A stretch of 64,000 nt of DNA from Bacteroidota bacterium (GTDB lineage Bacteria > Bacteroidota > Bacteroidia > CAILMK01 > JAAYUY01). The stretch is taken from NCBI GenBank assembly GCA_016776505.1, contig JADHTG010000002.1, positions 13,852 to 77,851 of the forward strand, in the 5' to 3' direction. The position numbers and the translations under genes are program-made. Below the pieces are notes generated by a model. That model saw only the letters and a program-made list of their open reading frames with translations, did not search any database and was not told the origin of the DNA. Below are positions 1-64,000 of the stretch, one piece after another. Each line of letters starts with the position of its first letter. The first letter of the stretch is position 1.

Positions 1-1313
1 CAGTACATATGACCTAATTGGTATCTGAAGAAGAATCTCAAATTATTACTAAAAGTAGGTTTTTTCTGTCCTTTTCGCATCCCCGACCATATTTTATAAC
101 CATCTACCCGGTCAGCCCGAGTGTCACTCATTCGTGGAAAAAGGGTAAAATGATCTTTTTGGAACTTTGGTTTTTGCTTGGCAGTTGTTGCTACATATTT
201 GCCATCCTTTTGTATATATTGCATCCGTCCCTTCTTAAATCCCTCTACTTCTGCTGAATAATGAGGACCATAAAACAAAGGCCGGTCGCCATATTGCTCA
301 CGGTTGATGTAGGAGATCATATTAAAAATATTATCCGGATTGCTGTAATCGATCGGAGTATCTGCCAATGAGCGGATAGCAACCATTGTATAGGATGAAT
401 AGCCGATAAAAAGGACTACTATCCCTACAAAAATGGTATTCAATATCACCCGATTTTTCTGTATGGAGTAATATATGCCGTAAGCCAGTCCGAATAAAAA
501 CAGGGCAACAAAAATGATGACACCTGACCAATAGGGCATACCGAAAACATTTACAAATAGCAATTCAAACTTGGATGCAATATTCGGGAACCATTTTATC
601 AATCCTACATTTATAAATTGCAAAATAATCATAGCTACGACAAAGGCGATGACCAATCCTCTATTGGTTATTTTATCGTACTTTCTGAAATAGTACACAA
701 AAGCAAGAACCGGTAAAGCCAGGAGGGAAAGCAAGTGAATTCCAATGGAAATACCCATGAGGAAAAACACCACAATTAGCCACCTGAGATTATTGGGTTC
801 GTCAGCCCGCCTGTCCCATTTTAGCAATAACCAAAATACAATGGCAGTAAAAGTTGATGAGAGGGCATATACCTCCCCTTCAACAGCTGAAAACCAAAAA
901 GTATCTGAAAAGGTGAAAGCCAGGGCCCCGACTATACCAGCTCCGAAAATTCCAATGGTTTCAAATAATGAATATTTGCTTCTGTCCTTTGCAAAAATTT
1001 TCCTGGATAATAAAGTACTGGTCCAGAATAAAAGTAAAATGGTAAAAGCACTTGCAATGGCAGAGGCCCCGTTCACAATTACGGCAACCATGTCTGGACG
1101 TGGTGCAAACATGGTAAATAAGTGATTGAACATCAGGAAAAATGGAGCTCCTGGTGGGTGAACAACTTCCAGCTTATATGATCCGGCAATAAACTCCCCA
1201 CAATCCCAAATGCTTACTGTAGGTTCAATTGTAGATAAATACACAAAGCTCGCAATGATAAACAGCAGCCAACCCAGTATATTATTTAACAGTCCAAATT
1301 GTTTTTGATTCAT
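1..1313 (-). CDS. DUF2723-domain polytopic membrane protein (putative glycosyltransferase); N-terminal part, gene continues past window start
   Basis: Manual reverse-strand translation from ATG at 1313 gives MNQKQFGLLNNILGWLLFIIASFVYLSTIEPTVSIWDCGEFIAGSYKLEVVHPPGAPFFLMFNHLFTMFAPRPDMVAV and further down LIVVFFLMGISIGIHLLSLLALP, the hallmark N-terminus of DUF2723 proteins. The frame was spot-checked open at 721-780 and 1081-1313 only, so extension to position 1 is presumed. That would explain its absence from the complete-ORF track. Confidence 0.75.
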   Translation of the reverse strand, partial: MNQKQFGLLNNILGWLLFIIASFVYLSTIEPTVSIWDCGEFIAGSYKLEVVHPPGAPFFLMFNHLFTMFAPRPDMVAVIVNGASAIASAFTILLLFWTSTLLSRKIFAKDRSKYSLFETIGIFGAGIVGALAFTFSDTFWFSAVEGEVYALSSTFTAIVFWLLLKWDRRADEPNNLRWLIVVFFLMGISIGIHLLSLLALPVLAFVYYFRKYDKITNRGLVIAFVVAMIILQFINVGLIKWFPNIASKFELLFVNVFGMPYWSGVIIFVALFLFGLAYGIYYSIQKNRVILNTIFVGIVVLFIGYSSYTMVAIRSLADTPIDYSNPDNIFNMISYINREQYGDRPLFYGPHYSAEVEGFKKGRMQYIQKDGKYVATTAKQKPKFQKDHFTLFPRMSDTRADRVDGYKIWSGMRKGQKKPTFSNNLRFFFRYQLGHMY

Positions 1314-1430
1314 GCTTATAAATTATAGATTATCTTCAAAAGCAAAGTTAATGTTTTCGGTCTAAAGGAAATTATGGGATATTATAAAATAATTAGGGTC
1401 CATTAAGCTCACCTATGGATTGACATAAAC

Positions 1431-1467
1431 TAAAAAAGCTGATCACTTATTATCATGTAATCAGCTT
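1431..1467 (-). terminator. rho-independent terminator downstream of rplI (minus strand)
   Basis: Inverted repeat AAAGCTGAT...ATCAGCTTT followed on the minus strand by a T-run, immediately after the rplI stop. Confidence 0.5.
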
Positions 1468-1487
1468 TCATATGAATTAAACTATGT

Positions 1488-1940
1488 TTAGTCTTCTTTT
1501 TCAGCGAATATGTCCAGCTTCATTTCAACCTGAACCTCTTTGTGAAGTTTTATTTTTATCTTGTATTTGCCTATTTCAGTGATTTCTTCAAGGATCAAAA
1601 TATCTTTTCTGTCAATATCATAACCCATCTCTTTCAAGGATTTTGAAATCTGAAGATTTGTAATTGAACCAAATAATTTACCGCTGGTACCTACCTTCAC
1701 AGGAATTTTGACTGCTGATTTGGCCAGCTTAGCTGCTATCGCTTCTGCATCAGCTATCTGCTTCGCTATTTTATGAGCAGCCTGCTTATTGTTTTCTTCA
1801 ACCACTTTTTTATTGGATTCTGTGGCAAGAATAGCCATTTTTTTGGGGATCAGATAATTACGCGCATAACCTGGCTTGACAGAAATGATATCGCCGGCAT
1901 ATCCCAAATTATCTACATCTTGTTTTAATATAACTTCCAT
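1488..1940 (-). CDS. rplI: 50S ribosomal protein L9
   Basis: 150 aa; the N-terminus MEVILKQDVDNLGYAGDIISVKPGYARNYLIPK matches the L9 signature; last gene of the rpsF-rpsR-rplI cluster. Confidence 0.93.
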   Translation of the reverse strand: MEVILKQDVDNLGYAGDIISVKPGYARNYLIPKKMAILATESNKKVVEENNKQAAHKIAKQIADAEAIAAKLAKSAVKIPVKVGTSGKLFGSITNLQISKSLKEMGYDIDRKDILILEEITEIGKYKIKIKLHKEVQVEMKLDIFAEKED

Positions 1941-1947
1941 GATATCA

Positions 1948-2220
1948 TTATTTTAAAGAATCTGAAACAAATGGCAGAAGAGCTAAGTGTCTTGCCTTTT
2001 TTATGGATGAAGCCAATCTTCTTTGATATTTCAATGAAGTTCCGGTATAGCGCCTTGGAATAATGCGCCCGTGCTCGTCAACAAATTTCAATAAAAAAGC
2101 AGGATCCTTGTAATCGATGTATTTAATATTGTGTCGTTTGAACCAACAATATTTCTTTTTCCTTGGCCTTTCTTTAGGCGTAATATTTATAAATATGTTT
2201 TTATATGCTGGGTTTGCCAT
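1948..2220 (-). CDS. rpsR: 30S ribosomal protein S18
   Basis: 90 aa; [50 protein letters not shown] is the conserved S18 core. Confidence 0.93.
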
Positions 2221-2228
2221 TTTCTGAA

Positions 2229-2612
2229 TTATTTAGATTTAGTTAAATCGCTATTTTCTTCTATTAGCTTTGGAGCTACGTTTTTTCCTTCTTTTCTTCT
2301 CTTTTCATTGTACATGATCCCGTATTTCTCTAATGAAACGGTCAGATACCTCAGAATTTTTTCATCCCTGTTGAATTCAGTTTCCAGTTTTTGAATGAAT
2401 TCTGAAGGAGCTTTGTACTCAAATAAGTGATAATATCCTGTTGTTTTCTTTTTAATCGGATAGGAAAATTTTCTCAGGCCCCAATCTTCTTCATAAATAA
2501 CTTCTGCACCGTTCTGGGTCATCAAATCCTTGAATCGGGCTACTGATTCTTTTAATTGGCTATCAGTAACCAACGGCGATGTAATAAAAATTGTCTCGTA
2601 ATGATTCTGCAT
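2229..2612 (-). CDS. rpsF: 30S ribosomal protein S6
   Basis: 127 aa; HYETIFI...[14 protein letters not shown] is the S6 signature; first gene of the rpsF-rpsR-rplI operon. Confidence 0.9.
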
Positions 2613-2978
2613 TCTTTTTATTTAAATCAATATTTTAATGAGTGTGCAAAGGTAGAAAAGAATTTAGTGTTTTCAAATAGTATTATCAGATTATTTACAA
2701 TCATCCTATTGACTTTCAATTCATCTGGGATTATTTCATTTTCCTATTAATAATGAATTTAAATCATCTGTTTTCTTTATAAAAAAAAAGCCATTCCTTA
2801 TCCTTTCATTTTTTTAACAGCAAAATACAGGAATTTAATTAATCGGCCTTCATTTATTTTTTTTCTGCCTGTTATTTCGCTTGAATAAAAACTAGAATTA
2901 TTCACAATACGAATTTTATACGATGAGTTTTTTACCTTTGTGTTTCGCAATAATAAAACTTAAATTCAAGGAATCAGG

Positions 2979-4706
2979 ATGACAGAAAGTTTCGTAGTTT
3001 CAGCAAGAAAATACCGTCCCTCTACTTTCAATTCTGTGGTCGGTCAAAGCCATATTACCGATACGTTGAAAAAAGCTGTACTGAGTAATCATTTGGCCCA
3101 GGCCTATTTGTTCACCGGTCCCCGTGGAGTTGGCAAAACGACTTGTGCCAGGATTCTTGCGAAAGCCATTAATTGCGAGAAACTGGAAAAGGACGGTGAA
3201 CCATGTGATGCCTGTAATTCATGTAAAACATTCAGGGAAAACAGATCCATGAATATTTTTGAACTGGATGCTGCATCCAATAATTCAGTTGAAGATATTC
3301 GGGCCCTGGTGGATCAGATCAGGTTTTCACCACAGGCCGGAAAATATAAAACCTACATCATCGATGAGGTTCATATGCTTTCCACACAGGCCTTTAATGC
3401 CTTTCTTAAAACATTGGAAGAACCCCCTCCATATGCTATTTTTATACTGGCTACTACTGAAAAGCATAAAATCATTCCTACCATACTCTCACGATGCCAG
3501 ATCAATGATTTCAATCGCATCCAGGTGAAAGATATTGTCAGCTACCTGCAATATATTTCTGAACAGGAAAATATCAGATCGGAAGAAACTGCGCTTCACA
3601 TCATTGCTCAAAAAGCAGATGGGGCCTTGCGTGATGCATTGACTATTTTTGACCGTATTGTAGGTTTTACACAGGATGAAGTAACTTATGATTTTGTAGT
3701 CAAAAACCTGAATATCATAGATTATGACTACTTCTTTAAAGCCATTGAATTGATCCATGACAGGAATATTGCAGAAATACTGCTAGTATTTGATGAATTA
3801 CTGAATAAAGGTTTTGACGGTCAACATTTTTTAATGGGATTAAGCGAACATATCAGGAATCTATTAATCAGCAAATTACCAAAAACAGATATTTTACTGG
3901 ATGTACCTGAAACAGTAAAAAACAGATTCGCAGAAACTGCTAAGGACCTGAACAAATCTTTCATCCTTTCAGCATTAAACATTCTTAATCAGTTCAATAT
4001 AAGTTATAAAGAAAGTAAAAATCAGCGCCTGCATACGGAACTGGCACTGATCAAGCTTTGTCATATACAGGATGCCATTGACCTGGCTCAGACCTTTAAC
4101 GATCAAAAAAAAAAAGCTGAAGTAGACAAAAAGGAAACGACAAAACCCGGGCTTTCTAAGGACATTGAACACAAGGAAAAAAAAGCGATTGATGAATCCC
4201 CCAAGAAAAAAAATAACTTCAGTAAGTTTAGAGATTTACAATCTGTCAAGCAACAAGTTAAAGAGGAGGAATCACAAGAAAAAAAAGTACTAACAGAAAC
4301 TAGCCAGGAAACTGCAGAAAAAAATAAAAAGAACACAATAGATCAGCGTCGATTTATTGAATTGCTCAATAAATATCTTGAAGATGAGATAAAGGACAAA
4401 ATGATCAGCTTGTATAACAGCATGATAGAAAATAAACCAAAATTCCCTGATGAATTTTCTGTTTTATTCGAATTTGAAAACGCCTCACTGGAAGAACGAT
4501 TCAATAAAGGCATGGGAAAGTTTACTGATTTTATGAATAAGCATGAGATAGAGAATTTCCAAATTCAAACCACGACTCGTGAAATCAGCAGGGAAGAACA
4601 AAGTAAATACCTGGTCAGTCCTGCTGAAAAATTAAAACATTTGAGGGGAAAAAATCCGGAACTGGAGCAGCTGGAGAAGAAGTTGGGATTGTCTGCTGAA
4701 GAATAA
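2979..4706 (+). CDS. dnaX: DNA polymerase III subunit gamma/tau
   Basis: 575 aa; Walker A GPRGVGKTT, clamp-loader box motifs, and a lysine/glutamate-rich C-terminal tau extension. Contains an internal A11 tract (see findings). Confidence 0.93.
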   Translation: MTESFVVSARKYRPSTFNSVVGQSHITDTLKKAVLSNHLAQAYLFTGPRGVGKTTCARILAKAINCEKLEKDGEPCDACNSCKTFRENRSMNIFELDAASNNSVEDIRALVDQIRFSPQAGKYKTYIIDEVHMLSTQAFNAFLKTLEEPPPYAIFILATTEKHKIIPTILSRCQINDFNRIQVKDIVSYLQYISEQENIRSEETALHIIAQKADGALRDALTIFDRIVGFTQDEVTYDFVVKNLNIIDYDYFFKAIELIHDRNIAEILLVFDELLNKGFDGQHFLMGLSEHIRNLLISKLPKTDILLDVPETVKNRFAETAKDLNKSFILSALNILNQFNISYKESKNQRLHTELALIKLCHIQDAIDLAQTFNDQKKKAEVDKKETTKPGLSKDIEHKEKKAIDESPKKKNNFSKFRDLQSVKQQVKEEESQEKKVLTETSQETAEKNKKNTIDQRRFIELLNKYLEDEIKDKMISLYNSMIENKPKFPDEFSVLFEFENASLEERFNKGMGKFTDFMNKHEIENFQIQTTTREISREEQSKYLVSPAEKLKHLRGKNPELEQLEKKLGLSAEE

Positions 4707-4842
4707 TTTATCACCCTAAAATCGACTCTTAGAATTTCATTTTTTTAAGTTTTAAATTGAAATTAATTATCATAATTTAATTCTATATTTGCAGCTATTG
4801 ACAAAACCTTAATATATAATTATATAAAACATATACAACAAA

Positions 4843-6210
4843 ATGAGCGGACAAAAAATTAGAATGCAAAATGGAAAATTAAATGTTCCAGATCAACCCA
4901 TTATTCCATTTATAATTGGCGATGGCACAGGACCGGATATTTGGAAAGCTTCAAAGAAAGTTTTTGATGCCGCAGTCCAAAAAGCTTACAATGGGAAACG
5001 ACAAATTGAATGGCATGAAGTTCTGGCCGGTGAGAACTCTTTCAACAAAAGCGGTGAATGGCTTCCAAAAGAAACGCTGGATGCATTTAAAGAATACTTA
5101 GTTGGAATTAAAGGTCCATTAACAACTCCAATAGGCGGAGGTATTCGCTCCTTAAATGTTGCATTAAGACAGGAACTTGATCTATATACCTGTCTCAGAC
5201 CGGTAAAATATGTTGCTGGTGTTCCATCGCCTGTTAAAAGACCTGAAGATGTGGATATGGTGATATTCAGGGAAAACACAGAAGATATTTATGCCGGTAT
5301 TGAATGGAAGGAAGGATCGGATGAAGTGAAAAAAGTCATTGCTTTTCTTGAAAATGAAATGGGTATTAAAAAAATCAGGTTTCCTAAAACTTCTGGAATT
5401 GGAATCAAGCCGATTTCCAAAGAAGGAACGACACGACTGGTTAGGGCAGCAATAAAATATGCTTTGGAAGAAAAAAGGAAATCAGTTGTCCTGGTTCATA
5501 AAGGCAATATCATGAAATTCACTGAAGGAGCTTTCAAAAGTTGGGGATATGAGCTGGCGAAAGAAGAATTCAGAAATGAAATTATTACAGAAAGAGAAAG
5601 CTGGATTATTGGGAACAAAGATTCAAATCCTGCCCTGACATCAGAAGATAACGCCAAAATGATAGACCCGGGTTATGTGATGATGACGCCCAAACAACAA
5701 AATGAGATTTGTGAAGAAGTTGAATTAGCCTTATCATTGATGCCAACACATGGGAGCGGACAATGGAAAAACAAACTTTTAATCCGCGATACCATTGCTG
5801 ATATTACCCTGCAGCAAGTCCTTTCCAGGGCTAAAGAATTTGATGTAATTGCTACCATGAACCTGAATGGGGATTATTTGTCTGATGCACTAGCTGCCCA
5901 GGTGGGTGGAATCGGGATCGCTCCCGGTGCAAATATCAATTACGAAACCGGACATGCTATTTTCGAAGCTACACACGGAACAGCTCCGAAATATGCCAAT
6001 CTCGATAAAGTCAACCCGGGAAGTGTGATCATCTCAGGTGGCATGATGTTCAAATTTTTAGGTTGGAATGAAGTCAATGAACTGATTTGGAATGGACTGG
6101 TTAAAACAATAGGTCAGAAAAAAGTGACTTATGATTTTCACCGCTTAATGGAAGGAGCTACATTGCTCAAATGTTCTGAATTTGCAGATGCCATAATCGA
6201 GAATATGTAA
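4843..6210 (+). CDS. icd: NADP-dependent isocitrate dehydrogenase
   Basis: 455 aa; near-collinear with E. coli Icd ([71 protein letters not shown]). Confidence 0.95.
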
Positions 6211-6235
6211 GAGTTGGAAATGATAAAGATTAGCC

Positions 6236-6266
6236 CTGATCATGCATTTGGTTGGGGCTTTTTTTT
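6236..6266 (+). terminator. putative rho-independent terminator after icd
   Basis: AGCCC...GGGCT stem followed by T9. Confidence 0.45.
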
Positions 6267-6707
6267 TGGGAGCAAGGTGGTGCCCTGGGCATCCCTTCGG
6301 GAAAGGTTTAAAGATTGAAGGTTGAAAAGTTGAAGGTTAGGATGCTGGCTGATGACTGCCGACTGCAAATGGCAAACCAGGGTTTCTTCTTACTGAGTAA
6401 GCAGAAGAGGTTTCGGTATATGAAAGTCTGGAGACTTTCCTTTATAAAAACTTCCAAGTCGTCCTGTGGAAGACTTGGAAGAACAAGGGTAATTCTATTA
6501 TTAGTTATTCAATTTTTCCATTATTCGAAATAGGTTGTGGGATGTTGGATTTGGATTTTGAGTTGTGGATCTTGGGTTTTGTTATGTCCATGCCTAAATA
6601 AGGTTGACCAAATTTTTAATATAATTATTAATTCTTGGACCAGGAAGCTTTTTGGCACGATATTAGACAAGCCACTTGCTTTGAATACAATTTAATTAAA
6701 TATAGTT

Positions 6708-6797
6708 ATGACCGCATTAATCATTTTAGTAACAACAATCTCTACAGTAATTGGAAGCCTGACTTACACATATTTTAAATCTCGTAAACAGGCATAA
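6708..6797 (+). CDS. small hydrophobic peptide, 29 aa (MTALIILVTTISTVIGSLTYTYFKSRKQA); single predicted TM helix with a basic C-terminus
   Basis: ATG in an A/T-rich context, one transmembrane-like segment plus a KSRKQA tail, followed 25 nt later by a very strong terminator. Below the ORF-track size cut-off. Confidence 0.35.
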   Translation: MTALIILVTTISTVIGSLTYTYFKSRKQA

Positions 6798-6823
6798 TCA
6801 TAATTTGAAGTACAGAAATAGAG

Positions 6824-6857
6824 GGCAAAGTTGAATTTCAGCTTTGCCTTTTTTTAT
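6824..6857 (+). terminator. strong rho-independent terminator
   Basis: 11-bp stem GGCAAAGTTGA/TCAGCTTTGCC with a 3-nt loop, followed by T7. Confidence 0.7.
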
Positions 6858-7073
6858 GAGATGAAAACAAGACCTTATCATCCAGATTTGATAAAATAGT
6901 AGATTTTTTTACATGATAAACTTGCTATACAAACTCATTATTAAATTACCAAATGGATCATTCCAACCTTCTATTTGTTCATTTCAATATTCAATTTAGC
7001 CATTTCATCGTTTTTCTATTTAAATCCTCATGCCCACTCCTCATCTTTGTTCGTGAATTTAAAAAATCAAATC

Positions 7074-9446
7074 ATGAAACAGGTTACAATTATCGTTATT
7101 TACCTTCTCTCAGCTTTTATAGCCAAATCACAGGATGATTTTAAACAAAACATCAGGGGAACAGTTTTCGACAAACAAACAAAGTATCCACTAACCGGAG
7201 CTACTGTAATTATTCAAGATTCTGATCCCTTAATCGGTACAATTACTGATCTGCATGGGCAGTTTGTTTTATCGAATATAGCATCCGGTAGAATTTCTTT
7301 AGAAATAAGTTATATGGGTTATAGCCCAGCTTCCCTGAACAAGCTGATGCTTTCTTCCGGAAAAGAGCTGGTGGTTGAAATCGGATTGGAGGAAAATGTG
7401 TATACGACTGAAGAGGCTGTAATTACAGCAGAAATTAAAAAGGATGAAGCATTGAACAAAATGGCCACAGTGAGTGCCCGTTCCTTTTCGATTGAAGAAA
7501 CCAATAAATATGCAGGAAGCCTGGGAGACCCGGCCCGTATGGCTGCAAACTTTGCTGGTGTGCTTACAGCTAATGATTCTCGAAATGACATCATCATCAG
7601 GGGCAATTCTCCCCTGGGTGTATTATGGCGACTGGATGGTGTTGAAATCCCCAATCCCAATCATTTTGGAGCCATGGGAACCACTGGTGGACCTGTCAGC
7701 ATGCTGAATAATAATTTACTCACAAATTCAGATTTTATGACGGCTGCTTTTCCTTCCGAATTCGGAAATGCTACAGCCGGAGTTTTCGACCTGAAATTGA
7801 GATCTGGAAATAACCAGCAACGTGAATATACCCTGCAAATGGGTTTCAACGGATTTGAACTAGGTGCTGAAGGACCCTTTTCAAAAAACAAACAAGCTTC
7901 ATTTTTAGCCAACTATCGTTATTCCATGCCTGCTATTTTTGATAAAATCGGATTTTCAGGAACTGCACAGGGTAGCTCAGTACCTTATTACCAGGATTTG
8001 TCTTTTAAAATTGATATTCCGGGAATGAAATACGGTCGTTTTGAATTGTTTGGATTAGCAGGATTTAGCACCATAAAGATCTATGATACTGAAAAAGACA
8101 GCAGTGAGTTTTCTTATGGACTCAATGGAACCAATACTGATTTTGGATCACAAATGGGTGTTATTGCGCTTACACATAATTACTTTTTTAATAAAAAAAC
8201 ACATCTGTTCAGCACTTTATCAGCAACCCATTCCCGAAGTTATACCTATATCGATTCAATCACTAAGTCAGTTACAGATTCTATTTATCCCTGGTTACGC
8301 ACTGACTTTGCAGAAATGAAATACTCTGCAAGCTCCCGAATCAGCCATAAATCCAACGCAAAGAATTATTTCGTGGGCGGACTGAATATAGATTTTTATT
8401 TACCTAATTACCATGATAGTGTCTGGATTTTTGAAGAAAATAAATTCAGGAAATTGATGGATACGAAAGGGAAGCTATATATGGGTCGTGCTTACGTTCA
8501 ATGGCAGCATAAGTTTTCAGATCAATTCAGTTTCAATAGTGGAGCGCATTTTTCCTTTGTTGGATTAAACAATGAATTCGCAATAGAACCGAGGGGTGGA
8601 CTTAAATGGAAATATCACCCAAATCAATCTTTGAGTTTTGGAGCTGGTTTACATAGTCAAACTCAACCCAGAATCAATTATTTTACTATTCAAGAACAAC
8701 CGGATGGAGAATTTGTTTATACCAACAAAAACTTAAAAATGTCAAAAAGTGCACATTTCGTTTTGGGTCATGACATTTCACTAAAAGGATATTTCAGGCT
8801 TAAGACCGAAGTGTATTACCAACATCTGTATAACATACCCGTTTCTTCTGAATACACTTCATTTTCTATGCTAAATGAAGGGGCTTATTTTGCCATCTCC
8901 ATGATTGACAGTTTAGAGAACAAAGGAACTGGAATAAATTATGGTGCGGAAATAACGCTGGAGAAATTTTTATCAAATGGTTATTACTTCTTAGTCACTG
9001 CCTCTTTGTTTGAATCCAATTACACTGCTTTTGATGGAAAAGTAAGGAATACGGCATTCAACGGGAATTATGTGTTAAACGCTTTATGCGGATATGAATT
9101 TAAACTGGGATCACATGCTTACCTCTCATTTGATTTGAAAACAGTTTGGGGTGGAGGAAAACGATATACTCCAATCAATGTGAATGAATCCATGTTAAAA
9201 GGAACAACAGTCTACTATGAAGATCAGATCAATGCAAAGAAACATGATGATTATTTTAAAATTGATGCCCGAATCAGTTTTAGGAAAAACGGCAAGAAAG
9301 TGAACCAGGAATGGGCACTGGATATCAAAAACATAAGCAACCACAGAAATATTTTCATTCAAAGTTTTGATACGTATGAAGGACAAATCCATACAGACTA
9401 TCAGGAAGGATTTTATCCTATGTTTTTGTACCGCTTAAACTTCTAA
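7074..9446 (+). CDS. TonB-dependent receptor-like outer-membrane beta-barrel protein (carboxypeptidase-regulatory-like N-domain plus plug and barrel)
   Basis: Signal peptide MKQVTIIVIYLLSAFIAKSQ at 7074; the N-domain RGTVFDKQTKYPLTGATVII; a C-terminal aromatic beta-barrel ending in F. The ORF-track start at 6975 is rejected because it lacks a signal peptide. Confidence 0.75.
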   Translation: MKQVTIIVIYLLSAFIAKSQDDFKQNIRGTVFDKQTKYPLTGATVIIQDSDPLIGTITDLHGQFVLSNIASGRISLEISYMGYSPASLNKLMLSSGKELVVEIGLEENVYTTEEAVITAEIKKDEALNKMATVSARSFSIEETNKYAGSLGDPARMAANFAGVLTANDSRNDIIIRGNSPLGVLWRLDGVEIPNPNHFGAMGTTGGPVSMLNNNLLTNSDFMTAAFPSEFGNATAGVFDLKLRSGNNQQREYTLQMGFNGFELGAEGPFSKNKQASFLANYRYSMPAIFDKIGFSGTAQGSSVPYYQDLSFKIDIPGMKYGRFELFGLAGFSTIKIYDTEKDSSEFSYGLNGTNTDFGSQMGVIALTHNYFFNKKTHLFSTLSATHSRSYTYIDSITKSVTDSIYPWLRTDFAEMKYSASSRISHKSNAKNYFVGGLNIDFYLPNYHDSVWIFEENKFRKLMDTKGKLYMGRAYVQWQHKFSDQFSFNSGAHFSFVGLNNEFAIEPRGGLKWKYHPNQSLSFGAGLHSQTQPRINYFTIQEQPDGEFVYTNKNLKMSKSAHFVLGHDISLKGYFRLKTEVYYQHLYNIPVSSEYTSFSMLNEGAYFAISMIDSLENKGTGINYGAEITLEKFLSNGYYFLVTASLFESNYTAFDGKVRNTAFNGNYVLNALCGYEFKLGSHAYLSFDLKTVWGGGKRYTPINVNESMLKGTTVYYEDQINAKKHDDYFKIDARISFRKNGKKVNQEWALDIKNISNHRNIFIQSFDTYEGQIHTDYQEGFYPMFLYRLNF

Positions 9447-9524
9447 TGAATGAAGCAATGAATGAAAAGCAGGATGATCTATTTTTTTTAGATTTGCAAT
9501 ATTAATTAGATAAATAATACAGAC

Positions 9525-10550
9525 ATGAATCTTATCAGTTTCCTCAAGAAGCGACCTGTTATTTACTTAATTCCTGCAGTAGGTATCATTCTTGGGTTGA
9601 TCTTCCTGATTGCAAATCCAGATTCTCCTGGCCAGCCAGAAAACCAATATAATATACTTGGTTCTATAGTCCTCACAGCAGCCATCTGGCTTGGTACTGA
9701 ACAAATTGTCAGGTTATTATGGATCAGATTTCCATGGAATAAAGCAGCGCTCAAGCATCTTATTCTTGAAATATTAGCTCTTCTGCTGTACCCCAGTATG
9801 GTCACATTTATCCTTTTTGGTGCTTATACGCTAATTACAGACGATAAGGACTGGATGAGCAACTATTGGAGCACAGCCCTGGTGGCTATCTTGATCACTT
9901 TTTTCATTACATCCATCCACGAAGGGATTTATTTCTATAAACAATGGAAATTTAATTCAATCAAATCTGAGAAGTTACATAAACAAAATCTGGAAGCCCG
10001 CTTTGAAACTTTAAAAACCCAGATTAATCCACATTTTCTGTTCAACAGCCTCAATACCTTGATGAGCTTTATTGAAGATAATCCAAAAGCATCAGCTTAT
10101 CTGAGTAACCTGTCAGATTTTTTAAGATATACACTTAAAACGAATAAGGCAGAGGTCATTCTGCTTCGTGAAGAACTTAAAATTGTAGAACATTATAAAG
10201 TGCTGCAAACATCTCGTTTTCAGGAAGGATTAAACCTGCATATCGATATTGATGAAAAATACTATCATTATTCTGTCGCACAGCTTGCTGTTCAAATGCT
10301 GGTTGAGAACGCCATTAAACACAATGTGATCTCAAAAGAAAAACCTCTTCATGTCAGGATTTACATACAGGATGAATATGTAATTGTTGAAAACAACATA
10401 CAAGCCAGGCAAGCAGATGAATCAACAGGTATAGGATTAAAGAATATCCAGGAGCGTTATCATTTTTTAAGTAATAAAGAAGTGAAAATTTCAGAAAAGG
10501 ATAATAAATTCGAGGTTTGTTTACCTTTATTAATTGTGGATCGGGTATGA
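9525..10550 (+). CDS. LytS/YehU-family sensor histidine kinase (multi-TM sensor plus His_kinase/HATPase)
   Basis: Four or five N-terminal TM helices, the H-box NPHFLFNSLNTLMSFIED, and the N-box ENAIKHN. Confidence 0.85.
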   Translation: MNLISFLKKRPVIYLIPAVGIILGLIFLIANPDSPGQPENQYNILGSIVLTAAIWLGTEQIVRLLWIRFPWNKAALKHLILEILALLLYPSMVTFILFGAYTLITDDKDWMSNYWSTALVAILITFFITSIHEGIYFYKQWKFNSIKSEKLHKQNLEARFETLKTQINPHFLFNSLNTLMSFIEDNPKASAYLSNLSDFLRYTLKTNKAEVILLREELKIVEHYKVLQTSRFQEGLNLHIDIDEKYYHYSVAQLAVQMLVENAIKHNVISKEKPLHVRIYIQDEYVIVENNIQARQADESTGIGLKNIQERYHFLSNKEVKISEKDNKFEVCLPLLIVDRV

Positions 10551-11314
10551 AGGTTTTGATCATAGAAGATGAAGTTCTGGCAGCCAGTAGGCTTAGCAAA
10601 ATGCTTGGAGAAATTAATTCTCAAATTGAGATTACAGATGTAATTGATAGCATTGGATCAGCCCTTAAATGGTTTAAAAAGAATAAAGAACCCGACTTGC
10701 TTTTTCTTGATATTCAGCTTTCTGACGGACTCAGCTTCAAAATATATGAGCAACATAAATTTGAGTGTCCGGTGATTTTTACCACGGCTTTTGACGAATA
10801 TGCAATCAAAGCTTTTGAAATGAATAGCATTGATTACTTATTAAAACCAATACATAAAAACAAACTGCAGTCAGCATTGAATAAGTTTTTTAACTTGCAG
10901 GATAGATATGGAAAAGATGAATTAAATCTGAAACTGGAAGAATTAATAAAAAAGTATAAACCTGAACAAAGCAGTTATAAAAGCCGGTTTCTGGTCAATA
11001 AGGGAAACACATTAGTCCCTGTTGGTCTTGGTGAAATAGCCTATTTTTTTACGAATGAAGGTTTTGTGAGCATCAAAACAAAAGAGGATAAGAATTTCCT
11101 TGTTAACCACAGCATGGATGAATTAGAGCATTTACTGGATCCTCAAAAATTTTTCAGGGTCAATAGACAATTCCTTATTTCTACTGATTGCATTTCAAAA
11201 ATCCATCCGTATTTTAATTATAAACTGAAGCTTGAATTATTTCCGGCTAATGAAAAAGAACTCATCATCCCTAAACAAAAAGTGAGTGATTTCAAGTCCT
11301 GGTTAAATAGCTGA
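10547..11314 (+). CDS. LytTR-family response regulator
   Basis: Start MKVLIIEDE overlaps the kinase stop (ATGA); a receiver domain with a conserved aspartate in LFLDIQLSDG; a C-terminal LytTR DNA-binding domain. Confidence 0.85.
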   Translation: MKVLIIEDEVLAASRLSKMLGEINSQIEITDVIDSIGSALKWFKKNKEPDLLFLDIQLSDGLSFKIYEQHKFECPVIFTTAFDEYAIKAFEMNSIDYLLKPIHKNKLQSALNKFFNLQDRYGKDELNLKLEELIKKYKPEQSSYKSRFLVNKGNTLVPVGLGEIAYFFTNEGFVSIKTKEDKNFLVNHSMDELEHLLDPQKFFRVNRQFLISTDCISKIHPYFNYKLKLELFPANEKELIIPKQKVSDFKSWLNS

Positions 11315-11443
11315 ATATCCTTTAATAAGACGAGCCGAGCTGTTCATAATATGAACATTAATTCAGTTAATGCGAAGAAATATTTATTAAGAATGTAAAT
11401 AAATTAAAACATATTGTATAATTTTGGAAGACAATTATTGATT

Positions 11444-11962
11444 ATGGCTCATATTGGAATATTTTATGGTTCATCACATGGCCATGTGGAAAATATTGCC
11501 CAGGAATTGCAATTGTTGTTTGGGATCGAAAACGCTGATATTATAAACATCAGGGATGCAAACAAGCAGGATCTCGAATCATATAATTACTTGATTTTTG
11601 GATGTTCTACCCGTGACAAGGGAAAAATACAGGAAGATTGGGAATTCAAATTCAATTTGCTCAGCGAGATCAATTTCAGGGGTAAAAAAATAGCTTTGTT
11701 CAGCCTGGGCGATCAAAGGCATTATCCAGAATCATTCGTTGACGGCATGGGGATATTATATGATAAGCTGAATGAAAATGATGTCAAAATTATTGGGAAC
11801 TGGTATCCTTATGGGTATATTTTCAAAAAATCTAAAGCCTTTAAACATGGTTCTTTTGTTGGTTTGGCTCTGGATGAGCAGTTTCAGCACAGTGTCACCA
11901 AAGACAGGTTGCAAAAATGGACAGATTATTTGAAAAGTCAGTTTAATATATCCGCAAATTAA
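11444..11962 (+). CDS. flavodoxin (long-chain)
   Basis: MAHIGIFYGSSHGHVENIAQ flavodoxin FMN-binding loop; about 172 aa from the ATG at 11444. Confidence 0.8.
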   Translation: MAHIGIFYGSSHGHVENIAQELQLLFGIENADIINIRDANKQDLESYNYLIFGCSTRDKGKIQEDWEFKFNLLSEINFRGKKIALFSLGDQRHYPESFVDGMGILYDKLNENDVKIIGNWYPYGYIFKKSKAFKHGSFVGLALDEQFQHSVTKDRLQKWTDYLKSQFNISAN

Positions 11963-12431
11963 AAACCTTCCTGCAAAAATTGACGATTAAGGGAAAATTT
12001 GATGACCAAACAAATGTTTTCTCACGATGAAGCTAATCAGGCTAAACAGACCTGAATAAAGCATTCTGACAGGCAAGCCTGAATCTCTTCCATTAGTTTA
12101 ATAACCAGCTTCATTTACACGCATATCAATGTAAAGTTCTCTTTTTACTTGTTGAATGAATCGCCAGCTTATCGAAAACTAAAAGATATATTTTGCTAAA
12201 ACAAGCATCTTCCTTCCATCATATTTGACAAATTAATCGTGCATCTGCCCACTTTATTCACATTGTATTCATAAAAAATATTTGCAATCCGCTTTCTTTT
12301 AATATTATCTTTACTTCATTAAAACTTTTCCAATTCATGTGTAAACAAGTTGTGAAAAGTTGAATTAATTTTTCCGTTATTATTTTACTTATATCTATTA
12401 TGTAAATAGCGGATAAAGAAATCAATTATAT

Positions 12432-15400
12432 ATGCATGTCAAAATCATGAAATCAACTGCATTTTTATTTTGTTGTTTTTTATCGGTTTTGTTTACATCC
12501 AATGCACAAAATTTCAATGAAATTGTAAAAGCCGTTGCAACAGACAGAGCTGCTAATGATCAATATGGAGTTTCCGTTTCCGTATCCGGGGATTATGCTA
12601 TTGTTGGGGCTTTTGGGGAAGATGAAGATTCTTCCGGATCAAATACAGAAACTGCTGCAGGATCAGCCTATATCTTAAAATACAGTGCCGGAACCTGGTC
12701 CCAACATCAAAAAATTGTGGCATCTGACAGGAAATCAAATGATTATTTTGGATTTGCAGTTGCCATATCCGGAGATTATGCAATTATCGGCGCCTATGCA
12801 GATGATGAGGACTCTTCAGGAGCTAATTATATACCAAGTTCTGGTTCTGCTTATATTTTTAAAAACTGTTCCGGTACCTGGTATCAGGTTCAAAAAATTG
12901 TCGCAACCGACAGAGGATTATTGGATTATTTTGGACGTTCAGTTGCCATAAACGGAGATTATGCAATTGTCGGCTGTGAGTATGAAGATGAAGATGAAGC
13001 AGGTGCAGATACCAAAACTTCTTCAGGCTCAGCCTATGTTTATAAAAATTGTTCTGGTACATGGTATCAAGTTGAAAAAGTAGTAGCATCCGACAGGGCA
13101 GTTGAAGATTATTTTGGTAAATCAGTTGCCATATACGGAGATTATGCCATTGTTGGAGCCTGGGAGGAAGATGAGGATGTGTCCGGAAGTAATACCATGG
13201 ATGGTTCAGGTTCTGCCTATATTTTTAAAAACAATTCAGGTACCTGGTCCCAGCTGCAAAAAATTGTTGCATCCGACAGGGCAGTTGAAGATTTTTTTGG
13301 CAATTCTGTTGCTATTTCAGGAGATTATGCCCTGATTGGTGCCTATGGGGAGGATCATGATGGGTCTGGAAATAACAGCTTAGATGAATCTGGTTCAGTC
13401 TATATTTTTAAAAACAATTCAGGTACCTGGTCCCAGCTGCAAAAAATTGTTGCAACCGACAGGGATTCATTTGATTATTTTGGATTTTCGCTTGCTATTT
13501 CCGGTAATTATGCCGTTGTAGGAGCTTATTATGAAGATTATGTATATGGATCAGATACATCCTTTGAATCCGGTTCCGCCTATATTTTCAAACTCATTTC
13601 AGGAAGCTGGAAACAAGTACAAAAATTTCTTACTTATGACAGAGAAAGCGATGATAATTTCAGTTATTCCCTGAGTATGGACGGGAATTATATTCTTGCC
13701 GGGGCTCGTTATGAAGATGAAGATGCATCCGGAGCAAACACACTATCTGATGCTGGTTCTGCTTATGTTTTTTATAATTGTCACAATGATGCTCTTAGTT
13801 TTAACGGGAGCACTAATTATGTAGATATCGGGATCGGTCCAACATCTGTAAAAACAATAGAAGCATGGGTTAACATGGCTACCAACACGGAGTATATAAT
13901 CGATTTGAATGGTTCATCTTATATCTATGCCAGTTCCGGAACTGTAACTACTTCAGGAATCACCAGTCCGACCATTTATGTAAATGGAGTTCAAACAAGT
14001 TCAATTGCTTCCGGCACCTATCAACACATTGCAGTTACCACTTCAACGGCTGTGAATGCGAGCAATTTTGATGTGGGCAGAGTAGGTTCAAATTATTATT
14101 CAGGCAAAATAGACGAAGTGAGATTATGGGATGATGTAAGGTCACAATCTGAGATCAATGAATATTTGTATAATGAATTATTGGGAAATGAATCCAATTT
14201 GCTTGCATATTATAAAATGTCGAATGGAAGCGGAAGCAGTTTAGCTGATGATCAGACTTCAGGTTCTTATGATGGCAGCTTGATAAACAGTCCGGGTTGG
14301 GTCACCTCAGGTTGTTTTTCAGATGGACGAAACTGTCTTTACTTTGATGGAAGCAATGATTATGTCAATATTCCATCGGTCAGCTGGTCAGCAATTGGAA
14401 CGAATGACTTTTCCATTGAAGCCTGGATCTATCCGGTAGTCCTAACAGGTAGTGTCAGGTTGGTACTTTGTGATAATACCGAGGATAATTTTCAATTTAA
14501 TTTATCATCCGGTGGTTCCACATTACAAATGTTCATCAATACGACTGCCACATCCTCAAACAGCCTTTCATGGAATCTGAATCAATGGTATCATATTGCT
14601 GTAACCAGAAATAGCGGAACCATCTCTTTCTACAGGGATGGCATATACATAGGGGGAGGATCAAATACGGGAAGTATCGCTTCTTCCTCATCCCTGAATA
14701 TGGGCTACAGAAATTATGAGAGTGATTATCCCTTCAATGGGATGATAGATGAAGTCCGTATATGGAGCATATCACGAACTGCAGAAGAAATCCGTGAAAA
14801 TATGGGAAAAACATTATGCGGAAGAGAAAAAGGCTTGCTTGCCTATTACCGTTTTGATTATGGAACTCCCGGAGGATCAAATTCAGCTTTGTCGACATTA
14901 TATGACATTACATCAAATGATAATAATGGCAGCTTAACCAACTTTGCCTTAAGTGGCAGTTCATCCAACTGGGTGAGCTCAACTGCCTTTAATACATGGC
15001 TTGGGAGCGAAGGAACTAACTGGGCTTCAGACAATAACTGGAGTTCAGGATCTGAACCGGTTTCAACAGACCATGTATTTATAAGTGCTTCTTCTGCCAA
15101 TTATCCAGTACTAAGCTCTTCTTCAAGTATTAAGGACCTGATTGTGTCAACCGGATCTCAACTAACTATTAATGCGGGAGGTAGTCTGACCGTCTCTGAC
15201 AACATAATCAATAACAGCGGTACTAACGGGGTGATAATAAATTCCACTGCCTCCGGAAGCGGATCGATCATAAGCAGCAGCAGTATACCTGCCAATGTGA
15301 AGAGATATGTAGCAGTAGGGACAAGTGCAAAAAATCACTTCTTCTCCTCTCCCATTTCCGATGGAACAATCGCTTCTATTTTCGGAAGTGCCAGTTATGG

Positions 15401-16595
15401 CAGCTACAATACCTATGAATTCAATATTTCGTCACAATTATTTGTCAGGAATTTTCCATCTGCCAACATGACCCCCGGACTGGGATATGTGACTGCATAT
15501 GCACACACTTCCTCCACACCCTTAACGAATAGTTTTGCTGGTAGCTTGAATTCCGGGACCGTATCTCCTACTATTTCTGGTACTGATCAGTATTGGAATC
15601 TGATAGGTAATCCCTATCCCTGTGCTGTTGACCTGACAGATGCAACCAATGGCTTTCTCAAAAGTGCAAATAATAACAATATCACAGGAACAGCCTATTT
15701 CTGGATAGACGATGGCACTGAAGGAAGTGGATATACAACGGCTGATTATGCAACTATAAACAGTGCAGGATCCACAGGTTCAGCTAATGGTGAAACCCCT
15801 TCACAATATGTCGGAACAGGCCAGGGCTTTTTTGTACAAAGCAATGGAAACGGTTCAAGCGTCAGTTTCACTGCAGCCATGAAAGTTGCCGGAAACAATA
15901 GCCAGTTTTTTGTACCGGATCCTGTGACTTTCCAAAGAATAAGACTCAGTGTTACAGACAGCAATAACAATTACAACGAAATACTCCTGGCCTTTATTGA
16001 GGATGCTTCCTGGGGTTTTGATCATGATTATGATGGCAGAAAATTAAAAGGAAATCCTGAATTATCCTTTTATTCCTTAATGAAAGACGACACCAATGGC
16101 TATGCTATACAGGGATTCCCTTCATTTCAGAAAGGAATGGTGATTCCCGTTGGATTGGATGCTCATGTAGGTGGTGAATATAATCTGAAATTGAAAGAGA
16201 TGGAGAATTTCGGTTACCAGAAAGTATACCTGAAAGACAAGTTTTTTAATAAAATAACAGATTTAACGGATAGCAGGGAATACACCTTTATAAGTCCAAA
16301 AGGGACTTTTAAAAACAGGTTTGAAATTTTATTCAGCCTGACCAATCACATAGCAGGAGCAGATAATAATGAAATTTCAGTTTTTTCAGTTGGAAACAGC
16401 ATTTTCATCTGCAATCAGGATAAATCTGAGCTGGATGTACAGGTATTTGATATGCTGGGTAAACTACACTTTGAAAGAAACATATCTGACAGTGGATTTC
16501 ATTCCTTTGAGATCGGAGGAAAAACCGGATATTATGTTATAAAAGTGAAGAGTGGAAATGAAATCTTTTCACGCAAGCTTTTGATTCAGAAATAG
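12432..16595 (+). CDS. large secreted T9SS cargo protein: 7-blade FG-GAP-like beta-propeller, two LamG/ConA-like lectin domains, a beta-helix-like region and a C-terminal Por-secretion sorting domain
   Basis: Signal peptide; seven blades of the form DYFGxSVAISGDYAIVGA...SGSAYIFKNxSGTWxQxQKIVASDR; LamG motifs LYFDGSNDYVNIP and DEVRLWDD/DEVRIWS; C-terminal sorting-domain tail YYVIKVKSGNEIFSRKLLIQK. Confidence 0.8.
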   Translation: MHVKIMKSTAFLFCCFLSVLFTSNAQNFNEIVKAVATDRAANDQYGVSVSVSGDYAIVGAFGEDEDSSGSNTETAAGSAYILKYSAGTWSQHQKIVASDRKSNDYFGFAVAISGDYAIIGAYADDEDSSGANYIPSSGSAYIFKNCSGTWYQVQKIVATDRGLLDYFGRSVAINGDYAIVGCEYEDEDEAGADTKTSSGSAYVYKNCSGTWYQVEKVVASDRAVEDYFGKSVAIYGDYAIVGAWEEDEDVSGSNTMDGSGSAYIFKNNSGTWSQLQKIVASDRAVEDFFGNSVAISGDYALIGAYGEDHDGSGNNSLDESGSVYIFKNNSGTWSQLQKIVATDRDSFDYFGFSLAISGNYAVVGAYYEDYVYGSDTSFESGSAYIFKLISGSWKQVQKFLTYDRESDDNFSYSLSMDGNYILAGARYEDEDASGANTLSDAGSAYVFYNCHNDALSFNGSTNYVDIGIGPTSVKTIEAWVNMATNTEYIIDLNGSSYIYASSGTVTTSGITSPTIYVNGVQTSSIASGTYQHIAVTTSTAVNASNFDVGRVGSNYYSGKIDEVRLWDDVRSQSEINEYLYNELLGNESNLLAYYKMSNGSGSSLADDQTSGSYDGSLINSPGWVTSGCFSDGRNCLYFDGSNDYVNIPSVSWSAIGTNDFSIEAWIYPVVLTGSVRLVLCDNTEDNFQFNLSSGGSTLQMFINTTATSSNSLSWNLNQWYHIAVTRNSGTISFYRDGIYIGGGSNTGSIASSSSLNMGYRNYESDYPFNGMIDEVRIWSISRTAEEIRENMGKTLCGREKGLLAYYRFDYGTPGGSNSALSTLYDITSNDNNGSLTNFALSGSSSNWVSSTAFNTWLGSEGTNWASDNNWSSGSEPVSTDHVFISASSANYPVLSSSSSIKDLIVSTGSQLTINAGGSLTVSDNIINNSGTNGVIINSTASGSGSIISSSSIPANVKRYVAVGTSAKNHFFSSPISDGTIASIFGSASYGSYNTYEFNISSQLFVRNFPSANMTPGLGYVTAYAHTSSTPLTNSFAGSLNSGTVSPTISGTDQYWNLIGNPYPCAVDLTDATNGFLKSANNNNITGTAYFWIDDGTEGSGYTTADYATINSAGSTGSANGETPSQYVGTGQGFFVQSNGNGSSVSFTAAMKVAGNNSQFFVPDPVTFQRIRLSVTDSNNNYNEILLAFIEDASWGFDHDYDGRKLKGNPELSFYSLMKDDTNGYAIQGFPSFQKGMVIPVGLDAHVGGEYNLKLKEMENFGYQKVYLKDKFFNKITDLTDSREYTFISPKGTFKNRFEILFSLTNHIAGADNNEISVFSVGNSIFICNQDKSELDVQVFDMLGKLHFERNISDSGFHSFEIGGKTGYYVIKVKSGNEIFSRKLLIQK
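12561..13797 (+). repeat. seven intragenic tandem repeats of about 180 nt (propeller blades) with stretches of about 50 nt identical between copies
   Basis: For example, TTTTTAAAAACAATTCAGGTACCTGGTCCCAGCTGCAAAAAATTGTTGCA occurs identically at about 13221 and about 13401. Confidence 0.85.
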
Positions 16596-16652
16596 GAATT
16601 TGTCATCATCATTAAGACGATTCCAAGCAGAAATCCTGCTTTGCAGGAAGAA

Positions 16653-16747
16653 TTGCTGACCGACCAGGGGTCCCCGCCCGACCGCCTGCTATACGTATCT
16701 CAATCATTTAATTATAAAAAGGTCAGGCGGGCGGGGAACCTGGACTC
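16653..16747 (-). pseudogene. partial duplicate of the tRNA-Gln(CTG) 3' half (variable loop, T-arm and acceptor 3' strand) split in the T-loop by a 63-nt GC-rich palindromic insert
   Basis: Minus strand reads GAGTCCAGGTTC, then CCCGCCCGCCTGACC...GGCGGTCGGGCGGG, then GACCCCTGGTCGGTCAGCAA. The two flanks are identical to tRNA-Gln(CTG) nt 43-73 at 17030-17061. Confidence 0.65.
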
Positions 16748-16986
16748 CTCATGAGCTTTGATTTGATAAATCGTCTTCCTGCTCCGCTTTTAAAATATTT
16801 CTCTCTTGTAATAGCTTTTTCACGGCTTGCATATTCCTCAAAATAATAAATCTCCCAGGGTATAAATGCTTTGGTGGATTTGACTCTGCCTGCATTGTGC
16901 TCAGATAAACGGTTTTTAAGGTTTTCACAATGTCCTTTATAGTAACGATTAAATTTCACGCTATATATTACGTATGCAAAAAACAT
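16723..16986 (-). CDS. GIY-YIG nuclease family protein (87 aa, free-standing)
   Basis: MFFAYVIYSVKFNRYYKGHCENLKNRLSEHNAGRV...PWEIYYFEEYASREKAITREKYFKSGAGRRFIK matches the GIY-YIG catalytic domain. The start was chosen at the M just downstream of the tRNA terminator hairpin. The last 8 codons and the TGA stop lie inside the duplicated tRNA fragment. Confidence 0.8.
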   Translation of the reverse strand: MFFAYVIYSVKFNRYYKGHCENLKNRLSEHNAGRVKSTKAFIPWEIYYFEEYASREKAITREKYFKSGAGRRFIKSKLMRSPGSPPA

Positions 16987-17029
16987 TATTAAAAAACCAA
17001 TCAGAAATTGTAGATTGGGTGAGGATTTG

Positions 17030-17102
17030 CTGACCGACCAGGGGTCGAACCTGGACTCTTCTGATCCAGAATCAGATGTGTTGCCTGTTACACCATCGGT
17101 CA
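17030..17102 (-). tRNA. tRNA-Gln (anticodon CTG)
   Basis: Manual cloverleaf: acceptor TGACCGA/TCGGTCA, D-arm GTGT-AACAGGCA-ACAC, anticodon arm TCTGA-TTCTGGA-TCAGA (anticodon CUG), T-arm CCAGG-TTCGACC-CCTGG, discriminator G; 73 nt, CCA not encoded. Confidence 0.85.
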
Positions 17103-17121
17103 ATAAAGAACAAAAAATTAG

Positions 17122-17193
17122 CTGACCCACAAGGACTTGAACCTTGAATTCCAGAACCAAAATCTGGCGTGTTGCCAATTACACCATGGGTCA
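17122..17193 (-). tRNA. tRNA-Gln (anticodon TTG)
   Basis: Acceptor TGACCCA/TGGGTCA, anticodon arm CCAGA-TTTTGGT-TCTGG (anticodon UUG), T-arm CAAGG-TTCAAGT-CCTTG, 72 nt. A Bacteroidetes-type -33 TTG / -7 TAATTTTG promoter lies just upstream, at 17200-17245 on the minus strand. Confidence 0.85.
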
Positions 17194-17387
17194 TTAAAAG
17201 CGAGTGCAAAATTAGCAAGATTCAATAAGTTACCCAAACAATTTTTTCGATGGATTTTTATTCAAAATCTCCTGTCCGTTTTCAAAGAGCAGATCTAAAA
17301 ACACCTTGTTCCCCCTTCTTTATTTATAGAGAAGGCTGGCTTGAGTTGTTTTAGAAAGCTTTTTAGAGATGCTCTAAAAATCTCTTT

Positions 17388-18953
17388 TTATTTTGCAAAT
17401 GCAACCGATCTTTTCTCCCGGATCACAGTGATCTTAATCTGTCCCGGATAAGTCATTGTTTCCTGGATCTTTTGTGATATATCTTCAGACAGGGTATCAG
17501 AATCTGTATCTGAAACACGCTCACTTTGCACCATCACCCGCAGCTCCCGTCCGGCCTGGATGGCATATGCCTTAATAACACCTTCGTGCGACATAGCCAC
17601 ATTTTCCAGGTCTTTGAGTCTCTTGATATAAGATTCAAAGATCTCTCTTCTGGCACCTGGCCGTGCACCTGAAAGGGCATCACACACCTGTACTATCGGT
17701 GCAAGTAAGGTGGTCATCTCCAGCTCATCATGATGGGATCCAATTGCATTCACAACGGAAGGATGCTCCTTAAATCGCTCGGCAATGCGGGAACCTAAAA
17801 CAGCATGCGGAATTTCAGGATCTTCATCCGACACTTTGCCTATATCATGCAGCAAACCGGCCCTTTTAGCCTGTTTCGCATTTAATCCCAGCTCGCCAGC
17901 CATGATAGCACACAGATTGGCCACTTCCCTGCTGTGCTGCAAGAGGTTTTGTCCGTAAGACGACCTGTATTTCATCCGACCTACTAATTTGATCAATTCA
18001 GGATGTAGTCTCTGAATCCCCAGATCCATACAGGTTTTTTCACCCACTTCTACCAATTCATCATCAATTTGCTTGGTCGTTTTTGTTACCACTTCCTCAA
18101 TGCGGGCAGGATGAATGCGTCCATCCGTTACCAGTTTATGCAAGGATAACCTGGCTATCTCCCTGCGAACGGGATCAAATCCTGAAAGGACAATGGAATC
18201 GGGGGTGTCATCCACAATTATTTCCACTCCGGTTGCAGATTCCAATGCCCTGATATTTCGCCCTTCCCGACCTATAATACGACCTTTTATTTCTTCATTC
18301 TCAATCGGGAAAACAGAAACACAGTTTTCCACAGCCTGTTCAACAGCTACACGTTGAATGGAAATTAAAACAATTCTCCTGGCCTCTTTATTAGCCGTGA
18401 GTTTTGCTTCATCGGTAATTTCTTTGATCATCGATTTTGCCTCGTCTCTGGCATCCGCCTTCAGACTTTCAATCAACTGTGATTTTGCCACTTCAGCAGA
18501 CATTCCTGCCACTTTTTCCAGCTGATCTACCTGCATTTGATGCAATTTTTCCAATTCCTCTTTTTTCCTGATATTGATAGCCAGTTGACGGTCAAGATCT
18601 TCTTTTAATTGCATGATCTCATTTTCCTTACGCAGGTTGTCTTCCGCTTTTCTTCTTAAATTGAGCTCCTTGTCTTTTAATTTATTGATGTTTGAATTTA
18701 ATACTTTGTTTTTGTTTTGGATTTCGCGTTCGTGATGGGATTTCATCTGCAGGTACTTTTCTTTTGCTTCCAGCAATTTATCCCTGCGAATGATTTCTGC
18801 CTTTTCCTCTGCTTCTTTAAGAATATTCTTAGTTTTATTGTTCAGATCAGATTCCTGTTGTTTAAGCTTACCGGCCAATAGTTTTCGTCCTAGAAAAATT
18901 CCGCCAGGCAATGCAACACCAAATCCGATTAATAATGGAATGATAGCGCCCAT
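17388..18953 (-). CDS. rny: ribonuclease Y
   Basis: 521 aa; N-terminal TM helix, coiled-coil, KH domain ([15 protein letters not shown]) and HD domain (LLHDIGK). Confidence 0.93.
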
Positions 18954-19019
18954 GATTATATATTAAGTATTTATAAAAATGCTTAGCCGCTACACGGGCA
19001 AAATGAAGTATATTGTCTT

Positions 19020-19304
19020 TTATGACAATGAAAGAAGTGACTCTATATCAATAAGTTGTTTTTTTAATGTATCATATTCCACGGCATTCCTGGAATCAGA
19101 ATTCAGAGATTCTGACATGATTTCCAATGCACACATGGAAAGTGCTGCTTGCTTATCCTTTATGGAGTATTGCTCAATATATAAATTGACCTTTTTGTTA
19201 ATTAATTCAGCAGCTTTCCTGATATTCTCCTCCTCTTCTGCATATACTTTCAGAGGATAAATACGATCTGCTATATTTACTTTTATTGAGATTTGATCTT
19301 TCAT
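19020..19304 (-). CDS. zapA: cell division protein ZapA
   Basis: 94 aa; the opening ISIKVNIADRIYPLKVYAEEEENIRKAAELINKKV matches the ZapA family. Confidence 0.8.
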   Translation of the reverse strand: MKDQISIKVNIADRIYPLKVYAEEEENIRKAAELINKKVNLYIEQYSIKDKQAALSMCALEIMSESLNSDSRNAVEYDTLKKQLIDIESLLSLS

Positions 19305-19315
19305 TCACTTCGTCC

Positions 19316-19600
19316 CTAGCCTTTTAGTAGCTCTAAACCTTTGTCGATTTCAGTTATTAGTTCGTTTATAGTTGATTTTAATTTTGCTTTGTCTTCCAAT
19401 TCAAATGTATTCGAGAATTGCAAATTTAAACTTTTATTTTCTAATTCCTTAATTCGCAATTCAGCACGCTCATGCTCCTCTTTAAGAGCAATTACCTGGC
19501 TAATTAATTCCTCATTTTCAGCACTTAATTCCTTATATTGAGTAACTAATTGCTCAGCTTTAATCTGAAGCCTTTTAATAATCTCTTCCAGGTTTTTCAT
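19316..19600 (-). CDS. coiled-coil protein (ZapB-like, putative ZapA partner)
   Basis: 94 aa, entirely heptad-repeat coiled coil. It overlaps the pheT stop by 4 nt and directly precedes zapA. Confidence 0.5.
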   Translation of the reverse strand: MKNLEEIIKRLQIKAEQLVTQYKELSAENEELISQVIALKEEHERAELRIKELENKSLNLQFSNTFELEDKAKLKSTINELITEIDKGLELLKG

Positions 19601-22011
19601 TTCCTGATTATTGCTTTATGCTGAATTTCAAGTACATTAATTATTGTACTAATATACGAATCAACTTGTTTATCTTTTAAAGTATTTTCATCATCCTGGA
19701 ATTTCATCCTGATGGTATAGGATTTTTTATCCTTTTCAAGCTTGTTCCCCTGGTATACATCCACCAAATTAATTTCTTTCACAAATTCAATGTTCAGGCC
19801 TTCAATACTGGATTTTAGGTCCGCATATTTTACCTCTTTGCCAATTAAAATGGATAAATCTCTTAGAATGAACGGAAAGCGGGAGGGTGCTTGATATTGA
19901 ATTTTCTTTTTCCGGTATTGCTTGTACAGGTATTCTGCATTCAGCTCCGCATAATAAACTGCATCTTTGATATCATAGTTTTTTACAATATCTGTATTGA
20001 TGAGTCCAAAGCTGGCTAATTCCTTTCCGTTCAATTGAAGGGAAATTAAATAATGAAATGAGCTGTCTTCAATGCTTTCTTCTTTCATTTTTGCACTTAC
20101 TCCCGACAATAAAATCAAATTATGCACTATGGATTTCAGAAAATAGATGTTTGTTTTTTTATTTGGATCAGTCCAGCTGTCATCAGAGATATTGCCACTC
20201 AGCCAAATAGCCAGTTTTTCCTCCTCTGCATATTTTCCATTTTTTTGATGAAAATAAATTCTGCCCCATTCAAAAAGTTTGAGGTTGTAATGATTCCGTT
20301 TGTAATTATAGGCCATTGCATCCAGGCCTGAAAAGAGGAAATTATTCCGAAGAGTATCCAGGTTGGTGTTTACTGCATTTAAAGCTTTAATGGCTTTTTT
20401 TCCTGAAAGATCATTTTCTATAATAGCTGATGACACAAAGGAGGGAGTAATCAGCTCATGAAAACCGGAGGAAGTTAAATAGTCCAGCAGGCCATTCTGA
20501 TAAACACTTCTTTCATCCACTTTTGACTCAGGCAATGGAGTCGTAACAAGGGGCCCGAACTCAATTTTATTATAGGAATAAATTCTTAATATCTCCTCCA
20601 CCAGGTCAATTGGCCTGGTCACATCAGCCCGGTAAGTCGGAACCTCCACGTGAATCATTTTTTCAGTTTCATCCAGTATGCTATATTCAAGATTCTTCAA
20701 AATCTGAACGATCCTTTTCACATTAATCCTGTTGCCCAATATTTTATTTACGTAATCAACAGACAGATTAATGCTAATAGCTTCAATGGGTTTTGGATAC
20801 GAATCAAATACATCTGAGGATATTTTTCCGCCTGCGATTTCCTGAATCATCATGGCAGCACGTTTTACAGCATGCACTGTGAAGTTTGGATCTGTTCCCC
20901 GTTCAAAACGATAAGCAGCATCAGTAAAAAAAGCATGATGCCTGGCAGTTTTACGAATGCTGGTTGGATTGAAACAGGCAGATTCAATAAGAATGGAGGT
21001 CGTATCGCCTGTAACCATACTCGAGAAGCCGCCCATAACTCCACCCATTGCAACTGCATTTTCAGCATCACAAATCATGACTTCTTCTCCGCTGAGTTTC
21101 ACTTCTGACTCATCCAATGTCTTGAACTTTTCTCCTTTTGCACGGGTTTTAACGACGATCCTCTTTCCGTCTATTTTCTCCAGGTCAAATGCATGCAAGG
21201 GCTGACCATTTTCAAACATCAGGTAATTACATGCATCCACGATATTATTAACGGGTTTTAGTCCTACGGATTTCAACCTATTTTGCAGCCAATCCGGTGA
21301 ATCTGTAACCTGCAGATCACTAATTGCAACAGCTGAATAACGTGGACAAAGATCTTCCTCTGCAATAGAAAGATTTATTTTTACCGTATTATTATCAACT
21401 TTGAATCCATCCACAGGAGGCCTATTAATGTTTGATCCTGTAACAGCTGAAATATCCCTGGCAATCCCTATGTAGGAGATCGCATCTCCCCTGTTGGGTG
21501 TAATGGCAATTTCAATAATCGCGTCTCCCTTATCATCAAAAGAGTCTTTAAAAGCTGTTCCTTTCGAGATATTTTCATCAAGTACCAGGATCCCTTCAGA
21601 GTCATTTCCCAGTCCCAATTCAGCAGATGAACAAATCATTCCTTCGGATTGCTCTCCCCTTAATTTCGCCTTTTTAATCTTAAAGGATTTGCCACTATCA
21701 GGATGCAAGAGTGTTCCTACAGTGGCAACTGCAACTTTTTGACCCTCAGCCACATTCGAAGCCCCGCAAATAATTTGCAGATCGTTGTTTTTCCCTACAT
21801 CCACTTTGCATATAGTGAGTTGATCAGCCTGGGGGTGTTTTTCACAGGATTTGACCAGGCCCACCAAAATTGAATCTGACAACTTATCCTTTTGCACATT
21901 CGTTTCAATGCTTTCTACTTCTAAACCGGTATTAGTTAAAATCTCAGCCATTTCATCAACAGACAGCTCAGAATCAATATATGTTTTAAGCCAGTTAAAC
22001 GAAATGCGCAT
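19597..22011 (-). CDS. pheT: phenylalanine--tRNA ligase beta subunit
   Basis: 804 aa; MRISFNWLKTYID N-terminus, and tRNA-binding, B3/B4, B5 and FDX-ACB domain order. Confidence 0.93.
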   Translation of the reverse strand: MRISFNWLKTYIDSELSVDEMAEILTNTGLEVESIETNVQKDKLSDSILVGLVKSCEKHPQADQLTICKVDVGKNNDLQIICGASNVAEGQKVAVATVGTLLHPDSGKSFKIKKAKLRGEQSEGMICSSAELGLGNDSEGILVLDENISKGTAFKDSFDDKGDAIIEIAITPNRGDAISYIGIARDISAVTGSNINRPPVDGFKVDNNTVKINLSIAEEDLCPRYSAVAISDLQVTDSPDWLQNRLKSVGLKPVNNIVDACNYLMFENGQPLHAFDLEKIDGKRIVVKTRAKGEKFKTLDESEVKLSGEEVMICDAENAVAMGGVMGGFSSMVTGDTTSILIESACFNPTSIRKTARHHAFFTDAAYRFERGTDPNFTVHAVKRAAMMIQEIAGGKISSDVFDSYPKPIEAISINLSVDYVNKILGNRINVKRIVQILKNLEYSILDETEKMIHVEVPTYRADVTRPIDLVEEILRIYSYNKIEFGPLVTTPLPESKVDERSVYQNGLLDYLTSSGFHELITPSFVSSAIIENDLSGKKAIKALNAVNTNLDTLRNNFLFSGLDAMAYNYKRNHYNLKLFEWGRIYFHQKNGKYAEEEKLAIWLSGNISDDSWTDPNKKTNIYFLKSIVHNLILLSGVSAKMKEESIEDSSFHYLISLQLNGKELASFGLINTDIVKNYDIKDAVYYAELNAEYLYKQYRKKKIQYQAPSRFPFILRDLSILIGKEVKYADLKSSIEGLNIEFVKEINLVDVYQGNKLEKDKKSYTIRMKFQDDENTLKDKQVDSYISTIINVLEIQHKAIIRK

Positions 22012-22202
22012 AAAATATTTTATTTATTGGGTTCATGCCTGCTTATAAAAGAACCCAAAGTTAATCCCACGAATCTAATAATTCGGGGATAGAGTGAATA
22101 AAATTTGAACAAACAAAATGTCAATAAATAAGTAATTTAAAGATATTAATTAATATAAATTTGCTAAGATTCAATTATTGACTTGATAAACTTTAAAGAA
22201 AT

Positions 22203-23426
22203 ATGTCAGAGAAACTCACATCAGGAATGTTGATAGAAATGGAGGATAAGTATGGTGCACATAATTATCATCCACTTCCCGTCGTGTTATCCAGTGGTGA
22301 AGGCGTTTATGTCTGGGATGTGGAAGGAAATAAATATTTTGATTTTCTTTCTGCCTATTCAGCAGTTAACCAGGGACATTGTCATCCTAAAATTGTTGGA
22401 GCACTCATTGATCAGGCTAAGAAACTCACACTTACATCACGTGCATTTTATAATGACAGTCTCGGTGTCTGGGAAAAATACATGGCCGAATATTTTGGTT
22501 ATGACAAAATGCTCCCTATGAATACAGGTGCTGAGGCAGATGAAACAGCGATTAAATTGTGCAGAAGATGGGCTTATGATGTAAAAGGCATTGAAAAATA
22601 CAAGGCCAAAATCATCGTATGCAATAACAACTTCCATGGCAGGACAATTACCATTATTTCTGCCAGCACAGATCCGGATTCTTATGAAGGATATGGTCCG
22701 TTCACACCCGGTTTTGTGAAAATACCATACAATGATTTGAATGCACTGGAGGAAGCTCTTAAGGATTCAAATGTAGCAGGATTTTTAGTGGAGCCCATAC
22801 AGGGAGAAGCAGGTGTTTTTGTTCCTGATGATGGCTATATTAAAAAGGCATACGATTTATGCAAAAAGAACAATGTATTATTTATTGCAGATGAAGTCCA
22901 AACCGGTATTGCCAGAACAGGCAGCTTATTGGCATGTGATCATGAAGCAGTCCGGCCAGATATTGTTATTCTTGGAAAAGCATTATCCGGTGGCGTGATC
23001 CCCATTTCCGCAGTATTGGCTGATGATGAAATCATGTTGGTGATCAAACCCGGAGAACACGGTTCCACATTTGGAGGGAATCCTTTGGCAGCAAAAGTAG
23101 CTATGGCAGCATTAGATGTAGTCAAAAATGAGAATCTGGCAGATAATGCAGTAAGATTAGGGGAAATATTTAGAAAAGAACTCAGCGTTTTTAATAATGA
23201 AACCATCAAAATAGTCCGCGGAAAAGGATTATTAAATGCTATTGTAGTCGATCTGAAAAATGGAAAAACCGCCTGGGATTTATGTGTTGCCATGAAAGAT
23301 AACGGATTGCTGGCAAAGCCAACCCATGGGGATAAAATCCGCTTTGCTCCCCCACTGGTAATAAACGAAGTGCAACTAAGGGAAAGCATTGACATCATTA
23401 AGGAAAGTGTTAAATCATTTGAATAA
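22203..23426 (+). CDS. rocD: ornithine aminotransferase (class III PLP aminotransferase)
   Basis: 407 aa; [13 protein letters not shown], and [14 protein letters not shown] near the PLP-lysine region, both typical of ornithine aminotransferase. Confidence 0.88.
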
Positions 23427-23432
23427 TCAAGC

Positions 23433-23462
23433 AGCTCCGTTCACAAACGGAGCTTTTTTTTG
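23433..23462 (+). terminator. rho-independent terminator after rocD
   Basis: AGCTCCG-TTCACAAA-CGGAGCT hairpin followed by T8. Confidence 0.7.
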
Positions 23463-23482
23463 AATATGAAAATTTTGAATTA

Positions 23483-24391
23483 ATGAAAAACAGAAGTTTA
23501 GTTTCGATTTGCGACTACAATAAAGATGAGCAATTAAAGATTCTTGAAGTGTCAAAAGAATTCGAGAAAAAACCAAAACAAAGATTATTGGATGGTTTTG
23601 TGATCGCTTCCCTGTTTTTTGAACCTTCAACCAGAACCAGATTAAGTTTTGAAAGTGCCATCAATATGCTTGGTGGTCGAATCATTGGCTTTACTGATGC
23701 AGGATCATCCAGTGTGAAAAAAGGGGAGAGCTTAAGAGATACCATCAGAACCGTGAATAACTATTCTGATCTCATAGTGATGCGTCATCCGCTGGACGGA
23801 GCTGCCCGTTTTGCCAGTGAGGTGGCTGATATTCCCATTATTAATGCAGGTGATGGTGCCAATCAGCACCCCACCCAAACGATGCTGGACCTTTATACCA
23901 TTATGCAAACTCAGAATAAGCTGGAAAACCTGAAGGTAGGTTTTGTGGGAGATTTAAAATACGGCCGGACAGTTCATTCCTTAACCCAGGCATTAGCGAA
24001 CTTCAATTGTGAGTTTAGTTTTGTTGCACCTAATTTTCTTCAAATACCCACACAATACAAAGAATTCCTGGACGAAAAGGGATTGAAGTATGAAACTCTG
24101 GCGAACATTCATGAAGTCATTCCTGAAGTGGATATTTTATACATGACCAGGATTCAGCGAGAACGTTTTTCAGACCCCCAGGAATATGAAAAAGTAAAAG
24201 ATGCGTATGAATTGAAAAAATCAGATATGGAGCCAGCAAAGAAGAACATGAAAGTTCTTCATCCCCTTCCTCGTGTTAACGAAATTAATATTGATGTGGA
24301 CAGTATGCCTGAGGCTTATTATTTCCAACAAGCTTTGAATGGAGTATTTGTCCGTCAGGCAATTGTATCCATGATTTTAGGAATAAAATAA
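23483..24391 (+). CDS. pyrB: aspartate carbamoyltransferase catalytic subunit
   Basis: 302 aa; STRTR motif (FFEPSTRTRLSFE) and HPLP motif. Confidence 0.92.
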   Translation: MKNRSLVSICDYNKDEQLKILEVSKEFEKKPKQRLLDGFVIASLFFEPSTRTRLSFESAINMLGGRIIGFTDAGSSSVKKGESLRDTIRTVNNYSDLIVMRHPLDGAARFASEVADIPIINAGDGANQHPTQTMLDLYTIMQTQNKLENLKVGFVGDLKYGRTVHSLTQALANFNCEFSFVAPNFLQIPTQYKEFLDEKGLKYETLANIHEVIPEVDILYMTRIQRERFSDPQEYEKVKDAYELKKSDMEPAKKNMKVLHPLPRVNEINIDVDSMPEAYYFQQALNGVFVRQAIVSMILGIK

Positions 24392-24401
24392 AAATTATCA
24401 G

Positions 24402-24854
24402 ATGAAAGAACTTATCGTTAGTGCAATTGATACGGGTACTGTAATCGATCACATTCCGGCAAAAAGTGTTATGCAGGTTGTTCGAATACTGGGTCTGGAA
24501 GATTTTGAAAACATGATTCTTATAGGAACTAACTTTGATAGCAAGAAATTAATAAAAAAGGGGATCATCAAGGTGAAAGGAAAGTTTTTTAAACCCGAAA
24601 CCATTAATAAAATTGCGTTGGTTGCTCCCCAGGCCACCCTGACAATAATCGAAGATTATAATGTAAAAAATAAAACAATTGTTGAGGTTCCTGAAGAGAT
24701 TATAGGTATAGTGCAGTGCCCCAATCAAAATTGCATTACCAATCATGAAGAAATGAATAGTGAATTCTTTGTGGTAGATAAAACAAATGGCATCAAACTG
24801 AAATGTCATTTTTGTGAAAAAACTTTTGGCCAGGAGGAAATGAAAATACTCTAA
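24402..24854 (+). CDS. pyrI: aspartate carbamoyltransferase regulatory subunit
   Basis: 150 aa; GTVIDHIP allosteric domain and C-terminal Cys4 zinc domain (CPNQNC...CHFCE). Confidence 0.9.
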   Translation: MKELIVSAIDTGTVIDHIPAKSVMQVVRILGLEDFENMILIGTNFDSKKLIKKGIIKVKGKFFKPETINKIALVAPQATLTIIEDYNVKNKTIVEVPEEIIGIVQCPNQNCITNHEEMNSEFFVVDKTNGIKLKCHFCEKTFGQEEMKIL

Positions 24855-24865
24855 CAGCCCGGTTT

Positions 24866-26140
24866 ATGCTTGCGGAACTCTGGAAGAGGTATAAGGGGAA
24901 ATGGTGGGTTTGGGGGGGAATAATATTAATTCTTATTTTTTCTATATTTTTATCTTTATTTAAGACTTCCCAAGTTTATACTGATGTTAATGATTTTTCA
25001 TGCATTTATACAGCAGGTTGGCACTTTATAGAAGGGAATTCATTATACGGACAAATCTATCCTCACATCCCACAATTTCTGTACCCCCCTTTTGCTGCAT
25101 TCATTTTCAGCTCGTTAGCCATTTTCCCGCCACCTGTCGCATGTTTTATTTTCACATTAATCAACCTACTTTTAATACCGGTTGTCATTTTTCAAATAAT
25201 AAATATACTTTCTCATTTTAACCTGGAATGGGAATCAATTAAAATTCCTTTATTACTTTCAATTCTATTTTCATTAAGGTATTTTTGGTCGAATTTTAAT
25301 TTGGGACAGGTTAATTTAATAATTTTATCATTAACACTTGTCGCAATCTTATCATTTTTAAAAGATAAGTTTATTCTAAGTGGTATATTGATATCAATTG
25401 CATTTAGTTTTAAAATACTTCCTGCTGTATTTCTTTTCTGGATATTTGTTAAAAAACCGAATGTCAAAATACTTGTTAGCTCTTTAACTGTAATTGTTCT
25501 CTTTTCATTTTTACCCTTTTTGTTCAGAGGCATTAGCACAGGTGTTAAGGATCTGAATGACTTTTATATTTATGTTTTACAACCTCAGTTACTGAATAAT
25601 CCACTTTTTTCAATTCACAAAAATCAAAGTGTTTCAGCCGCGGCCTTGAGACTTATTCAGCCTTCATCACCTCTCGAGCCATACAATTTCAATATTATAA
25701 ATCTGACATTAAATCAGGTTGGGAATATCCTTTTGATTATCAAAGTAATTTTAACGGCATCCTTCTTATACCTTCTTTTCATCATTCGAAGAACTAAAAA
25801 AAAGACAGGGATCCTGGAAATCTCAATTGTGTTCCTTTTTATTCATTTAGTCTCCCCCATCACATGGAAAAATCATATGGTCACGCTCGTATTTTGTCTT
25901 CTGCCTTTATTTTCACTGAGGTTCAGGAAACAGGTAATATCCACTAAAATATTTATGCTGTTGATGATCATTTTATTGATTATTCTATCAGCAAATGCCA
26001 AAATTATCATTGGGAAGACACTTATTTATTATATTGAGGGGTTTAGTTTATACACAATAATGCTTTTATCCTTATACATTTATTACACAATACAGATAAT
26101 TTCCCCTAATCAATATCCATCAAGGCTGGTCAGTATTTAA
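24866..26140 (+). CDS. DUF2029 / GT87-family polytopic membrane glycosyltransferase-like protein
   Basis: 424 aa with at least 10 TM helices; the N-terminal DFSCIYTAGWHFIEGNSLYG...FLYPPFAAFIF motif of DUF2029. Confidence 0.6.
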   Translation: MLAELWKRYKGKWWVWGGIILILIFSIFLSLFKTSQVYTDVNDFSCIYTAGWHFIEGNSLYGQIYPHIPQFLYPPFAAFIFSSLAIFPPPVACFIFTLINLLLIPVVIFQIINILSHFNLEWESIKIPLLLSILFSLRYFWSNFNLGQVNLIILSLTLVAILSFLKDKFILSGILISIAFSFKILPAVFLFWIFVKKPNVKILVSSLTVIVLFSFLPFLFRGISTGVKDLNDFYIYVLQPQLLNNPLFSIHKNQSVSAAALRLIQPSSPLEPYNFNIINLTLNQVGNILLIIKVILTASFLYLLFIIRRTKKKTGILEISIVFLFIHLVSPITWKNHMVTLVFCLLPLFSLRFRKQVISTKIFMLLMIILLIILSANAKIIIGKTLIYYIEGFSLYTIMLLSLYIYYTIQIISPNQYPSRLVSI

Positions 26141-26153
26141 TAGATAATAATAA

Positions 26154-26747
26154 TTATAATTTAATCTTCTTAGATTTACAAATAAGTTCTTCCAATTCAA
26201 CCAGCCCATTTATCAAGCATAGCTTCTCAAACTTCTCCAAATCCTTCATTCTGATCTTAGCCTCTTCAATTGCTCCATCATCCAAAAGTTTGAGACGTTT
26301 TGTTCCTTTCAACAAGGGTTTATCAGGTGTCAACCATTTGTTTCCATCCCAAAAACAAACATTCGCATAGGAACTGTCCGTCACAAAACCATTTCTAATG
26401 ATCAAAATATCTTCATTGGGTTTAATACCTTTCATCAATTGGAGGATATTTTTTCGATCAACGTATTTGTAAGAATAATCTAAATCAGATTCTACTAAAA
26501 GCAGTTTATCGATTTTACGCATCCTGTATAATTCAAAATCAATATTAATAATCTGCTTGCTATATACCACCCTACACTTAAAAACCTGGTCATTAACATA
26601 TGATGGGATTTGTACACAATCATATAAATCAATTTCGTCCTTAATTCCCAGCAACTCAAAGCGGCTTCGGTTCATCCTTTCGTTGTGATAATCCAAATTA
26701 TGAAGAATTCTATCCTTTACTTTTATGGATTCAAATAACAGGCACAT
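26154..26747 (-). CDS. pabC: aminodeoxychorismate lyase-like (class IV aminotransferase fold)
   Basis: 197 aa; overlaps pabB by 17 nt; class IV aminotransferase-fold motifs. Confidence 0.65.
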   Translation of the reverse strand: MCLLFESIKVKDRILHNLDYHNERMNRSRFELLGIKDEIDLYDCVQIPSYVNDQVFKCRVVYSKQIINIDFELYRMRKIDKLLLVESDLDYSYKYVDRKNILQLMKGIKPNEDILIIRNGFVTDSSYANVCFWDGNKWLTPDKPLLKGTKRLKLLDDGAIEEAKIRMKDLEKFEKLCLINGLVELEELICKSKKIKL

Positions 26748-27705
26748 ACACTTTATCCATTAATTCCTGGTACTCTTCCTCGACCCTGCTGTTGACAGTA
26801 ATTCCTCCACCACTTTTATAGATCAGACCTTCCGGTGTATTTTCAATGAAACGGATCATCACCCCGCTATCCAGGTTTTTACCATCAAAGTAGCCAAAGA
26901 CACCTGTGTAATAGCCCCTCTTATAGTTTTCAACTTCCTGTATAATTTCTACTGTTTTCTTTTTTGGAGCTCCGCAAATGGAGCCGGCGGGAAGCAAACT
27001 AAACAAAATATCCCCGATTTGATCTTTGTAATCAGGGGGTAAATCCCCCATAATTTCTGAACTGACTTGTAGTATTTCCTTGTCGTGAGCTTTGATGCGA
27101 TCGATATACCTGAACTTATTCACTCGCACATTTTTTGCAAACCTGTTTAAGTCGTTTCTGATAAGATCGACTATGGTGGTGTGCTCGGCAATTTCCTTTT
27201 TATTATTTAAAAGGACCTGCTCAGAATCCCGAATGGAGGCATTAATAGTCCCTTTCATAGGATAGGAGCATATTTTACTATCTGTTATCTTGACAAAAAT
27301 CTCAGGAGAAAATACTACAAACTGGTTTCTATACAACAATTTATATTTTGCTACACTTTCATAAAAAATATCTTTAAGACTAAAATTTGTTTCAATCTGG
27401 GTCGGAAACGTCAGGTTCAACAAATAGGAATTTCCATAATTTAAATGCTCCATAACCTGGGTGAATGCAGCCCTATATTGTTCAAATAAAACTGGTTTTT
27501 TCTCAAAACTCAGTTTTGCATTATTCTTTTCAGGATATTCAAAATTTCTTTTGCCGTTAATTTCAAACACAATCTCATCAGGATTAATTTCATTCATTCG
27601 GTGTACTAAAGGATTTTTCATTTCAAAGTCAAAAAGGAATAAAAATGCCTCTCCCTTGCTTGCGAGTGTATTCATCTTATTTATTGCAACCGTAATAGAA
27701 TCCAT
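26731..27705 (-). CDS. pabB: aminodeoxychorismate synthase component I (chorismate-binding enzyme, short form)
   Basis: 324 aa; chorismate-binding motifs PAGSICGAPKKKTVEIIQEVE and GGGITVNSRVEEEYQE. Confidence 0.8.
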   Translation of the reverse strand: MDSITVAINKMNTLASKGEAFLFLFDFEMKNPLVHRMNEINPDEIVFEINGKRNFEYPEKNNAKLSFEKKPVLFEQYRAAFTQVMEHLNYGNSYLLNLTFPTQIETNFSLKDIFYESVAKYKLLYRNQFVVFSPEIFVKITDSKICSYPMKGTINASIRDSEQVLLNNKKEIAEHTTIVDLIRNDLNRFAKNVRVNKFRYIDRIKAHDKEILQVSSEIMGDLPPDYKDQIGDILFSLLPAGSICGAPKKKTVEIIQEVENYKRGYYTGVFGYFDGKNLDSGVMIRFIENTPEGLIYKSGGGITVNSRVEEEYQELMDKVYVPVI

Positions 27706-27868
27706 GAGGATGCGAATATCAACAAAATTAAGGATTATCTATTTTTGCGAAATAAAAATATGTTGTCCAGATTGATATTGAACAACATAACAATTTATTC
27801 AGTTGATTGAGTAAAATATTTTAGCATAAATAAACCAGGAATTATCCTGAAATTCGCAGTTTCAAATT

Positions 27869-28462
27869 ATGCAAAAAGTCCTTCTATTAGACAATTATGA
27901 TTCATTCACCTGGAACCTGGCGCAAATACTGGAGGAAAGTGGATTGTGTGATTTTGAAGTGATTAAAAATGATCAGATTACAATTAATGAAGCAAAGGCT
28001 TTTAACAAAATTATGCTGTCTCCGGGACCCGGTTTGCCTGATGATGCTGGCATCTTAAAAACACTTGTAAAGGATTTAGGCCCATCAAAATCCATTTTGG
28101 GCATTTGCCTTGGACACCAGGCTATTGCTGAAGTGTATGGGATCAGATTGAAACAATTGAAGGAGATTTGTCACGGTGAAAGTACTACGGTAAGGATTAT
28201 TGATGAGCACCGGGATTACCTTTTTGAAGGCCTGCCTCATATATTCCAGGCAGGCAGATATCATTCCTGGATTGTTGATTTATGTAGTTTTAACAAGGAA
28301 TTAAAAGTGACTGCTCTGAATGAAAATTACCGCATCATGGCCCTCTCACATCGAACATTTGATATAAAAGGCTTGCAATTTCATCCTGAATCATTTCTAA
28401 CTCCCATGGGATCAAGAATTATTAATAATTGGTTGAGAAATGACCAGAATACCACCGGCTAA
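27869..28462 (+). CDS. pabA: aminodeoxychorismate/anthranilate synthase component II (class I glutamine amidotransferase)
   Basis: 197 aa; GICLGHQ catalytic cysteine motif and HPES. Confidence 0.85.
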   Translation: MQKVLLLDNYDSFTWNLAQILEESGLCDFEVIKNDQITINEAKAFNKIMLSPGPGLPDDAGILKTLVKDLGPSKSILGICLGHQAIAEVYGIRLKQLKEICHGESTTVRIIDEHRDYLFEGLPHIFQAGRYHSWIVDLCSFNKELKVTALNENYRIMALSHRTFDIKGLQFHPESFLTPMGSRIINNWLRNDQNTTG

Positions 28463-28563
28463 ATCAGGAACCCGATCTCTGATAAACGAAATTTATCAGG
28501 CAAACTTAAGCTTTCAGCTTTTATTGAAAATTGGATTAAATTTGAGTCAATTTAAATTTTAAT

Positions 28564-30018
28564 GTGGTGAAAGTGATTCCAGTTTTTCCATTCTGTCTAA
28601 TCTTATTTCTCAGTTTTTCGAATCTACATGCGCAACACACTACCGATTTTGACAATGAAGCTGTTCAACAAAGATTAAAAACAGACTTGTCTATCCTGGC
28701 TAGTGATTCATTCGAAGGTCGTGCTGCAGGTAGCCCAGGGGAACAAAAAGCTGCGAATTATATTGTGGATCAGCTGACAAAAACAGGATTGTCGCCTTAT
28801 TTTGGAGACACTGCATTTACTCAAAAATTCAGTTCCAGTTATATCCTGTTTGGAAGAAAAAATTCTTACCTCCTAATTGATAATCAGTATATTCCGCAGG
28901 GAACCAAGAACACATGTTTCTATCCACTCGCATACACTGGAACAGCAAGCATAGAAGGAAAGCTGTTGGATGTAAATTTCGGCATTAATGCTCCTGCCCT
29001 TGATTATAATGATTACGCGAAAGTTCAAAATCTGGATGGCCAGATAGCTGTAATTGAAACATCTATTCCGGGCGGTTTTACTCTTTCGTCTCCTTTTGAG
29101 GAATACAGGTATATCAGAAAGAAAATTGATACAGCAATCGTTTATGGAGCCAGTGCAGTTATTTTTGTTAATTCAGACCCCCATTATACAAATCCAACTA
29201 ATGATCTGAACCTGAGTGTAATCAGGAGAGAAATCCCCATACTCTTTTACAACGGGCAAAAAGAAGATCTGTTCAGGGGTAAATCAACAGCTAAAATTAA
29301 GGTAGAAATTATGTTTTATCAGTCAATAACAGGAACCAATGTTGCCGGGATTATTGATAACCAGGCTGAAAAAACGGTGATTATTGGAGCTCATTATGAT
29401 CATCTGGGAAAATTTGAATCCATGAGGGAGGATCAAATTGCAAATGGGGCGGATGACAATGCGAGCGGAACAGCCGGGGTTATTGAATTGGCGCGCTATA
29501 TAAAATCTAAAGAGTTGAAGCATTATAATTATGTATTTGCTTTATTTTCAGGAGAAGAAAGCGGAATGCATGGTTCAAAGCATTTTGTAAAATACAATTC
29601 CATCAGGCCTGAGAACATATCATTTATGTTAAACCTGGATATGATAGGGCGATCCGGATGCAAAAAGGCCGAGCTGATTATTTATGCAGTAGGTAGTTCT
29701 AAAAGCTGGAAAAAGCAATTGAAAAAAATACAAAGCAACATTGAACATGTAAATTTCATCGCTGGTTCTTCCGGAGCTTCTGACCAACATTCTTTTTATC
29801 AAAAAGGAATTCCTGTATTGTTTTTCTTTACTGGAATTCATGACGATTATCATGAGGTAAGCGACGAGGTTGAACTGATTAACTTTAAGGGAGCCGCTGA
29901 TATATTAAATTATGTAGAGATGCTCATTGAAAATATGGAATTATGTCCAGCTCCAGTATTCAGAAAAGTAGGACCAATCAGGCATGCAATCAGCTTTATT
30001 GGAATCATGTTCAGGTAG
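28564..30018 (+). CDS. M28-family zinc aminopeptidase with a PA domain, secreted
   Basis: Signal peptide; the HYDH...DDNASG...EESG...DMIG metal-ligand pattern of M28 peptidases. Confidence 0.75.
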   Translation: MVKVIPVFPFCLILFLSFSNLHAQHTTDFDNEAVQQRLKTDLSILASDSFEGRAAGSPGEQKAANYIVDQLTKTGLSPYFGDTAFTQKFSSSYILFGRKNSYLLIDNQYIPQGTKNTCFYPLAYTGTASIEGKLLDVNFGINAPALDYNDYAKVQNLDGQIAVIETSIPGGFTLSSPFEEYRYIRKKIDTAIVYGASAVIFVNSDPHYTNPTNDLNLSVIRREIPILFYNGQKEDLFRGKSTAKIKVEIMFYQSITGTNVAGIIDNQAEKTVIIGAHYDHLGKFESMREDQIANGADDNASGTAGVIELARYIKSKELKHYNYVFALFSGEESGMHGSKHFVKYNSIRPENISFMLNLDMIGRSGCKKAELIIYAVGSSKSWKKQLKKIQSNIEHVNFIAGSSGASDQHSFYQKGIPVLFFFTGIHDDYHEVSDEVELINFKGAADILNYVEMLIENMELCPAPVFRKVGPIRHAISFIGIMFR

Positions 30019-30036
30019 TGATAATTAAATAAATAA

Positions 30037-30396
30037 TCATTTCACATAATCCTGCCTCACAACAAGCATTAAATATTCATCTTCAATAGGGAGATATCCC
30101 TGGTCATAGCAGAAAAAATACTCTTTTTCCGCCTTTGTTCTGTAGATATTTGTAAAGTAGTTGAAATTGAATCCCTTATCAAGCAATTGACTTTTATGAA
30201 TCTTTGCTTTGCCGGTGGTATTTGATTCAGCCAGAATTTTCCGGTTTTTCCGTAGAATATTGTTAATATTCCTGACAAAATTATTGGCATCAGCATTCTG
30301 CCGGTTGTTATAGGTATTCCGGCATTGATCCGAACAGAATTTTTTATCTACCCGACCTTGAAATTCATCATGGCATTCGAGACATTTTTTTTTCAT
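30037..30396 (-). CDS. hypothetical protein with an N-terminal zinc ribbon (CLECHDEF...CSDQC)
   Basis: 119 aa ORF with a Cys4 motif; no recognisable catalytic domain. Confidence 0.5.
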   Translation of the reverse strand: MKKKCLECHDEFQGRVDKKFCSDQCRNTYNNRQNADANNFVRNINNILRKNRKILAESNTTGKAKIHKSQLLDKGFNFNYFTNIYRTKAEKEYFFCYDQGYLPIEDEYLMLVVRQDYVK

Positions 30397-30450
30397 AGAG
30401 CGTTTTTTAGTTTAATGGTGTTCCTGAAAATCAATATATAACGATTTGGA

Positions 30451-30540
30451 CGTCATTCCTTTGCCCCTCTGCCGGTAGGGCAGGCAAAAAAGAATCTCCT
30501 ATTCAAATAGATAGAGATTCCTGCCTACGCAGGAATGACG
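30451..30540. other. cloverleaf-like structured element: closing stem CGTCATTCC/GGAATGACG enclosing three hairpins
   Basis: The three hairpins are TTTGCC..CTGCC-GGTA-GGCAG..GGCAAA, then GAATCTC-(CTATTCAAATAGATA)-GAGATTC, then CCTGC-CTAC-GCAGG. It lies in the divergent promoter region. Confidence 0.35.
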
Positions 30541-30717
30541 ACTCGAAAGACTTTTGATACAACCTCTATTTCAGCACAAAAATATGCATTTTTTCGACAA
30601 CAAACGACAACAAACGAATGTTAATCGAATACAAATGACAAATAACCGAATAAGTTTTTGCCACTGTCTAACCTTTGTATCGTCAAATTGATTGAAACCT
30701 ATTTCAACACTGACAAC

Positions 30718-30770
30718 AACTTTTAACTTTTAACTTTTAACTTTTTACTTTTTACTTTAAACTTTTAATT
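30718..30770. repeat. heptanucleotide tandem repeat, (AACTTTT)n about 7.5 copies with drift, ending 8 nt before the ssb start
   Basis: AAC TTTTAAC TTTTAAC TTTTAAC TTTTTAC TTTTTAC TTTAAAC TTTTAAT. Confidence 0.8.
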
Positions 30771-30778
30771 ACAAAATC

Positions 30779-31117
30779 ATGAACACACTACGTAACAGAG
30801 TACAATTGATCGGGAACCTTGGAGCCAACCCTGAAGTAAGGGATTTAAGTAGTGGAAAGAAAGTAGCACGCTTTTCTATTGCCACCTCGGACTCTTACAG
30901 GGACAAAGAAGGAAACCAGGTAAAAGAAACTCAATGGCACAACCTTTTGGCCTGGAACAAAACAGCCGAATTTGCAGAAAAATACCTGGAGAAAGGTAAA
31001 AGAATTGCCATTGACGGTAAATTGACCACCCGCAACTGGGAGGACGCAGAAGGCAAGAAACATTATATCACTGAAGTCATTGTAAATGAAGTAATGATGC
31101 TTGACAAAAAAGAATAG
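30779..31117 (+). CDS. ssb: single-stranded DNA-binding protein (short OB-fold form lacking the acidic C-terminal tail)
   Basis: 112 aa; VQLIGNLGANPEVR...ARFSIATSDSYRDKEGNQVKETQWHNLLAWNKTAEFAEKYLEKGKRIAIDGKLTTRNWEDAEGKKHYITEVIV is the SSB OB fold. No Gly-rich linker or DDDIPF tail. Confidence 0.85.
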   Translation: MNTLRNRVQLIGNLGANPEVRDLSSGKKVARFSIATSDSYRDKEGNQVKETQWHNLLAWNKTAEFAEKYLEKGKRIAIDGKLTTRNWEDAEGKKHYITEVIVNEVMMLDKKE

Positions 31118-31172
31118 TTTCTTCACTTTATGCAGAAATTAGCTTCCTGATTTGATCATCGGGAAGCTTTTT

Positions 31173-31856
31173 TTATTTCTTTAAAGCTTTCAGCTTTGCT
31201 TTATTCAGTTTCGATCTGGATTTAGCAATTTTTTCAGCAGATTTTTCTTCTACTTCCTGGATTTTAATATCAGCCTCCAGTTGAAATTCTCGTTTTTTTA
31301 CACGCAAAAAATCCATATACTTCAGGTTTTCAACTTCCTCAATCGCTTTTATTTGAATTAAGCCTTTTTTCCCTTTTGATTCTGCTTTTTCTTTTTTGCG
31401 ATCTGCTTTCGATTGAATTCGTTCTATTTTAACACTTGCTTTTGACTGGATGATTTTTGTCTTTTCAAAAGATTCGCTATTGATCTTTTTTCGGGTTTTA
31501 TCAATTCTTGCATCCAATATGGCTTTCTTGCTTTTAGCCAGGTTTTCTACTTTCATGTACTTCAAATCTGCTTCAGATCGCGATTCGTAGGTAACTGTTG
31601 CTGCCGTTTGGGCAGCCATTAAACTATCAAAATTGAATTGTTCCTGTATTTTATTGAGTCTTACTACTTTGCGATTAAGCTTAACCTTTTTTTGTTTTTC
31701 AACTTTTTCTTTTTTCTGCTTTTCGACTTTTACTTTTTCCTTCTTGTTTTTTTCTTTTTTATTCAATTCTCCGGATGCAATATCCTGCCCGTTTGCCATT
31801 GAATTAAAAAGCAATATCATAGCTGACAGCAAGAATATCAAATATTTATGTTTCAT
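31173..31856 (-). CDS. secreted lysine-rich low-complexity protein
   Basis: Signal peptide MKHKYLIFLLSAMILLFNSMANGQ; more than 30 percent Lys/Glu, KEK/KQK repeats. Confidence 0.5.
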   Translation of the reverse strand: MKHKYLIFLLSAMILLFNSMANGQDIASGELNKKEKNKKEKVKVEKQKKEKVEKQKKVKLNRKVVRLNKIQEQFNFDSLMAAQTAATVTYESRSEADLKYMKVENLAKSKKAILDARIDKTRKKINSESFEKTKIIQSKASVKIERIQSKADRKKEKAESKGKKGLIQIKAIEEVENLKYMDFLRVKKREFQLEADIKIQEVEEKSAEKIAKSRSKLNKAKLKALKK

Positions 31857-32056
31857 ATTTCAATCTTTGATGAAGTAGAGTATCATTCCTCAATTATTAT
31901 TCCTAAAACAAAAATATGCATAATTAAGACTAATGAGTCTATTTTAAACATAGATTAAGGGGTTCATTTCCGAAAACTGGAATGTTTCACAGAAATGAAA
32001 AGAAAAACATCGCTCAATTCAAATAAAGAAAGATTTTGTAATAAATAATATGATTC

Positions 32057-33058
32057 CTATTCACCTAAAGTAGCAACCATCACTGCTTTAATCGTATGCA
32101 TCCTGTTTTCAGCTTCATCAAAAACAATGGAAGCTTCCGATTCAAAAACTTCTTCAGTTACTTCCATTCCATCCAGGCCATATTTCTGGAATATCTCCTC
32201 CCCTATTTTTGTTTCACGGTTGTGAAATGAAGGTAAACAATGGAGAAATTTGCATGCAGGATTTGCAGTCAGCTCCATAGCTTTTTTATTGACCTGGTAT
32301 GGTTTCAATAACTCAATTCTTTCCTGCCATACACTATCAGGCTCACCCATACTAACCCAAACATCTGTATAAATAAAATCACAGTCTTCCAGGCCTTTTG
32401 CAACATCATCAGTAATAGTGATTTTTGCCCCGCTTTCTTTTGCTATTTCATTGCATTTCGTCAGCAGTTGCTCTTCTGGCTGGCAGGATTTTGGTGCAAT
32501 CGCTCTAAAGTCCATCCCCATTTTTGCGGCACCGACCAGCAGTGAATTCCCCACATTGTTTCTTGCGTCACCCATGAATGCAAATTTTATTTGATGAAGG
32601 GCTTTATCCGAATACTCCAGCATGGTCATAAAATCAGCTAATATTTGTGTAGGGTGAAATTCGGTAGTTAAGCCATTCCAAACCGGTACTCCGGCATATT
32701 TCCCTAAATCTTCAACGATATCCTGACCAAATCCCCGATATTGTATTCCATCATACATTCTACCCAATACCCTGGCTGTATCTTTCATCGATTCTTTCTG
32801 ACCGATCTGAGATCCTGTTGGTCCCAGGTAGGTGCATAGGGCACCCTGATCATAAGCAGCCACTTCAAAAGCACATCTTGTGCGTGTGGAAGATTTTTCA
32901 AAAATCAGGGCAATGTTTTTTCCGACCAGTTTTTTCTGCTCTGTCCCTGTATTTTTTGCTTCCTTCAAATCCATGGATAAATCCAGTAAATACTTTATTT
33001 CCCCGGGAGTGAAATCCAGTAATGTCAAAAAATTCCTGTTTCTTAAATTATATACCAT
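32057..33058 (-). CDS. ornithine carbamoyltransferase (probably catabolic, given the adjacent carbamate kinase)
   Basis: 333 aa; [16 protein letters not shown] and HCLP motifs. Confidence 0.88.
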
Positions 33059-33102
33059 CTTTTTATTCTTTTCATGTTTTTATGTTTTTATCTAAATACT
33101 CA

Positions 33103-33188
33103 GAAAGATTGTGAAAGACTGGGAAAGACTGGGAAAGACAGTTCTTTTGTCTTTGTATCTTGCTGTCTTTCCATCTTTTGTCTTATAC
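33103..33188. promoter_or_regulatory. array of GAAAGAC(A/T) motifs and their inverted copies (TGTCTTT) between arcC and the carbamoyltransferase gene
   Basis: GAAAGATTGTGAAAGACTGGGAAAGACTGGGAAAGACAGTTCTTTTGTCTTTGTATCTTGCTGTCTTTCCATCTTTTGTCTTATAC; it can fold into a long imperfect hairpin. Confidence 0.4.
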
Positions 33189-34127
33189 AATAGTAATCCT
33201 TGTACCTCCATCATCAATTCCCAACCTTTTGGTTTCGGTAATAATTGCATCACGACCTGTACTTTTTACAAAGCGTATTGCAGCTCTTATTTTTGGCCCC
33301 ATACTTCCTTCTGCAAACTGGCCTTCATCTAAATATTGCTGTGCTTCAGCCATGGTCATTCTATCCAATGCTTTTTCCTGAGGTGTGTTATAATTCAGGC
33401 AAACTTTTGGCACATCAGTTAAAACAAACAATTTATAAGCACCAATTTGTGAGGCAAGTAATGCAGAAGCAAGATCCTTGTCAATTACTGCATCAATTCC
33501 TTTCAGATGATGTTCTGCTGCATGATAAACAGGAATTCCTCCTCCACCGGCAGCAATTACAATCTGACCATCACGGACCAATCTTTCTATTGATTTCACA
33601 TTGTTTATGCTTCTTGGTTTTGGCGAGGCAACTAATTTTCTCCAACCTCTTTTTCTTGGGTCTTCCTTGAATTTCCATCCTGTTTCCAAAGAGATTTTTT
33701 CTGCCTCCTCTTTCGAATAAAAAGGTCCAATAGGTTTTGTGGGATTTTGAAATGCCGGATCATCTTTATTCACCATTACCTGGGTGATGATCGTAATTAT
33801 ATCCTTATCTATTTCATGTGCATTGAACACATTCCTTAACTGCTGCTCAATGACATAACCAATAAAACCCTGAGAATACGCAACTGCCACATCCAAAGGC
33901 ATATCTGGTAATCCATGCACTTGATTTCCAGCTGAATTGGCTAATAAAATATTACCCACCTGCGGACCATTCCCATGAGTCAAAACCAGGTCGTATCCAA
34001 GATTAATCAACACAAGTAGCTTTTCACAAGTTTCAAATGCATTTCGTTCCTGATCTTGAATGGTTCCTTTCTGATCGCTTCGGAGTAGTGCATTACCACC
34101 AAAAGCAACAACTGCTATTTTTTTCAT
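33183..34127 (-). CDS. arcC: carbamate kinase
   Basis: 314 aa; N-terminus MKKIAVVAFGGNAL and an IVIAAGGGGIPV glycine loop, as in carbamate kinases. Confidence 0.9.
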   Translation of the reverse strand: MKKIAVVAFGGNALLRSDQKGTIQDQERNAFETCEKLLVLINLGYDLVLTHGNGPQVGNILLANSAGNQVHGLPDMPLDVAVAYSQGFIGYVIEQQLRNVFNAHEIDKDIITIITQVMVNKDDPAFQNPTKPIGPFYSKEEAEKISLETGWKFKEDPRKRGWRKLVASPKPRSINNVKSIERLVRDGQIVIAAGGGGIPVYHAAEHHLKGIDAVIDKDLASALLASQIGAYKLFVLTDVPKVCLNYNTPQEKALDRMTMAEAQQYLDEGQFAEGSMGPKIRAAIRFVKSTGRDAIITETKRLGIDDGGTRITIV

Positions 34128-34349
34128 AAATTTTTAATTGACTCCCTGATAAAATATTATTTTGAATAATTGAACATTTGAATTTTGAACATTTGAATGA
34201 TGAAGTTATTATTTCTCCTTTTAAGCTGTTTCTTCCAATATACAACTATTGAAATCAATTCATTAGCCTTTTCTATTGACTTCTCAATTCGTTATTCTAT
34301 TGTTCTGCTCTTCAATTATTCTTTTCAATTATCTCGTTTATACATGAAT

Positions 34350-34396
34350 TTATAAAAATAAAAACGAGAGCAAAGATACGCTTTGACTCTCGTTTT
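34350..34396 (-). terminator. rho-independent terminator downstream of the GTPase-like gene (minus strand)
   Basis: AAAACGAGAG...CTCTCGTTTT hairpin followed on the minus strand by a T-rich run. Confidence 0.55.
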
Positions 34397-34413
34397 ACAT
34401 TGATTATCAGCCT

Positions 34414-35730
34414 TTATAACTGAATTAGTTTATCCAGTGTAACATCACCAATCTCCTGCAAATTGTACTCAACAGCCACAGCGTCTTTTTTGATATTAAT
34501 GATTCTTCTCAAATCGATTGGTGTTCCAATCACCACCACATCACAATCTGTATTATTGATGGTTGTTTCAAGATCCTTGATCTGCTTATCACCATATCCC
34601 ATGGCAGGCAATAATATGCCAATATCAGGATATTTTTCAAATGTGGCAGCTATTTCACCTACAGCATATGGCCTGGGATCCACCAATTCGGAAGCACCCA
34701 GTTTGAGTGCTGCAACAACGCCAGCTCCTAAATCCATTTCACCATGTGTCAATGTAGGACCATCTTCGACTACCAAACATCTTTTTCCATCAATGATATC
34801 TGGGTTGTCAACAGTAAGGGGTGAAGCAGCTTCAACTATTTTCGCTGAAGGATTTAAGAATCGAATATTATCTCTTAATTCATTGATATCTTCTAAACAG
34901 GCTGAGTCAATTTTGTTGATTACAACAATGTCTGCCATTCTTACATTGGTTTCACCGGGATGATAAGCCATTTCATGACCTACTCTCAATGGATCAACTA
35001 CCACAATTTTAATTGTTTTTGTGGTCGATCTGTAGAAAGGAATATCATTATTTCCACCATCCCAAACAATTACATCAGCTTCTTTTTCAGCTTCTCTAAT
35101 GATCGCTTCATAGTCAACGCCTGCATAAATAACATTACCCCGTGTAATATGTGGTTCATATTCTTCCATTTCTTCAATGGTACATTTGTGCTTTGCTAAA
35201 TCAGCAATTTCGCCATAACGCTGTACTTTTTGAGCTACCAGATCACCATAGGGCATAGGGTGACGGATAGCAACCGCTTTCAAACCTCTGTCGTTGAGAA
35301 TTTCCATGACTCTTCTTGTCGTTTGTGATTTGCCACAACCGGTACGGGAAGCACAAATAGAAATAACTGGTTTATCTGTTTCTACTGTTGTATTGTCTGC
35401 GCCCATGATCATAAAATCAGCACCCGCTGCATTCACAATGGCCGAATTACTCATCACCCTGTGATAGGGCACATCGCTATAAGCAAATACTACTAAATCA
35501 ATTTTTTCTGTCAAAATAATTTCCTTTAGTTCCTCTTCCGGACGAATAGGAATTCCATCAGGATACATATCAGCTCCTGCTAACTCGGCAGGATATTTCT
35601 TGTCATCAATACCTGGTATTTGTGTAGCCGTAAAAGCAATTACATGATAGTCTTTGTTAGCGCGGAAGAAAACATTAAAATTGTGAAAATCTCTTCCTGC
35701 AGCTCCCATAATTAGTGTTCTACGTGCCAT
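34414..35730 (-). CDS. P-loop GTPase-like protein of the COG2403 / cyclic 2,3-diphosphoglycerate synthetase-like family, function unknown
   Basis: 438 aa; Rossmann-like N-terminus (LIMGAAGRDFHNF), P-loop ICASRTGCGKSQTT, G4-like motif VINKID. Confidence 0.55.
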   Translation of the reverse strand: MARRTLIMGAAGRDFHNFNVFFRANKDYHVIAFTATQIPGIDDKKYPAELAGADMYPDGIPIRPEEELKEIILTEKIDLVVFAYSDVPYHRVMSNSAIVNAAGADFMIMGADNTTVETDKPVISICASRTGCGKSQTTRRVMEILNDRGLKAVAIRHPMPYGDLVAQKVQRYGEIADLAKHKCTIEEMEEYEPHITRGNVIYAGVDYEAIIREAEKEADVIVWDGGNNDIPFYRSTTKTIKIVVVDPLRVGHEMAYHPGETNVRMADIVVINKIDSACLEDINELRDNIRFLNPSAKIVEAASPLTVDNPDIIDGKRCLVVEDGPTLTHGEMDLGAGVVAALKLGASELVDPRPYAVGEIAATFEKYPDIGILLPAMGYGDKQIKDLETTINNTDCDVVVIGTPIDLRRIINIKKDAVAVEYNLQEIGDVTLDKLIQL

Positions 35731-35917
35731 ATTTAATCTTTTTATAAATTTTTAAACAATATTTAAACGACTTAAACTCTCGATCATATTTCACACAAAT
35801 CTATATTTTATAAAGCAATAAAAACAAAACAATTCATTGAAAAGTCAATGTTTCTTTTCAAAATGGAGTTTAATTGAAATAGGAATAATTTTACAGGAAA
35901 GAATGCATTGTATCTCT

Positions 35918-36649
35918 CTAAAACTTTAATTCTTCTCCAGGCTTTTTCAGCCCAAAATTTTTCCTAATTCCAAAAATGATCACATAGGCTATAGGCGTAT
36001 CCAACAATGCAATGATTACTTTGAAAAGAAAACCATTGATCAAAAGTTTCCAGAACTGCACCCATTCAATGGCACCTAATGTACATAGTAGGAAAATGAC
36101 GGTAAATGTATCGATAAGCTGGGAATTAATAGTAGATGCATTATTCCTAAGCCATAAATGCTTGCCTTTGGTCAAGCGTTTCCAGAAATGAAATAACTGG
36201 ACATCAACGAACTGGGCAAGAAGATAAGCCAATAAAGAAGAACCTACAGCAACAAAAGTGAGTCCAAACACCTTTGTAAATTGTTCATTCGAAACAGGAC
36301 TCCAAATGGTAGCAGGAGCTTTATTTGCCACCACAATAATGAGCAAAGTAAATAAACTGGCGAACAAGCCTGCAATCACCACTCGATTGGCTCGCTTCCT
36401 TCCGTAGACTTCTGAAATAATATCAGTAACAAGGAAGGTAATAGGATATGGTAAAATACCAACCGATAATTCAAAAGTATACCATCCAAACGGGGTCCAG
36501 TGAAAGAATTTTTGAAATATTAAATTACCAGTAATCAAAGCAGCAATAAATAATCCACCCAGTATAAGATAAATTGTTTCAGCTTGCCGTTTCTTTGATT
36601 CAACCATTTTATTATCCCATTCTATATTCTCTTTCTTGCTAATATCCAT
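35918..36649 (-). CDS. queuosine-precursor transporter YhhQ family (DUF165) membrane protein
   Basis: 243 aa, 6 TM helices; the conserved GILPYPITFLVTDIISEVYG motif. Confidence 0.75.
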   Translation of the reverse strand: MDISKKENIEWDNKMVESKKRQAETIYLILGGLFIAALITGNLIFQKFFHWTPFGWYTFELSVGILPYPITFLVTDIISEVYGRKRANRVVIAGLFASLFTLLIIVVANKAPATIWSPVSNEQFTKVFGLTFVAVGSSLLAYLLAQFVDVQLFHFWKRLTKGKHLWLRNNASTINSQLIDTFTVIFLLCTLGAIEWVQFWKLLINGFLFKVIIALLDTPIAYVIIFGIRKNFGLKKPGEELKF

Positions 36650-36685
36650 GAATAATATAGTATATTTAAAATCGAAATTTATAGC

Positions 36686-37852
36686 ATGTTAAACATCGCA
36701 TTATTCGGACCCCCTGGGGCTGGCAAAGGTACGCAATCCGAGTTTCTGATTAAAAAGTACAATCTTTTCTATATCTCCACGGGAGATTTGCTGAGAAAAG
36801 AGATGAGTGAAAAATCTGAATTGGGAATGATGGCTCAAAATGTAATTGCAGCCGGAGGGCTTGTTTCAGATGAGATTATTGTTCAGATCATTGAAAAAAC
36901 TATAACCAGTCATCCTGAATCAAATGGTTTTTTATTCGATGGTTTCCCAAGAACACAAATACAGGCATATATCCTGGTAGGTCTGATGATCAAATTAAAT
37001 ACCTCCCTTAATTGTCTCATCAATCTGGATGTTCCGGAAAAAGTTTCAATTACCAGATTATTGAACAGGGGGAAAACTTCGGGAAGGTCGGATGATAATG
37101 AAAAAGTGATCCGCAACAGGTTAAATGAATACCATGAGAAAACCTTAGCTGTATTGCAATTTTTCAAAGAAAGAGGGAAATACAGGGAAGTTCAGGGAGC
37201 GCAGTCTATCGAGAAGGTTCAGAAGGATATTCAGACCATCATTAATGAAGAATTAAGCAAAAGCCTGCTAAATATTGTATTATTTGGATACCCGGGTTCT
37301 GGAAGAGGATCGCAGGGAAGAGCATTAGCTGAAAAATACAACCTGGAATATGTAGCTACAGGCCCTATGCTGGATCAGGAAATAAAGAAAAAATCTGCTT
37401 TAGGAAAAAGCATCAAAGATCACTACAACAATGGACAATTAGTTCCTGATGAAATAGTTGTAAAGCTGATTGAAAAAAAACTGGAAAACACACAAAATAC
37501 GAAAGGATTTATTTTCAAAGGCTTTCCGCGGACACTTGTACAGTCTTATATTTTAGACGGCCTCCTGAAGAAACATGGTACAGCTATATCCCAGATCATT
37601 GAAATTGAAGTGCCGACCCTGGAGTTGATTAAACGCCTGAATACCCGAAGTAAAACAAAGCGATGCATGCCATATGACACCAGTACATCAAAAATTGTAA
37701 AACGACTGCAGGAACATAAATTAAAGACTGTTCCTGTTATTGAAAAATATAATCAAATACATGAAGTAATCAAAATCAATGGGGAGGAGAGCTTTGAGGA
37801 TGTTTTTCAGAACCTTTCTTATGAGATAGAGAATAGATTTAAAAACATGTGA
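36686..37852 (+). CDS. adk: tandem-duplicated adenylate kinase: a canonical short-type Adk domain fused to a second, degenerate Adk-like domain
   Basis: 388 aa. Domain 1 has the P-loop GPPGAGKGTQ, TGDLLR and GFPRT. Domain 2 has GYPGSGRGSQ (catalytic Lys replaced by Arg), TGPMLD (Arg lost) and GFPRT. Confidence 0.8.
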   Translation: MLNIALFGPPGAGKGTQSEFLIKKYNLFYISTGDLLRKEMSEKSELGMMAQNVIAAGGLVSDEIIVQIIEKTITSHPESNGFLFDGFPRTQIQAYILVGLMIKLNTSLNCLINLDVPEKVSITRLLNRGKTSGRSDDNEKVIRNRLNEYHEKTLAVLQFFKERGKYREVQGAQSIEKVQKDIQTIINEELSKSLLNIVLFGYPGSGRGSQGRALAEKYNLEYVATGPMLDQEIKKKSALGKSIKDHYNNGQLVPDEIVVKLIEKKLENTQNTKGFIFKGFPRTLVQSYILDGLLKKHGTAISQIIEIEVPTLELIKRLNTRSKTKRCMPYDTSTSKIVKRLQEHKLKTVPVIEKYNQIHEVIKINGEESFEDVFQNLSYEIENRFKNM

Positions 37853-38088
37853 TAATAACTGAGATGATCTTGCATCCGCCATGATCCGGAATTCCAAATC
37901 AATTATTTGAAAGCATTTTTTAGAGCAGTTTATTTTTGCACCAGAATTGCTTAACAAGTAGCTCAGATTATTAGCTTTCTTAAAATGATCGACTGCAGAT
38001 TAAAAAAAAACATCAATAATTTGCCTGATATTAATACTGATCACTTAACAAAAATGTATATTAATTTCAGTTAAAAACCCAATAACAG

Positions 38089-39213
38089 ATGAATAAAGGA
38101 CGATTACATCTTCTATTGATAGTCATTGGAATACTTGCCATTTCAATATTTGCCATGAGCGGATTATCCAGAATGAAGAAAGAAACAAAATCAGCACATC
38201 AACAGGATATGAAGCGATACGTAAAAGCAAGAAAAGTAGAATACGATACCATCGCTACGATGATAGAAGCCACAGGCCGACTGGAATCAAAAAGTTTTGT
38301 GGACTTAAGCGCTGAAGTACAGGGAATGATATTAGCTGGGAATGTGCCCCTAAAGAAAGGGCAAAAATTCCTGAAGGGGACTGTTTTAGTGAGAATTTAT
38401 GACAAAGAGGCAGTATTGAATTTAAAAGCAGCTAAAAGCAGATTTTTAACTTCTTTGGCAAATATCCTTCCTGATTTAAATATAGATTTCCCGGAGAATT
38501 ACGCAAGCTGGATGAGTTTTTTCGAACAGATAAATATAAATAATCCTTTACCTGACTTACCTGAGATTAAATCTGCAAAGGAAAAGATTTTTGTATCCAG
38601 CAGGAATATTCTGGCAGATTATTTCACCATTCAAAGCACCGAAATCCGTTTAAGTAAATACACTATTCATGCACCTTTCAATGGAGTGTACACCCATGTG
38701 TATGCGGAGGTAGGCGCGGTTGCCAATCCCGGGATTCGTCTTGCTACTATCATAAGAACAGATGAACTTGAATTGGAGGTACCCATCGGTATAGACGAAA
38801 TTAAATGGTTAAAAGTAGGGAGTCCGGTGATTATCAGAAATGAGGAAAAATCAAAAAGATGGGCAGGTGTGGTCAGCCGTATATCAGATTTTGTAGATGC
38901 CCAAACTCAGTCCATAAGTGTATTTGTCAAGATTTCAGTAGATAAAAATAAACCCCTGTTTAAAGGACAATACCTGAGAGCAGAATTTACCGGAAACACC
39001 CTCTATGGTGCGATGGAGATTAGCCGAAAAGCTGTATTCGATCAGGATAAGGTGTATACTATTGAAAATGGTAAATTAAAAAAAAGAACTATACAGGTGC
39101 TTAAGATATATAACAAAACACTCTTGTTTGCAGGCATTAGGTCAGGCACATTAATCGTAACAGAAGCTTTAATTAATCCTGTTGAGGGTTCTGAAGTTGA
39201 AATCCTTGAATGA
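38089..39213 (+). CDS. efflux RND transporter periplasmic adaptor (membrane fusion protein)
   Basis: 374 aa; N-terminal TM anchor, then coiled-coil, lipoyl and beta-barrel domain pattern. Confidence 0.8.
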   Translation: MNKGRLHLLLIVIGILAISIFAMSGLSRMKKETKSAHQQDMKRYVKARKVEYDTIATMIEATGRLESKSFVDLSAEVQGMILAGNVPLKKGQKFLKGTVLVRIYDKEAVLNLKAAKSRFLTSLANILPDLNIDFPENYASWMSFFEQININNPLPDLPEIKSAKEKIFVSSRNILADYFTIQSTEIRLSKYTIHAPFNGVYTHVYAEVGAVANPGIRLATIIRTDELELEVPIGIDEIKWLKVGSPVIIRNEEKSKRWAGVVSRISDFVDAQTQSISVFVKISVDKNKPLFKGQYLRAEFTGNTLYGAMEISRKAVFDQDKVYTIENGKLKKRTIQVLKIYNKTLLFAGIRSGTLIVTEALINPVEGSEVEILE

Positions 39214-39340
39214 CATATCGGTTCACTGCTTTTGAAAAGATCATGAGTACTATTTTACAGATTCCAGAATTTGAGTATATGAAAGTTCCCGGACAGAACA
39301 GGAGAAAGCAACTCTCACATAAAAAACAAATGAAAGACAG

Positions 39341-42300
39341 ATGAAAAAGTTAGTTTCAACTTTTGTAAAATATCCTTTTTATGCAAACTTGATTATTGCC
39401 GTACTTTTAGTAGGGGGATTAATGAGTTTGATGAACATGAAGCTTTCATTTTTCCCTGAAATGTCTTCCCGTAACATTTCTGTTTCAGTGGTTTACCCGG
39501 GTGCATCACCTAAAGAAATGGAGGAAGGAGTCACCATGCGGATTGAAGAAGCCTTACGTAGTGTGATCGGAATCAAGCAAATTAATTCAGTATCATCAGA
39601 AAACTTCTGCACGGTAAATATTGAAACGACTTCAGAATATCATATTGATGAAGTATTAATGGAAGTAAAAAATGCAATCGATGGTATTGCATCTTTTCCT
39701 GTCGATGCAGAAAAACCGATCGTATATAAACAAAGACCCAGGACGATGGCTGGTTTTTTAGGCATTTCGGGAGATGTTGATTTGCTTACACTTAAAAAAC
39801 TATCTGATGAAATAGAGAATGACTTCCTGAATTCAGGTGTACTTTCCCAAATTGGAATATCAGGTTATCCTGCATTGGAGATATCCATTGAAGCAGATGA
39901 AGAAACCTTGTTGCGTTATGGACTCACATTTAACCAGGTGGAAGCTGCTGTAGCCCAGAATAATATTGATGTTGCTGCTGGTATGATTCGTTCGGGGGAA
40001 GAGGAGATCCTGATCCGATCCAGAACAAGGTCTGTGGATCCTGATAAAATAGGGGAAATTATTATCCGTGCCAATCCGGATGGTGATTTATTGAAAATTC
40101 GTGATGTAGCCACAGTAAAACACCAGTTTGCCGAAGGCCCTGGAAGAAGCTATATGAATGGAAAACCTTCTATTTCATTCAGCATCAACAAACTACCAGA
40201 AGAAAATCTGAAAGTCATTTCTGCTTATTTACACGACTATGTGGATGAGTTTAATGAGAAACATGAATCTGTCAAACTATACATCACCTATGATTTTCTT
40301 AACAACCTGAAAGCAAGGCTCAGCATGTTGCTTAAAAATGGGGGGATCGGTCTATTGCTGGTTATTCTATCACTCGGCATTTTCCTGAATTTCAGGCTTT
40401 CGTCATGGGTTGCCTGGGGAATTCCAGCTTCTTTTTTGGGGATGTTTATAGTGGCAAATATCTATGGGATCACTATTAATATGATCTCACTTTTTGGGAT
40501 GATACTGGTTATAGGGATTTTAGTTGACGATGGAATTGTCATTGGAGAAAATATATTTAGCCACTTTGAACTGGGAAAAAGTCCTAAAAGAGCTGCCATT
40601 GATGGAACTGTTGAAGTCATGCCGGCTGTTCTTACTTCTGTAATGACCACTATAGTTGCATTCTCGCCATTGTTTTTTGTCGAAGGACGAATGGAAATGA
40701 TGTTCGAGGTTGCCTTTGTTGTGGTATTTAGCCTGGGATTTTCCCTTTTTGAAGCATTCCTGGTGCTTCCTGCACATTTATCAAGTGAAAAGGTTCTTAG
40801 CAGAAAACGACTGGAAGGCAAGAGCATCGTATTCCGAAAAAGAATTGATAAAGGGATTGAATATGTGAGGAACAGGATTTATGGAGCAATTCTTAGGAAT
40901 GTAATAAAATTCAGGATTGTGTATTTAACTATACCTGTAGCACTTGTATTAATCACCATAGGACTTTTTAAGGGAAATATCATCGAGTTTACATTCTTTC
41001 CAAATATTACATTCGATCAATTCAATATCAGCATTGCTTTTAAACCGGGTACCGGGGAAGATATAACTGATGCATACCTGACCCGGTTTGAAAAAGCAGC
41101 ATGGGAAGTAAATGAAGAGTTAAAAGAGGAACAGAACGATACAAGTGATTTTGTGAATTATACATTTCGTGGAGTAGGACAGGCATTTAATGGGGTTGAG
41201 ATAGGTTCTCATGCAGGGAATATTCTGGTTTTACTCAGGGAGTTAGAGCATACTAATCTGAACACCTTTATCATTGTTAGACGCGTTTTAGATAAAATAG
41301 GTCCTGTCCCGGAAGCTGAAAAGTTTACTGTTTCTGAAAGAAACACCACTTTTGGCGATCCTATTTCAGTTACTCTCCTGGGCAATAATGTGGATGAACT
41401 CAATCGAGCCAAGGAATTTATTAAAACTCAACTGGCAGACATAGATGCAGTAACCAATGTGAACGATGATAATTCTTTAGGCAAGCAGGAAATTAATATT
41501 AAACTGAAACCTAAAGCTTATATACTGGGGCTGAATTATGCAGCGATCAGCAGTCAGATTCGGCAGGGATTTTTTGGAGGACAGGTTCAGAGATTACAAT
41601 CCGGCAGGGATGAGTTAAGGATATGGGTTCGATATCCTCAAAGAAATCGAAATGCAATTGGACAACTGGAAAATATGAAAGTGAAAACCCCTTCAGGAGA
41701 ATATCCGTTAACAGAATTGATTGAGTATACGATTGAAAGAGGTCCTGTAAGTATTAAACGCTATAATGGTTCCAGGCAAATTAGCGTAACAGCAGGCATG
41801 AAAGATCCAGAACAACCGGTCGTTCCTATCACTGAAAAATTAGTCAATGAAATAGTGCCCGCTATGAGTGCTATTTATCCTACCGTTAAAGTGGAATACC
41901 TCGGACAGGCAAGAGAAAGCAAAGAATCCGGGATGAGTTTAATGAAATATTATGGGATCGCATTTTTGCTCATGCTGCTTATTATTATGATTCATTTCAA
42001 ATCTTTTAGTCAAATGGTCATCATCATTGCCATGATTCCGCTGGGAGTATTGGGTTCCTTATGGGGACATGGATTTGAACACACGCCTGTATCTATGCTC
42101 AGTGTCTGGGGAATTGTTGCTCTTACCGGGGTTATCATAAATGATGCTGTTGTTTTCCTCTCCAAATTCAATTCACTGGTTGGCGAAGGGAATAAAGTCC
42201 TGGATGCTGCCCATAAGGCAGGACTCGCCAGGTTCAGGGCCATTATATTGACAACTATAACTACAACAGTTGGATTATATCCTATTATTCTTGAAAGAAG

Positions 42301-42508
42301 CTTTCAAGCCCAGTTTTTGAAACCAATGGCTATTGCATTGGCATATGGTGTGTTAATTGGAACCATTTTCATGCTTATATTTTTCCCACCGATTATTGTA
42401 TTGCTAAATGATTTCAAGGTTTGGATCAGGTATAAATGGACAGGTGTAAAACCAAGCAGGGAAAGCGTCACCAAAGTAATCCGGCAGCAAAGTACGAGTA
42501 TTGACTAA
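39341..42508 (+). CDS. efflux RND transporter permease (AcrB/CzcA family)
   Basis: 1055 aa, 12 TM helices with two large periplasmic loops; shares the ATGA overlap with the next ORF. Confidence 0.9.
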   Translation: MKKLVSTFVKYPFYANLIIAVLLVGGLMSLMNMKLSFFPEMSSRNISVSVVYPGASPKEMEEGVTMRIEEALRSVIGIKQINSVSSENFCTVNIETTSEYHIDEVLMEVKNAIDGIASFPVDAEKPIVYKQRPRTMAGFLGISGDVDLLTLKKLSDEIENDFLNSGVLSQIGISGYPALEISIEADEETLLRYGLTFNQVEAAVAQNNIDVAAGMIRSGEEEILIRSRTRSVDPDKIGEIIIRANPDGDLLKIRDVATVKHQFAEGPGRSYMNGKPSISFSINKLPEENLKVISAYLHDYVDEFNEKHESVKLYITYDFLNNLKARLSMLLKNGGIGLLLVILSLGIFLNFRLSSWVAWGIPASFLGMFIVANIYGITINMISLFGMILVIGILVDDGIVIGENIFSHFELGKSPKRAAIDGTVEVMPAVLTSVMTTIVAFSPLFFVEGRMEMMFEVAFVVVFSLGFSLFEAFLVLPAHLSSEKVLSRKRLEGKSIVFRKRIDKGIEYVRNRIYGAILRNVIKFRIVYLTIPVALVLITIGLFKGNIIEFTFFPNITFDQFNISIAFKPGTGEDITDAYLTRFEKAAWEVNEELKEEQNDTSDFVNYTFRGVGQAFNGVEIGSHAGNILVLLRELEHTNLNTFIIVRRVLDKIGPVPEAEKFTVSERNTTFGDPISVTLLGNNVDELNRAKEFIKTQLADIDAVTNVNDDNSLGKQEINIKLKPKAYILGLNYAAISSQIRQGFFGGQVQRLQSGRDELRIWVRYPQRNRNAIGQLENMKVKTPSGEYPLTELIEYTIERGPVSIKRYNGSRQISVTAGMKDPEQPVVPITEKLVNEIVPAMSAIYPTVKVEYLGQARESKESGMSLMKYYGIAFLLMLLIIMIHFKSFSQMVIIIAMIPLGVLGSLWGHGFEHTPVSMLSVWGIVALTGVIINDAVVFLSKFNSLVGEGNKVLDAAHKAGLARFRAIILTTITTTVGLYPIILERSFQAQFLKPMAIALAYGVLIGTIFMLIFFPPIIVLLNDFKVWIRYKWTGVKPSRESVTKVIRQQSTSID

Positions 42509-42549
42509 TGATCTGGCTGTTTCATAAATTAATTGTAAACCAAATTCAA

Positions 42550-43869
42550 ATGCAGGTTAAGATATTAAAATACAGTTTAGTTGCAATTTCAATTTTGTTG
42601 ATCTTCAGAGTGAATGCGCAGGATTCTCTATCGCTGGTGGATGCACTAAAACTAGGATTGGAAAACAATTATCAAATTCAAATCACTAAAAGTAATCTTG
42701 AAATTGCAAAAAACAACAATAGTTGGGGAGAAGCAGGTTTATTCCCGAGTTTAGAATTAAGTACTTACCAAAGTAATCGACATGATGAAGGACCAAACCA
42801 GCTAACAGGACAGCAACAGGATTATAGCACGAATATTTTAGCACCTTCAATAAGCATGAACTGGCTGCTTTTTGGTGGATATGCTGTACAATTATCCAAA
42901 AAAAACCTCGCCCTTTTAGAGCAAAATTCAGAATCCAGTTCTGCACTGGTGGTTGAAAATACAATCCAGGCTATTATACTTGCTTACTACAAAATTCTCA
43001 TGGAAGAGGAAAAACTAATTATCCTGAACCAAATCATGACGCTTTCACGAGATCGGTTTGATTACATGCAGGTTAAGAAAAACATAGGGAATGCGGTAAC
43101 CTATGATGTTTTACAAGCTCAGAATGCTTACCTGAGTGATTCTTCTGCCTTTTTATTGCAGCAAATGTCGTTAAGAACAGCCAACATGAACCTGAACTTA
43201 TTAATGGCGGAAAACGCGGATAAAAAGTTTGTACTCACTGATCGTTTTTCGGATGAAGAAACACACTTCAACCTGGATGATCTAAAAGCAAATATGCTCT
43301 CTAATAATAAAACACTCCGAAATCAGTATATCAATCAGCAACTTTTGCAAAATAATGTTAAACTTTCTCAAAGCGGATTATATCCAAGCATAGGGATGTC
43401 TTCAGCTTATGATTTAAGCACTTCCCGTCTGAAGTATGTGGGAATGGATGCCATTTCAGGAGATGCATATGATTACTATATTAATTTTTCACTGAATTTC
43501 AATTTATTCAATGGCGGAAAAACGCGCAGGGCCATTGCCAATGCAAAAATTGCAGAAAACATTGGGAATCTTCAATTAGAGGAGTTAGAACAAAATATGA
43601 TCATCCTGTTGACGACTCAATATGATTTATACAGCATCCGGAAACAGCTCCTGGCTGTTGCCAAGGAAAACACAAAAAGCACTAAACTGAACCTGGATAT
43701 TTCAGAGGATAAGTTTAAGACAGGAGCTATCAATTCCTTCAACCTGAGAGATATTCAATTATTGTATTTAAATACTGCCTTTCGGGATTTGGAATCCACC
43801 TATGACCTGATTCAAAGTAAAACAGAATTATTGCGAATCAGTGGTGGAATAATTTCGGAGTTTAATTAG
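42550..43869 (+). CDS. TolC-family outer membrane efflux protein
   Basis: Signal peptide MQVKILKYSLVAISILLIFRVNAQ; two OEP repeats. The ORF-track start at 42508 gives a non-signal N-terminal extension, so the internal ATG is preferred. Confidence 0.8.
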   Translation: MQVKILKYSLVAISILLIFRVNAQDSLSLVDALKLGLENNYQIQITKSNLEIAKNNNSWGEAGLFPSLELSTYQSNRHDEGPNQLTGQQQDYSTNILAPSISMNWLLFGGYAVQLSKKNLALLEQNSESSSALVVENTIQAIILAYYKILMEEEKLIILNQIMTLSRDRFDYMQVKKNIGNAVTYDVLQAQNAYLSDSSAFLLQQMSLRTANMNLNLLMAENADKKFVLTDRFSDEETHFNLDDLKANMLSNNKTLRNQYINQQLLQNNVKLSQSGLYPSIGMSSAYDLSTSRLKYVGMDAISGDAYDYYINFSLNFNLFNGGKTRRAIANAKIAENIGNLQLEELEQNMIILLTTQYDLYSIRKQLLAVAKENTKSTKLNLDISEDKFKTGAINSFNLRDIQLLYLNTAFRDLESTYDLIQSKTELLRISGGIISEFN

Positions 43870-44050
43870 TCGCTTGCTGCTTTTTATTTGTCGGTGAGGA
43901 CACCAAGCAGGACGCGGAGAGGTCAACAATAATCAACCATCAGTCCGGAATCCCAAATACTTTCGGGATATCCGGAATCTCTTCTGCCATTTTCACCACA
44001 ATATTCCCTCAATTTTATTGTATTTTGTAGTCTGATAAAATCAACGACAA

Positions 44051-45376
44051 ATGAACTTAATATTACTTTTAATAGTAATCCTAATTCTCCTGTTAAGCAT
44101 ATACCTGGTCATTAGATTTAGCAGGTCAAATTTCAGAGATATTTTAAGTACAGATGAATTTATTAAAGAATATGAAAAACTGGTTTTGCGTTTTGATATG
44201 CTCAATAAAAATCTGAAAGAAGAATTCGCACTCCTTCGGGAAGAATCAAGCAAACAAAATCGTGATAACCGGGAGGAATTAACCCATAAACTAAAGGAGG
44301 GTTTTGTATTTCAAAAAGACCAGCTTGAGTCTTTTGCACTCAGGTTAGAGCGATTAACAAAATCCAATGAAGAACATCTGGATAAGATGCGGGAAACCAT
44401 TGAAAAGAAAATCACCTCCCTGCAGGAAGACAATGCAAAAAAACTGGATCAGATGAGGGAAGTGGTGGACGAAAAACTACAGACCACCCTTGAAAAACGT
44501 TTAGGAGAATCATTCAAACAAGTGAGTGAACGACTTGAATTAGTTCATAAAGGTTTGGGTGAAATGCAAAACCTAGCTACAGGTGTTGGCGACTTAAAAA
44601 AAGTACTTACAAATGTCAAATCAAAAGGAGTTTTAGGGGAGTTTCAACTCGCCAATTTACTGGATCAACTGCTAACACCTGCACAATACGAAACGAATGT
44701 AAAAACCAAATATGGAAGTGACGACAGTGTTGAATTCGCTGTAAAACTACCGGGGAGAGAGGATCATTCAAAGACAGTGTGGTTGCCAATGGATGCCAAA
44801 TTTCCAACAGAGGATTATCAATCCTTGCTCGATGCTTACGAAGCTGGTGATTTAACGGCAACTGATGCTTCTAAAAAAGCCATGATAGCTAAGATCAAGC
44901 TTTTTGCAAAGGATATCAGTTCAAAATACATTGATCCCCCAAATACAACCGATTTTGCGATTATGTTTCTGCCTTTTGAGGGTTTGTATGCAGAAGTTTT
45001 AAGAAATCCGGGATTATTTGAACAGGTACAAAGAGAGTTTAAAGTCATTATTACAGGACCCACAACACTTTCTGCCTTATTGAATTCATTGCAAATGGGA
45101 TTTCGTACCCTGGCTATTGAAAAACGCTCAAGTGAGGTGTGGGAATTGCTGGGCGCTGTAAAAACTGAATTTGGGAACTTTGGTGAAATTCTTGAAAAAA
45201 CACAAAAGAAATTACAGGAAGCAAGCAATGTCATCGATAAGGCTGGTGTGCGATCCCGGGCGATTGAAAGAAAATTACGAAATGTTCAGGAATTACCAAG
45301 CAATAAATCATCTCAGCTTTTGTCGGGGCAGGATGAGGATGAAGAGGAAGCCAGGGAGGGCTTGATTGATGATTAA
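44051..45376 (+). CDS. rmuC: DNA recombination protein RmuC
   Basis: 441 aa; N-terminal TM, long coiled-coil, C-terminal RmuC nuclease-like domain. Confidence 0.85.
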   Translation: MNLILLLIVILILLLSIYLVIRFSRSNFRDILSTDEFIKEYEKLVLRFDMLNKNLKEEFALLREESSKQNRDNREELTHKLKEGFVFQKDQLESFALRLERLTKSNEEHLDKMRETIEKKITSLQEDNAKKLDQMREVVDEKLQTTLEKRLGESFKQVSERLELVHKGLGEMQNLATGVGDLKKVLTNVKSKGVLGEFQLANLLDQLLTPAQYETNVKTKYGSDDSVEFAVKLPGREDHSKTVWLPMDAKFPTEDYQSLLDAYEAGDLTATDASKKAMIAKIKLFAKDISSKYIDPPNTTDFAIMFLPFEGLYAEVLRNPGLFEQVQREFKVIITGPTTLSALLNSLQMGFRTLAIEKRSSEVWELLGAVKTEFGNFGEILEKTQKKLQEASNVIDKAGVRSRAIERKLRNVQELPSNKSSQLLSGQDEDEEEAREGLIDD

Positions 45377-45552
45377 AAACGGAAGGAAATTATAATTGGA
45401 TTTTGTGATATCTTCGGTTTTATTAAATCACTATAAAATGGAACAGAGAAACTACCCTCCAATAACCGAACATAACAGAAGGATTTCAAATTGGAAATCA
45501 CATATTCAAATGACATATATTATATCATCGAGAAAAAAAACAGATCTGCATA

Positions 45553-48054
45553 ATGGAATATTTAAAAAACACTCAGCTTCAATTGGCCTTTGATTTCATC
45601 CAGTACACCCATAAAAATATTTTTCTTACCGGTAACGCGGGAACGGGTAAAACAACTTTTCTTCACAAACTGAAAAAGGATACCTTTAAAAGAATGGTTG
45701 TTGTTGCGCCAACAGGTGTTGCTGCAATTAATGCCGGAGGAGTAACCATTCATTCCTTTTTCCAGATGCCTTTTGGGCCCAATATCCCCCTTGAATTAAA
45801 TGATACTTCAAATTTCAATGAAAAACAAACAAGCCGGATCCGCACCAATCTGCATAAATTTAACAGGGAGAAAATAAGGATCATCAAAAGTCTCGACTTG
45901 CTGGTGATTGATGAGATCAGCATGCTCAGAGCAGATCTATTGGATGGTATTGATGAAGTGTTAAGACGATTTAAAAATCGTTATAAACCTTTTGGCGGTG
46001 TACAATTGCTGATGATAGGCGATATGCATCAGTTGGCTCCAGTCGTGAAGGAGGATGAATGGCAGATCTTAAAAACCCATTACGAAACTGTTTTTTTCTT
46101 TAGCAGCAAGGCTCTAAAAGAAACTTCTTATGTAGCTATTGAATTAAAATACATCTTCCGGCAAAGTGATGAAAAATTCATCAATTTATTGGGCAAGGTT
46201 CGGCAGAATAAACTGGATAAAACAAGCTTTGATGAGTTAAATGACAGCTACAAACCGGGATTTGAGAACGAAGAGCACGATGGCTATATCATTCTCACTA
46301 CACACAATGCCAAAGCAAAAACCATCAATGAAAAGCGACTGGCTAAAGTAACTCTACAATCCAGGACCTTTATTGCGGAAACAGATGGAGATTTCCCTGA
46401 ATATACCTACCCTACCGAATATGAACTGGAATTGAAAATCGGAGCACAGGTTATGTTTGTAAAAAACGACATCAAAGCCTCAAAGGAATATTATAACGGA
46501 AAAATAGGTAAAATAACAGGCTTTGAAGAAGAGTCTGTCTTCGTGAAGTGTCCTGAAGATGAAGACCCAATCGAGGTAAATAAGTTAAGCTGGGAAAATA
46601 TTCGATACGAAATTAATGAAGAGACAAAAGAAATCCAGGAAACAGTTGTAGGGAAATTTGTTCAGTATCCGCTCAAACTTGCCTGGGCAATAACCATACA
46701 TAAAAGTCAGGGACTCACTTTCGACAAAGCAATAATTGATGCACAGGCTGCTTTTGCATTCGGACAGGTTTATGTGGCTCTTAGCCGGTGCAGAACCTTG
46801 GAAGGGATGGTATTGAGTTCAAGAATATCCGCAAGCAGCATAAAATCAGATCCTCATATTTTTTCATTCTCAAATAATGTGAAGAAAAATCCTCCCGGAG
46901 AAGAGACTCTGGCAAGCAGCAAACAGGAATTTCAGGATATGCTCCTGGCCGAATTATTTGATTTTAGCCAGATCCAGAAAAGGTTCTATTATCTGATGAA
47001 AATATTAAAAGAACATGCTGAAAATATAAATTCAGATATAATTAGTTTGTGCCAGGAGGTTTCCATCAAACTGAAGCCAGAGATTATTGATATTGCGCAG
47101 AAATTCAATCCGCAATTGAAATCTTTGGCAGCCCAGGCAATTCCAGTAGAAAAGAATCATAAACTTCAGGAACGAATTAAAAAAGCAGCAAAATATTTTT
47201 ATGACAAATCAGACCAGCTGCTAATGCCTGCATTGAAGTCGATGAATGTGGATTCTGATAATAAGAAGGTGAAAAAAACAATAAAAGAGGCCATTACAAG
47301 GCTAAAAGAAGATGTATTTATTAAATCGGAATGCCTGAATGCCTGTTTTGAAGGATTTGAAACCAAAAAATACCTGTCTGTGAGGGCAAAAGCTTCCATT
47401 GAAAAAGCAGACAAAATAATTGCTTCAAAAAAATCCAAAGACATGACATACAATCCGATTCAACATCCTGTATTGTATGAAAGACTAAAGAAATGGAGAA
47501 ATGATTTAGCAAATGAAGAAAATGTTCCCATTTATTTTATATTGCCACAAAAAACGTTGAATGCACTTGCTAATAATATACCTGCCTCAGTTATGGAACT
47601 TAGAGATGTGAAAGGTTTAGGCAATCAAAAACTCAAGAAATTCGGGAAGGTGATTTATGACATAATAGCTGAATACCGAAAAGAAAAAAATATGGAAACA
47701 GCTGATTGGTTTGAATATATAGAAGAGAAAAAAGATATTTCTGCTAAGATTCCTTCCAGGCAACAGACTTTTGAAATGTTCAGGTCAGGGAAAAAACCAA
47801 TTGATATTGCCAAAGAAAGAAACATGGCCATTTCCACTATTGAAGGACACCTGGCATCTTATATTTCAGACGGTGAACTCAGGATTGAACAATTCGTCGA
47901 TTCAGATAAAATTGAAATGATCAGCACATATGTTCATAAAACAGGAATTTACAGTTTAAGCCATGTTAAATATGCGTTGGGTGAAAAAGTTAGCTGGTCG
48001 GAATTGAAGTTTGTACTGAATCACCTGGAGAAAGTAAGAAATAAACAGCAATAA
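45553..48054 (+). CDS. PIF1/RecD-like SF1 helicase with a C-terminal HRDC and helix-turn-helix extension
   Basis: 833 aa; Walker A FLTGNAGTGKTT, Walker B LLVIDEISM, PIF1 motifs, C-terminal HRDC (LYERLKKWRNDLANEENVPIYFILPQKTLNALA). Confidence 0.8.
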   Translation: MEYLKNTQLQLAFDFIQYTHKNIFLTGNAGTGKTTFLHKLKKDTFKRMVVVAPTGVAAINAGGVTIHSFFQMPFGPNIPLELNDTSNFNEKQTSRIRTNLHKFNREKIRIIKSLDLLVIDEISMLRADLLDGIDEVLRRFKNRYKPFGGVQLLMIGDMHQLAPVVKEDEWQILKTHYETVFFFSSKALKETSYVAIELKYIFRQSDEKFINLLGKVRQNKLDKTSFDELNDSYKPGFENEEHDGYIILTTHNAKAKTINEKRLAKVTLQSRTFIAETDGDFPEYTYPTEYELELKIGAQVMFVKNDIKASKEYYNGKIGKITGFEEESVFVKCPEDEDPIEVNKLSWENIRYEINEETKEIQETVVGKFVQYPLKLAWAITIHKSQGLTFDKAIIDAQAAFAFGQVYVALSRCRTLEGMVLSSRISASSIKSDPHIFSFSNNVKKNPPGEETLASSKQEFQDMLLAELFDFSQIQKRFYYLMKILKEHAENINSDIISLCQEVSIKLKPEIIDIAQKFNPQLKSLAAQAIPVEKNHKLQERIKKAAKYFYDKSDQLLMPALKSMNVDSDNKKVKKTIKEAITRLKEDVFIKSECLNACFEGFETKKYLSVRAKASIEKADKIIASKKSKDMTYNPIQHPVLYERLKKWRNDLANEENVPIYFILPQKTLNALANNIPASVMELRDVKGLGNQKLKKFGKVIYDIIAEYRKEKNMETADWFEYIEEKKDISAKIPSRQQTFEMFRSGKKPIDIAKERNMAISTIEGHLASYISDGELRIEQFVDSDKIEMISTYVHKTGIYSLSHVKYALGEKVSWSELKFVLNHLEKVRNKQQ

Positions 48055-48187
48055 TTACAAAAAGCCATTCTCATTTGAATTTGAGCCTATTTTTTGCTAT
48101 TTTGCAAGTCCATTGAAGGTTCGATTCTTTAACACCAGGGAAGATTCTTCATTATGATTGGATAAACAGATTTTAATAAATTAAGGA

Positions 48188-50422
48188 ATGACTACTGTAT
48201 ACAGGAAAACTTCAGAAAGAAAAAATAATCAAGTAAGACAAAATCTTGATAAAGTAGCCATTAGCGTTCGCTCATTTAGGATTCTAAAGAAGATTTTAAA
48301 AGAGAATCCATATCTCGAAGAAATAATGATGGAGGCACACAGTCGCGAAGAAGCCATTAACGCCATTAAAAGTTGGGTCATGGCTTATTTTGAGTCGAAT
48401 CCTATTGCTTTCAGATATTATAAAGAAGAGAAAAAAGGCAGAAAAGGACTAAATCTGTTAGAATGGAGAGATATAGCAGCCATTCGTCTGATGGACTATG
48501 TAGAGAATTCTGGCAGAAAATTCAAAGATCCTAACCTAAAAGTGAGGAAAGAAACCATTAACGATCCGATCAAACTTTTATGGCTGGCCATTAAAAATGG
48601 GGCTAGTGGCGCAAAACCTGCTTTTTTTGAAGATATGTTACATCTTTTCAGACAATTCCAGGGAATCAATAAAAGAAAAAAACCAACTGAGGAGGAGGTG
48701 AAAGAATGGATGGCACGTCACCCGAGTGGTTTGGAGCCTCAATTGATCATTATAAGGAGACAAAACAGGGATCGGATACTTAAAGTATTCATAAAGAAAA
48801 TAGATAAAGGAGAAATTAATGACAAAAAGTATTTCTTTAAGAAAGGATTGAGTCAGGAGCAAAAACTCAAAGTAGCACAAGGATGGTGGAAAGAAAGATT
48901 ATTCCATTTACGTTTTGCAATTCGCAATGTGAATCTTTTGAATGAATTGCTTGATCATTCCCTTTCAATTGAGCAGATCAATACTTTTAATAATGCCTCT
49001 GAAGCGGGAATACCCATTTTCATCAATCCTTATTATCTTTCATTATTGAATACGCGGATTCATGGATTTGCTGCCGAATCAGACCGGACCATACGCGACT
49101 ATATCATGATTAATGATCAGCTGGTAGAAGAATTCGGGAGCATCAATGCCTGGGAAAAAGAAGACCTTGTTCTTCCTGGCAAGCCAAATACAGCTGGGTG
49201 GCTTCTCCCTAATGAGTATAATGTACACAGGAGATATCCGGAAGTGTCTATTTTAATCCCTGATACGGTAGGTCGTGCCTGCGGAGGATTATGTGTAGCA
49301 TGTCAACGGATGTTTGATTTCCAAAATGGAAACCTGAATTTTGATCTGGGCAAATTAAAGCCAAAAATGTCATGGCCTGAAAAACTCAAAAGTTTACTCA
49401 AATACTGGGAGGATGATTCTCAGTTGCGTGACATCCTGATCACGGGTGGAGATGCTTTGATGAGTTCAGACAATAGCCTGAAGCAAATATTGAATGAAGT
49501 GTTGGAAATGGCTATCCGGAAGAAGGAAGCTAATAAAAAACGAAAAGAAGGGGAGAAATTTGCAGAAATGGTTAAAATCAGAATTGGAACCAGGTTACCC
49601 GTCTATTTGCCACAACGGATTACACCGGAATTGACATCGATTCTAAGAAATTTCAAAGAAAAAGCATCAAAAGTTGGGTTCAAACAATTTGTCATTCAAA
49701 CCCATTTTGAATCAGCTATGGAAATTACTCCCGAAGTCAGGGAAGCTATGCAGCGCATTTTATCTGCAGGATGGGTTGTTTTCAACCAGTTAGTGTTTAC
49801 TGCTGCAGCATCCCGCAGGGGCCATACAGCAAAATTACGTCAGTCATTAAATGCTATTGGTGTTTTACCATATTATACTTTCTCAGTGAAAGGATTTCTA
49901 GAAAATTCCCACAATTTTGCTACCAATGCCAGGGCGGTACAGGAAGCTGTTGAAGAAAAGGTACTTGGAAACGTCCCTGATGAATCACTTGAGAAATTAA
50001 AAGATCTGCCACTGGATGCTGAAAATATTGTATCAAAAATTAAAGAAATAAAATCCGATCTCAATATTCCATTTCTTGCAACCGACAGGAATGTCTTAAA
50101 TTTACCCGGGGTAGGAAAAAGCCTTACTTATCGTGCTATTGGAATCACTCGTTATGGTAAACGTATTTTGGAATTTGACTATGATAGAACCAGAGGCCAT
50201 AGTCCGATCATAGAAAAAATGGGTAAAATTCACATCATTGAATCCAAACCAATTTTGGAATACCTGGAACAATTGGAAGAAATGGGAGAGAATATCCGGG
50301 AATATGAGAGGATTTACGGATATTCCATTGGTGAAACAGAGGAGCGGCCAAGCTTATTTGAGTATCCTGAATACGATTACCATATTACGGATGAAGTGAC
50401 TAATTTTAGACTTTCAAAATAA
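48188..50422 (+). CDS. KamA-family radical SAM aminomutase-like protein with an N-terminal extension of about 290 aa
   Basis: 744 aa; CGGLCVACQR = CxxxCxxC radical SAM cluster motif preceded by IPIFINPYYLSLL (KamA N-terminal signature); residues 1-300 have no recognisable domain. Confidence 0.7.
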   Translation: MTTVYRKTSERKNNQVRQNLDKVAISVRSFRILKKILKENPYLEEIMMEAHSREEAINAIKSWVMAYFESNPIAFRYYKEEKKGRKGLNLLEWRDIAAIRLMDYVENSGRKFKDPNLKVRKETINDPIKLLWLAIKNGASGAKPAFFEDMLHLFRQFQGINKRKKPTEEEVKEWMARHPSGLEPQLIIIRRQNRDRILKVFIKKIDKGEINDKKYFFKKGLSQEQKLKVAQGWWKERLFHLRFAIRNVNLLNELLDHSLSIEQINTFNNASEAGIPIFINPYYLSLLNTRIHGFAAESDRTIRDYIMINDQLVEEFGSINAWEKEDLVLPGKPNTAGWLLPNEYNVHRRYPEVSILIPDTVGRACGGLCVACQRMFDFQNGNLNFDLGKLKPKMSWPEKLKSLLKYWEDDSQLRDILITGGDALMSSDNSLKQILNEVLEMAIRKKEANKKRKEGEKFAEMVKIRIGTRLPVYLPQRITPELTSILRNFKEKASKVGFKQFVIQTHFESAMEITPEVREAMQRILSAGWVVFNQLVFTAAASRRGHTAKLRQSLNAIGVLPYYTFSVKGFLENSHNFATNARAVQEAVEEKVLGNVPDESLEKLKDLPLDAENIVSKIKEIKSDLNIPFLATDRNVLNLPGVGKSLTYRAIGITRYGKRILEFDYDRTRGHSPIIEKMGKIHIIESKPILEYLEQLEEMGENIREYERIYGYSIGETEERPSLFEYPEYDYHITDEVTNFRLSK

Positions 50423-50440
50423 TCTAATTTCTAACAGTTT

Positions 50441-51742
50441 ATGGCACGAACAAAGCATGAGAATCCTCATGTGAACCTGAATTTAAATGTACGTGGACTT
50501 AAAACTTCAGCCACTTTAGAAATAAATGAAAGAAGTCAAAAATTAATTCAAGAAGGGAAGGAAGTATTTAAATTTGGTTTGGGACAATCACCCTTTCCTG
50601 TTCCTGATCAGCTGGTTCAATCTCTTCAGGAAAATGCCCACCAAAAGGATTATCTTCCGGTAAAAGGTTTAGAATTATTGCGTGAAGCAGTTGCAGATTT
50701 TAATTATCGAACTCAAAAAATTCATACTTCAGCTGATGACGTGATGATAGGCCCGGGTTCAAAAGAACTCATTTTTATACTGCAATTGGTATATTATGGT
50801 GATCTGTTAATTCCTCTTCCCAGTTGGGTTTCTTATGCTCCACAAGCAAAAATAATTGGCAGAAATGTCACCTGGGTACCTACAAGAGAAGATAATTTCT
50901 GGCGTATAAGTCCGGAAGAATTAGAAGCCATATGCATTGAAGATCCGGACCGTCCACGCATCCTGATTTTGAATTACCCCTCAAATCCAACTGGTTACAC
51001 TTATCCGATTGAACGATTGAAACTCCTGGCCCAGGTGGCACGTAAATACCATGTCATCCTGATTTCAGATGAAATATATGGTATGATTCACCACCATGGA
51101 CAGCATGTAAGTATCGCACGTTACTATCCTGAAGGTACAATCATCAGCAGCGGATTAAGCAAATGGTGTGGTGCCGGTGGCTGGCGTTTAGGAACCTTTT
51201 CTTTTCCACCAAATTTAACCTGGTTGCTCAAATCCATGTGTGTTGTGGCCAGCGAAACTTATACATCCACTTCTGCACCTATACAATATGCAGCAGTCAC
51301 AGCATTTAATGGAAGCCCTGAAATTGACAGCTATCTTACCCATAGCAGGTCGGTTTTGAAGTCACTGGGAAAATACCTGACACATGAAATGAACAGGCTG
51401 AACATTCATCTGCCTGCACCGCATGGCGGATTTTATATTTTTCCAAATTTTGAAGCTTACCGTGAAAAATTAATGGCAAAAGGAATTGCCAGCTCAGCTG
51501 ATTTGTGCAATACACTTCTTGAGAACACAGGAGTTGCCATGTTGCCTGGATCTGATTTTGGAATTAATAGTGAGAAACTTGTATCAAGACTGGCATATGT
51601 TGACTTTGATGGGCGAAAAGCACTTATACAGGCAGGCCTTCATCCTATTGAGAATTCTTTTCAGGAAGTTTTTATTAAGGAGCATTGCCCCAAAATTGTT
51701 CAAGGCATGGAGCGAATTGGAAATTGGCTGAAAGCTTTATAG
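50441..51742 (+). CDS. PLP-dependent aminotransferase, class I/II
   Basis: 433 aa; NPTGYTY, SDEIYG and SGLSKWCGAGGWRLG (PLP-lysine) motifs. Lies 18 nt downstream of the KamA-like gene. Confidence 0.8.
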   Translation: MARTKHENPHVNLNLNVRGLKTSATLEINERSQKLIQEGKEVFKFGLGQSPFPVPDQLVQSLQENAHQKDYLPVKGLELLREAVADFNYRTQKIHTSADDVMIGPGSKELIFILQLVYYGDLLIPLPSWVSYAPQAKIIGRNVTWVPTREDNFWRISPEELEAICIEDPDRPRILILNYPSNPTGYTYPIERLKLLAQVARKYHVILISDEIYGMIHHHGQHVSIARYYPEGTIISSGLSKWCGAGGWRLGTFSFPPNLTWLLKSMCVVASETYTSTSAPIQYAAVTAFNGSPEIDSYLTHSRSVLKSLGKYLTHEMNRLNIHLPAPHGGFYIFPNFEAYREKLMAKGIASSADLCNTLLENTGVAMLPGSDFGINSEKLVSRLAYVDFDGRKALIQAGLHPIENSFQEVFIKEHCPKIVQGMERIGNWLKAL

Positions 51743-52510
51743 ATTAAATTGATCCCTGTCATCGAGAAAAGGTAAATTCCTGCGCAAATCCAGCATGTGT
51801 TCCCGGTTTAAAGTGACCAATAACACTTCTTCTTTCCCTTCTGAAGAACATAGCAATTCCCCATTCGGATTTACAGCCAAACTCATCCCGTTGTGGTTTT
51901 TCCCACTGGCGTCTTCACCTACCCGATTGACAGCCAGTACATATGATTGATTTTCAATGGCACGAGCTATTAATAATGGAGTCCAATGCTTGATGCGAAT
52001 TTCCGGCCAGTTAGCTATCAAAAGAAAACAATCATAGTCTTCAGAATTCCTGTTCCAGGCCGGAAATCTCAGGTCATAACATATTTGAGGGCAGAATTTC
52101 CATCCCTTGTAATCAACAAGCAGCTTTTTTGAACCTGCAGTATAATGATTATGTTCTCCAGCCATGCTAAACAAATGTCTTTTATCGTAAATTTCAAATG
52201 ATTTGTCAGGTCTCATCCAAAAAAGCCTGTTGTAATAATGATTCTTTTCTTCAATAATCAGACTTCCCACCACTACTGCCTGGGTTTTAGCAGCCTGATT
52301 TTTCAACCAGTTAACAGATGGTCCGTCCATAGGTTCAGCAAGCTTTTCAGGATTCATGCTAAAAGCGGTGGTGAACATTTCAGGGAGTACGATCAAGTCG
52401 GCATCTCCGGGAACTTCAGTGCCGAGTATCTGCTCAAACTTTTGAATATTGGATTCCTTGTCTTCCCATGCCAGATCGACTTGCAGCAGTGCTATTTTTA
52501 TATTTTGCAT
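51737..52510 (-). CDS. carbon-nitrogen hydrolase (omega-amidase / Nit2-YafV-like)
   Basis: 257 aa; E-K-C triad context (LIVLPEM...CYDLRFP). Confidence 0.8.
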   Translation of the reverse strand: MQNIKIALLQVDLAWEDKESNIQKFEQILGTEVPGDADLIVLPEMFTTAFSMNPEKLAEPMDGPSVNWLKNQAAKTQAVVVGSLIIEEKNHYYNRLFWMRPDKSFEIYDKRHLFSMAGEHNHYTAGSKKLLVDYKGWKFCPQICYDLRFPAWNRNSEDYDCFLLIANWPEIRIKHWTPLLIARAIENQSYVLAVNRVGEDASGKNHNGMSLAVNPNGELLCSSEGKEEVLLVTLNREHMLDLRRNLPFLDDRDQFNL

Positions 52511-53655
52511 AAAATTTCAGTCGCTTTCTTAATCGTATCCGATGATTTTGCAAAACAAAACCTCAGCACTTTATGATCAATTTTGTCATGGTAAAATACG
52601 GATATGGGAACTGAAGCTACTTTATGTTCCCTGGTAATTGTTTTTGCAAATTCAACGTCATCTGCTTTTGCAATACCCTTATAACTCAAACACTGGAAAT
52701 AAGTTCCGTGACATGGAATGATTTCAAACCTTGAGTCAGTAAGCCCTTTAACAAAAAGGTCTCGTTTCTTCTGGTAAAAATCATTTAGTTTCAGGTAATG
52801 ATCCTCATTCGACATATAATCAGCATAGGCATATTGAATAGGAGTAATTGCAGCAAACATTAAGAACTGAAAAACCTTTTTAAATTCCTTCATCAGGTTT
52901 TCATGTGCCAGTACATAACCCATTTTCCAACCTGTTGTATGATATGTTTTTCCAAAAGAAGAAATCACAAAACTTTTATCGAGCAGGCTGGGATATTTGC
53001 TAATGCTCTGATGCGCAATGCCATCAAAAATAATATGCTCGTACACTTCATCACTTAAAATAATGATATCCCTGTTGGCTACAATTTTTTCCAGTTCCTT
53101 CATATCCTGATCAGTCAAAACACTGCCTGTAGGATTGTGCGGCGAATTCAGGATGATCATTTTTGTTTTGAATGATATCAAACGTTTCACTTCATCCCAA
53201 TTAATTTTGTAATCCGGTGCATTCAGTGTGACATACTTAGGAACACCTCCGCTTAATAATACAGAGGGTACGTAAGAATCGTAGGAAGGCTCAAATATAA
53301 TGACCTCATCATGTTCTTTCACAATAGCTGTAATGGCAGTATAAATGGCCTGAGTGGCTCCTGCAGTAATGATCACTTCCTTATCAGGATGATAATTGGC
53401 ACCATACAAGCGTTCCACTTTCTCTGATATTCGTTCTTTCAGGCGAATGTATCCGGGCATGGGTGCATATTGATTGTAGCCCTCTTTCATGTACTTGTTA
53501 ACCAGTGCAATTAATTCTTTTGAACAATTGAAATCTGGAAAACCCTGGGATAAATTAATGGCATTTTCCTCGTTCGCTAATCTTGACATGGTTGCAAAAA
53601 TGCTCTCTGAGATACCATGCAGTTTACTAGATAAATTTCCTTGTAATTTGACCAT
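52498..53655 (-). CDS. PLP aminotransferase class I (YbdL / glutamine transaminase K-like methionine aminotransferase)
   Basis: 385 aa; NSPHNPTG, SDEVY and SSFGKTYHTTGWKMGY motifs; overlaps the downstream omega-amidase gene by 13 nt (the known transaminase plus omega-amidase pairing). Confidence 0.8.
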   Translation of the reverse strand: MVKLQGNLSSKLHGISESIFATMSRLANEENAINLSQGFPDFNCSKELIALVNKYMKEGYNQYAPMPGYIRLKERISEKVERLYGANYHPDKEVIITAGATQAIYTAITAIVKEHDEVIIFEPSYDSYVPSVLLSGGVPKYVTLNAPDYKINWDEVKRLISFKTKMIILNSPHNPTGSVLTDQDMKELEKIVANRDIIILSDEVYEHIIFDGIAHQSISKYPSLLDKSFVISSFGKTYHTTGWKMGYVLAHENLMKEFKKVFQFLMFAAITPIQYAYADYMSNEDHYLKLNDFYQKKRDLFVKGLTDSRFEIIPCHGTYFQCLSYKGIAKADDVEFAKTITREHKVASVPISVFYHDKIDHKVLRFCFAKSSDTIKKATEILCKI

Positions 53656-53794
53656 AAATTTTTTTGAGTAGTTCTTTCTTTTATTATTTCTACCGTTAAA
53701 GGTCTAAGAATTATTTGCTCAAAAATAATAAAAGCCTAAAATCTCCGGCCAAATCTTTCGGATTAATTACAAAATAATTTCTTTGTTATAATGC

Positions 53795-53839
53795 AAATCT
53801 TTTCCAATAAAAACAAAAACAGCTATTCAGGTGGATTCA
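53795..53839 (-). terminator. rho-independent terminator downstream of htpG (minus strand)
   Basis: AACAGCTATT-(12 nt loop)-AATAGCTGTT followed on the minus strand by TTTTGTTTTTATT. Confidence 0.6.
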
Positions 53840-53873
53840 AATAGCTGTTGGTAATGGATATAGGGATATTTAA

Positions 53874-55754
53874 TTAAATAAATTTCAACGAACGATCAAT
53901 AAAATCATTCAATTCCTTTCCTTTGAGAATATTTTTGGATAAGCGGGCAAGGTCGATTAAGTGACCTGCGATTTTCTTTTGCTCTGCTTTTTTCGAATCA
54001 ATGATCTTTTTTGCCAGGCTGTGGTTTGTATTGACAATGAGGTTATACATACTGGGCATAGAACCCATACCAGGCATTCCTCCACCTATTTTCGACATAT
54101 CACTCATCCTTCTCATGAACTCGTCCTCTGTAATAACAACCGGGGCATCGTCAGGAGAAAGAGCTTCTGCTTTTACAATAATTTTATCATCCCCGACAAC
54201 GGTTTTAAATAATTCAACTATTGCTTCATTATTTTCTTTGCTTAAAACCGACTCCTTCTTATCCCCTTTTTCAATAAGCTCATCAATAGCGCCCGCATCA
54301 ATGCGCTTGATCCTTGTTTTCTCAAACTTCTGCTCTATTAAATTAAGGAAGTGTGAATCTATCACTTCATTCATATAGAGCACATTGTATCCTCTTTTCT
54401 TGGCAGCTTCCAGATAGGTATACTGTTCTTCTTTATCAGAAGTATATAACCAAACAATATCTTTGTCTTTATTTTCCTGGTTTACCTTTACTAATTTTTT
54501 GTATTCCTCAAAAGTGAAAAATTTGTCGTCTACATCCTGAAGTAAAAAGAAATTTGTAGACTTTTCATAAAATTTATCTTCTGTCAGCATTCCATATTTG
54601 ACAAAAACATCTATATCTTTCCATTTCTCCTCAAATCCTTTCCTGTCTTTCTTAAAAAGATCATGTAATTTATCAGCTACTTTTCTAATGATATAGGAGC
54701 TTATTTTTTTCACATTTCCATCAGCCTGTAAAGCACTTCTTGATACATTCAGAGGGATATCAGGAGAATCAATAGCACCATGAAGGAGGGTTAAGAATTC
54801 CGGAACAATTTCTTCCACTGAATCAGTTACATACACCTGGTTGGAAAATAGCTTAATTTTATTTTTCTGCAATTCCATGTGTGTGGCCACTTTGGGAAAA
54901 TACAGTATACCAGTCAGATTAAAAGGATAATCGACATTGAGGTGAATCCAAAATAAAGGAGCCTGGGAGTATGGATAAAGTTCTTCATAATGTGACAAAT
55001 AATCCTCATCCTTTAAATCCTGGGGTTGCCTGGTCCAAATAGGATCTGTATTATTAATAACTCTTGCTTTTTCGACTTCTTTTTCAATTTCTTTTCCCTC
55101 TTTATCTTTCACTCCCGTTTTCTGAGAAATCTTTTCCTTGCCAAAAATGATCTTATACGGCATAAACTGGCAGTATTTTTTTAATAAGTCTAAGATCCTG
55201 TTCTCTTCCAAAAACTCTTCTGAATCTTCTGCAATATGCAATGTAATGGTAGTTCCCCTTCCTTTCTTTTTCGAAACTGTTGTGCTATAATCGACACTGC
55301 CCTCACATTCCCATTTAACAGCAGGGGCATTCTTATCATAAGATTTTGTTTGAAATTCTACTTTGTCAGCCACCATAAAAGAGGAGTAAAATCCAAGACC
55401 AAAATGCCCAATGATCAAATTTTTATCATCTGAACTTTCATACTTTTTAATAAACTCTTCAGCACTCGAAAAAGCAATTTGATTAATATACTGTTCCACT
55501 TCATTTTCGGTCATGCCAATTCCGTTATCTGAAACTGTCAGTGTTTTCTTTTTCTTATCTACTTTCACATCTATCTGAAGCTTGCCCAATTCGCCATCAT
55601 AATCACCTTTTGAAGCAATTACTTCCAATTTTTTAATAGCATCCGTGGCGTTTGAAATAAGTTCTCTTAGAAAAATTTCATGATCGGTATACAAGAATTT
55701 CTTGATGATTGGAAAAATATCCTTTGTGTCAACATTAAGATGCCCTTTCTTCAT
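53874..55754 (-). CDS. htpG: molecular chaperone HtpG (Hsp90)
   Basis: 626 aa; the N-terminal FLRELISNATDA ATPase signature of HtpG. Confidence 0.95.
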   Translation of the reverse strand: MKKGHLNVDTKDIFPIIKKFLYTDHEIFLRELISNATDAIKKLEVIASKGDYDGELGKLQIDVKVDKKKKTLTVSDNGIGMTENEVEQYINQIAFSSAEEFIKKYESSDDKNLIIGHFGLGFYSSFMVADKVEFQTKSYDKNAPAVKWECEGSVDYSTTVSKKKGRGTTITLHIAEDSEEFLEENRILDLLKKYCQFMPYKIIFGKEKISQKTGVKDKEGKEIEKEVEKARVINNTDPIWTRQPQDLKDEDYLSHYEELYPYSQAPLFWIHLNVDYPFNLTGILYFPKVATHMELQKNKIKLFSNQVYVTDSVEEIVPEFLTLLHGAIDSPDIPLNVSRSALQADGNVKKISSYIIRKVADKLHDLFKKDRKGFEEKWKDIDVFVKYGMLTEDKFYEKSTNFFLLQDVDDKFFTFEEYKKLVKVNQENKDKDIVWLYTSDKEEQYTYLEAAKKRGYNVLYMNEVIDSHFLNLIEQKFEKTRIKRIDAGAIDELIEKGDKKESVLSKENNEAIVELFKTVVGDDKIIVKAEALSPDDAPVVITEDEFMRRMSDMSKIGGGMPGMGSMPSMYNLIVNTNHSLAKKIIDSKKAEQKKIAGHLIDLARLSKNILKGKELNDFIDRSLKFI

Positions 55755-55935
55755 TACAATTATTTTTTAATATTTTACGAAAGCAGGAATTTTACCTGCC
55801 TGAACGCTTTGATTTCCATGCTGCAGCAAAGCTTCAGCCTCAGCGCCTGAAGCTTAGCGAACGCAAACAGTTTGGCAAATACCCTGCCGCCTGTCAAGCG
55901 TGCAATTTTGACAGTTCAATGATTTTTTCAGAATA

Positions 55936-56613
55936 TTAATAATTTCTTTGGCCGAATATGGAGGTTCCTATACGTACCATCGTACTCCCTTCTTCCACGG
56001 CAATTTTATAATCATCCGACATGCCCATGGACAGCTCTTTGAATTCCGGATTTAATTTAAAATGTGAACTCTTCAATTCATCGAAAACAGACTTTAAATA
56101 TTTGAATTCTCCCCTGACTTGTTCGGGATCATTTGTAAAAGTAGCCATGCCCATCAGTCCGCATATGCGAATATTTTTTAAACCGGACAAGTCAGGCATG
56201 CTTAGTAATTCATTAAGTCCCTGCTGATCCAGTCCGTATTTTGTACCTTCCTTCGCAATATGAAGCTGTAACAGGCAAGCAATAATTCTGTTATTCTTTG
56301 CAGCCTCTTTATCAATCGTTTTCAGTAATTTAAAACTATCAACCCCGTGAATCAGATGAATAAAAGGGGCAATATATTTTACTTTATTGGTTTGCAAGTG
56401 TCCGATCATGTGCCATTCAACTTGTTGATTTTTAAACTTTTCATGTCGATCAACAAGCGCTTGCACATAATTCTCTCCCAAAACATGATGACCCAAGCTG
56501 AGAATACTTGACACTTTTTCATCAGGCTGCTTTTTTGAAACAGCAATTAATTTAACTGAATCTCCTAATTCCTGTTTAATATTAAATAAATTTTCCTGAT
56601 TAATCATTATCAA
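55936..56613 (-). CDS. yggS: YggS-family PLP homeostasis protein
   Basis: 225 aa; KLIAVSKKQP and the IGHLQTNK PLP-lysine motif. Confidence 0.88.
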   Translation of the reverse strand: MIMINQENLFNIKQELGDSVKLIAVSKKQPDEKVSSILSLGHHVLGENYVQALVDRHEKFKNQQVEWHMIGHLQTNKVKYIAPFIHLIHGVDSFKLLKTIDKEAAKNNRIIACLLQLHIAKEGTKYGLDQQGLNELLSMPDLSGLKNIRICGLMGMATFTNDPEQVRGEFKYLKSVFDELKSSHFKLNPEFKELSMGMSDDYKIAVEEGSTMVRIGTSIFGQRNY

Positions 56614-56700
56614 GAATTAAGTTTGCATAAAATATAATGATACAAAGTTCTCTTTTATTTTGAATATTAAAAAATGGGGATCCTCTAACTATTCAATTTT

Positions 56701-57051
56701 ATGCGCAATTTAAACTCTATTTTTTTATTTTTTTTCATAATGATTGTCATGTCTTGTGGAAATAACAAAAAAATCCGGGTGCCTGCCGATGTGATTCCCC
56801 AGGATGAATTGGTCCATATGCTGATTGACATTCATCTCTCTGAAGCCAGTGTATCACTGGCCCGGTTAAAAAAAGATTCTTTCAATTTTTATCTAGGCAA
56901 TTATTATTATGCTATTTTCACGAAATATCATGTTAGCAAAGAGGATTTTGAAAAAAGCATGGAGTTTTATCTTGAAAATCCGGTAATACTCCAGGGTATT
57001 TATGAGAATGTGATCGATAGTCTGAATAATTTGCAGTTAGTCCCCAAATAA
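56701..57051 (+). CDS. DUF4296 lipoprotein
   Basis: Lipobox IVMSCGNN; LVHMLIDIHLSEA motif typical of DUF4296. Confidence 0.65.
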   Translation: MRNLNSIFLFFFIMIVMSCGNNKKIRVPADVIPQDELVHMLIDIHLSEASVSLARLKKDSFNFYLGNYYYAIFTKYHVSKEDFEKSMEFYLENPVILQGIYENVIDSLNNLQLVPK

Positions 57052-57732
57052 TTAACTCCTTCGTCCCAAAAAAATCATAATGTAGTATACTAATGTGGCA
57101 AGAGAACCAATTGCAGCAACCACGTAGGTCATTGCAGCCCATTTCAAGCCATCTTTCACTGCAATTTGTTCATTATCAGCAGTAATATTTGCAGTTTCAA
57201 GCCATTTCACGGCTCTCTTGCTGGCATCGAATTCAACCGGTAAAGTAACAAAACTAAAAAGTGTTGTCAATGCAAATAATACGATCCCTGCTAAAAGCAA
57301 TTGTGGAAAAATGTTAATTAATAAAATTCCTGCCAAAATGACCCATGTAATAATTCTTGAGCTAAAACTGACAACCGGCACAAGAGCAGATCGAAACTTC
57401 AAGAAACTATAGGCTTTTGCGTGCTGTACGGCATGTCCGCATTCATGAGCAGCAATGGCTGCTGAAGCGACACTTCTGCCATTAAATATTTGTTGACTTA
57501 AACCGATCGATTTTGTTTGAGGGTTGTAGTGATCGGACAGTATGCCATTTGCCACTTTTATCCCCACATCATAAATACCATGATCAGAAAGCATTTTTTC
57601 TGCAACTTCTTTACCACTCATTCCCTGCATCAATGGCATATTTGTATATTTCTTGATCTTTGACTTAAATCTGGAACTGACAATCCAACTTGGGATTAAT
57701 ACAATTATCATTAATATAATATAAGAAATCAT
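57052..57732 (-). CDS. zinc metallopeptidase (Zn_peptidase_2 family), membrane-associated
   Basis: 226 aa; HECGHAVQH HExxH motif; TM helices on both sides. Confidence 0.75.
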   Translation of the reverse strand: MISYIILMIIVLIPSWIVSSRFKSKIKKYTNMPLMQGMSGKEVAEKMLSDHGIYDVGIKVANGILSDHYNPQTKSIGLSQQIFNGRSVASAAIAAHECGHAVQHAKAYSFLKFRSALVPVVSFSSRIITWVILAGILLINIFPQLLLAGIVLFALTTLFSFVTLPVEFDASKRAVKWLETANITADNEQIAVKDGLKWAAMTYVVAAIGSLATLVYYIMIFLGRRS

Positions 57733-57953
57733 AACTTATTTTTCCAGTTGATTTTGCAAAGTTCATGCAAATAATGAACTTTATCAAAGATAATACTTAG
57801 AAGGGTTTGCATTGTAATAGTAAATTGTTATATATTTGTTACGAATATTGAATTATTCTATTGCACTGCAATTTCCCATTTTGTCCTAAAAATAAATCAC
57901 AAGTAAAGTTCTTAACTTGTAAAAACAATAATAAATCACCAAATTAGCTATTA

Positions 57954-59453
57954 ATGTATACATTTGAACAGCTTAATTTCCTTAAGAAAGTAGATCTTAA
58001 TGAAATAGCAAAAGAAGTAGGCGTAACCTATTATACTCGCATGAAGAAGGAAGAATTAATTGAGAAAATTCTTCAAAAAAAATCTGGTGCTGAAGGGGAC
58101 CAATCAAAGGAAGTCCCTGATCAAATTACATCCGATAAATCAGCCCAACTGAATGAACCAGCCATTTCGCAAAAGGAAGAACCTTCAAAAGAAGATTTAA
58201 TCAATACATTTATCAAGGAAGAAGCCACTTTAATTGAAAATAAACCCATTGCAAAAGAGGATGTTAAAGCAAAGGAAGAAAAACCAAAAATCATCAAAAA
58301 CAAAGTGAGGCAAAAACAATCACAAAACGGATTTAATCTTGAAGGGGTGATCTACAATGAAGGTGTTCTTGAAATACTGCAGGAAGGGTATGGTTTTCTT
58401 CGTTCACCTGATTTTGACTACATGCCTTCACCAGACGACATCTATGTTTCACCTTCGCAAATAAAACTGTTTAGTTTAAAAACCGGAGACACTATACATG
58501 GCAGTATTAGACCTCCGAAAGAAGGAGAAAAGTACTTTGCATTAATTCGCTTAGAAAGTGTAAATGGTCAGGAACCCCATAAAATACGGGATAGAATTCC
58601 ATTTGAACATTTAACCCCTTTGTTCCCAAATCAAAAATTCAACATCACGGAGAAATCCAATTTATTTACTACCCGAATTATTGATTTATTTAGTCCTATC
58701 GGGAAAGGGCAACGAGGATTGATCGTTTCCCAGCCTAAATCTGGTAAAACGGTATTATTGCAGGAAATCGCCAACGCTATTGCAACCAACCACCCAGAGG
58801 TATATATGATCATATTGCTGGTAGATGAACGCCCTGAAGAAGTGACAGATATGGCCAGGAATGTGAATGCCGAAGTGATCTCTTCCACTTTTGATGAGCC
58901 TGCCGATAAGCATGTGAAAATTGCTAATATCGTTTTGGAGAAAGCCAAACGAATGGTAGAATCAGGACTTGATGTAGTGATTTTACTCGACTCCATTACT
59001 CGCCTTGCACGGGCCTATAATACGGTTTCACCAGCATCAGGGAAAGTATTGACAGGTGGTGTAGATTCCAATGCTTTACATAAACCCAAAAGATTTTTTG
59101 GAGCTGCCCGAAACGTGGAAGGAGGCGGAAGTCTGACCATCCTGGCAACAGCTTTGATAGATACCGGCTCCCGCATGGATGAAGTGATCTTTGAAGAGTT
59201 TAAAGGAACAGGTAATATGGAATTGCAACTCGACAGGCGCCTTGCCAACAAGCGGATTTACCCGGCTATTGATGTACCGGCATCCAGCACCAGAAGAGAG
59301 GAACTGATCATAGATAAAACCATACTGCAAAGAATCTGGATTCTTAGAAAATATTTATCGGACATGAACCCGGAAGAAGCCATGTTATTCCTGCAGGACA
59401 GGTTAAAAGACACCAAATCGAATGAAGAGTTCCTGATTGCAATGAATCGATAA
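57954..59453 (+). CDS. rho: transcription termination factor Rho (with a Bacteroidetes-type N-terminal insertion)
   Basis: 499 aa; RNA-binding OB domain, Walker [12 protein letters not shown]- and R-loops; extra Lys/Glu-rich segment of about 80 aa near the N-terminus. Confidence 0.93.
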
Positions 59454-59486
59454 AATAAGATAGCGGGTATTTTAAATCGTTTTAAT

Positions 59487-60113
59487 GTGAATAAGCAAGC
59501 CAAAAAAATAGTCGTTTTATCCAGTAACCACCGGGTAAAAGATGAAGCTGAAATTATTACTGAATTATTTGAAGAAGGCCTCACCCATTTGCATCTGAGG
59601 AAACATGGGCATCCCAGGCATAAGGTAAAAGATTTATTAAGTAATATTCCTGAAAAATATCATAAACAGATCATTCTTCATTCTCATCTGGAAATGACAA
59701 GAAAATTTGATGTGGGAGGGATTCATATCACCAGGAAAAAAAGAAAAGATTGGATTTTTAAGTATATCACATTAAACAAATACAAAAAGCGTAAAGGATT
59801 CATTTTTTCCACCTCATACCATAGTACCCGTAAAATTGAGAATGCACCCAAATTCTATACCTATTTCTTCCTGAATTCATTATTTGGAAGCATACATGCT
59901 GGTGGGCGACATGCTTATAAAGAACCTGATAAACTGAAAGAATTATTACGCGTAACCAATAGAGATATTGTGGCAATGGGCGGAATTGATATGATAAATA
60001 TTGAATCAGTCAGGGAGATTGGATTCAATTCAGTAGGTCTTCATGGAGCTGTCTGGGGTTTTGATAATCCGGTCGAGAAATTCAAAGACTTGAGAGACGC
60101 TTTTCTCGCTTAG
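59487..60113 (+). CDS. thiamine phosphate synthase-like (TMP-TENI family) protein
   Basis: 208 aa; ThiE-like TIM-barrel motifs (LHLRKH, GGIHITRKK, VAMGGI). Confidence 0.6.
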   Translation: MNKQAKKIVVLSSNHRVKDEAEIITELFEEGLTHLHLRKHGHPRHKVKDLLSNIPEKYHKQIILHSHLEMTRKFDVGGIHITRKKRKDWIFKYITLNKYKKRKGFIFSTSYHSTRKIENAPKFYTYFFLNSLFGSIHAGGRHAYKEPDKLKELLRVTNRDIVAMGGIDMINIESVREIGFNSVGLHGAVWGFDNPVEKFKDLRDAFLA

Positions 60114-60321
60114 TTGAAATAATTTATACAGTTTATTGGTTCCTAATTACATGCAACTTGCTTCCGCCGACTGCCGACTACCAGCTGCCAACTCCCTCCG
60201 CCCCGACTACAAAAGCATCTTCAAAACCGTATTAAATAATCTCTATTTTAATCAAGCCCTGCTAATTTAGTATGAGTTTGAGAACATTCCACATAATTAA
60301 TCCATCATTTACTATATTTGT

Positions 60322-60432
60322 ATAACGTTTTAGGGGTGCTCAAAATAACGAGCTGAGATCACACCCATTGAACCTGAACCAGGTAATGCTGGCGTAGGGA
60401 TAAATGGAAACACCTGTTTTACAGTTCCTTCA
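60322..60432 (+). promoter_or_regulatory. TPP (thiamine pyrophosphate) riboswitch in the leader of the TonB-dependent receptor gene
   Basis: GGGGTGC...GCTGAGA...ACCC...GAACCTGAACCAGGTAATGCTGGCGTAGGGA matches the THI-box consensus (CUGAGA, pyrimidine-sensor helix, GCGUAGGGA). Confidence 0.85.
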
Positions 60433-60461
60433 GCCCCCTTAAGGCTAAATTTAAAAGGCTT

Positions 60462-62894
60462 ATGAAAACATTATCTGCCATTTTATTATCATTATTAATT
60501 TCTTCTTACTCATACTCTCAATTCAGTATTAAGGGGAAAGTGCAGGATGCCAGTACAAAACAAATGCTGGCAGCTGCCAGTGTTTTAATTAAAGACTCCT
60601 ACAAGGGTACACAAACGGATGAGAATGGATCATTTGTATTTAGCAAACTGAAAAAAGGGCATTATTCTATTGAAATAAGTTATATCGGTTATTTCAGCAC
60701 AATAAAGTCTTTCTACCTAGATAGGCACACAGAGCTGACAATTGAACTGAATGCCAGTCCTCTGGTCCAGGAGGAAGTTATCATCGAGGCCACAAGGGCA
60801 GATGAAAATACACCTGTAACATTTCAGAACCTGGAGAAAAAAGACATTGAAACTGTAAATTTAGGAAAAGACCTTCCCATTTTATTGGAACAGACACCTT
60901 CTTTAGTCAGCACATCTGATGCCGGCGGGGGTGTGGGTTATACCAATTTATGGATCCGGGGAACAGATATGCAACGAATAAATGTGACGGTAAATGGCAT
61001 CCCGATAAATGATGCGGAATCTCATGGAGTATACTTTGTAGATTTACCCGATTTAGCCAGTTCAACAGCTGAAATACAAATACAAAGAGGAGTAGGCACT
61101 TCCACCAATGGAGCAGCTGCATTCGGAGCCAGTATTAATATCCTGACTGATGGGATTAATGAAAAACCTTATGCTGAAATCAATAATTCATTTGGCTCGT
61201 TTAACACACGAAAACATAATATATCAGCCGGAACAGGCTTAATTAAAGGAAAATGGACTTTGGACACCCGACTTTCAACTATTAGCTCAGATGGATACAT
61301 CGACAGAGCCTCATCCGATCTGAAATCGTATTTTGTTTCAGGAGCTTATTATGGGAAAAAAAGCTTTTTGAAAATTAATATTTTCTCTGGTTTTGAAGAA
61401 ACCTACCAGGCCTGGTATGGAGTACCAAAAGACCTGCTGCAAAGCAAGCGGACTTATAATCCCTACACCTATGATAATGAGGTGGACCATTATCAACAGG
61501 ATCATTACCAGGTCCATTATTCCGTGAATCTGAATAAAAAAATAAGTTTCAACTCAGCCTTGCATTATACCCATGGATACGGTTATTATGAACAATACAA
61601 ATCGGATAGAAAGTTCGAGGATTATGGATTGGAAGAGATTAAGCTGCAGGACACATTATTGCAAATCGGAAACGAGTATTTTATATTTCCTGACAGCAGC
61701 ATTCACTCCACCGATTTGATTCAACGGAAATGGCTGAACAACCATTTTTACGGATACATCGCTTCCCTGAAATTTGATAATGGCAAGAAAATGAGCGCAG
61801 TACTCAATTCTTCCTGGAATCAATACGTGGGAGATCACTTTGGAAACATCATATGGGCACAGTTTGCAAGCAATGGGGCAAAAGACCATGAATGGTATTT
61901 TAATTCCGGCAAGAAAAATGATTTCAACCTCTTTCTCAAAGTCAATTATGAATTGAGCTCAAACCTATTGGTTTATGCTGATTTTCAAATCCGGAGTATT
62001 GCTTATACAATAGAAGGGATTCACGATGATTTAAGAGATCTGGGCTTGCAAAAAGATTATCTCTTTTTAAATCCCAAAGCCGGGTTATTATATAAATTCA
62101 ACGAACTTCATCAAGCTTATTTTGCCTATGCCATTTCGAATCGGGAACCCAATCGTTCCAATTTCAGGGATGCAGATCCGGGTGAAATTCCACTTCCTGA
62201 GCGATTATTTGATTACGAGTTAGGACATAAATATTCCCGCAATAACTTGCACATTCAAGCGAATGCCTATTTAATGAACTACCACGATCAACTGGTGCTC
62301 ACTGGTGAAATCAATAATGTGGGAGCACCCATCATGACCAATGTGGCGAGTAGCTACCGGGCAGGATTGGAATTTGTTAGCTCTGTGAATATAGGTGGTC
62401 AAATAAAATGGTCGGCTAACCTGACCCTGAGTCAGAATAAAATCAGTGATTTCAAAGAATATGTTGACAACTGGAGCTATTGGGATAATCCTTCAACTGA
62501 ACCCTATCAGTATGAAAAGGAATTGGGAACCACTGATATTGCATTCTCCCCTCAGATTATTGCGGGAAGTAGCCTAAATTTCAGGATTCTCAGGGGATTT
62601 TCAATTGATCTTCAAACAAAATATGTAGGGAAACAGTTTATTGACAATACGTCCAACTCTGACCGATCATTAGATGCTTACCTGATCAATAATGTGCTGC
62701 TATCATACCATTTCAGTTTCAGAACTATAAAGAAGGTTCAATTACACCTTCATTTAAATAATATCCTGAATGAAGTATACGAAAGCAATGCATGGGTTTA
62801 CCGCTATTATTATGCAGGTGATCACTATGAAGACTATGGTTATTTTCCCCAGGCCGGTTTTAACTTCTTAGCAGGTGTCAGCATTGGTTTCTGA
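60462..62894 (+). CDS. TonB-dependent receptor (probable riboswitch-controlled thiamine outer-membrane transporter)
   Basis: 810 aa; signal peptide, carboxypeptidase-regulatory-like N-domain, plug and 22-strand barrel, C-terminal F. Confidence 0.85.
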   Translation: MKTLSAILLSLLISSYSYSQFSIKGKVQDASTKQMLAAASVLIKDSYKGTQTDENGSFVFSKLKKGHYSIEISYIGYFSTIKSFYLDRHTELTIELNASPLVQEEVIIEATRADENTPVTFQNLEKKDIETVNLGKDLPILLEQTPSLVSTSDAGGGVGYTNLWIRGTDMQRINVTVNGIPINDAESHGVYFVDLPDLASSTAEIQIQRGVGTSTNGAAAFGASINILTDGINEKPYAEINNSFGSFNTRKHNISAGTGLIKGKWTLDTRLSTISSDGYIDRASSDLKSYFVSGAYYGKKSFLKINIFSGFEETYQAWYGVPKDLLQSKRTYNPYTYDNEVDHYQQDHYQVHYSVNLNKKISFNSALHYTHGYGYYEQYKSDRKFEDYGLEEIKLQDTLLQIGNEYFIFPDSSIHSTDLIQRKWLNNHFYGYIASLKFDNGKKMSAVLNSSWNQYVGDHFGNIIWAQFASNGAKDHEWYFNSGKKNDFNLFLKVNYELSSNLLVYADFQIRSIAYTIEGIHDDLRDLGLQKDYLFLNPKAGLLYKFNELHQAYFAYAISNREPNRSNFRDADPGEIPLPERLFDYELGHKYSRNNLHIQANAYLMNYHDQLVLTGEINNVGAPIMTNVASSYRAGLEFVSSVNIGGQIKWSANLTLSQNKISDFKEYVDNWSYWDNPSTEPYQYEKELGTTDIAFSPQIIAGSSLNFRILRGFSIDLQTKYVGKQFIDNTSNSDRSLDAYLINNVLLSYHFSFRTIKKVQLHLHLNNILNEVYESNAWVYRYYYAGDHYEDYGYFPQAGFNFLAGVSIGF

Positions 62895-62975
62895 CATAAA
62901 TCTATCTTTCTTACATATAAATAAATGGATTTTCAGAACTTTGAGAAATTAATCTGTTTCTGAAAAAAATGTGCT

Positions 62976-63179
62976 ATGGTCAAGAAAAAAGAAGTTACTC
63001 AGCGTGTTGTTGGAAAATACAAGCTAGAATGCCCCATATGCAACCACGATGGTTTTTGGACCCGTGAAACCTTGATGAACACTCCCGGTATGACGATTTT
63101 GGGATTAGACTGGGCCAACAAAAACGCGGTGAACTACGTGTGTGATAACTGCAATTATATCATGTGGTTTAGCAAATAG
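62976..63179 (+). CDS. small zinc-ribbon protein (CPICN...CDNC)
   Basis: 67 aa with two CxxC pairs; sits 5 nt upstream of the next ORF. Confidence 0.45.
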   Translation: MVKKKEVTQRVVGKYKLECPICNHDGFWTRETLMNTPGMTILGLDWANKNAVNYVCDNCNYIMWFSK

Positions 63180-63184
63180 CGTGG

Positions 63185-64000
63185 ATGAATAATTTTCAAA
63201 ATCAAATTAGCTGGTTGCTGGAAGGGGATCCAAGCATTCGATTCCAAACAAAGAAGGACCTTCTTCACATTTCAGGTTCTGAGTTAATATCCGAACAGCA
63301 AAAAATTCTAACTGAAGGTTGGGGAAAACGCCTGATGGATAAACAGGAAGATAATGGAAGATGGGAAAACGCACTTTATTCCCCGAAATTCCGATCGACT
63401 TTTTATTCCCTCCTTTTGCTAAAAAATCTAAGAGCTCCTGTTTCAGCCAAAATCAACAAAGCCATCAATTTAATTCTTGATAAAGGATTTTATAATGATC
63501 ATGGTATTAATTTATGGCCATCCTGGAACAGAAGCGAAACCTGTGTTTCAGGAATGTTTCTCACAATAATGAGCCATTTTGCCCTGGACGATAAAAGAAC
63601 TCAAAAAATGTCAGAATTTCTTCTGAAAGAGCAAATGAAGGATGGCGGTTGGAACTGCAGGGCGCATAAAGGGGCTACACACGCCTCATTTCATACTACG
63701 ATGTCTGTGATGGAAGGATTATGGGAATTTCAGAAAAAACAAGGCGGGAAATCAGAAAGAATTGAAACAGCTTTGGCAAAAGGATTGGAATTTTTGCTCC
63801 AGCATCGACTTTACAGATCACATCGAACCGGAAAAATCGTGGATTACAAAATGACTAAAATGATTTTCCCGCCCCAATGGCAATTTGATTTTATGCGGTT
63901 CCTGGATTATGCCCAAGAGAAGAAAATTGCAAAAGATGAAAGACTGAATGAGGCTATTGAACTTATCTTTTCAAAGCAAACTCCTGAGGGCTTCTGGAAT
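63185..64000 (+). CDS. protein with prenyltransferase / squalene-oxidase-like alpha-alpha toroid repeats; N-terminal part, continues past window end
   Basis: Manual translation MNNFQNQISWLLEGDPSIRF... is open to position 64000; recurring DNGRWE, DGGWN and PEGFWN motifs resemble the PF00432-type repeat. Confidence 0.4.
   Translation, partial: MNNFQNQISWLLEGDPSIRFQTKKDLLHISGSELISEQQKILTEGWGKRLMDKQEDNGRWENALYSPKFRSTFYSLLLLKNLRAPVSAKINKAINLILDKGFYNDHGINLWPSWNRSETCVSGMFLTIMSHFALDDKRTQKMSEFLLKEQMKDGGWNCRAHKGATHASFHTTMSVMEGLWEFQKKQGGKSERIETALAKGLEFLLQHRLYRSHRTGKIVDYKMTKMIFPPQWQFDFMRFLDYAQEKKIAKDERLNEAIELIFSKQTPEGFWN

Follow-up and report, generated by a model that had tools for sequence, protein, structure and literature searches.

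A conserved A-run in dnaX of a Bacteroidota bacterium is a probable transcriptional slippage site for the synthesis of a gamma-like subunit

The stretch of DNA analysed here (hereafter the window; 64 kb, 37% GC) carries on its forward strand a gene that encodes the clamp-loader protein DnaX (Table 1). The assignment is based on Pfam matches to DNA_pol3_delta2 (residues 23-181), DNAX_ATPase_lid (residues 186-230) and DNA_pol3_gamma3 (residues 246-368) and on the NCBIfam models NF011531, NF004046 and TIGR02397, the last of which (dnaX_nterm) is matched end to end by residues 7-361. In a PDB sequence search, residues 4-303 align to E. coli gamma/tau structures (E=1e-66); this alignment was insufficient for refining the boundary of domain III, which was taken from the Pfam and TIGRFAM matches, the Pfam match to domain III (PF12169) stopping at residue 368. 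In addition, PF28557/DUF8439 is present at the C-terminus of the database copy of the protein and of its relatives. In bacteria in which it has been studied, tau contacts the replicative helicase and the Pol III core through its C-terminal domains and is needed for a functional replisome; the tau:gamma ratio sets clamp-loader composition and, through it, the number of polymerases per replisome.

Table 1. Features of the dnaX gene and of the A-run in the window
Feature	Position	Strand	Basis and remarks
dnaX ORF, 575 aa plus stop	2979..4706	+	ORF list, translation; zero-frame product is tau, 66.3 kDa
Region of clamp-loader domains I-III (residues 1-368)	2979..4082	+	PF12169, TIGR02397; common to tau and predicted gamma
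A11 homopolymer (T11 on the template strand), predicted slippage site	4105..4115	+	Sequence; codons Q376 (cAA), K377, K378, K379
Tau-only C-terminal region (residues 380-575)	4116..4703	+	Translation; Lys/Glu-rich linker, then C-terminal domain; not in predicted gamma
TGA stop, -1 frame	4118..4120	+	Sequence, edited-run translation; would end gamma (380 aa, KKKS) after one extra A or a -1 ribosomal shift
TAG stop, +1 frame	4123..4125	+	Sequence, edited-run translation; would end gamma (381/382 aa, ...KKKLK) after one A fewer or two extra

Eight codons past the end of domain III, the gene bears a run of 11 As that starts in codon 376, the sequence at the site being confirmed as CAAAAAAAAAAAGCTGAAGTAG. 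The run is read in the zero frame as CAA AAA AAA AAA GCT. An original prediction, made from the window alone, had pointed to this A11 as a slippage site with near stop codons in both alternative frames. The run and its stops are as described; only the codon numbering, which placed DQKKKA at codons 376-379, was off by one, as counting from the ORF start gives D375, Q376, K377, K378, K379 and A380. The predicted readings of the shifted frames were confirmed from the sequence: in the -1 frame the run is followed by AGC (4115-4117) and TGA, which adds S and stops one codon on, and in the +1 frame by CTG AAG TAG, which adds L and K and stops two codons on. The zero frame stays open for 196 codons beyond the run. 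Translation of edited runs yielded tau for the native A11, a 380-aa protein of 43.3 kDa ending in KKKS for A12, a 381-aa protein of 43.5 kDa ending in KKKLK for A10, proteins of 382 and 379 aa for A13 and A9 respectively, and tau with one added Lys for A14. The expectation of a product of about 380 aa ending just past domain III is borne out by these translations, one A more or less or two As more giving 380-382 aa.

We then asked what the window by itself tells. The A11 is its longest homopolymer and the sole one of at least 10 nucleotides, and a first-order Markov model predicts ~0.7 A-runs of at least 11 nucleotides in 64 kb; three further A8 tracts lie in the dnaX linker, at 4177, 4206 and 4279. 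The original prediction had also held the double stops to be unlikely by chance. This is only moderately true for one sequence: a random codon in three long ORFs of this stretch has a joint probability of ~0.02 of being followed both by a -1 frame stop within two codons and by a +1 frame stop within three. Tract and stops in the window alone are only marginally beyond chance and no more than suggestive, and the window by itself is weak evidence. The site is significant because the run and the stops are conserved across orthologues.

The run was also found in independent sequences of the same species and of its closest relative. The species-level DnaX cluster has three members, all of 575 aa and borne on at least six contigs, and when the A12, A10 and A9 products predicted for this species (380, 381 and 379 aa) were looked up by exact match, none had a database record; the species thus gives no indication of run-length variation at the DNA level. 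The next relative carries GATC-A11-GCTGAA, in the same phase as in the window, on 12 independent contigs. Judging from these contigs, the A11 of the window is not an assembly error.

To place the run within the phylum, 162 Bacteroidota dnaX loci were anchored at the end of domain III through the position of residue E354, as mapped by tblastn; this procedure replaced a strict motif anchor (SKN.[RQK]LH.E), which located the end of domain III in few loci only. An A9-A11 run was found at the boundary between domain III and the linker in 72/80 GTDB species loci and in 46/75 anchored metagenome loci. Among the 124 sequence-distinct contexts with a run, 27 have A9, 85 A10 and 12 A11, and none has a longer one. 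The position of the run relative to the domain III anchor varies from 31 to 141 nt, and all three codon phases are represented (33, 52 and 39 loci for phases 0, 1 and 2 respectively). Genomes of 54-58% GC also keep the run, with AAA making up only 19-31% of the other Lys codons of their dnaX genes. A more general argument from Lys codon usage (an AAA fraction of 0.70, from which 50/124 all-AAA triplets are expected) was set aside as partly circular, the loci having been selected for the run, and from codon usage only the retention of the run in these low-AAA, high-GC genomes was counted as evidence. These data argue strongly that the run is conserved as nucleotides across the Bacteroidota. It is absent from 36 of the 162 anchored loci, mostly from gut Bacteroidales, and gamma made by slippage would therefore be dispensable in some lineages.

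The stops follow the same trend. In the 107 loci in which tau is in frame 0, a -1 frame stop occurs within two codons in 85% of cases (background, 25%) and within three codons in 94% (background, 31%), and a +1 frame stop occurs within five codons in 76% (background, 31-34%). Relative to background, each shifted frame shows a 2- to 3.5-fold excess of near stops; as the loci share ancestry, binomial p-values computed from them overstate their independence. The conservation of the A-run and of the out-of-frame stops in orthologues, which had been proposed as a check of the site, is thus found for both features and supports its assignment as a putative slippage site for a gamma-like product.

The frame of the tau C-terminus relative to the run differs between relatives. 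It was assigned from the length of the ORF that follows the run, as tblastn with window residues 441-575 yielded almost no matches, the C-terminus being too divergent. Tau is in frame 0 in 107 of the 124 contexts, in the -1 frame in 15 and in the +1 frame in two (L057 and L115). The 17 loci with the long ORF in a shifted frame include a close relative, L081, whose N-terminus is 84% identical to that of the window DnaX: its run is an A10, its zero frame ends shortly after the run (...KKNLNQ, then a stop), and the -1 frame carries the tau part on for 190 codons. Two further loci, L082 (on a 2.8-Mb contig) and L083, are arranged as L081, with the DUF8439 C-terminal ORF downstream. The window lacks this two-ORF layout, in which the zero frame stops at the run and the -1 frame encodes the tau C-terminus. 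About one quarter of the best 120 database homologues are ORFs of ~380-398 aa, and all 19 of these that were inspected stop at the K-run. Many independent assemblies contain the A10 arrangement with tau out of frame; the P0119 cluster, for example, comprises 123 sequences on 31 contigs. With tau out of frame in 17 loci, these organisms would have no tau without slippage: such arrangements are viable solely with efficient slippage.

The surroundings of the run were searched for signals known to stimulate recoding. In the window, the zero-frame heptamer is A_AAA_AAA and not A_AAA_AAG, and no Shine-Dalgarno (SD)-like element (GGAG, GAGG or AGGA) is present upstream of the run in CTCAGACCTTTAACGATC; across loci, an SD-like motif precedes the run in 20/124 cases and is not enriched. 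No downstream stem-loop was found in the window, where the 60 nt that follow the run fold at -1.8 kcal/mol (z +1.85, unusually unstructured), and the loci as a whole show no enrichment of structure on the downstream side (mean z -0.25). No Rfam DnaX frameshift element was detected, either in the whole window at the gathering threshold or around the site at E<=10, where only chance-level matches were obtained (6A and SAM-II, E ~2.7). On the 5' side, 39/124 loci have a stable hairpin whose end is no more than 3 nt from the run (background, 3.7%); when sequence-distinct contexts are counted, such an adjoining hairpin is present in 24/88, with stems that are unrelated to each other. The hairpin of L081, GATCTTGCCAGGGAATGGCAGGATC, has a stability of -15 kcal/mol (z -3.1). 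In the window, no hairpin adjoins the run at its 5' side: the 40 nt that precede the run fold at -5.9 kcal/mol (z -0.45), with a stem that is not adjacent.

From these data we propose that the A11 of the window is probably a site of programmed transcriptional slippage of the kind known from Thermus thermophilus dnaX, with tau and gamma as its predicted products. Multisubunit RNA polymerases slip efficiently on A/T runs of at least 9 nucleotides, as described in PMC5009743. On the T11 template, the nascent A-run would realign, yielding an mRNA pool composed mainly of A11, A12, A13 and A10 species. The A11 (and A14) mRNAs would be translated normally into tau, A12 mRNAs would lead to termination at the TGA codon of the -1 frame, and A10 and A13 mRNAs to termination at the TAG codon of the +1 frame. 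The short products, of 380-382 aa and ~43 kDa, would comprise domains I-III and ~12 further residues, that is, a gamma subunit. Ribosomal -1 slippage on A_AAA_AAA may make a minor addition to the -1 frame product.

Could the ribosome alone account for the site? Programmed -1 frameshifting by tRNA-Lys on A_AAA_AAA, with a homogeneous mRNA and termination at the TGA codon, would fit several observations: the heptamer is correctly phased inside the A11, any A-run of at least 10 contains it in every phase, the -1 stop within three codons is the most strongly conserved feature, almost all out-of-frame tau ORFs use the -1 frame (15 loci vs 2), and E. coli dnaX itself uses -1 programmed ribosomal frameshifting, as described in PMC5009743. 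However, the stimulators of E. coli are missing. There is no A_AAA_AAG heptamer, and according to the same source A_AAA_AAA is far less shifty than A_AAA_AAG in E. coli; SD-like elements are absent from the window and occur in a minority of loci, and SD sequences are seldom used in Flavobacterium johnsoniae, a member of the Bacteroidia (PMC8710568); neither a window stem-loop, an enrichment of downstream structure nor an Rfam element was found, and it is on the 5' side of the run, not on the 3' side, that hairpins are enriched. In addition, run length is kept at 9-11 although 7 would be enough. A -1 shift also leaves the conserved +1 stop (76% vs ~32%) unexplained: a ribosome that shifts by -1 never reaches the +1 frame, so this stop is indicative of mRNAs that have lost one A or gained two. 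The absence of E. coli-type stimulators together with the 5' hairpins in about one quarter of lineages likewise points to transcriptional slippage. We consider the purely ribosomal explanation unlikely, and the comparison of loci favours transcriptional over ribosomal slippage, a choice that had been left open by the original prediction.

Explanations that dispense with recoding altogether are less probable still. The run might be incidental to a Lys-rich, AT-rich linker with a preference for AAA, and the stops might have arisen by chance; the base composition of the window, the A8 tracts of the linker, the number of long A-runs expected from the Markov model, the joint probability of the stop pattern, which is not vanishing, and the 36 loci devoid of a run are all compatible with this explanation. 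Yet the run occupies the same position of the gene in 124 contexts, at 9-11 nucleotides, in all phases and also in AAG-preferring high-GC genomes; stops are enriched in both shifted frames; and in 17 loci the run is the exact point at which the essential tau ORF goes out of frame. An absence of recoding is strongly disfavoured by these comparisons, and we regard it as very improbable. The least probable explanation is that the variation lies in the DNA, through replication slippage with heritable phase variation of tau or through homopolymer sequencing errors, each cell making one product. A10 and A11 do alternate among close relatives (the window and L164 vs L081), assemblies are error-prone at homopolymers, and the two +1-frame cases, L057 and L115, could be miscalls. 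Against this, the 'off' phase would be lethal because tau is required in the bacteria studied, the A11 of the window is repeated across contigs of its cluster and of the next relative with no truncated variants on record for the species, and the out-of-frame A10 recurs across independent assemblies, as in P0119, and is found in complete genomes as well (Antonov et al. 2013, PMC3711429).

The preferred reading, transcriptional slippage, has precedents in dnaX. In Thermus, gamma and tau are produced at ~1:1 by slippage on 9 As, with stops in both non-zero frames (Larsen et al. 2000, cited in PMC5009743). The window gene resembles T. thermophilus dnaX in having a single tau ORF, nine or more As in a row at the point where gamma and tau diverge, and near stops in both non-zero frames, and gamma, which in T. 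thermophilus results from standard translation of slipped mRNAs, is predicted to arise likewise. The two differ in run length (A11 vs A9) and in host, a low-GC Bacteroidota bacterium vs a high-GC thermophile; moreover, slippage has been shown experimentally in Thermus, whereas in the window it is inferred from sequence and conservation only. Closer in phylogeny, Antonov et al. 2013 (PMC3711429, Supplementary Figure S3) reported A10 two-ORF dnaX genes in Flavobacterium, Cytophaga, Capnocytophaga, Chlorobium and Coraliomargarita and proposed transcriptional realignment for dnaX on computational grounds alone. The window shares with these genes the phylum, the poly-A tract and its position in the gene, and L081 has exactly their architecture. 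However, in the two-ORF genes the zero frame encodes gamma and tau is reached by a shift, whereas in the window tau is in frame and gamma would be made by slippage, an arrangement that is invisible to frameshift-finding programs such as GeneTack. A literature search for experiments on slippage in Bacteroidota dnaX retrieved only this 2013 computational report and reviews. The idea of slippage in dnaX is already published, for Thermus and, by Antonov et al. 2013, for Bacteroidetes; the gain here is in breadth and detail, not in principle.

Other systems share part of these features. The E. coli dnaX cassette consists of A_AAA_AAG, a 5' SD sequence and a 3' stem-loop; the window resembles it in the truncation of gamma past domain III, in the stop one codon after the shift and in the A-rich tRNA-Lys site, but it has no AAG codon, SD-like element, 3' stem-loop or Rfam match, its +1 stop is conserved as well and its run is longer than a heptamer. 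In a Roseiflexus IS630 element, a stem-loop of the nascent RNA stimulates RNA polymerase slippage (Penno et al. 2015, cited in PMC5009743). The stable hairpin located 0-3 nt 5' of the run in about one quarter of Bacteroidota dnaX lineages has the same geometry; in contrast to the T5C5 motif of IS630, that of dnaX is homopolymeric, no hairpin is present in the window, and the stimulatory role in dnaX is putative. In Caulobacter crescentus, gamma is produced by proteolysis of tau, as cited in PMC5009743; the outcome is the same, a shorter DnaX devoid of the C-terminal domains, but the route is post-translational and involves no slippery sequence. The present data hold nothing for or against an additional proteolysis of DnaX.

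A broader model can be put forward tentatively. The locus may be a phylum-wide cassette of programmed transcriptional slippage that operates at ~50%, an efficiency at which single-base changes in run length could swap the product encoded in the zero frame, and in about one quarter of lineages a terminator-like hairpin of the nascent RNA, next to the run, would serve as a tunable stimulator; we hold this to be possible, though somewhat short of an even chance. All three frame arrangements are observed, and under this ~50%-efficiency model the window would represent the hairpin-less A11 variant.

At a functional level, these results suggest that a large and ecologically important phylum very probably sets its tau:gamma ratio through a slippery A-run and not through the ribosomal frameshift of E. 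coli. For genome annotation, the ~380-aa 'dnaX' ORFs with an orphan DUF8439 ORF that occur in many Bacteroidota genomes are not pseudogenes, and a single-ORF dnaX such as that of the window hides a second, predicted product. For the study of recoding, frame toggling and 5' hairpins offer a natural series on how the efficiency of RNA polymerase slippage is tuned. If the phylum-wide hairpin cassette proved true, hairpin-stimulated slippage of RNA polymerase would have its first conserved use in a cellular gene outside IS elements.

The window's dnaX open reading frame encodes a 575-aa protein that is identified as DnaX by its matches: in addition to the domains listed in the table, it matches the gamma/tau equivalogs of NCBIfam, and residues 4-303 match the E. 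coli gamma/tau structures (E=1e-66). The tract reads CAAAAAAAAAAAGCTGAAGTAG, as given in the original prediction, whose codon numbers are off by one. Stop codons follow closely in both shifted frames, designated -1 (one extra A in the mRNA) and +1 (one A fewer or two extra). The products were predicted by changing the run length of the dnaX mRNA in silico. The A11 mRNA encodes tau (66.3 kDa) and the A14 mRNA encodes tau with one extra Lys, and the A9, A10, A12 and A13 mRNAs would yield proteins of 379, 381 (C-terminus KKKLK, 43.5 kDa), 380 (C-terminus KKKS, 43.3 kDa) and 382 aa, respectively. All predicted truncated products stop 11-14 residues past domain III and would be gamma-like, as an end just past domain III defines the gamma subunit.

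Coordinates of dnaX, its A11 tract and other features of the window
Feature	Position	Strand	Basis or remark
dnaX ORF, 575 aa	2979-4706	+	ORF list, translation
TIGR02397 dnaX_nterm	DnaX residues 7-361		NCBIfam, full model length
DNA_pol3_delta2	DnaX residues 23-181		Pfam
DnaX ATPase lid	DnaX residues 186-230		Pfam
Gamma/tau domain III	DnaX residues 246-368		Pfam
A11 tract	4105-4115	+	codons Q376 K377 K378 K379
-1 frame stop after A11	4118-4120	+	reads AGC TGA
+1 frame stop after A11	4123-4125	+	reads CTG AAG TAG
A8 tracts	4177-4184, 4206-4213, 4279-4286		tau-only linker
Genes flanking dnaX in conserved order	1488-2612	-
	4843-6210	+
A9	2781-2789		intergenic
T9	6259-6267		intergenic
A9	38002-38010		intergenic
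T9 (A9 on minus strand)	30385-30393	+	extreme 5' end of small ORF 30037-30396 (-)
TPP riboswitch	60322-60417	+	Rfam RF00059, 68.2 bits, above gathering score
Tandem tRNA-Gln pair, anticodons CTG and TTG	17029-17102, 17121-17193	-

A11 is the longest homopolymer of the 64 kb and the sole run of 10 or more. A first-order Markov model predicts about 0.7 A-runs of at least 11 in the window, and stops this near in both shifted frames are expected with P ~0.02 at a codon taken at random from the genome. From the window alone, the tract and its stops are only marginally beyond chance; we regard the comparative evidence as decisive for the predicted site. Three of the nine A8 tracts of the window also fall within 180 nt of A11; they may contribute to slippage or simply mirror the Lys-rich composition of the linker.

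We collected dnaX loci from 80 GTDB species representatives, from 80 metagenome loci and, via database proteins, from a few additional contigs. As only the N-terminal 375 residues served as query for the metagenome loci, their selection is independent of the C-terminal frame. With the codon aligned to window E354 as anchor in each locus, an A9-A11 run was present 31-141 nt past the anchor in 72/80 GTDB loci and in 46/75 anchored metagenome loci, covering Sphingobacteriales, Chitinophagales, Cytophagales, Saprospiraceae, Flavobacteriales and many Bacteroidales or Bacteroidia MAGs. In total, 162 anchored loci gave 124 sequence-distinct run contexts (A10 in 85, A9 in 27, A11 in 12, none longer). 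Codon phases 0, 1 and 2 are represented at the start of the run by 33, 52 and 39 loci, respectively; its flanking residues vary, and it is kept in genomes of 54-58% GC where AAA represents only 19-31% of the other dnaX Lys codons. It is therefore the nucleotide tract that is maintained, and not merely Lys-Lys-Lys. At the domain III boundary of 36 of the 162 anchored loci, mainly gut Bacteroidales, the run is absent and Pro/Ala-rich linkers take its place (L011, L019, L024, L048, L065, L080 and a subset of L088-L158, e.g., L100-L102, L106-L114 and L158); the slippage cassette was lost, or never present, in these lineages.

The out-of-frame stops were counted in the 107 contexts that have tau in frame 0 and compared with random codons of the same genes; the loci are related and hence are not independent trials. 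In the -1 frame, a stop occurs within 2 codons in 85% of contexts (background 24-25%) and within 3 codons in 94% (31-32%). In the +1 frame, the values are 76% within 5 codons (31-34%) and 92% within 8 codons (42-46%). The sequences surrounding these stops differ widely among loci. Conservation of the A-run and of the stops in orthologues, the test proposed with the original prediction, thus supports gamma-making slippage.

In other contexts among the 124, the long frame past the run is out of phase, lying in the -1 frame in 15 and in the +1 frame in 2. The relative L081, whose N-terminus is 84% identical to that of the window protein, carries A10 in place of A11: its zero frame ends after 382 aa (...DQKKNLNQ*) and in the -1 frame its tau part continues for 190 further codons. 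The same arrangement occurs in L082 (a 2.8-Mb contig) and L083, where the downstream ORF carries DUF8439, the tau C-terminal domain. About one quarter of the best 120 database homologues are ORFs of roughly 380-398 aa; all 19 short homologues inspected terminate at KKK, KKN, KKKAS or similar, and one cluster of short dnaX ORFs comprises 123 sequences from 31 contigs. In organisms with an out-of-frame tau, this protein can be made only if the run is shifted efficiently. The A11 of the window is reproducible: all three members of its species-level cluster are 575 aa long and come from at least 6 contigs, a database look-up returned no truncated variant of the window DnaX, and the next relative (N-terminus 87% identical) has GATC-A11-GCTGAA on 12 contigs. 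The order rplI-rpsR-rpsF (minus strand), dnaX, isocitrate dehydrogenase is kept in the closest relatives, L081 and L164-L166. The two +1-frame cases, L057 (A11) and L115 (A10), would need loss of one A or gain of two; they could be genuine or assembly homopolymer miscalls.

We infer both the mechanism and the tau:gamma product ratio from sequence. RNA polymerase probably slips on the A-run, as in Thermus dnaX, and slipped mRNAs lacking one A or carrying two more would enter the +1 frame. A -1 ribosomal frameshift at the run, as in E. coli dnaX, seems unlikely: it never enters the +1 frame, yet the +1 stop is conserved, and a heptamer would suffice for ribosomes whereas the runs stay at 9-11 As, the range of efficient RNA polymerase slippage according to section 43 of PMC5009743. 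Stimulators of the E. coli type are also absent, as the window site has no AAG codon and no SD-like element, no downstream stem-loop was detected in the window (z +1.85), none is enriched across loci, and no Rfam DnaX element was found. The bias of out-of-frame tau towards the -1 frame (15 vs 2) agrees with Thermus, in which the same section describes +1 A as the commonest slip, but is equally compatible with -1 frameshifting.

The structure enriched at the runs sits on their 5' side, which further favours polymerase slippage over ribosomal frameshifting. A 5' hairpin (upstream 32 nt folding at -8 kcal/mol or lower, with at most 3 nt between the end of the stem and the run) is present in 39/124 contexts, compared with 3.7% of randomly chosen positions in these genes, and in 24/88 once similar sequences are collapsed. 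The stems are of unrelated sequence between lineages, as in L041 (GACCTCTCTGTGAACGGAGAGGTC then A10), L018 (CTCATCAGCCAATGGTTGATGAG then A10) and L081:4102-4126 (GATCTTGCCAGGGAATGGCAGGATC then A10; -15 kcal/mol, z -3.1); L127, L136, L116 and others also carry one. Their geometry is that of the stem-loop of a Roseiflexus IS element, which forms in the nascent RNA, stimulates RNA polymerase slippage and is similar to intrinsic terminators (PMC5009743, section 43). No hairpin of this kind abuts the run of the window, where the upstream fold reaches -5.9 kcal/mol (z -0.45) with its stem away from the run; slippage there would depend solely on run length.

The architecture of the window dnaX is exactly that of Thermus thermophilus dnaX, where transcriptional slippage on 9 As yields gamma, each non-zero frame has a stop and the two products are made at roughly 1:1 (PMC5009743, section 21). 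A 'novel organisation of dnaX' that requires the shift for tau was described by Antonov et al. 2013 (PMC3711429). The 17 genes of their set, of which nine have A10, come from 12 genera and include those of Flavobacterium johnsoniae, F. psychrophilum, Cytophaga hutchinsonii, Capnocytophaga ochracea and Chlorobium species. Drawing on the Thermus case, the authors suggested transcriptional realignment as the mechanism; dnaX was outside the clusters that they tested experimentally. As their method detects only DNA-level frameshifts, single-ORF cases like the window are invisible to it. A 2016 review noted that, at an efficiency of ~50%, changing one nucleotide can reverse which of the two products depends on the shift; this reversal is seen between the window and L081. 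Taken together, these data support a Thermus-type dnaX slippage site in the window, the reversed two-ORF form being already predicted in the phylum. The wide occurrence of the single-ORF form, the measured conservation of the stops in both shifted frames and the 5' hairpins at dnaX runs go beyond the accessible literature; within our incomplete coverage of it, we found no prior report of such hairpins. While not surprising in principle, the predicted site is of value for annotation as well as for research on recoding.

Follow-up and report, generated by a model that had tools for sequence, protein, structure and literature searches.

A small GIY-YIG nuclease cassette behind a glutamine tRNA gene of a Bacteroidota bacterium, with a spare tRNA copy split by a GC-rich palindrome

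Mitochondria are known to harbour mobile endonuclease ORFs that supply a substitute 3' end to the gene they invade, i.e. the Allomyces atp6 ORF and the 'mORFs' of Glomeromycota. Rickettsia palindromic elements (RPEs), REP/BIME repeats and the GC clusters of yeast mitochondria are all short imperfect palindromes. Slx1 depends on Slx4 and contains a RING domain, and we know of no mobile context for UPF0213 proteins. The phage-borne SegB is a GIY-YIG homing endonuclease whose 27-bp site includes, as its essential core, the T-loop motif GGTTCRANTCC within tRNA genes, and whose C-terminal DNA-binding part carries a NUMOD3 motif (PMC2330249). SegB drives the tandem amplification of tRNA-segB units through recombination of the tRNA's 5' region with the 3' region of segB (PMC13096335).

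We analysed a stretch of 64,000 nucleotides from a Bacteroidota contig (hereafter the window), in which 95 bases (16653-16747) had been flagged by an earlier note made from the sequence. These bases are the far end of a selfish nuclease cassette of about 374 bp that lies behind a glutamine tRNA gene. Its components resemble known kinds of element, i.e. free-standing homing endonucleases, 3'-end-duplicating ORFs and REP/RPE palindromes. As with SegB, a GIY-YIG gene is placed between tRNA genes, the T-loop motif split here by a palindrome is the same one, and arrays are formed, with ORF 3' ends that overlap tRNA 5' ends in the present case. Unlike SegB, which has its NUMOD3 DNA-binding part and is borne by a phage, the window protein is of about 80 aa, chromosomal and of a family nearly absent from viral contigs; palindromes have not been described for SegB, and the sequence kinship is at the superfamily level only. 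No description of the arrangement or of the palindrome family was found in the full-text literature searched. The locus comprises the following features:

17121-17193, minus strand: tRNA-Gln(TTG), first of the tRNA pair (ARAGORN; Rfam tRNA 62.5 bits), kept in the empty-site relatives L085 and L086
17029-17102, minus strand: host gene, intact tRNA-Gln(CTG), with its 3' part present in duplicate (ARAGORN; Rfam 61.4 bits); orthologous to the tRNA of L085 and L086
16991-17018, minus strand: native terminator-like hairpin of the tRNA operon (CCAATC..GATTGG + T6), between the tRNA and the ORF start (read from the sequence; aligns with the L085 terminator)
16723-16986, minus strand: GIY-YIG nuclease ORF, 87 aa + TGA, a minimal Slx1/UPF0213-like catalytic domain (Pfam PF01541, 215 homologues, structure model, Foldseek)
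16736-16750, minus strand: spare copy of tRNA-Gln(CTG) positions ~42-56, i.e. variable loop, 5' T-stem and TTC (14/15 identical to 17047-17061)
16673-16735, no strand assigned: 63-nt GC-rich palindrome between tRNA positions C56 and G57, with a 34-nt AT-rich loop (arms the same as those of a 29-nt palindrome in L001)
16653-16672, minus strand: spare copy of tRNA positions 57-76 + 2 nt (20/20 identical to 17027-17046)
16610-16652, minus strand: diverged second copy of the tRNA trailer, up to an ATG, with a terminator-like hairpin at 16634-16648 (part of repeat D1; terminator scan)
16610-16983, minus strand: 374-nt insertion relative to the empty site (start-to-start spacing of the repeat, 374; empty in L085 and L086)

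On the minus strand, tRNA-Gln(TTG) (17193-17121) is followed by tRNA-Gln(CTG) (17102-17029), a 42-nt spacer and the ORF, which starts with the ATG at 16986 and stops with the TGA at 16725-16723. A longer, TTG-initiated ORF of 151 aa (17178-16723) running through both tRNAs was rejected as spurious, as homologues back the ATG at 16986. The ORF ends with ...AAG CTC ATG AGG AGT CCA GGT TCC CCG CCC GCC TGA; its last nine or so codons derive from the tRNA copy and the palindrome, and the stop codon falls inside the left palindrome arm, which bears out what had been read from the letters alone. Before the palindrome, GAGTCCAGGTTC (16747-16736) repeats positions 17058-17047 of tRNA-Gln(CTG) without a mismatch (12/12, or 14/15 with flanks included). 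Beyond it the copy resumes with GACCCCTGGTCGGTCAGCAA (16672-16653), identical at 20 of 20 positions to the tRNA 3' end + 2 nt, as the earlier note had claimed. The split that the note had placed exactly between GGTTC and GACCCC was confirmed, and corresponds to the boundary between C56 and G57. Regarding the palindrome itself (16673-16735, 63 nt), the arms CCCGCCCGCCTGACC and GGCGGTCGGGCGGG are those first described, and the loop measures 34 nt instead of the 33 nt given; the G+C content of the window is 37%, not about 35 percent.

Similarity to the tRNA locus extends about 43 nt past the tRNA end and reaches the ORF ATG. The whole direct repeat (D1) relates 16610-16672 to 16984-17046, with 73% identity over 63 nt and a spacing of 374 nt; its trailer part (16610-16652) is roughly 60% identical, as counted by eye. 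A chance origin of this arrangement of palindrome and tRNA copy is excluded on the following grounds: (i) CCCGCCCG is present in the 64 kb at the two palindrome arms only, for 0.21 occurrences expected; (ii) this palindrome is the sole perfect 8-bp inverted repeat of at least 7/8 G+C with arms within 80 nt in the window; (iii) a 19-mer of the tRNA 3' end is found in only two places in the window, i.e. the tRNA and its copy, so the identity of the 3' flank to tRNA-Gln does stand above chance; (iv) the RNA of 16640-16770 folds strongly (-43.4 kcal/mol, z = -2.5). The window holds one copy of the palindrome.

The 87-aa protein encoded by the ORF matches the GIY-YIG family of Pfam (PF01541; 46.6 bits for a cut-off of 22.6, E = 4.3e-12) over residues 2-67, the domain being essentially the whole protein. 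This is its sole Pfam match: no DNA-binding domain was found in the window protein, which is a bare catalytic domain of about 80 aa, and no NCBIfam model matches it. Exact-sequence lookup returned no identical protein, and a relative with 99% identity (P0001) led to locus L005. In a family alignment of 26 homologues, Y5, Y16, G18, R26, H30, N31 and E62 are invariant. These columns have GIY-YIG residue types in the expected order Tyr...Tyr...Arg...Glu, and the invariant Tyr, Tyr, Arg and Glu are candidates for the catalytic residues. The AF2 model (pLDDT 85) displays the elements E-E-H-E-H-H, i.e. strand-strand-helix-strand-helix-helix, in the GIY-YIG order, with the three-stranded sheet plus helices of that fold. 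Proteins of the Slx1 and UPF0213 (YhbQ, COG2827-type) kinds are the best structural matches, as Foldseek retrieved 1zg2 (UPF0213), Slx1 (7cq2, 6seh and 4xlg) and I-TevI with query-normalised TM-scores of 0.52-0.66; a sequence search of the PDB gave marginal UPF0213 matches only (1ywl and 1zg2).

Most of the 215 homologues retrieved are 78-83 aa long and stop about 8 residues short of the window protein, and a few end with ...SGSPPA or ...SGSPPVRPS and run into the same GGTTC-CCCGCCCG junction. Since most homologues stop earlier and residues 83-87 are modelled as disordered (pLDDT <50), the tail of about nine residues and the stop codon within the palindrome are incidental by-products of read-through. 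Expression of the ORF, which in the window lies behind a terminator-like hairpin, is uncertain.

Homologues of RNase Y gave access to two relatives, L085 and L086, whose RNase Y is respectively 89% and 86% identical to that of the window and which share with it the synteny pheT-x-zapA-rny-tRNA-Gln(TTG)-tRNA-Gln(CTG). Both relatives are devoid of the ORF and have a terminator directly 3' of the tRNA. The terminator of L085 aligns with the spacer hairpin of the window (CCAATC..GATTGG-T6, 17018-16991), which our simple terminator scan omits because its loop is above the limit of the scan. Compared with the empty site, the window has 374 additional nt, made up of the ORF, of the T-arm copy with its split, and of a diverged second trailer that includes the terminator-like hairpin at 16648-16634. 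One and the same locus is therefore polymorphic for presence/absence, empty in L085 and L086 and occupied in the window and in L005. Given that empty sites exist in relatives, the cassette is an insertion. Direct repeats reaching from tRNA position ~42 through the trailer flank it and make the register 16610-16983 arbitrary, and its copy number varies among relatives. Of the three roles suggested for the flagged bases by the earlier note (terminator, RNase P/Z processing signal or recombination crossover point), the last came closest, in that the cassette, inserted at a locus that is empty in relatives, has this fragment as its distal direct repeat.

Islands inserted by tyrosine integrases at tRNA 3' ends also show, as their classical signature, the 3' part of the tRNA in direct repeats. 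As in such islands (attL/attR), the tRNA is intact here and its 3' part recurs as a direct repeat at the far end (12 + 20 nt identical); moreover, L086 has nearby a tRNA fragment that is unrelated, with an HTH_17 gene after it. The fragment could then be an attR-type scar and the GIY-YIG gene a leftover cargo. We regard this as very improbable, as the insertion is of only 374 nt and contains only the 87-aa ORF, with no integrase gene, and as the same ORF-plus-repeat unit is found in about 80 genomes and in tandem arrays. Inserts of ~0.3-0.4 kb and repeats that often span the entire tRNA and reach into the ORF further distinguish these loci from tRNA islands.

The arrangement recurs in about 80 Bacteroidota genomes. 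Loci were collected among close relatives first, then by a scan of one genome per species that yielded 79 further loci, for a non-redundant total of 82. Nearly all of these further loci are named as Bacteroidota; three carry other labels, which are taken to be binning errors. In L001-L005, an intact tRNA is followed by the ORF and by a copy of the tRNA T-arm that is split after GTTC by a CCCGCCCG...CGGGCGGG palindrome. Among these loci, L001-L003 are located beside tRNA-Arg(CCT), L004 at a contig end and L005 in a near-identical MAG; the palindrome of L001 has the same arms and the same T-loop position as that of the window, beside tRNA-Arg.

An intact tRNA on the same strand touches the ORF in 72/82 loci (48 upstream, 23 downstream and 1 both), and tRNA-derived repeats on both sides of the ORF provide flanking homology. 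Host tRNAs are mainly Arg-CCT (37), Arg-CCG (21) and Gln (9), with Arg-TCG, Arg-ACG, Met, Glu and Leu accounting for 7 together. Four of the ten other loci have the ORF within ~180 nt of the end of the retrieved stretch, and most of the rest that were inspected have tRNA copies that are decayed or bear a palindrome. On its far side the ORF is bordered by a tRNA repeat, whose extent goes from ~35 nt to a complete gene with the first ORF codons in addition, and both the 3' and the 5' parts of the tRNA are found repeated across the ORF. Two classes of loci were distinguished. In class A (window type), the intact tRNA is followed by the ORF and then by the spare copy. In class B (e.g. Pedobacter L036 and L047), a spare copy (positions 1-55) precedes the ORF and the intact tRNA follows it, the ATG lying in the T-stem of the spare copy and the TAG stop in the D-stem of the intact tRNA. 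Over the loci as a whole, the ORF begins shortly behind one tRNA copy or within it, and its end frequently falls within the following copy. Twelve loci possess 2-5 tandem ORF-bearing units of 300-380 nt, the number reaching 5 for units of 300-310 nt, and no array yielded more than one intact tRNA; units without ORF were observed in L053, L040 and L001. As with the mitochondrial mORFs, an endonuclease ORF is installed at the 3' part of a conserved gene, which is functional, with a displaced duplicate of the 3' end downstream. The hosts are protein-coding genes in mitochondria, whereas here the host is a bacterial tRNA gene, the duplicate can extend to the full gene and the intact copy can lie on either side.

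In the ORF tree, the window protein stands apart from the remaining ORFs associated with Gln, and loci of Arg-CCT and of Arg-CCG are intermixed, a pattern which indicates that the cassette may switch host tRNAs. In addition, the spare copies of L001 and L059 match the tRNAs of L028 and L030 and differ from the local tRNA by paired T-stem changes, suggesting that the tRNA-derived flanks may travel with the element. A phage vector was also considered and was not retained, as only 2 viral contigs carry the ORF family.

With tandem copies counted as one, the 249 kb of sequence around these loci gave 96 palindrome insertion sites. All 96 are in tRNA-derived spare copies, and none in the flanks or the rest of the 249 kb. 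A tRNA position was assigned to 86 sites: 44 are in the D-loop between positions 17 and 18, i.e. between the conserved GG, 8 are at 21/22, 25 are in the T-loop between 56 and 57, 8 are in the variable region or the 5' T-stem, and 1 is at position 39. The 10 unmapped sites are visibly tRNA-derived and are in degenerate tRNA copies or at a locus edge. When the palindromes are cut out, ARAGORN finds whole tRNAs again. By length, short palindromes of 19-40 nt are distinct from long ones of 51-105 nt, many of them of 60-65 nt, and the 63-mer of the window is one of the long ones; the palindromes are single, tandem (2-3 copies) or nested, and in both orientations. An identical 28-mer is found in the D-loop site of 9 loci whose ORFs are only ~50-65% identical to the window protein, so that these loci are not recent copies of one another. 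Using a strict pattern, no palindrome was detected in 24/82 loci, which have the ORF and the tRNA duplication.

Several other readings of these copies were discarded. Taking the palindrome edge as the junction between element and target was dropped, since the asymmetry looked for in mismatches to the local tRNA was not seen (0.13 per nt on the left of T-loop palindromes vs 0.09 on the right). Simple models of target-site duplication fail as the palindrome is inside the repeat and not at its edge, and as the repeat varies from ~35 nt to a whole tRNA plus part of the ORF. An intron-like reading, in which the palindrome-bearing copy would be the only one, was rejected on account of 5' acceptor strands overwritten by the ORF end (L014 and L017) and by the adjacent intact copy in 72/82 loci.

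These positions also bear on the possibility that the flagged bases form an RNA element of the GIY-YIG transcript, with the hairpin acting as a terminator or a REP-like 3' stabiliser and the tRNA fragment as an RNase P/Z signal. The stable fold reported above, in which the T-stem lengthens the hairpin, is in line with such a role, as are the T-runs that follow some dispersed copies and the distance of 0-20 nt between the tRNA and the ORF start at many loci, which makes tRNA-mRNA co-transcripts likely. The sequence 3' of the window palindrome, GACCCCTGGTCGG, has no T-run, however, and the terminator scan calls not the palindrome but a different hairpin 25 nt on (16648-16634), which goes against the terminator proposed in the earlier note. 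The RNase P/Z mimic that it also proposed is not supported by the fragment, which has no 5' acceptor strand. Neither ARAGORN nor Rfam matches a tRNA at 16653-16750, and Rfam at a permissive threshold over 16400-17400 detects the two tRNAs only and nothing at the fragment. Furthermore, palindromes occupy differing tRNA positions elsewhere (D-loop, variable loop) in either orientation, and the same palindromes are found inside coding sequences. A function in RNA consequently appears improbable to us.

Outside the cassettes, a palindrome-anchored scan of metagenomes gave 84 sites in 80 loci. Thirteen sites, located in high-GC contigs, probably match by chance. Low-GC contigs hold the other 71, of which only 5 are within 300 nt of an ORF of the family and 66 are away from any. 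Identical palindromes recur at unrelated sites. The length of copies inside long ORFs is divisible by 3 in 26/29 cases vs 17/34 elsewhere (p = 0.001), and these in-gene inserts encode peptides such as PARPDGxxGG and ARPDDxxGRG. The host ORFs include LigA, whose identity was confirmed by a search, and, by reading of the translations, SecA, GyrA (two copies), RecG, UvrC, HutU and an IS66-type transposase. In LigA of Chitinophagales, the insertion is absent in a 94%-identical homologue and in most of the 84-85% homologues, and is present in a diverged form in others, i.e. it is polymorphic among homologues 84-94% identical. Considering the dispersed sites, the presence/absence in LigA and the in-frame copies together, we assign the palindrome to a family that is dispersed, polymorphic for insertion and similar to REP and Rickettsia palindromic elements. 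Like RPEs, REPs and GC clusters, its members are dispersed and at times tandem, take either orientation and have a high GC content within an AT-rich genome; as for RPEs, they are inserted in frame in housekeeping genes. They differ by their sequence family, CCCGCCCG...CGGGCGGG, and by their strong concentration in spare tRNA copies beside the nuclease gene. It is a member of this separately mobile family of GC-rich palindromes that interrupts the spare copy between C56 and G57. The earlier note had opposed its own reading to that of a REP-like repeat unrelated to tRNA fragments: the palindrome does belong to a dispersed family also present away from tRNAs, but its association with tRNA fragments beside GIY-YIG genes is real, as the 96/96 sites attest. 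No RAYT gene was seen beside palindrome copies in the loci read.

This mobility leads to a rival explanation in which the palindrome is the primary actor. A REP/RPE-like hairpin would be mobilised by the adjacent Slx1-like GIY-YIG nuclease, in a 'REPtron' built on GIY-YIG instead of an HUH transposase, and the tRNA arrays would be its home locus. The nuclease would cut hairpin or cloverleaf DNA and seed in-frame insertions in housekeeping genes across Bacteroidota, nuclease and non-autonomous hairpins forming a two-part system. In favour of this explanation are the identical palindromes at unrelated sites, including the 28-mer shared by 9 loci with diverged ORFs, the preserved frame of 26/29 in-ORF copies, the presence/absence in LigA among relatives 94% identical, the tandem, nested and two-way arrangement of palindromes, their strong enrichment beside the ORFs, and the presence of Slx1, a nuclease of branched DNA, among the nearest folds. 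On the other hand, only 5 of the 71 low-GC sites of the metagenome sample are within 300 nt of a family ORF, the 24 loci without palindrome by the strict pattern nevertheless have ORF and tRNA duplication, and hairpin transposition driven by a GIY-YIG nuclease is without biochemical precedent. We consider both the primacy of the palindrome and the two-part system that it implies as possible but rather unlikely.

The explanation that we favour, and hold to be probable though far from certain, is that of a free-standing, SegB-like homing-endonuclease cassette residing in tRNA-gene duplications, with a REP/RPE-like palindrome nested in it. The nuclease would break DNA at or near tRNA-gene sequences; homologous recombination would then repair the break, with the tRNA-derived repeats serving as homology arms, and bring a copy of the cassette to naive tRNA loci in related genomes. 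Arrays would expand and contract by unequal exchange, as in T4/T6 SegB, and selection would keep one tRNA copy intact since it is needed. In the spare copies, the palindromes split the GGTTC/RANNCC T-loop motif, i.e. the SegB recognition core, and the D-loop GG. They may either immunise redundant targets or be parasites tolerated only in dispensable tRNA-like copies; as a third option, the Slx1-like nuclease itself may mobilise them. The intact tRNA keeps any T-loop target, a point against the homing model as regards self-immunity. Among the features of homing genes, same-locus polymorphism and a conserved target gene abutted by the element were both found, and a DNA-binding domain for a long site was not. 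With no such domain in a protein of ~80 aa, site-specific homing by the cassette nuclease is an extrapolation, i.e. a predicted activity, and this absence is the main weakness of the homing model.

The small genes annotated across Bacteroidota as 'GIY-YIG nuclease family protein' next to tRNAs, without comment, represent a coherent and dynamic element with four components: the ORF, the duplicate of the tRNA, arrays in each of which a single intact tRNA was found, and the palindromes of the spare copies. Should the homing model hold, this element would be a chromosomal bacterial counterpart of phage SegB and, with ~0.3 kb, among the smallest self-contained selfish cassettes known to us; it would also account for tRNA pseudogene fragments and for annotation artefacts such as C-termini that are too long and tRNA copies that go unnoticed. 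This family of palindromes recalls Rickettsia palindromic elements but is found in Bacteroidota, in frame in genes like ligA, secA and gyrA, and its concentration beside a nuclease of structure-specific type offers a testable lead to a mobilising enzyme. Finally, the outer stem of the palindromes shows some double changes that preserve pairing, e.g. C-G to T-A at stem positions 3 and 7.

In the window, the true start of the GIY-YIG ORF is the ATG at position 16986 (minus strand). A mechanical ORF list also offered a TTG-initiated ORF of 151 aa (16723-17178, minus strand), which was rejected as spurious; it runs through both tRNA-Gln genes and could misdirect gene callers. Convergent with the cassette is the gene of a repeat-rich protein of 1387 aa (12432-16595, plus strand), with 14 nt separating its stop codon from the duplicated trailer's end and with a C-terminal sequence that looks like a putative type IX secretion sorting domain.

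At class B loci such as L036 (1420-1803), in which the spare tRNA copy precedes the ORF and the intact tRNA follows it, both ends of the ORF fall within tRNA sequence. The upstream spare copy supplies the start codon from its T-stem sequence (AGATATGAGTT), and the TAG stop codon comes from the D-stem GTAG in the intact tRNA downstream; RNase P cleavage of this tRNA would consequently strip the mRNA of its stop codon.

Tandem arrays of three to five near-identical ORF units (300-310 nt each) were observed at L047 (800-2400), L035 (1426-2700) and L079 (1449-2431), each with a single intact tRNA-Arg at one end, either start or finish. Unit copy number varies between Pedobacter species (1, 2 or 5). 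Palindrome-bearing tRNA 5' fragments devoid of any ORF were also found, in arrays or solo, at L053 (765-1325; five units of 133 nt), L040 (1237-1366) and L001 (99-201); they resemble MITE-like forms of the cassette that have lost the ORF.

Palindromes of the same sequence families as those of the cassettes, GC-rich and 27-36 nt long, also lie in-frame within long ORFs (L131:4011-4037, and L126, L153, L101, L089, L110, L109 and L161), where they add peptides such as ARPDDPVGRG and PARPDGRSGG. From translations read by eye, the host ORFs resemble LigA, SecA, GyrA (two copies), RecG, UvrC, HutU and an IS66-type transposase, LigA being the sole confirmed identity. The LigA insertion is missing in a 94%-identical homologue.

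The relative L086, which carries the same tRNA-Gln pair without the cassette, presents the following features:

4420-4530: separate tRNA 3' fragment (..GGTTCGAATCCAGTATGTCCCACA) downstream of the tRNA-Gln pair
4806-6566: genes, with an HTH_17 gene following the tRNA 3' fragment

Together, the fragment and the HTH_17 gene resemble the border of an unrelated integrative element.

Typical Bacteroidota tRNA-Arg cassettes were retrieved from MAGs labelled Bacillota, Vulcanococcus (a cyanobacterium) and Burkholderiales (L055, L066 and L075), labels that probably reflect binning contamination. L208 (144-529) is one of just two viral-contig matches to the ORF family; there, a 45-nt palindrome comes after the ORF and borders an intact tRNA-Lys on its 5' side with no gap, no more than 150 nt from the end of the contig, and the hit may reflect a prophage whose boundary was called at a tRNA.

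Follow-up and report, generated by a model that had tools for sequence, protein, structure and literature searches.

A tandem adenylate kinase of Bacteroidota with a canonical first domain and a conserved second domain predicted to be catalytically degenerate

The window, that is, the whole 64,000-nucleotide stretch of DNA that was analysed, carries at positions 36686..37852 of the plus strand an open reading frame (ORF) of 388 aa plus stop, which encodes a tandem adenylate kinase (Adk). All parts of the ORF described below lie on the same strand. Pfam detected two ADK (PF00406) stretches in the product (E = 4.7e-88), and alignment of the two halves, aa 1-192 and aa 193-388, gave 40% identity across 180 residues (E = 2e-42). 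These data confirmed the original prediction of a 388-aa ORF with two complete Adk domains, and the motifs quoted there for both domains are all present at their places in the sequence. The ORF product thus holds two complete ADK domains in a single chain, as do proteins of the AK5/AK8 type. The N-terminus MLNIALFGPPGAGKG is the same in all relatives, indicating that the start codon of the ORF is correct. A database protein (P0001) that is 100% identical to the ORF product is annotated only as 'adenylate kinase [Bacteroidota bacterium]', and no further Adk-like sequence was found within the 64-kb window. The gene is preceded by Vut_1 (YhhQ-like) on the opposite strand and followed by an HlyD/AcrB efflux pair, and a promoter and terminator scan at the gene gave background-level signals.

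To compare residues across the family, 257 tandem proteins were aligned and classed by the P-loop residue of domain 2 as R-type (Arg, n = 118, the class of the window protein) or K-type (Lys, n = 139); equivalent positions are given in E. coli Adk numbering. Domain 1 (aa 1-192; 36686..37261) has the features of a canonical short-LID adenylate kinase. It contains the P-loop GPPGAGKGTQ (aa 8-17; 36707..36736) with an invariant K14, the NMP-site motif TGDLLR (aa 32-37; 36779..36796), in which R37 corresponds to E. coli R36, the GFPRT motif (aa 86-90), and a short LID, RLLNRGKTSGRSDDNEKVIRNR (aa 124-145; 37055..37120), which was aligned to that of the short E. coli Adk 8pvw and contains the equivalents of R119, R123, R156, D158, D159, and R167, all invariant. 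K13, T15, R36, R88, Q92 and the six LID residues are each present in domain 1 of 118/118 R-type relatives, and the D33 position is Asp in 114/118. Scored alone, domain 1 exceeded the NCBIfam cut-offs of NF001381 (212.8 > 187), TIGR01351 (183.8 > 168), and NF011105 (174 > 162). By score and by residues, domain 1 is therefore a full member of the single-domain short-LID ('lidless') bacterial Adks (NF001381; PDB 8pvw, 3cm0), whereas the window protein is double their length and its second domain fails both the score and the catalytic-residue criteria. The claim that domain 1 has every catalytic hallmark was borne out by this invariance and by the NCBIfam scores, and domain 1 is predicted to be a fully competent short-LID adenylate kinase that would catalyse ATP + AMP <-> 2 ADP.

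Domain 2 (aa 193-388; 37262..37849) retains the Adk fold, as judged from the second PF00406 stretch and the predicted structure, and differs from domain 1 at the active site. In its P-loop, GYPGSGRGSQ (aa 201-210; 37286..37315), the lysine equivalent to K13 is replaced by Arg207 and the threonine equivalent to T15 by Ser209, and Tyr202 precedes the P-loop proline; each of these three residues was found in 118/118 R-type proteins, whereas K-type proteins carry K, T, and P there, respectively. The TGDLLR motif is replaced by TGPMLD (aa 225-230; 37358..37375), with Pro227 at the D33 position and Asp230 at the R36 position. Among R-type proteins, the D33 position is occupied by P, E, Q, A, and other residues, and the R36 position by Asp (70), Glu (34), Gly (12), or Gln (2), and by Arg in 0/118. 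The GFPRT motif (aa 279-283; 37520..37534) is kept, with R282 as the R88 equivalent, and is followed by Q286, the equivalent of Q92. The LID region (aa 317-340; 37634..37705) comprises R317 (R119), R321 (R123), the motif C327-M328-P329-Y330-D331 (CMPYD; nt 37664-37678), and R340 (R167). D158 is replaced by Tyr in 118/118 R-type proteins and R156 by Met in 116/118; in the HMMER alignment with solved Adks, the register of domain 2 near Y-D can shift by one position, and Arg is absent from the R156 position either way. The exchange of the P-loop lysine for Arg, the change from TGDLLR to TGPMLD, and the retention of GFPRT had all been reported in the original prediction, and the losses of K13, R36, and R156 were found here to be fixed clade-wide.

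The remaining active-site residues of domain 2 are strictly kept. R88, Q92, R119, R123, D159, and R167 are invariant in 118/118 R-type proteins, as are the P-loop residues G201, P203, G204, G206, and G208. Three of the five catalytic arginines (R88, R123, and R167) are thus present, and R36 and R156 are gone. The earlier description of the LID arginines as largely lost therefore holds for the R156 equivalent (Met328) and was overstated for the equivalents of R119, R123, and R167. The new LID motif is itself nearly invariant (C 117/118, M 116/118, P 117/118, Y 118/118, D 118/118). In HMMER, C327 paired with the first zinc-LID cysteine of 5g3y, so a vestigial origin of CMPYD from a long, zinc-binding LID was considered; the idea is speculative, as K-type domain 2 lacks a cysteine at that position. 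Altogether, 16 class-specific conserved positions were identified in domain 2, most of them in or adjoining the P-loop, the NMP-binding motifs, the post-GFPRT residues, and the LID. Furthermore, domain 2 alone scored below every curated NCBIfam Adk cut-off (NF001381, the best, 166.6 < 187; TIGR01351, 152.3 < 168; NF011100, 127.1 < 154). Separate scoring of the halves against Adk families, which had been proposed as a check, thus separated a domain 1 that passes from a domain 2 that fails throughout.

An AF2 model calculated from a 61-sequence family alignment had a mean pLDDT of 87.4 and a pTM of 0.65, the latter indicating that the relative placement of the two domains is uncertain. Both halves show the same Adk order of secondary structure, with a pLDDT of about 85 for domain 2, and the LID loop is longer in domain 2 (12 residues, aa 322-333) than in domain 1 (6 residues). 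The best Foldseek match of the full-length model in the PDB was the 475-residue axonemal chain 9fqr_G8 (E = 3.4e-16, 21% identity), which spans both domains; single-domain Adks ranked after it.

The two-domain form is widespread. The R-type architecture is shared by 118 near-full-length relatives, and more than 100 full-length relatives of ~389 aa with 73-99% identity are found in metagenome-assembled genomes (MAGs) of Bacteroidales/Marinilabiliales. It is also present in isolates, namely Labilibaculum antarcticum, L. manganireducens, Labilibaculum sp., and Marinifilum spp., and among complete genomes it is carried by AP018042.1 (L. antarcticum), OY782677.1, and OY761615.1. When GTDB species were scanned with a single genome each, a domain 2 relative was found in at least 579 genomes, and the best 80 of these matches all have at least 70% identity. 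At least 75 of these 80 species-level loci are R-type; the P-loop G[YP]PG[SC]GRG[ST]Q was present in 75, of which 72 have the LID motif CMPYD and 3 have SMPYD. Taxa that are implausible for matches of 70-75% identity (Bifidobacterium, Opitutales, Clostridia) appear in some record titles, and we read these as labelling or binning errors.

Selection on the two domains was compared using the Nei-Gojobori method on 69 species-level coding sequences. For the 65 pairs with dS < 1.5, median dN/dS came to 0.112 in domain 1 and 0.127 in domain 2. When all 2346 pairs were included, the ratio of domain 2 dN to domain 1 dN was 0.98. The two domains were likewise similar in mean pairwise identity among 61 relatives (0.785 for domain 2 vs. 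0.814 for domain 1). Selection thus preserves the degenerate half as tightly as the catalytic one. Since the purifying selection acting on domain 2 equals that on domain 1, domain 2 is a maintained module and not a decaying one, and the 'dead' half of R-type proteins almost certainly does something useful. In addition, the majority fraction was higher in R-type domain 2 (0.844) than in K-type domain 2 (0.759), the R-type being the more conserved.

The K-type sister clade (n = 139) was recovered by an exhaustive domain 2 search and two further searches. It is represented by P0376 (Labilibaculum sp. A4), P0291 (Ancylomarina longa), and P0394 (MAG GWF2_33_16), and its hosts (Labilibaculum, Ancylomarina, Marinifilaceae, and other Bacteroidota MAGs, of Marinilabiliales/Bacteroidales) belong to the same order as those of the R-type. 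K-type proteins resemble the R-type in length (388-390 aa), in domain order, and in the unusual domain 2 LID x-x-x-Y-D with Tyr for D158. Moreover, the motif Q[AS]YIL[DE]GL, located after GFPRT, is common to both domains of both types and is absent from single-domain forms. In contrast to the R-type, in which all three residues are lost, K-type domain 2 keeps K13 (139/139), R36 (138/139), and R156 (139/139), and it departs from standard Adk solely at D158, which is Tyr in 139/139, and at D33, which is Ser or His. Accordingly, a representative K-type domain 2 passed one NCBIfam equivalog cut-off (NF011100, 156.7 > 154), whereas R-type domain 2 passed none. Since both K-type domains are canonical, the R-type is a derived form in which one half of a double-active ancestor was remodelled. 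The two types share 58% identity in domain 1 and 45% in domain 2, so domain 2 seems to have changed rapidly after the K/R split and then to have come under tight constraint.

The relationships among the domains were examined using a bootstrapped neighbour-joining tree, based on distance methods only, on a reduced sequence set with an E. coli outgroup sequence and without AK5/AK8. All domain 2 sequences (K-type, R-type, intermediates, and the 202-aa stand-alone P0143) formed one clade in 198/200 bootstraps. R-type domain 2 was monophyletic in 200/200 and grouped with P0125 in 198/200. Domain 1 and domain 2 grouped together against the other sampled single-domain Adks in 105/200 bootstraps, which suggests, with weak support, that an intragenic duplication likely gave rise to the tandem; the presence of Q[AS]YIL[DE]GL in both domains and not in single-domain forms also suggests this. 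Several divergent lineages with an Arg P-loop lie between the types: P0139 has GYPGAGRGTQ and has lost R36 while keeping ARAYD, P0125 has AKPYD, and P0147 has RMPYD, with P0131 and P0132 as further members. Their motifs suggest a stepwise loss in domain 2, in which K13 and R36 would have been lost first and R156 afterwards.

The R-type and K-type can apparently be paralogues in one genome. In MAG GWF2_33_16, an R-type gene is located on MEOE01000015.1, and the K-type protein P0394 corresponds to OFX89080.1 and OFY07084.1, which are named for GWF2_33_16 and GWE2_32_14, so that both types occur in GWF2_33_16, subject to MAG binning. Among the collected loci, none was an R-type locus from the assemblies of the K-type proteins P0353 and P0339, and co-occurrence was seen in GWF2_33_16 alone. 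No K-type protein from L. antarcticum was present among the 120 best Labilibaculum-type matches, which suggests that some genomes may have the R-type only. The neighbours of the tandem gene in L. antarcticum and at K-type loci are unrelated to those in the window, and across the loci compared no conserved gene neighbourhood pointing to a pathway was found. An additional adk within ~6 kb of the tandem gene was found in none of 88 loci.

Adenylate kinase is the textbook model of enzyme dynamics coupled to catalysis, and bacterial Adk is regarded as a single-domain housekeeping enzyme. Tandem Adks are a known kind in eukaryotes; the present tandem is bacterial and has a remodelled second half. 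Like the R-type, AK5 and AK8 contain two complete ADK domains per polypeptide, and both domains of each are reported to be active (PMC10056885), whereas the sequence signature of R-type domain 2 argues against activity. The tandem axonemal chain 9fqr_G8 shares just ~21% sequence identity with the R-type, and the bacterial tandem was apparently duplicated independently, its two domains being each other's closest relatives among the sampled sequences, weakly (105/200) and in the tree without AK5/AK8. A second precedent is human AK4, which the title of one study calls 'enzymatically inactive adenylate kinase 4' (Liu et al. 2009, cited in PMC10056885). Going by that title, AK4 resembles R-type domain 2 as an Adk-fold protein proposed to work without normal catalysis; AK4 is single-domain, mitochondrial, and unfused to an active partner. 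A literature search of incomplete coverage yielded no description of tandem, fused, or duplicated Adks in bacteria, nor of an Adk joined to a pseudo-Adk.

The consequences of the residue losses can be judged from published mutants. In E. coli Adk, R88A, R123A, R156K, and R167A reduce activity to <1% and R36A to 17%, K13Q alters both kcat and KM, and the KM values of the Arg mutants are little changed; in human AK1, R138A, the R156 equivalent, leaves <0.1% activity (PMC8297476). The closed catalytic state is held by an R123-R156-R36 stack with the D158-R156 hydrogen bond as its anchor, and D158A favours opening (PMC10778088), while the key catalytic arginines are >90% conserved among natural Adks (PMC11526920). 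As domain 2 has no R36, R156, or D158, this stack, which closes the site and drives phosphoryl transfer, cannot form. The P-loop Lys is missing as well, and the predicted adenylate kinase activity of domain 2 is therefore low or absent. The kept Gly-rich loop, adenine-recognition residues, and three phosphate-binding arginines, together with class-specific new invariants that lie mostly in or adjoining active-site elements, suggest a remodelled ligand site and not an abandoned one, and the loss of catalysis more than of binding in the Arg mutants also argues for this. Most likely, domain 2 is still a nucleotide- or phosphate-binding module.

These observations can be arranged in an order of events. 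Domain 2 descends from a second, once-active kinase domain whose canonical state persists in the K-type, and the change of Asp158 to Tyr had arisen before the domain 2s diverged from one another. R-type domain 2 then lost the P-loop Lys (to Arg), the AMP-phosphate Arg36 (to Asp, Glu, or Gly), and the LID Arg156 (to Met), keeping the adenine-recognition residues (Q92, R119, and T31), the Gly-rich P-loop, R88, R123, and R167, and acquired new invariant residues around its site (Y202, R207, S209, and C327-M-P-Y). We consider it more likely than not that the R-type joins an active kinase to a nucleotide-binding module with little or no catalysis, which would modulate or stabilise domain 1, and the role of this module is probably regulatory. 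Pseudoenzymes keep the fold of an enzyme family, lack at least one canonical catalytic residue, and commonly work by functions other than the canonical one (PMC7586955). Domain 2 fits this description, as its fold is kept and canonical catalytic residues are missing, and it is maintained by selection (dN/dS 0.127 vs. 0.112). The original description of a kinase plus pseudokinase tandem therefore stands at the sequence level, given the fixed losses, the failed cut-offs, and the purifying selection; the inactivity of domain 2 and the regulatory or dimerisation role suggested there are inferences. It is also noted, against a non-catalytic reading, that Lys to Arg is a conservative change and that strictly kept catalytic arginines are equally compatible with residual or altered activity.

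Other readings of domain 2 differ in whether it has a function and in whether that function needs a ligand. The tandem might be a sequencing or assembly artefact, such as a collapsed or chimeric duplication, or domain 2 a decaying pseudogene half; an artefact had been raised earlier as a possible objection. No support for either was found. The halves are only 40% identical, indicating an ancient duplication and not an assembly collapse, the same architecture recurs in 118 independent proteins and 80 species-level loci, isolate genomes included, and a domain 2 dN/dS of 0.127 rules out neutral decay, so that this explanation is refuted and its probability is negligible. It is quite improbable, too, that domain 2 is a purely structural, ligand-free module that serves the active domain as an internal partner for stability or oligomerisation. 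The two compact folds that AF2 places within one chain would suit such a part, as would the non-enzymatic functions through which pseudoenzymes often act (PMC7586955), but a ligand-free scaffold does not need G201, P203, G204, G206, G208, Q286, R282, R317, R321, and R340, all of which are invariant in 118/118 proteins.

The same invariance bears on whether domain 2 is still an enzyme, a phosphotransferase or hydrolase of altered substrate or chemistry, acting for example on an acceptor independent of R36. Here, Arg207 would replace the P-loop lysine and the Cys-Met-Pro-Tyr LID would replace the R156/D158 pair. R88, R123, R167, Q92, and a perfect Gly-rich P-loop are invariantly kept, the new invariant residues cluster at the active site and are not scattered, purifying selection is very strong and equal to that on domain 1, and conservation is higher in R-type domain 2 than in its K-type counterpart, which is apparently active (0.844 vs. 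0.759). Nevertheless, the single change R156K leaves E. coli Adk with <1% activity and R138A leaves AK1 with <0.1% (PMC8297476), and in domain 2 three phosphate ligands are gone together. The domain also falls under all curated Adk cut-offs, an active NMP kinase carrying Arg in place of the P-loop lysine was not encountered among the proteins compared, and the other ADK domains with this exchange, in long multi-ADK proteins, are further degenerate too. We therefore regard continued enzymatic activity of this kind as unlikely. A comparably tentative proposal, which we likewise think unlikely in its full form, is that domain 2 is an adenine-nucleotide sensor derived from a retired kinase, which would bind ATP, ADP, or AMP without turnover and allosterically gate domain 1. 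In a more radical version, the Arg P-loop may combine with the invariant Cys-Met-Pro-Tyr LID into a new catalytic or redox-switch site.

The R-type is not a new kind of system; it provides a clean, testable case of an enzyme-to-pseudoenzyme transition within a model enzyme family. The K-type/R-type sister pair represents a natural, widespread evolutionary experiment in which an NMP-kinase domain would have turned into a module without catalysis; intermediate lineages still allow the residue losses to be put in order. Both clades carry the bare database label 'adenylate kinase', and hundreds of such entries hide a tandem architecture, so that counts of ADK domains would overstate catalytic capacity. 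If domain 2 does sense nucleotides, the R-type would be a self-regulating, energy-charge-sensing Adk beside a conventional double-active paralogue, and this would constitute a new mode of regulation of adenylate homeostasis in anaerobic Bacteroidota.

The R-type tandem adenylate kinases, the class of the window's kinase gene (36686..37852, + strand), in which the P-loop Lys of domain 2 is replaced by Arg, have a sister clade of K-type tandem adenylate kinases, which are 388–390 aa long and canonical in both domains. The K-type members lie outside the window (proteins P0123 and P0271–P0410, such as P0376, P0291, and P0394; genome loci L082–L089), and their hosts are Labilibaculum, Ancylomarina, Marinifilaceae, and further Bacteroidota MAGs. 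A 380-aa FabH-like gene (ACP_syn_III_C) was observed directly upstream of the K-type gene in L082–L084 and L088. One K-type tandem kinase, P0294, comes from a TRINITY contig in a set of eukaryotic transcriptomes (EukProt) and shares 86% identity with a Labilibaculum protein; this EukProt entry is probably a contaminating bacterial sequence. R-type genes, 70–75% identical, were found on contigs titled Bifidobacterium, Opitutales, Verrucomicrobia, Desulfobulbaceae, Acidobacteriota, or Clostridia (loci L017, L027, L041, L044, L052, L053, L065, and others); mislabelling or mis-binning of Bacteroidota contigs probably accounts for these titles.

In the window, the start codon of a Vut_1/YhhQ-like transporter gene (35918..36649, − strand) is divergent from that of the kinase gene, with an intergenic spacer of 36 bp (36650..36685) between the two starts. 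Therefore, the promoters of the two genes must overlap or sit within the adjoining gene's coding region. A sigma-70 promoter scan gave background level only. Two genes upstream of the kinase gene, past the transporter gene, is a 438-aa ORF (34414..35730, − strand), for which there was no Pfam match at E ≤ 1e-5 and no NCBIfam match at E ≤ 1e-3; its sole PDB match, to the P-loop region of polyphosphate kinase 2, was marginal (E about 0.008).

Two stand-alone forms also occur. The 202-aa protein P0143 is of the domain 2 type and carries the canonical Lys, R36, and the LID motif ARPYD. The 198-aa protein P0203 is domain-1-like, and because its C-terminal end (...NKFNIN) is similar to the start of domain 2, it may be a tandem gene cut to its first part. 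Among other architectures, single-domain adenylate kinases with histone-H1-like, Lys/Ala/Pro-rich C-terminal tails of 160–250 residues were observed (P0192, P0196, P0222, P0223, P0231, P0262, and P0267), and the 382-aa P0250 looks like a fusion of an N-terminal phosphoribosyltransferase half (Hpt-like) with an adenylate kinase.

The P-loop Lys-to-Arg replacement was also seen in individual domains of long multi-ADK proteins (P0135, P0138, P0141, P0153, P0175, and P0266), which are 454–1364 aa in length and have repeats that are UMP/CMP-kinase-like and eukaryote-looking. The domains bearing this replacement are often degenerate further, the GFPRT motif becoming, for example, GFPSS, GAPAT, or GFPAN. 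Judging from these sequences, degeneration of one unit of a multi-ADK chain by Lys-to-Arg replacement thus seems to have recurred in independent events.
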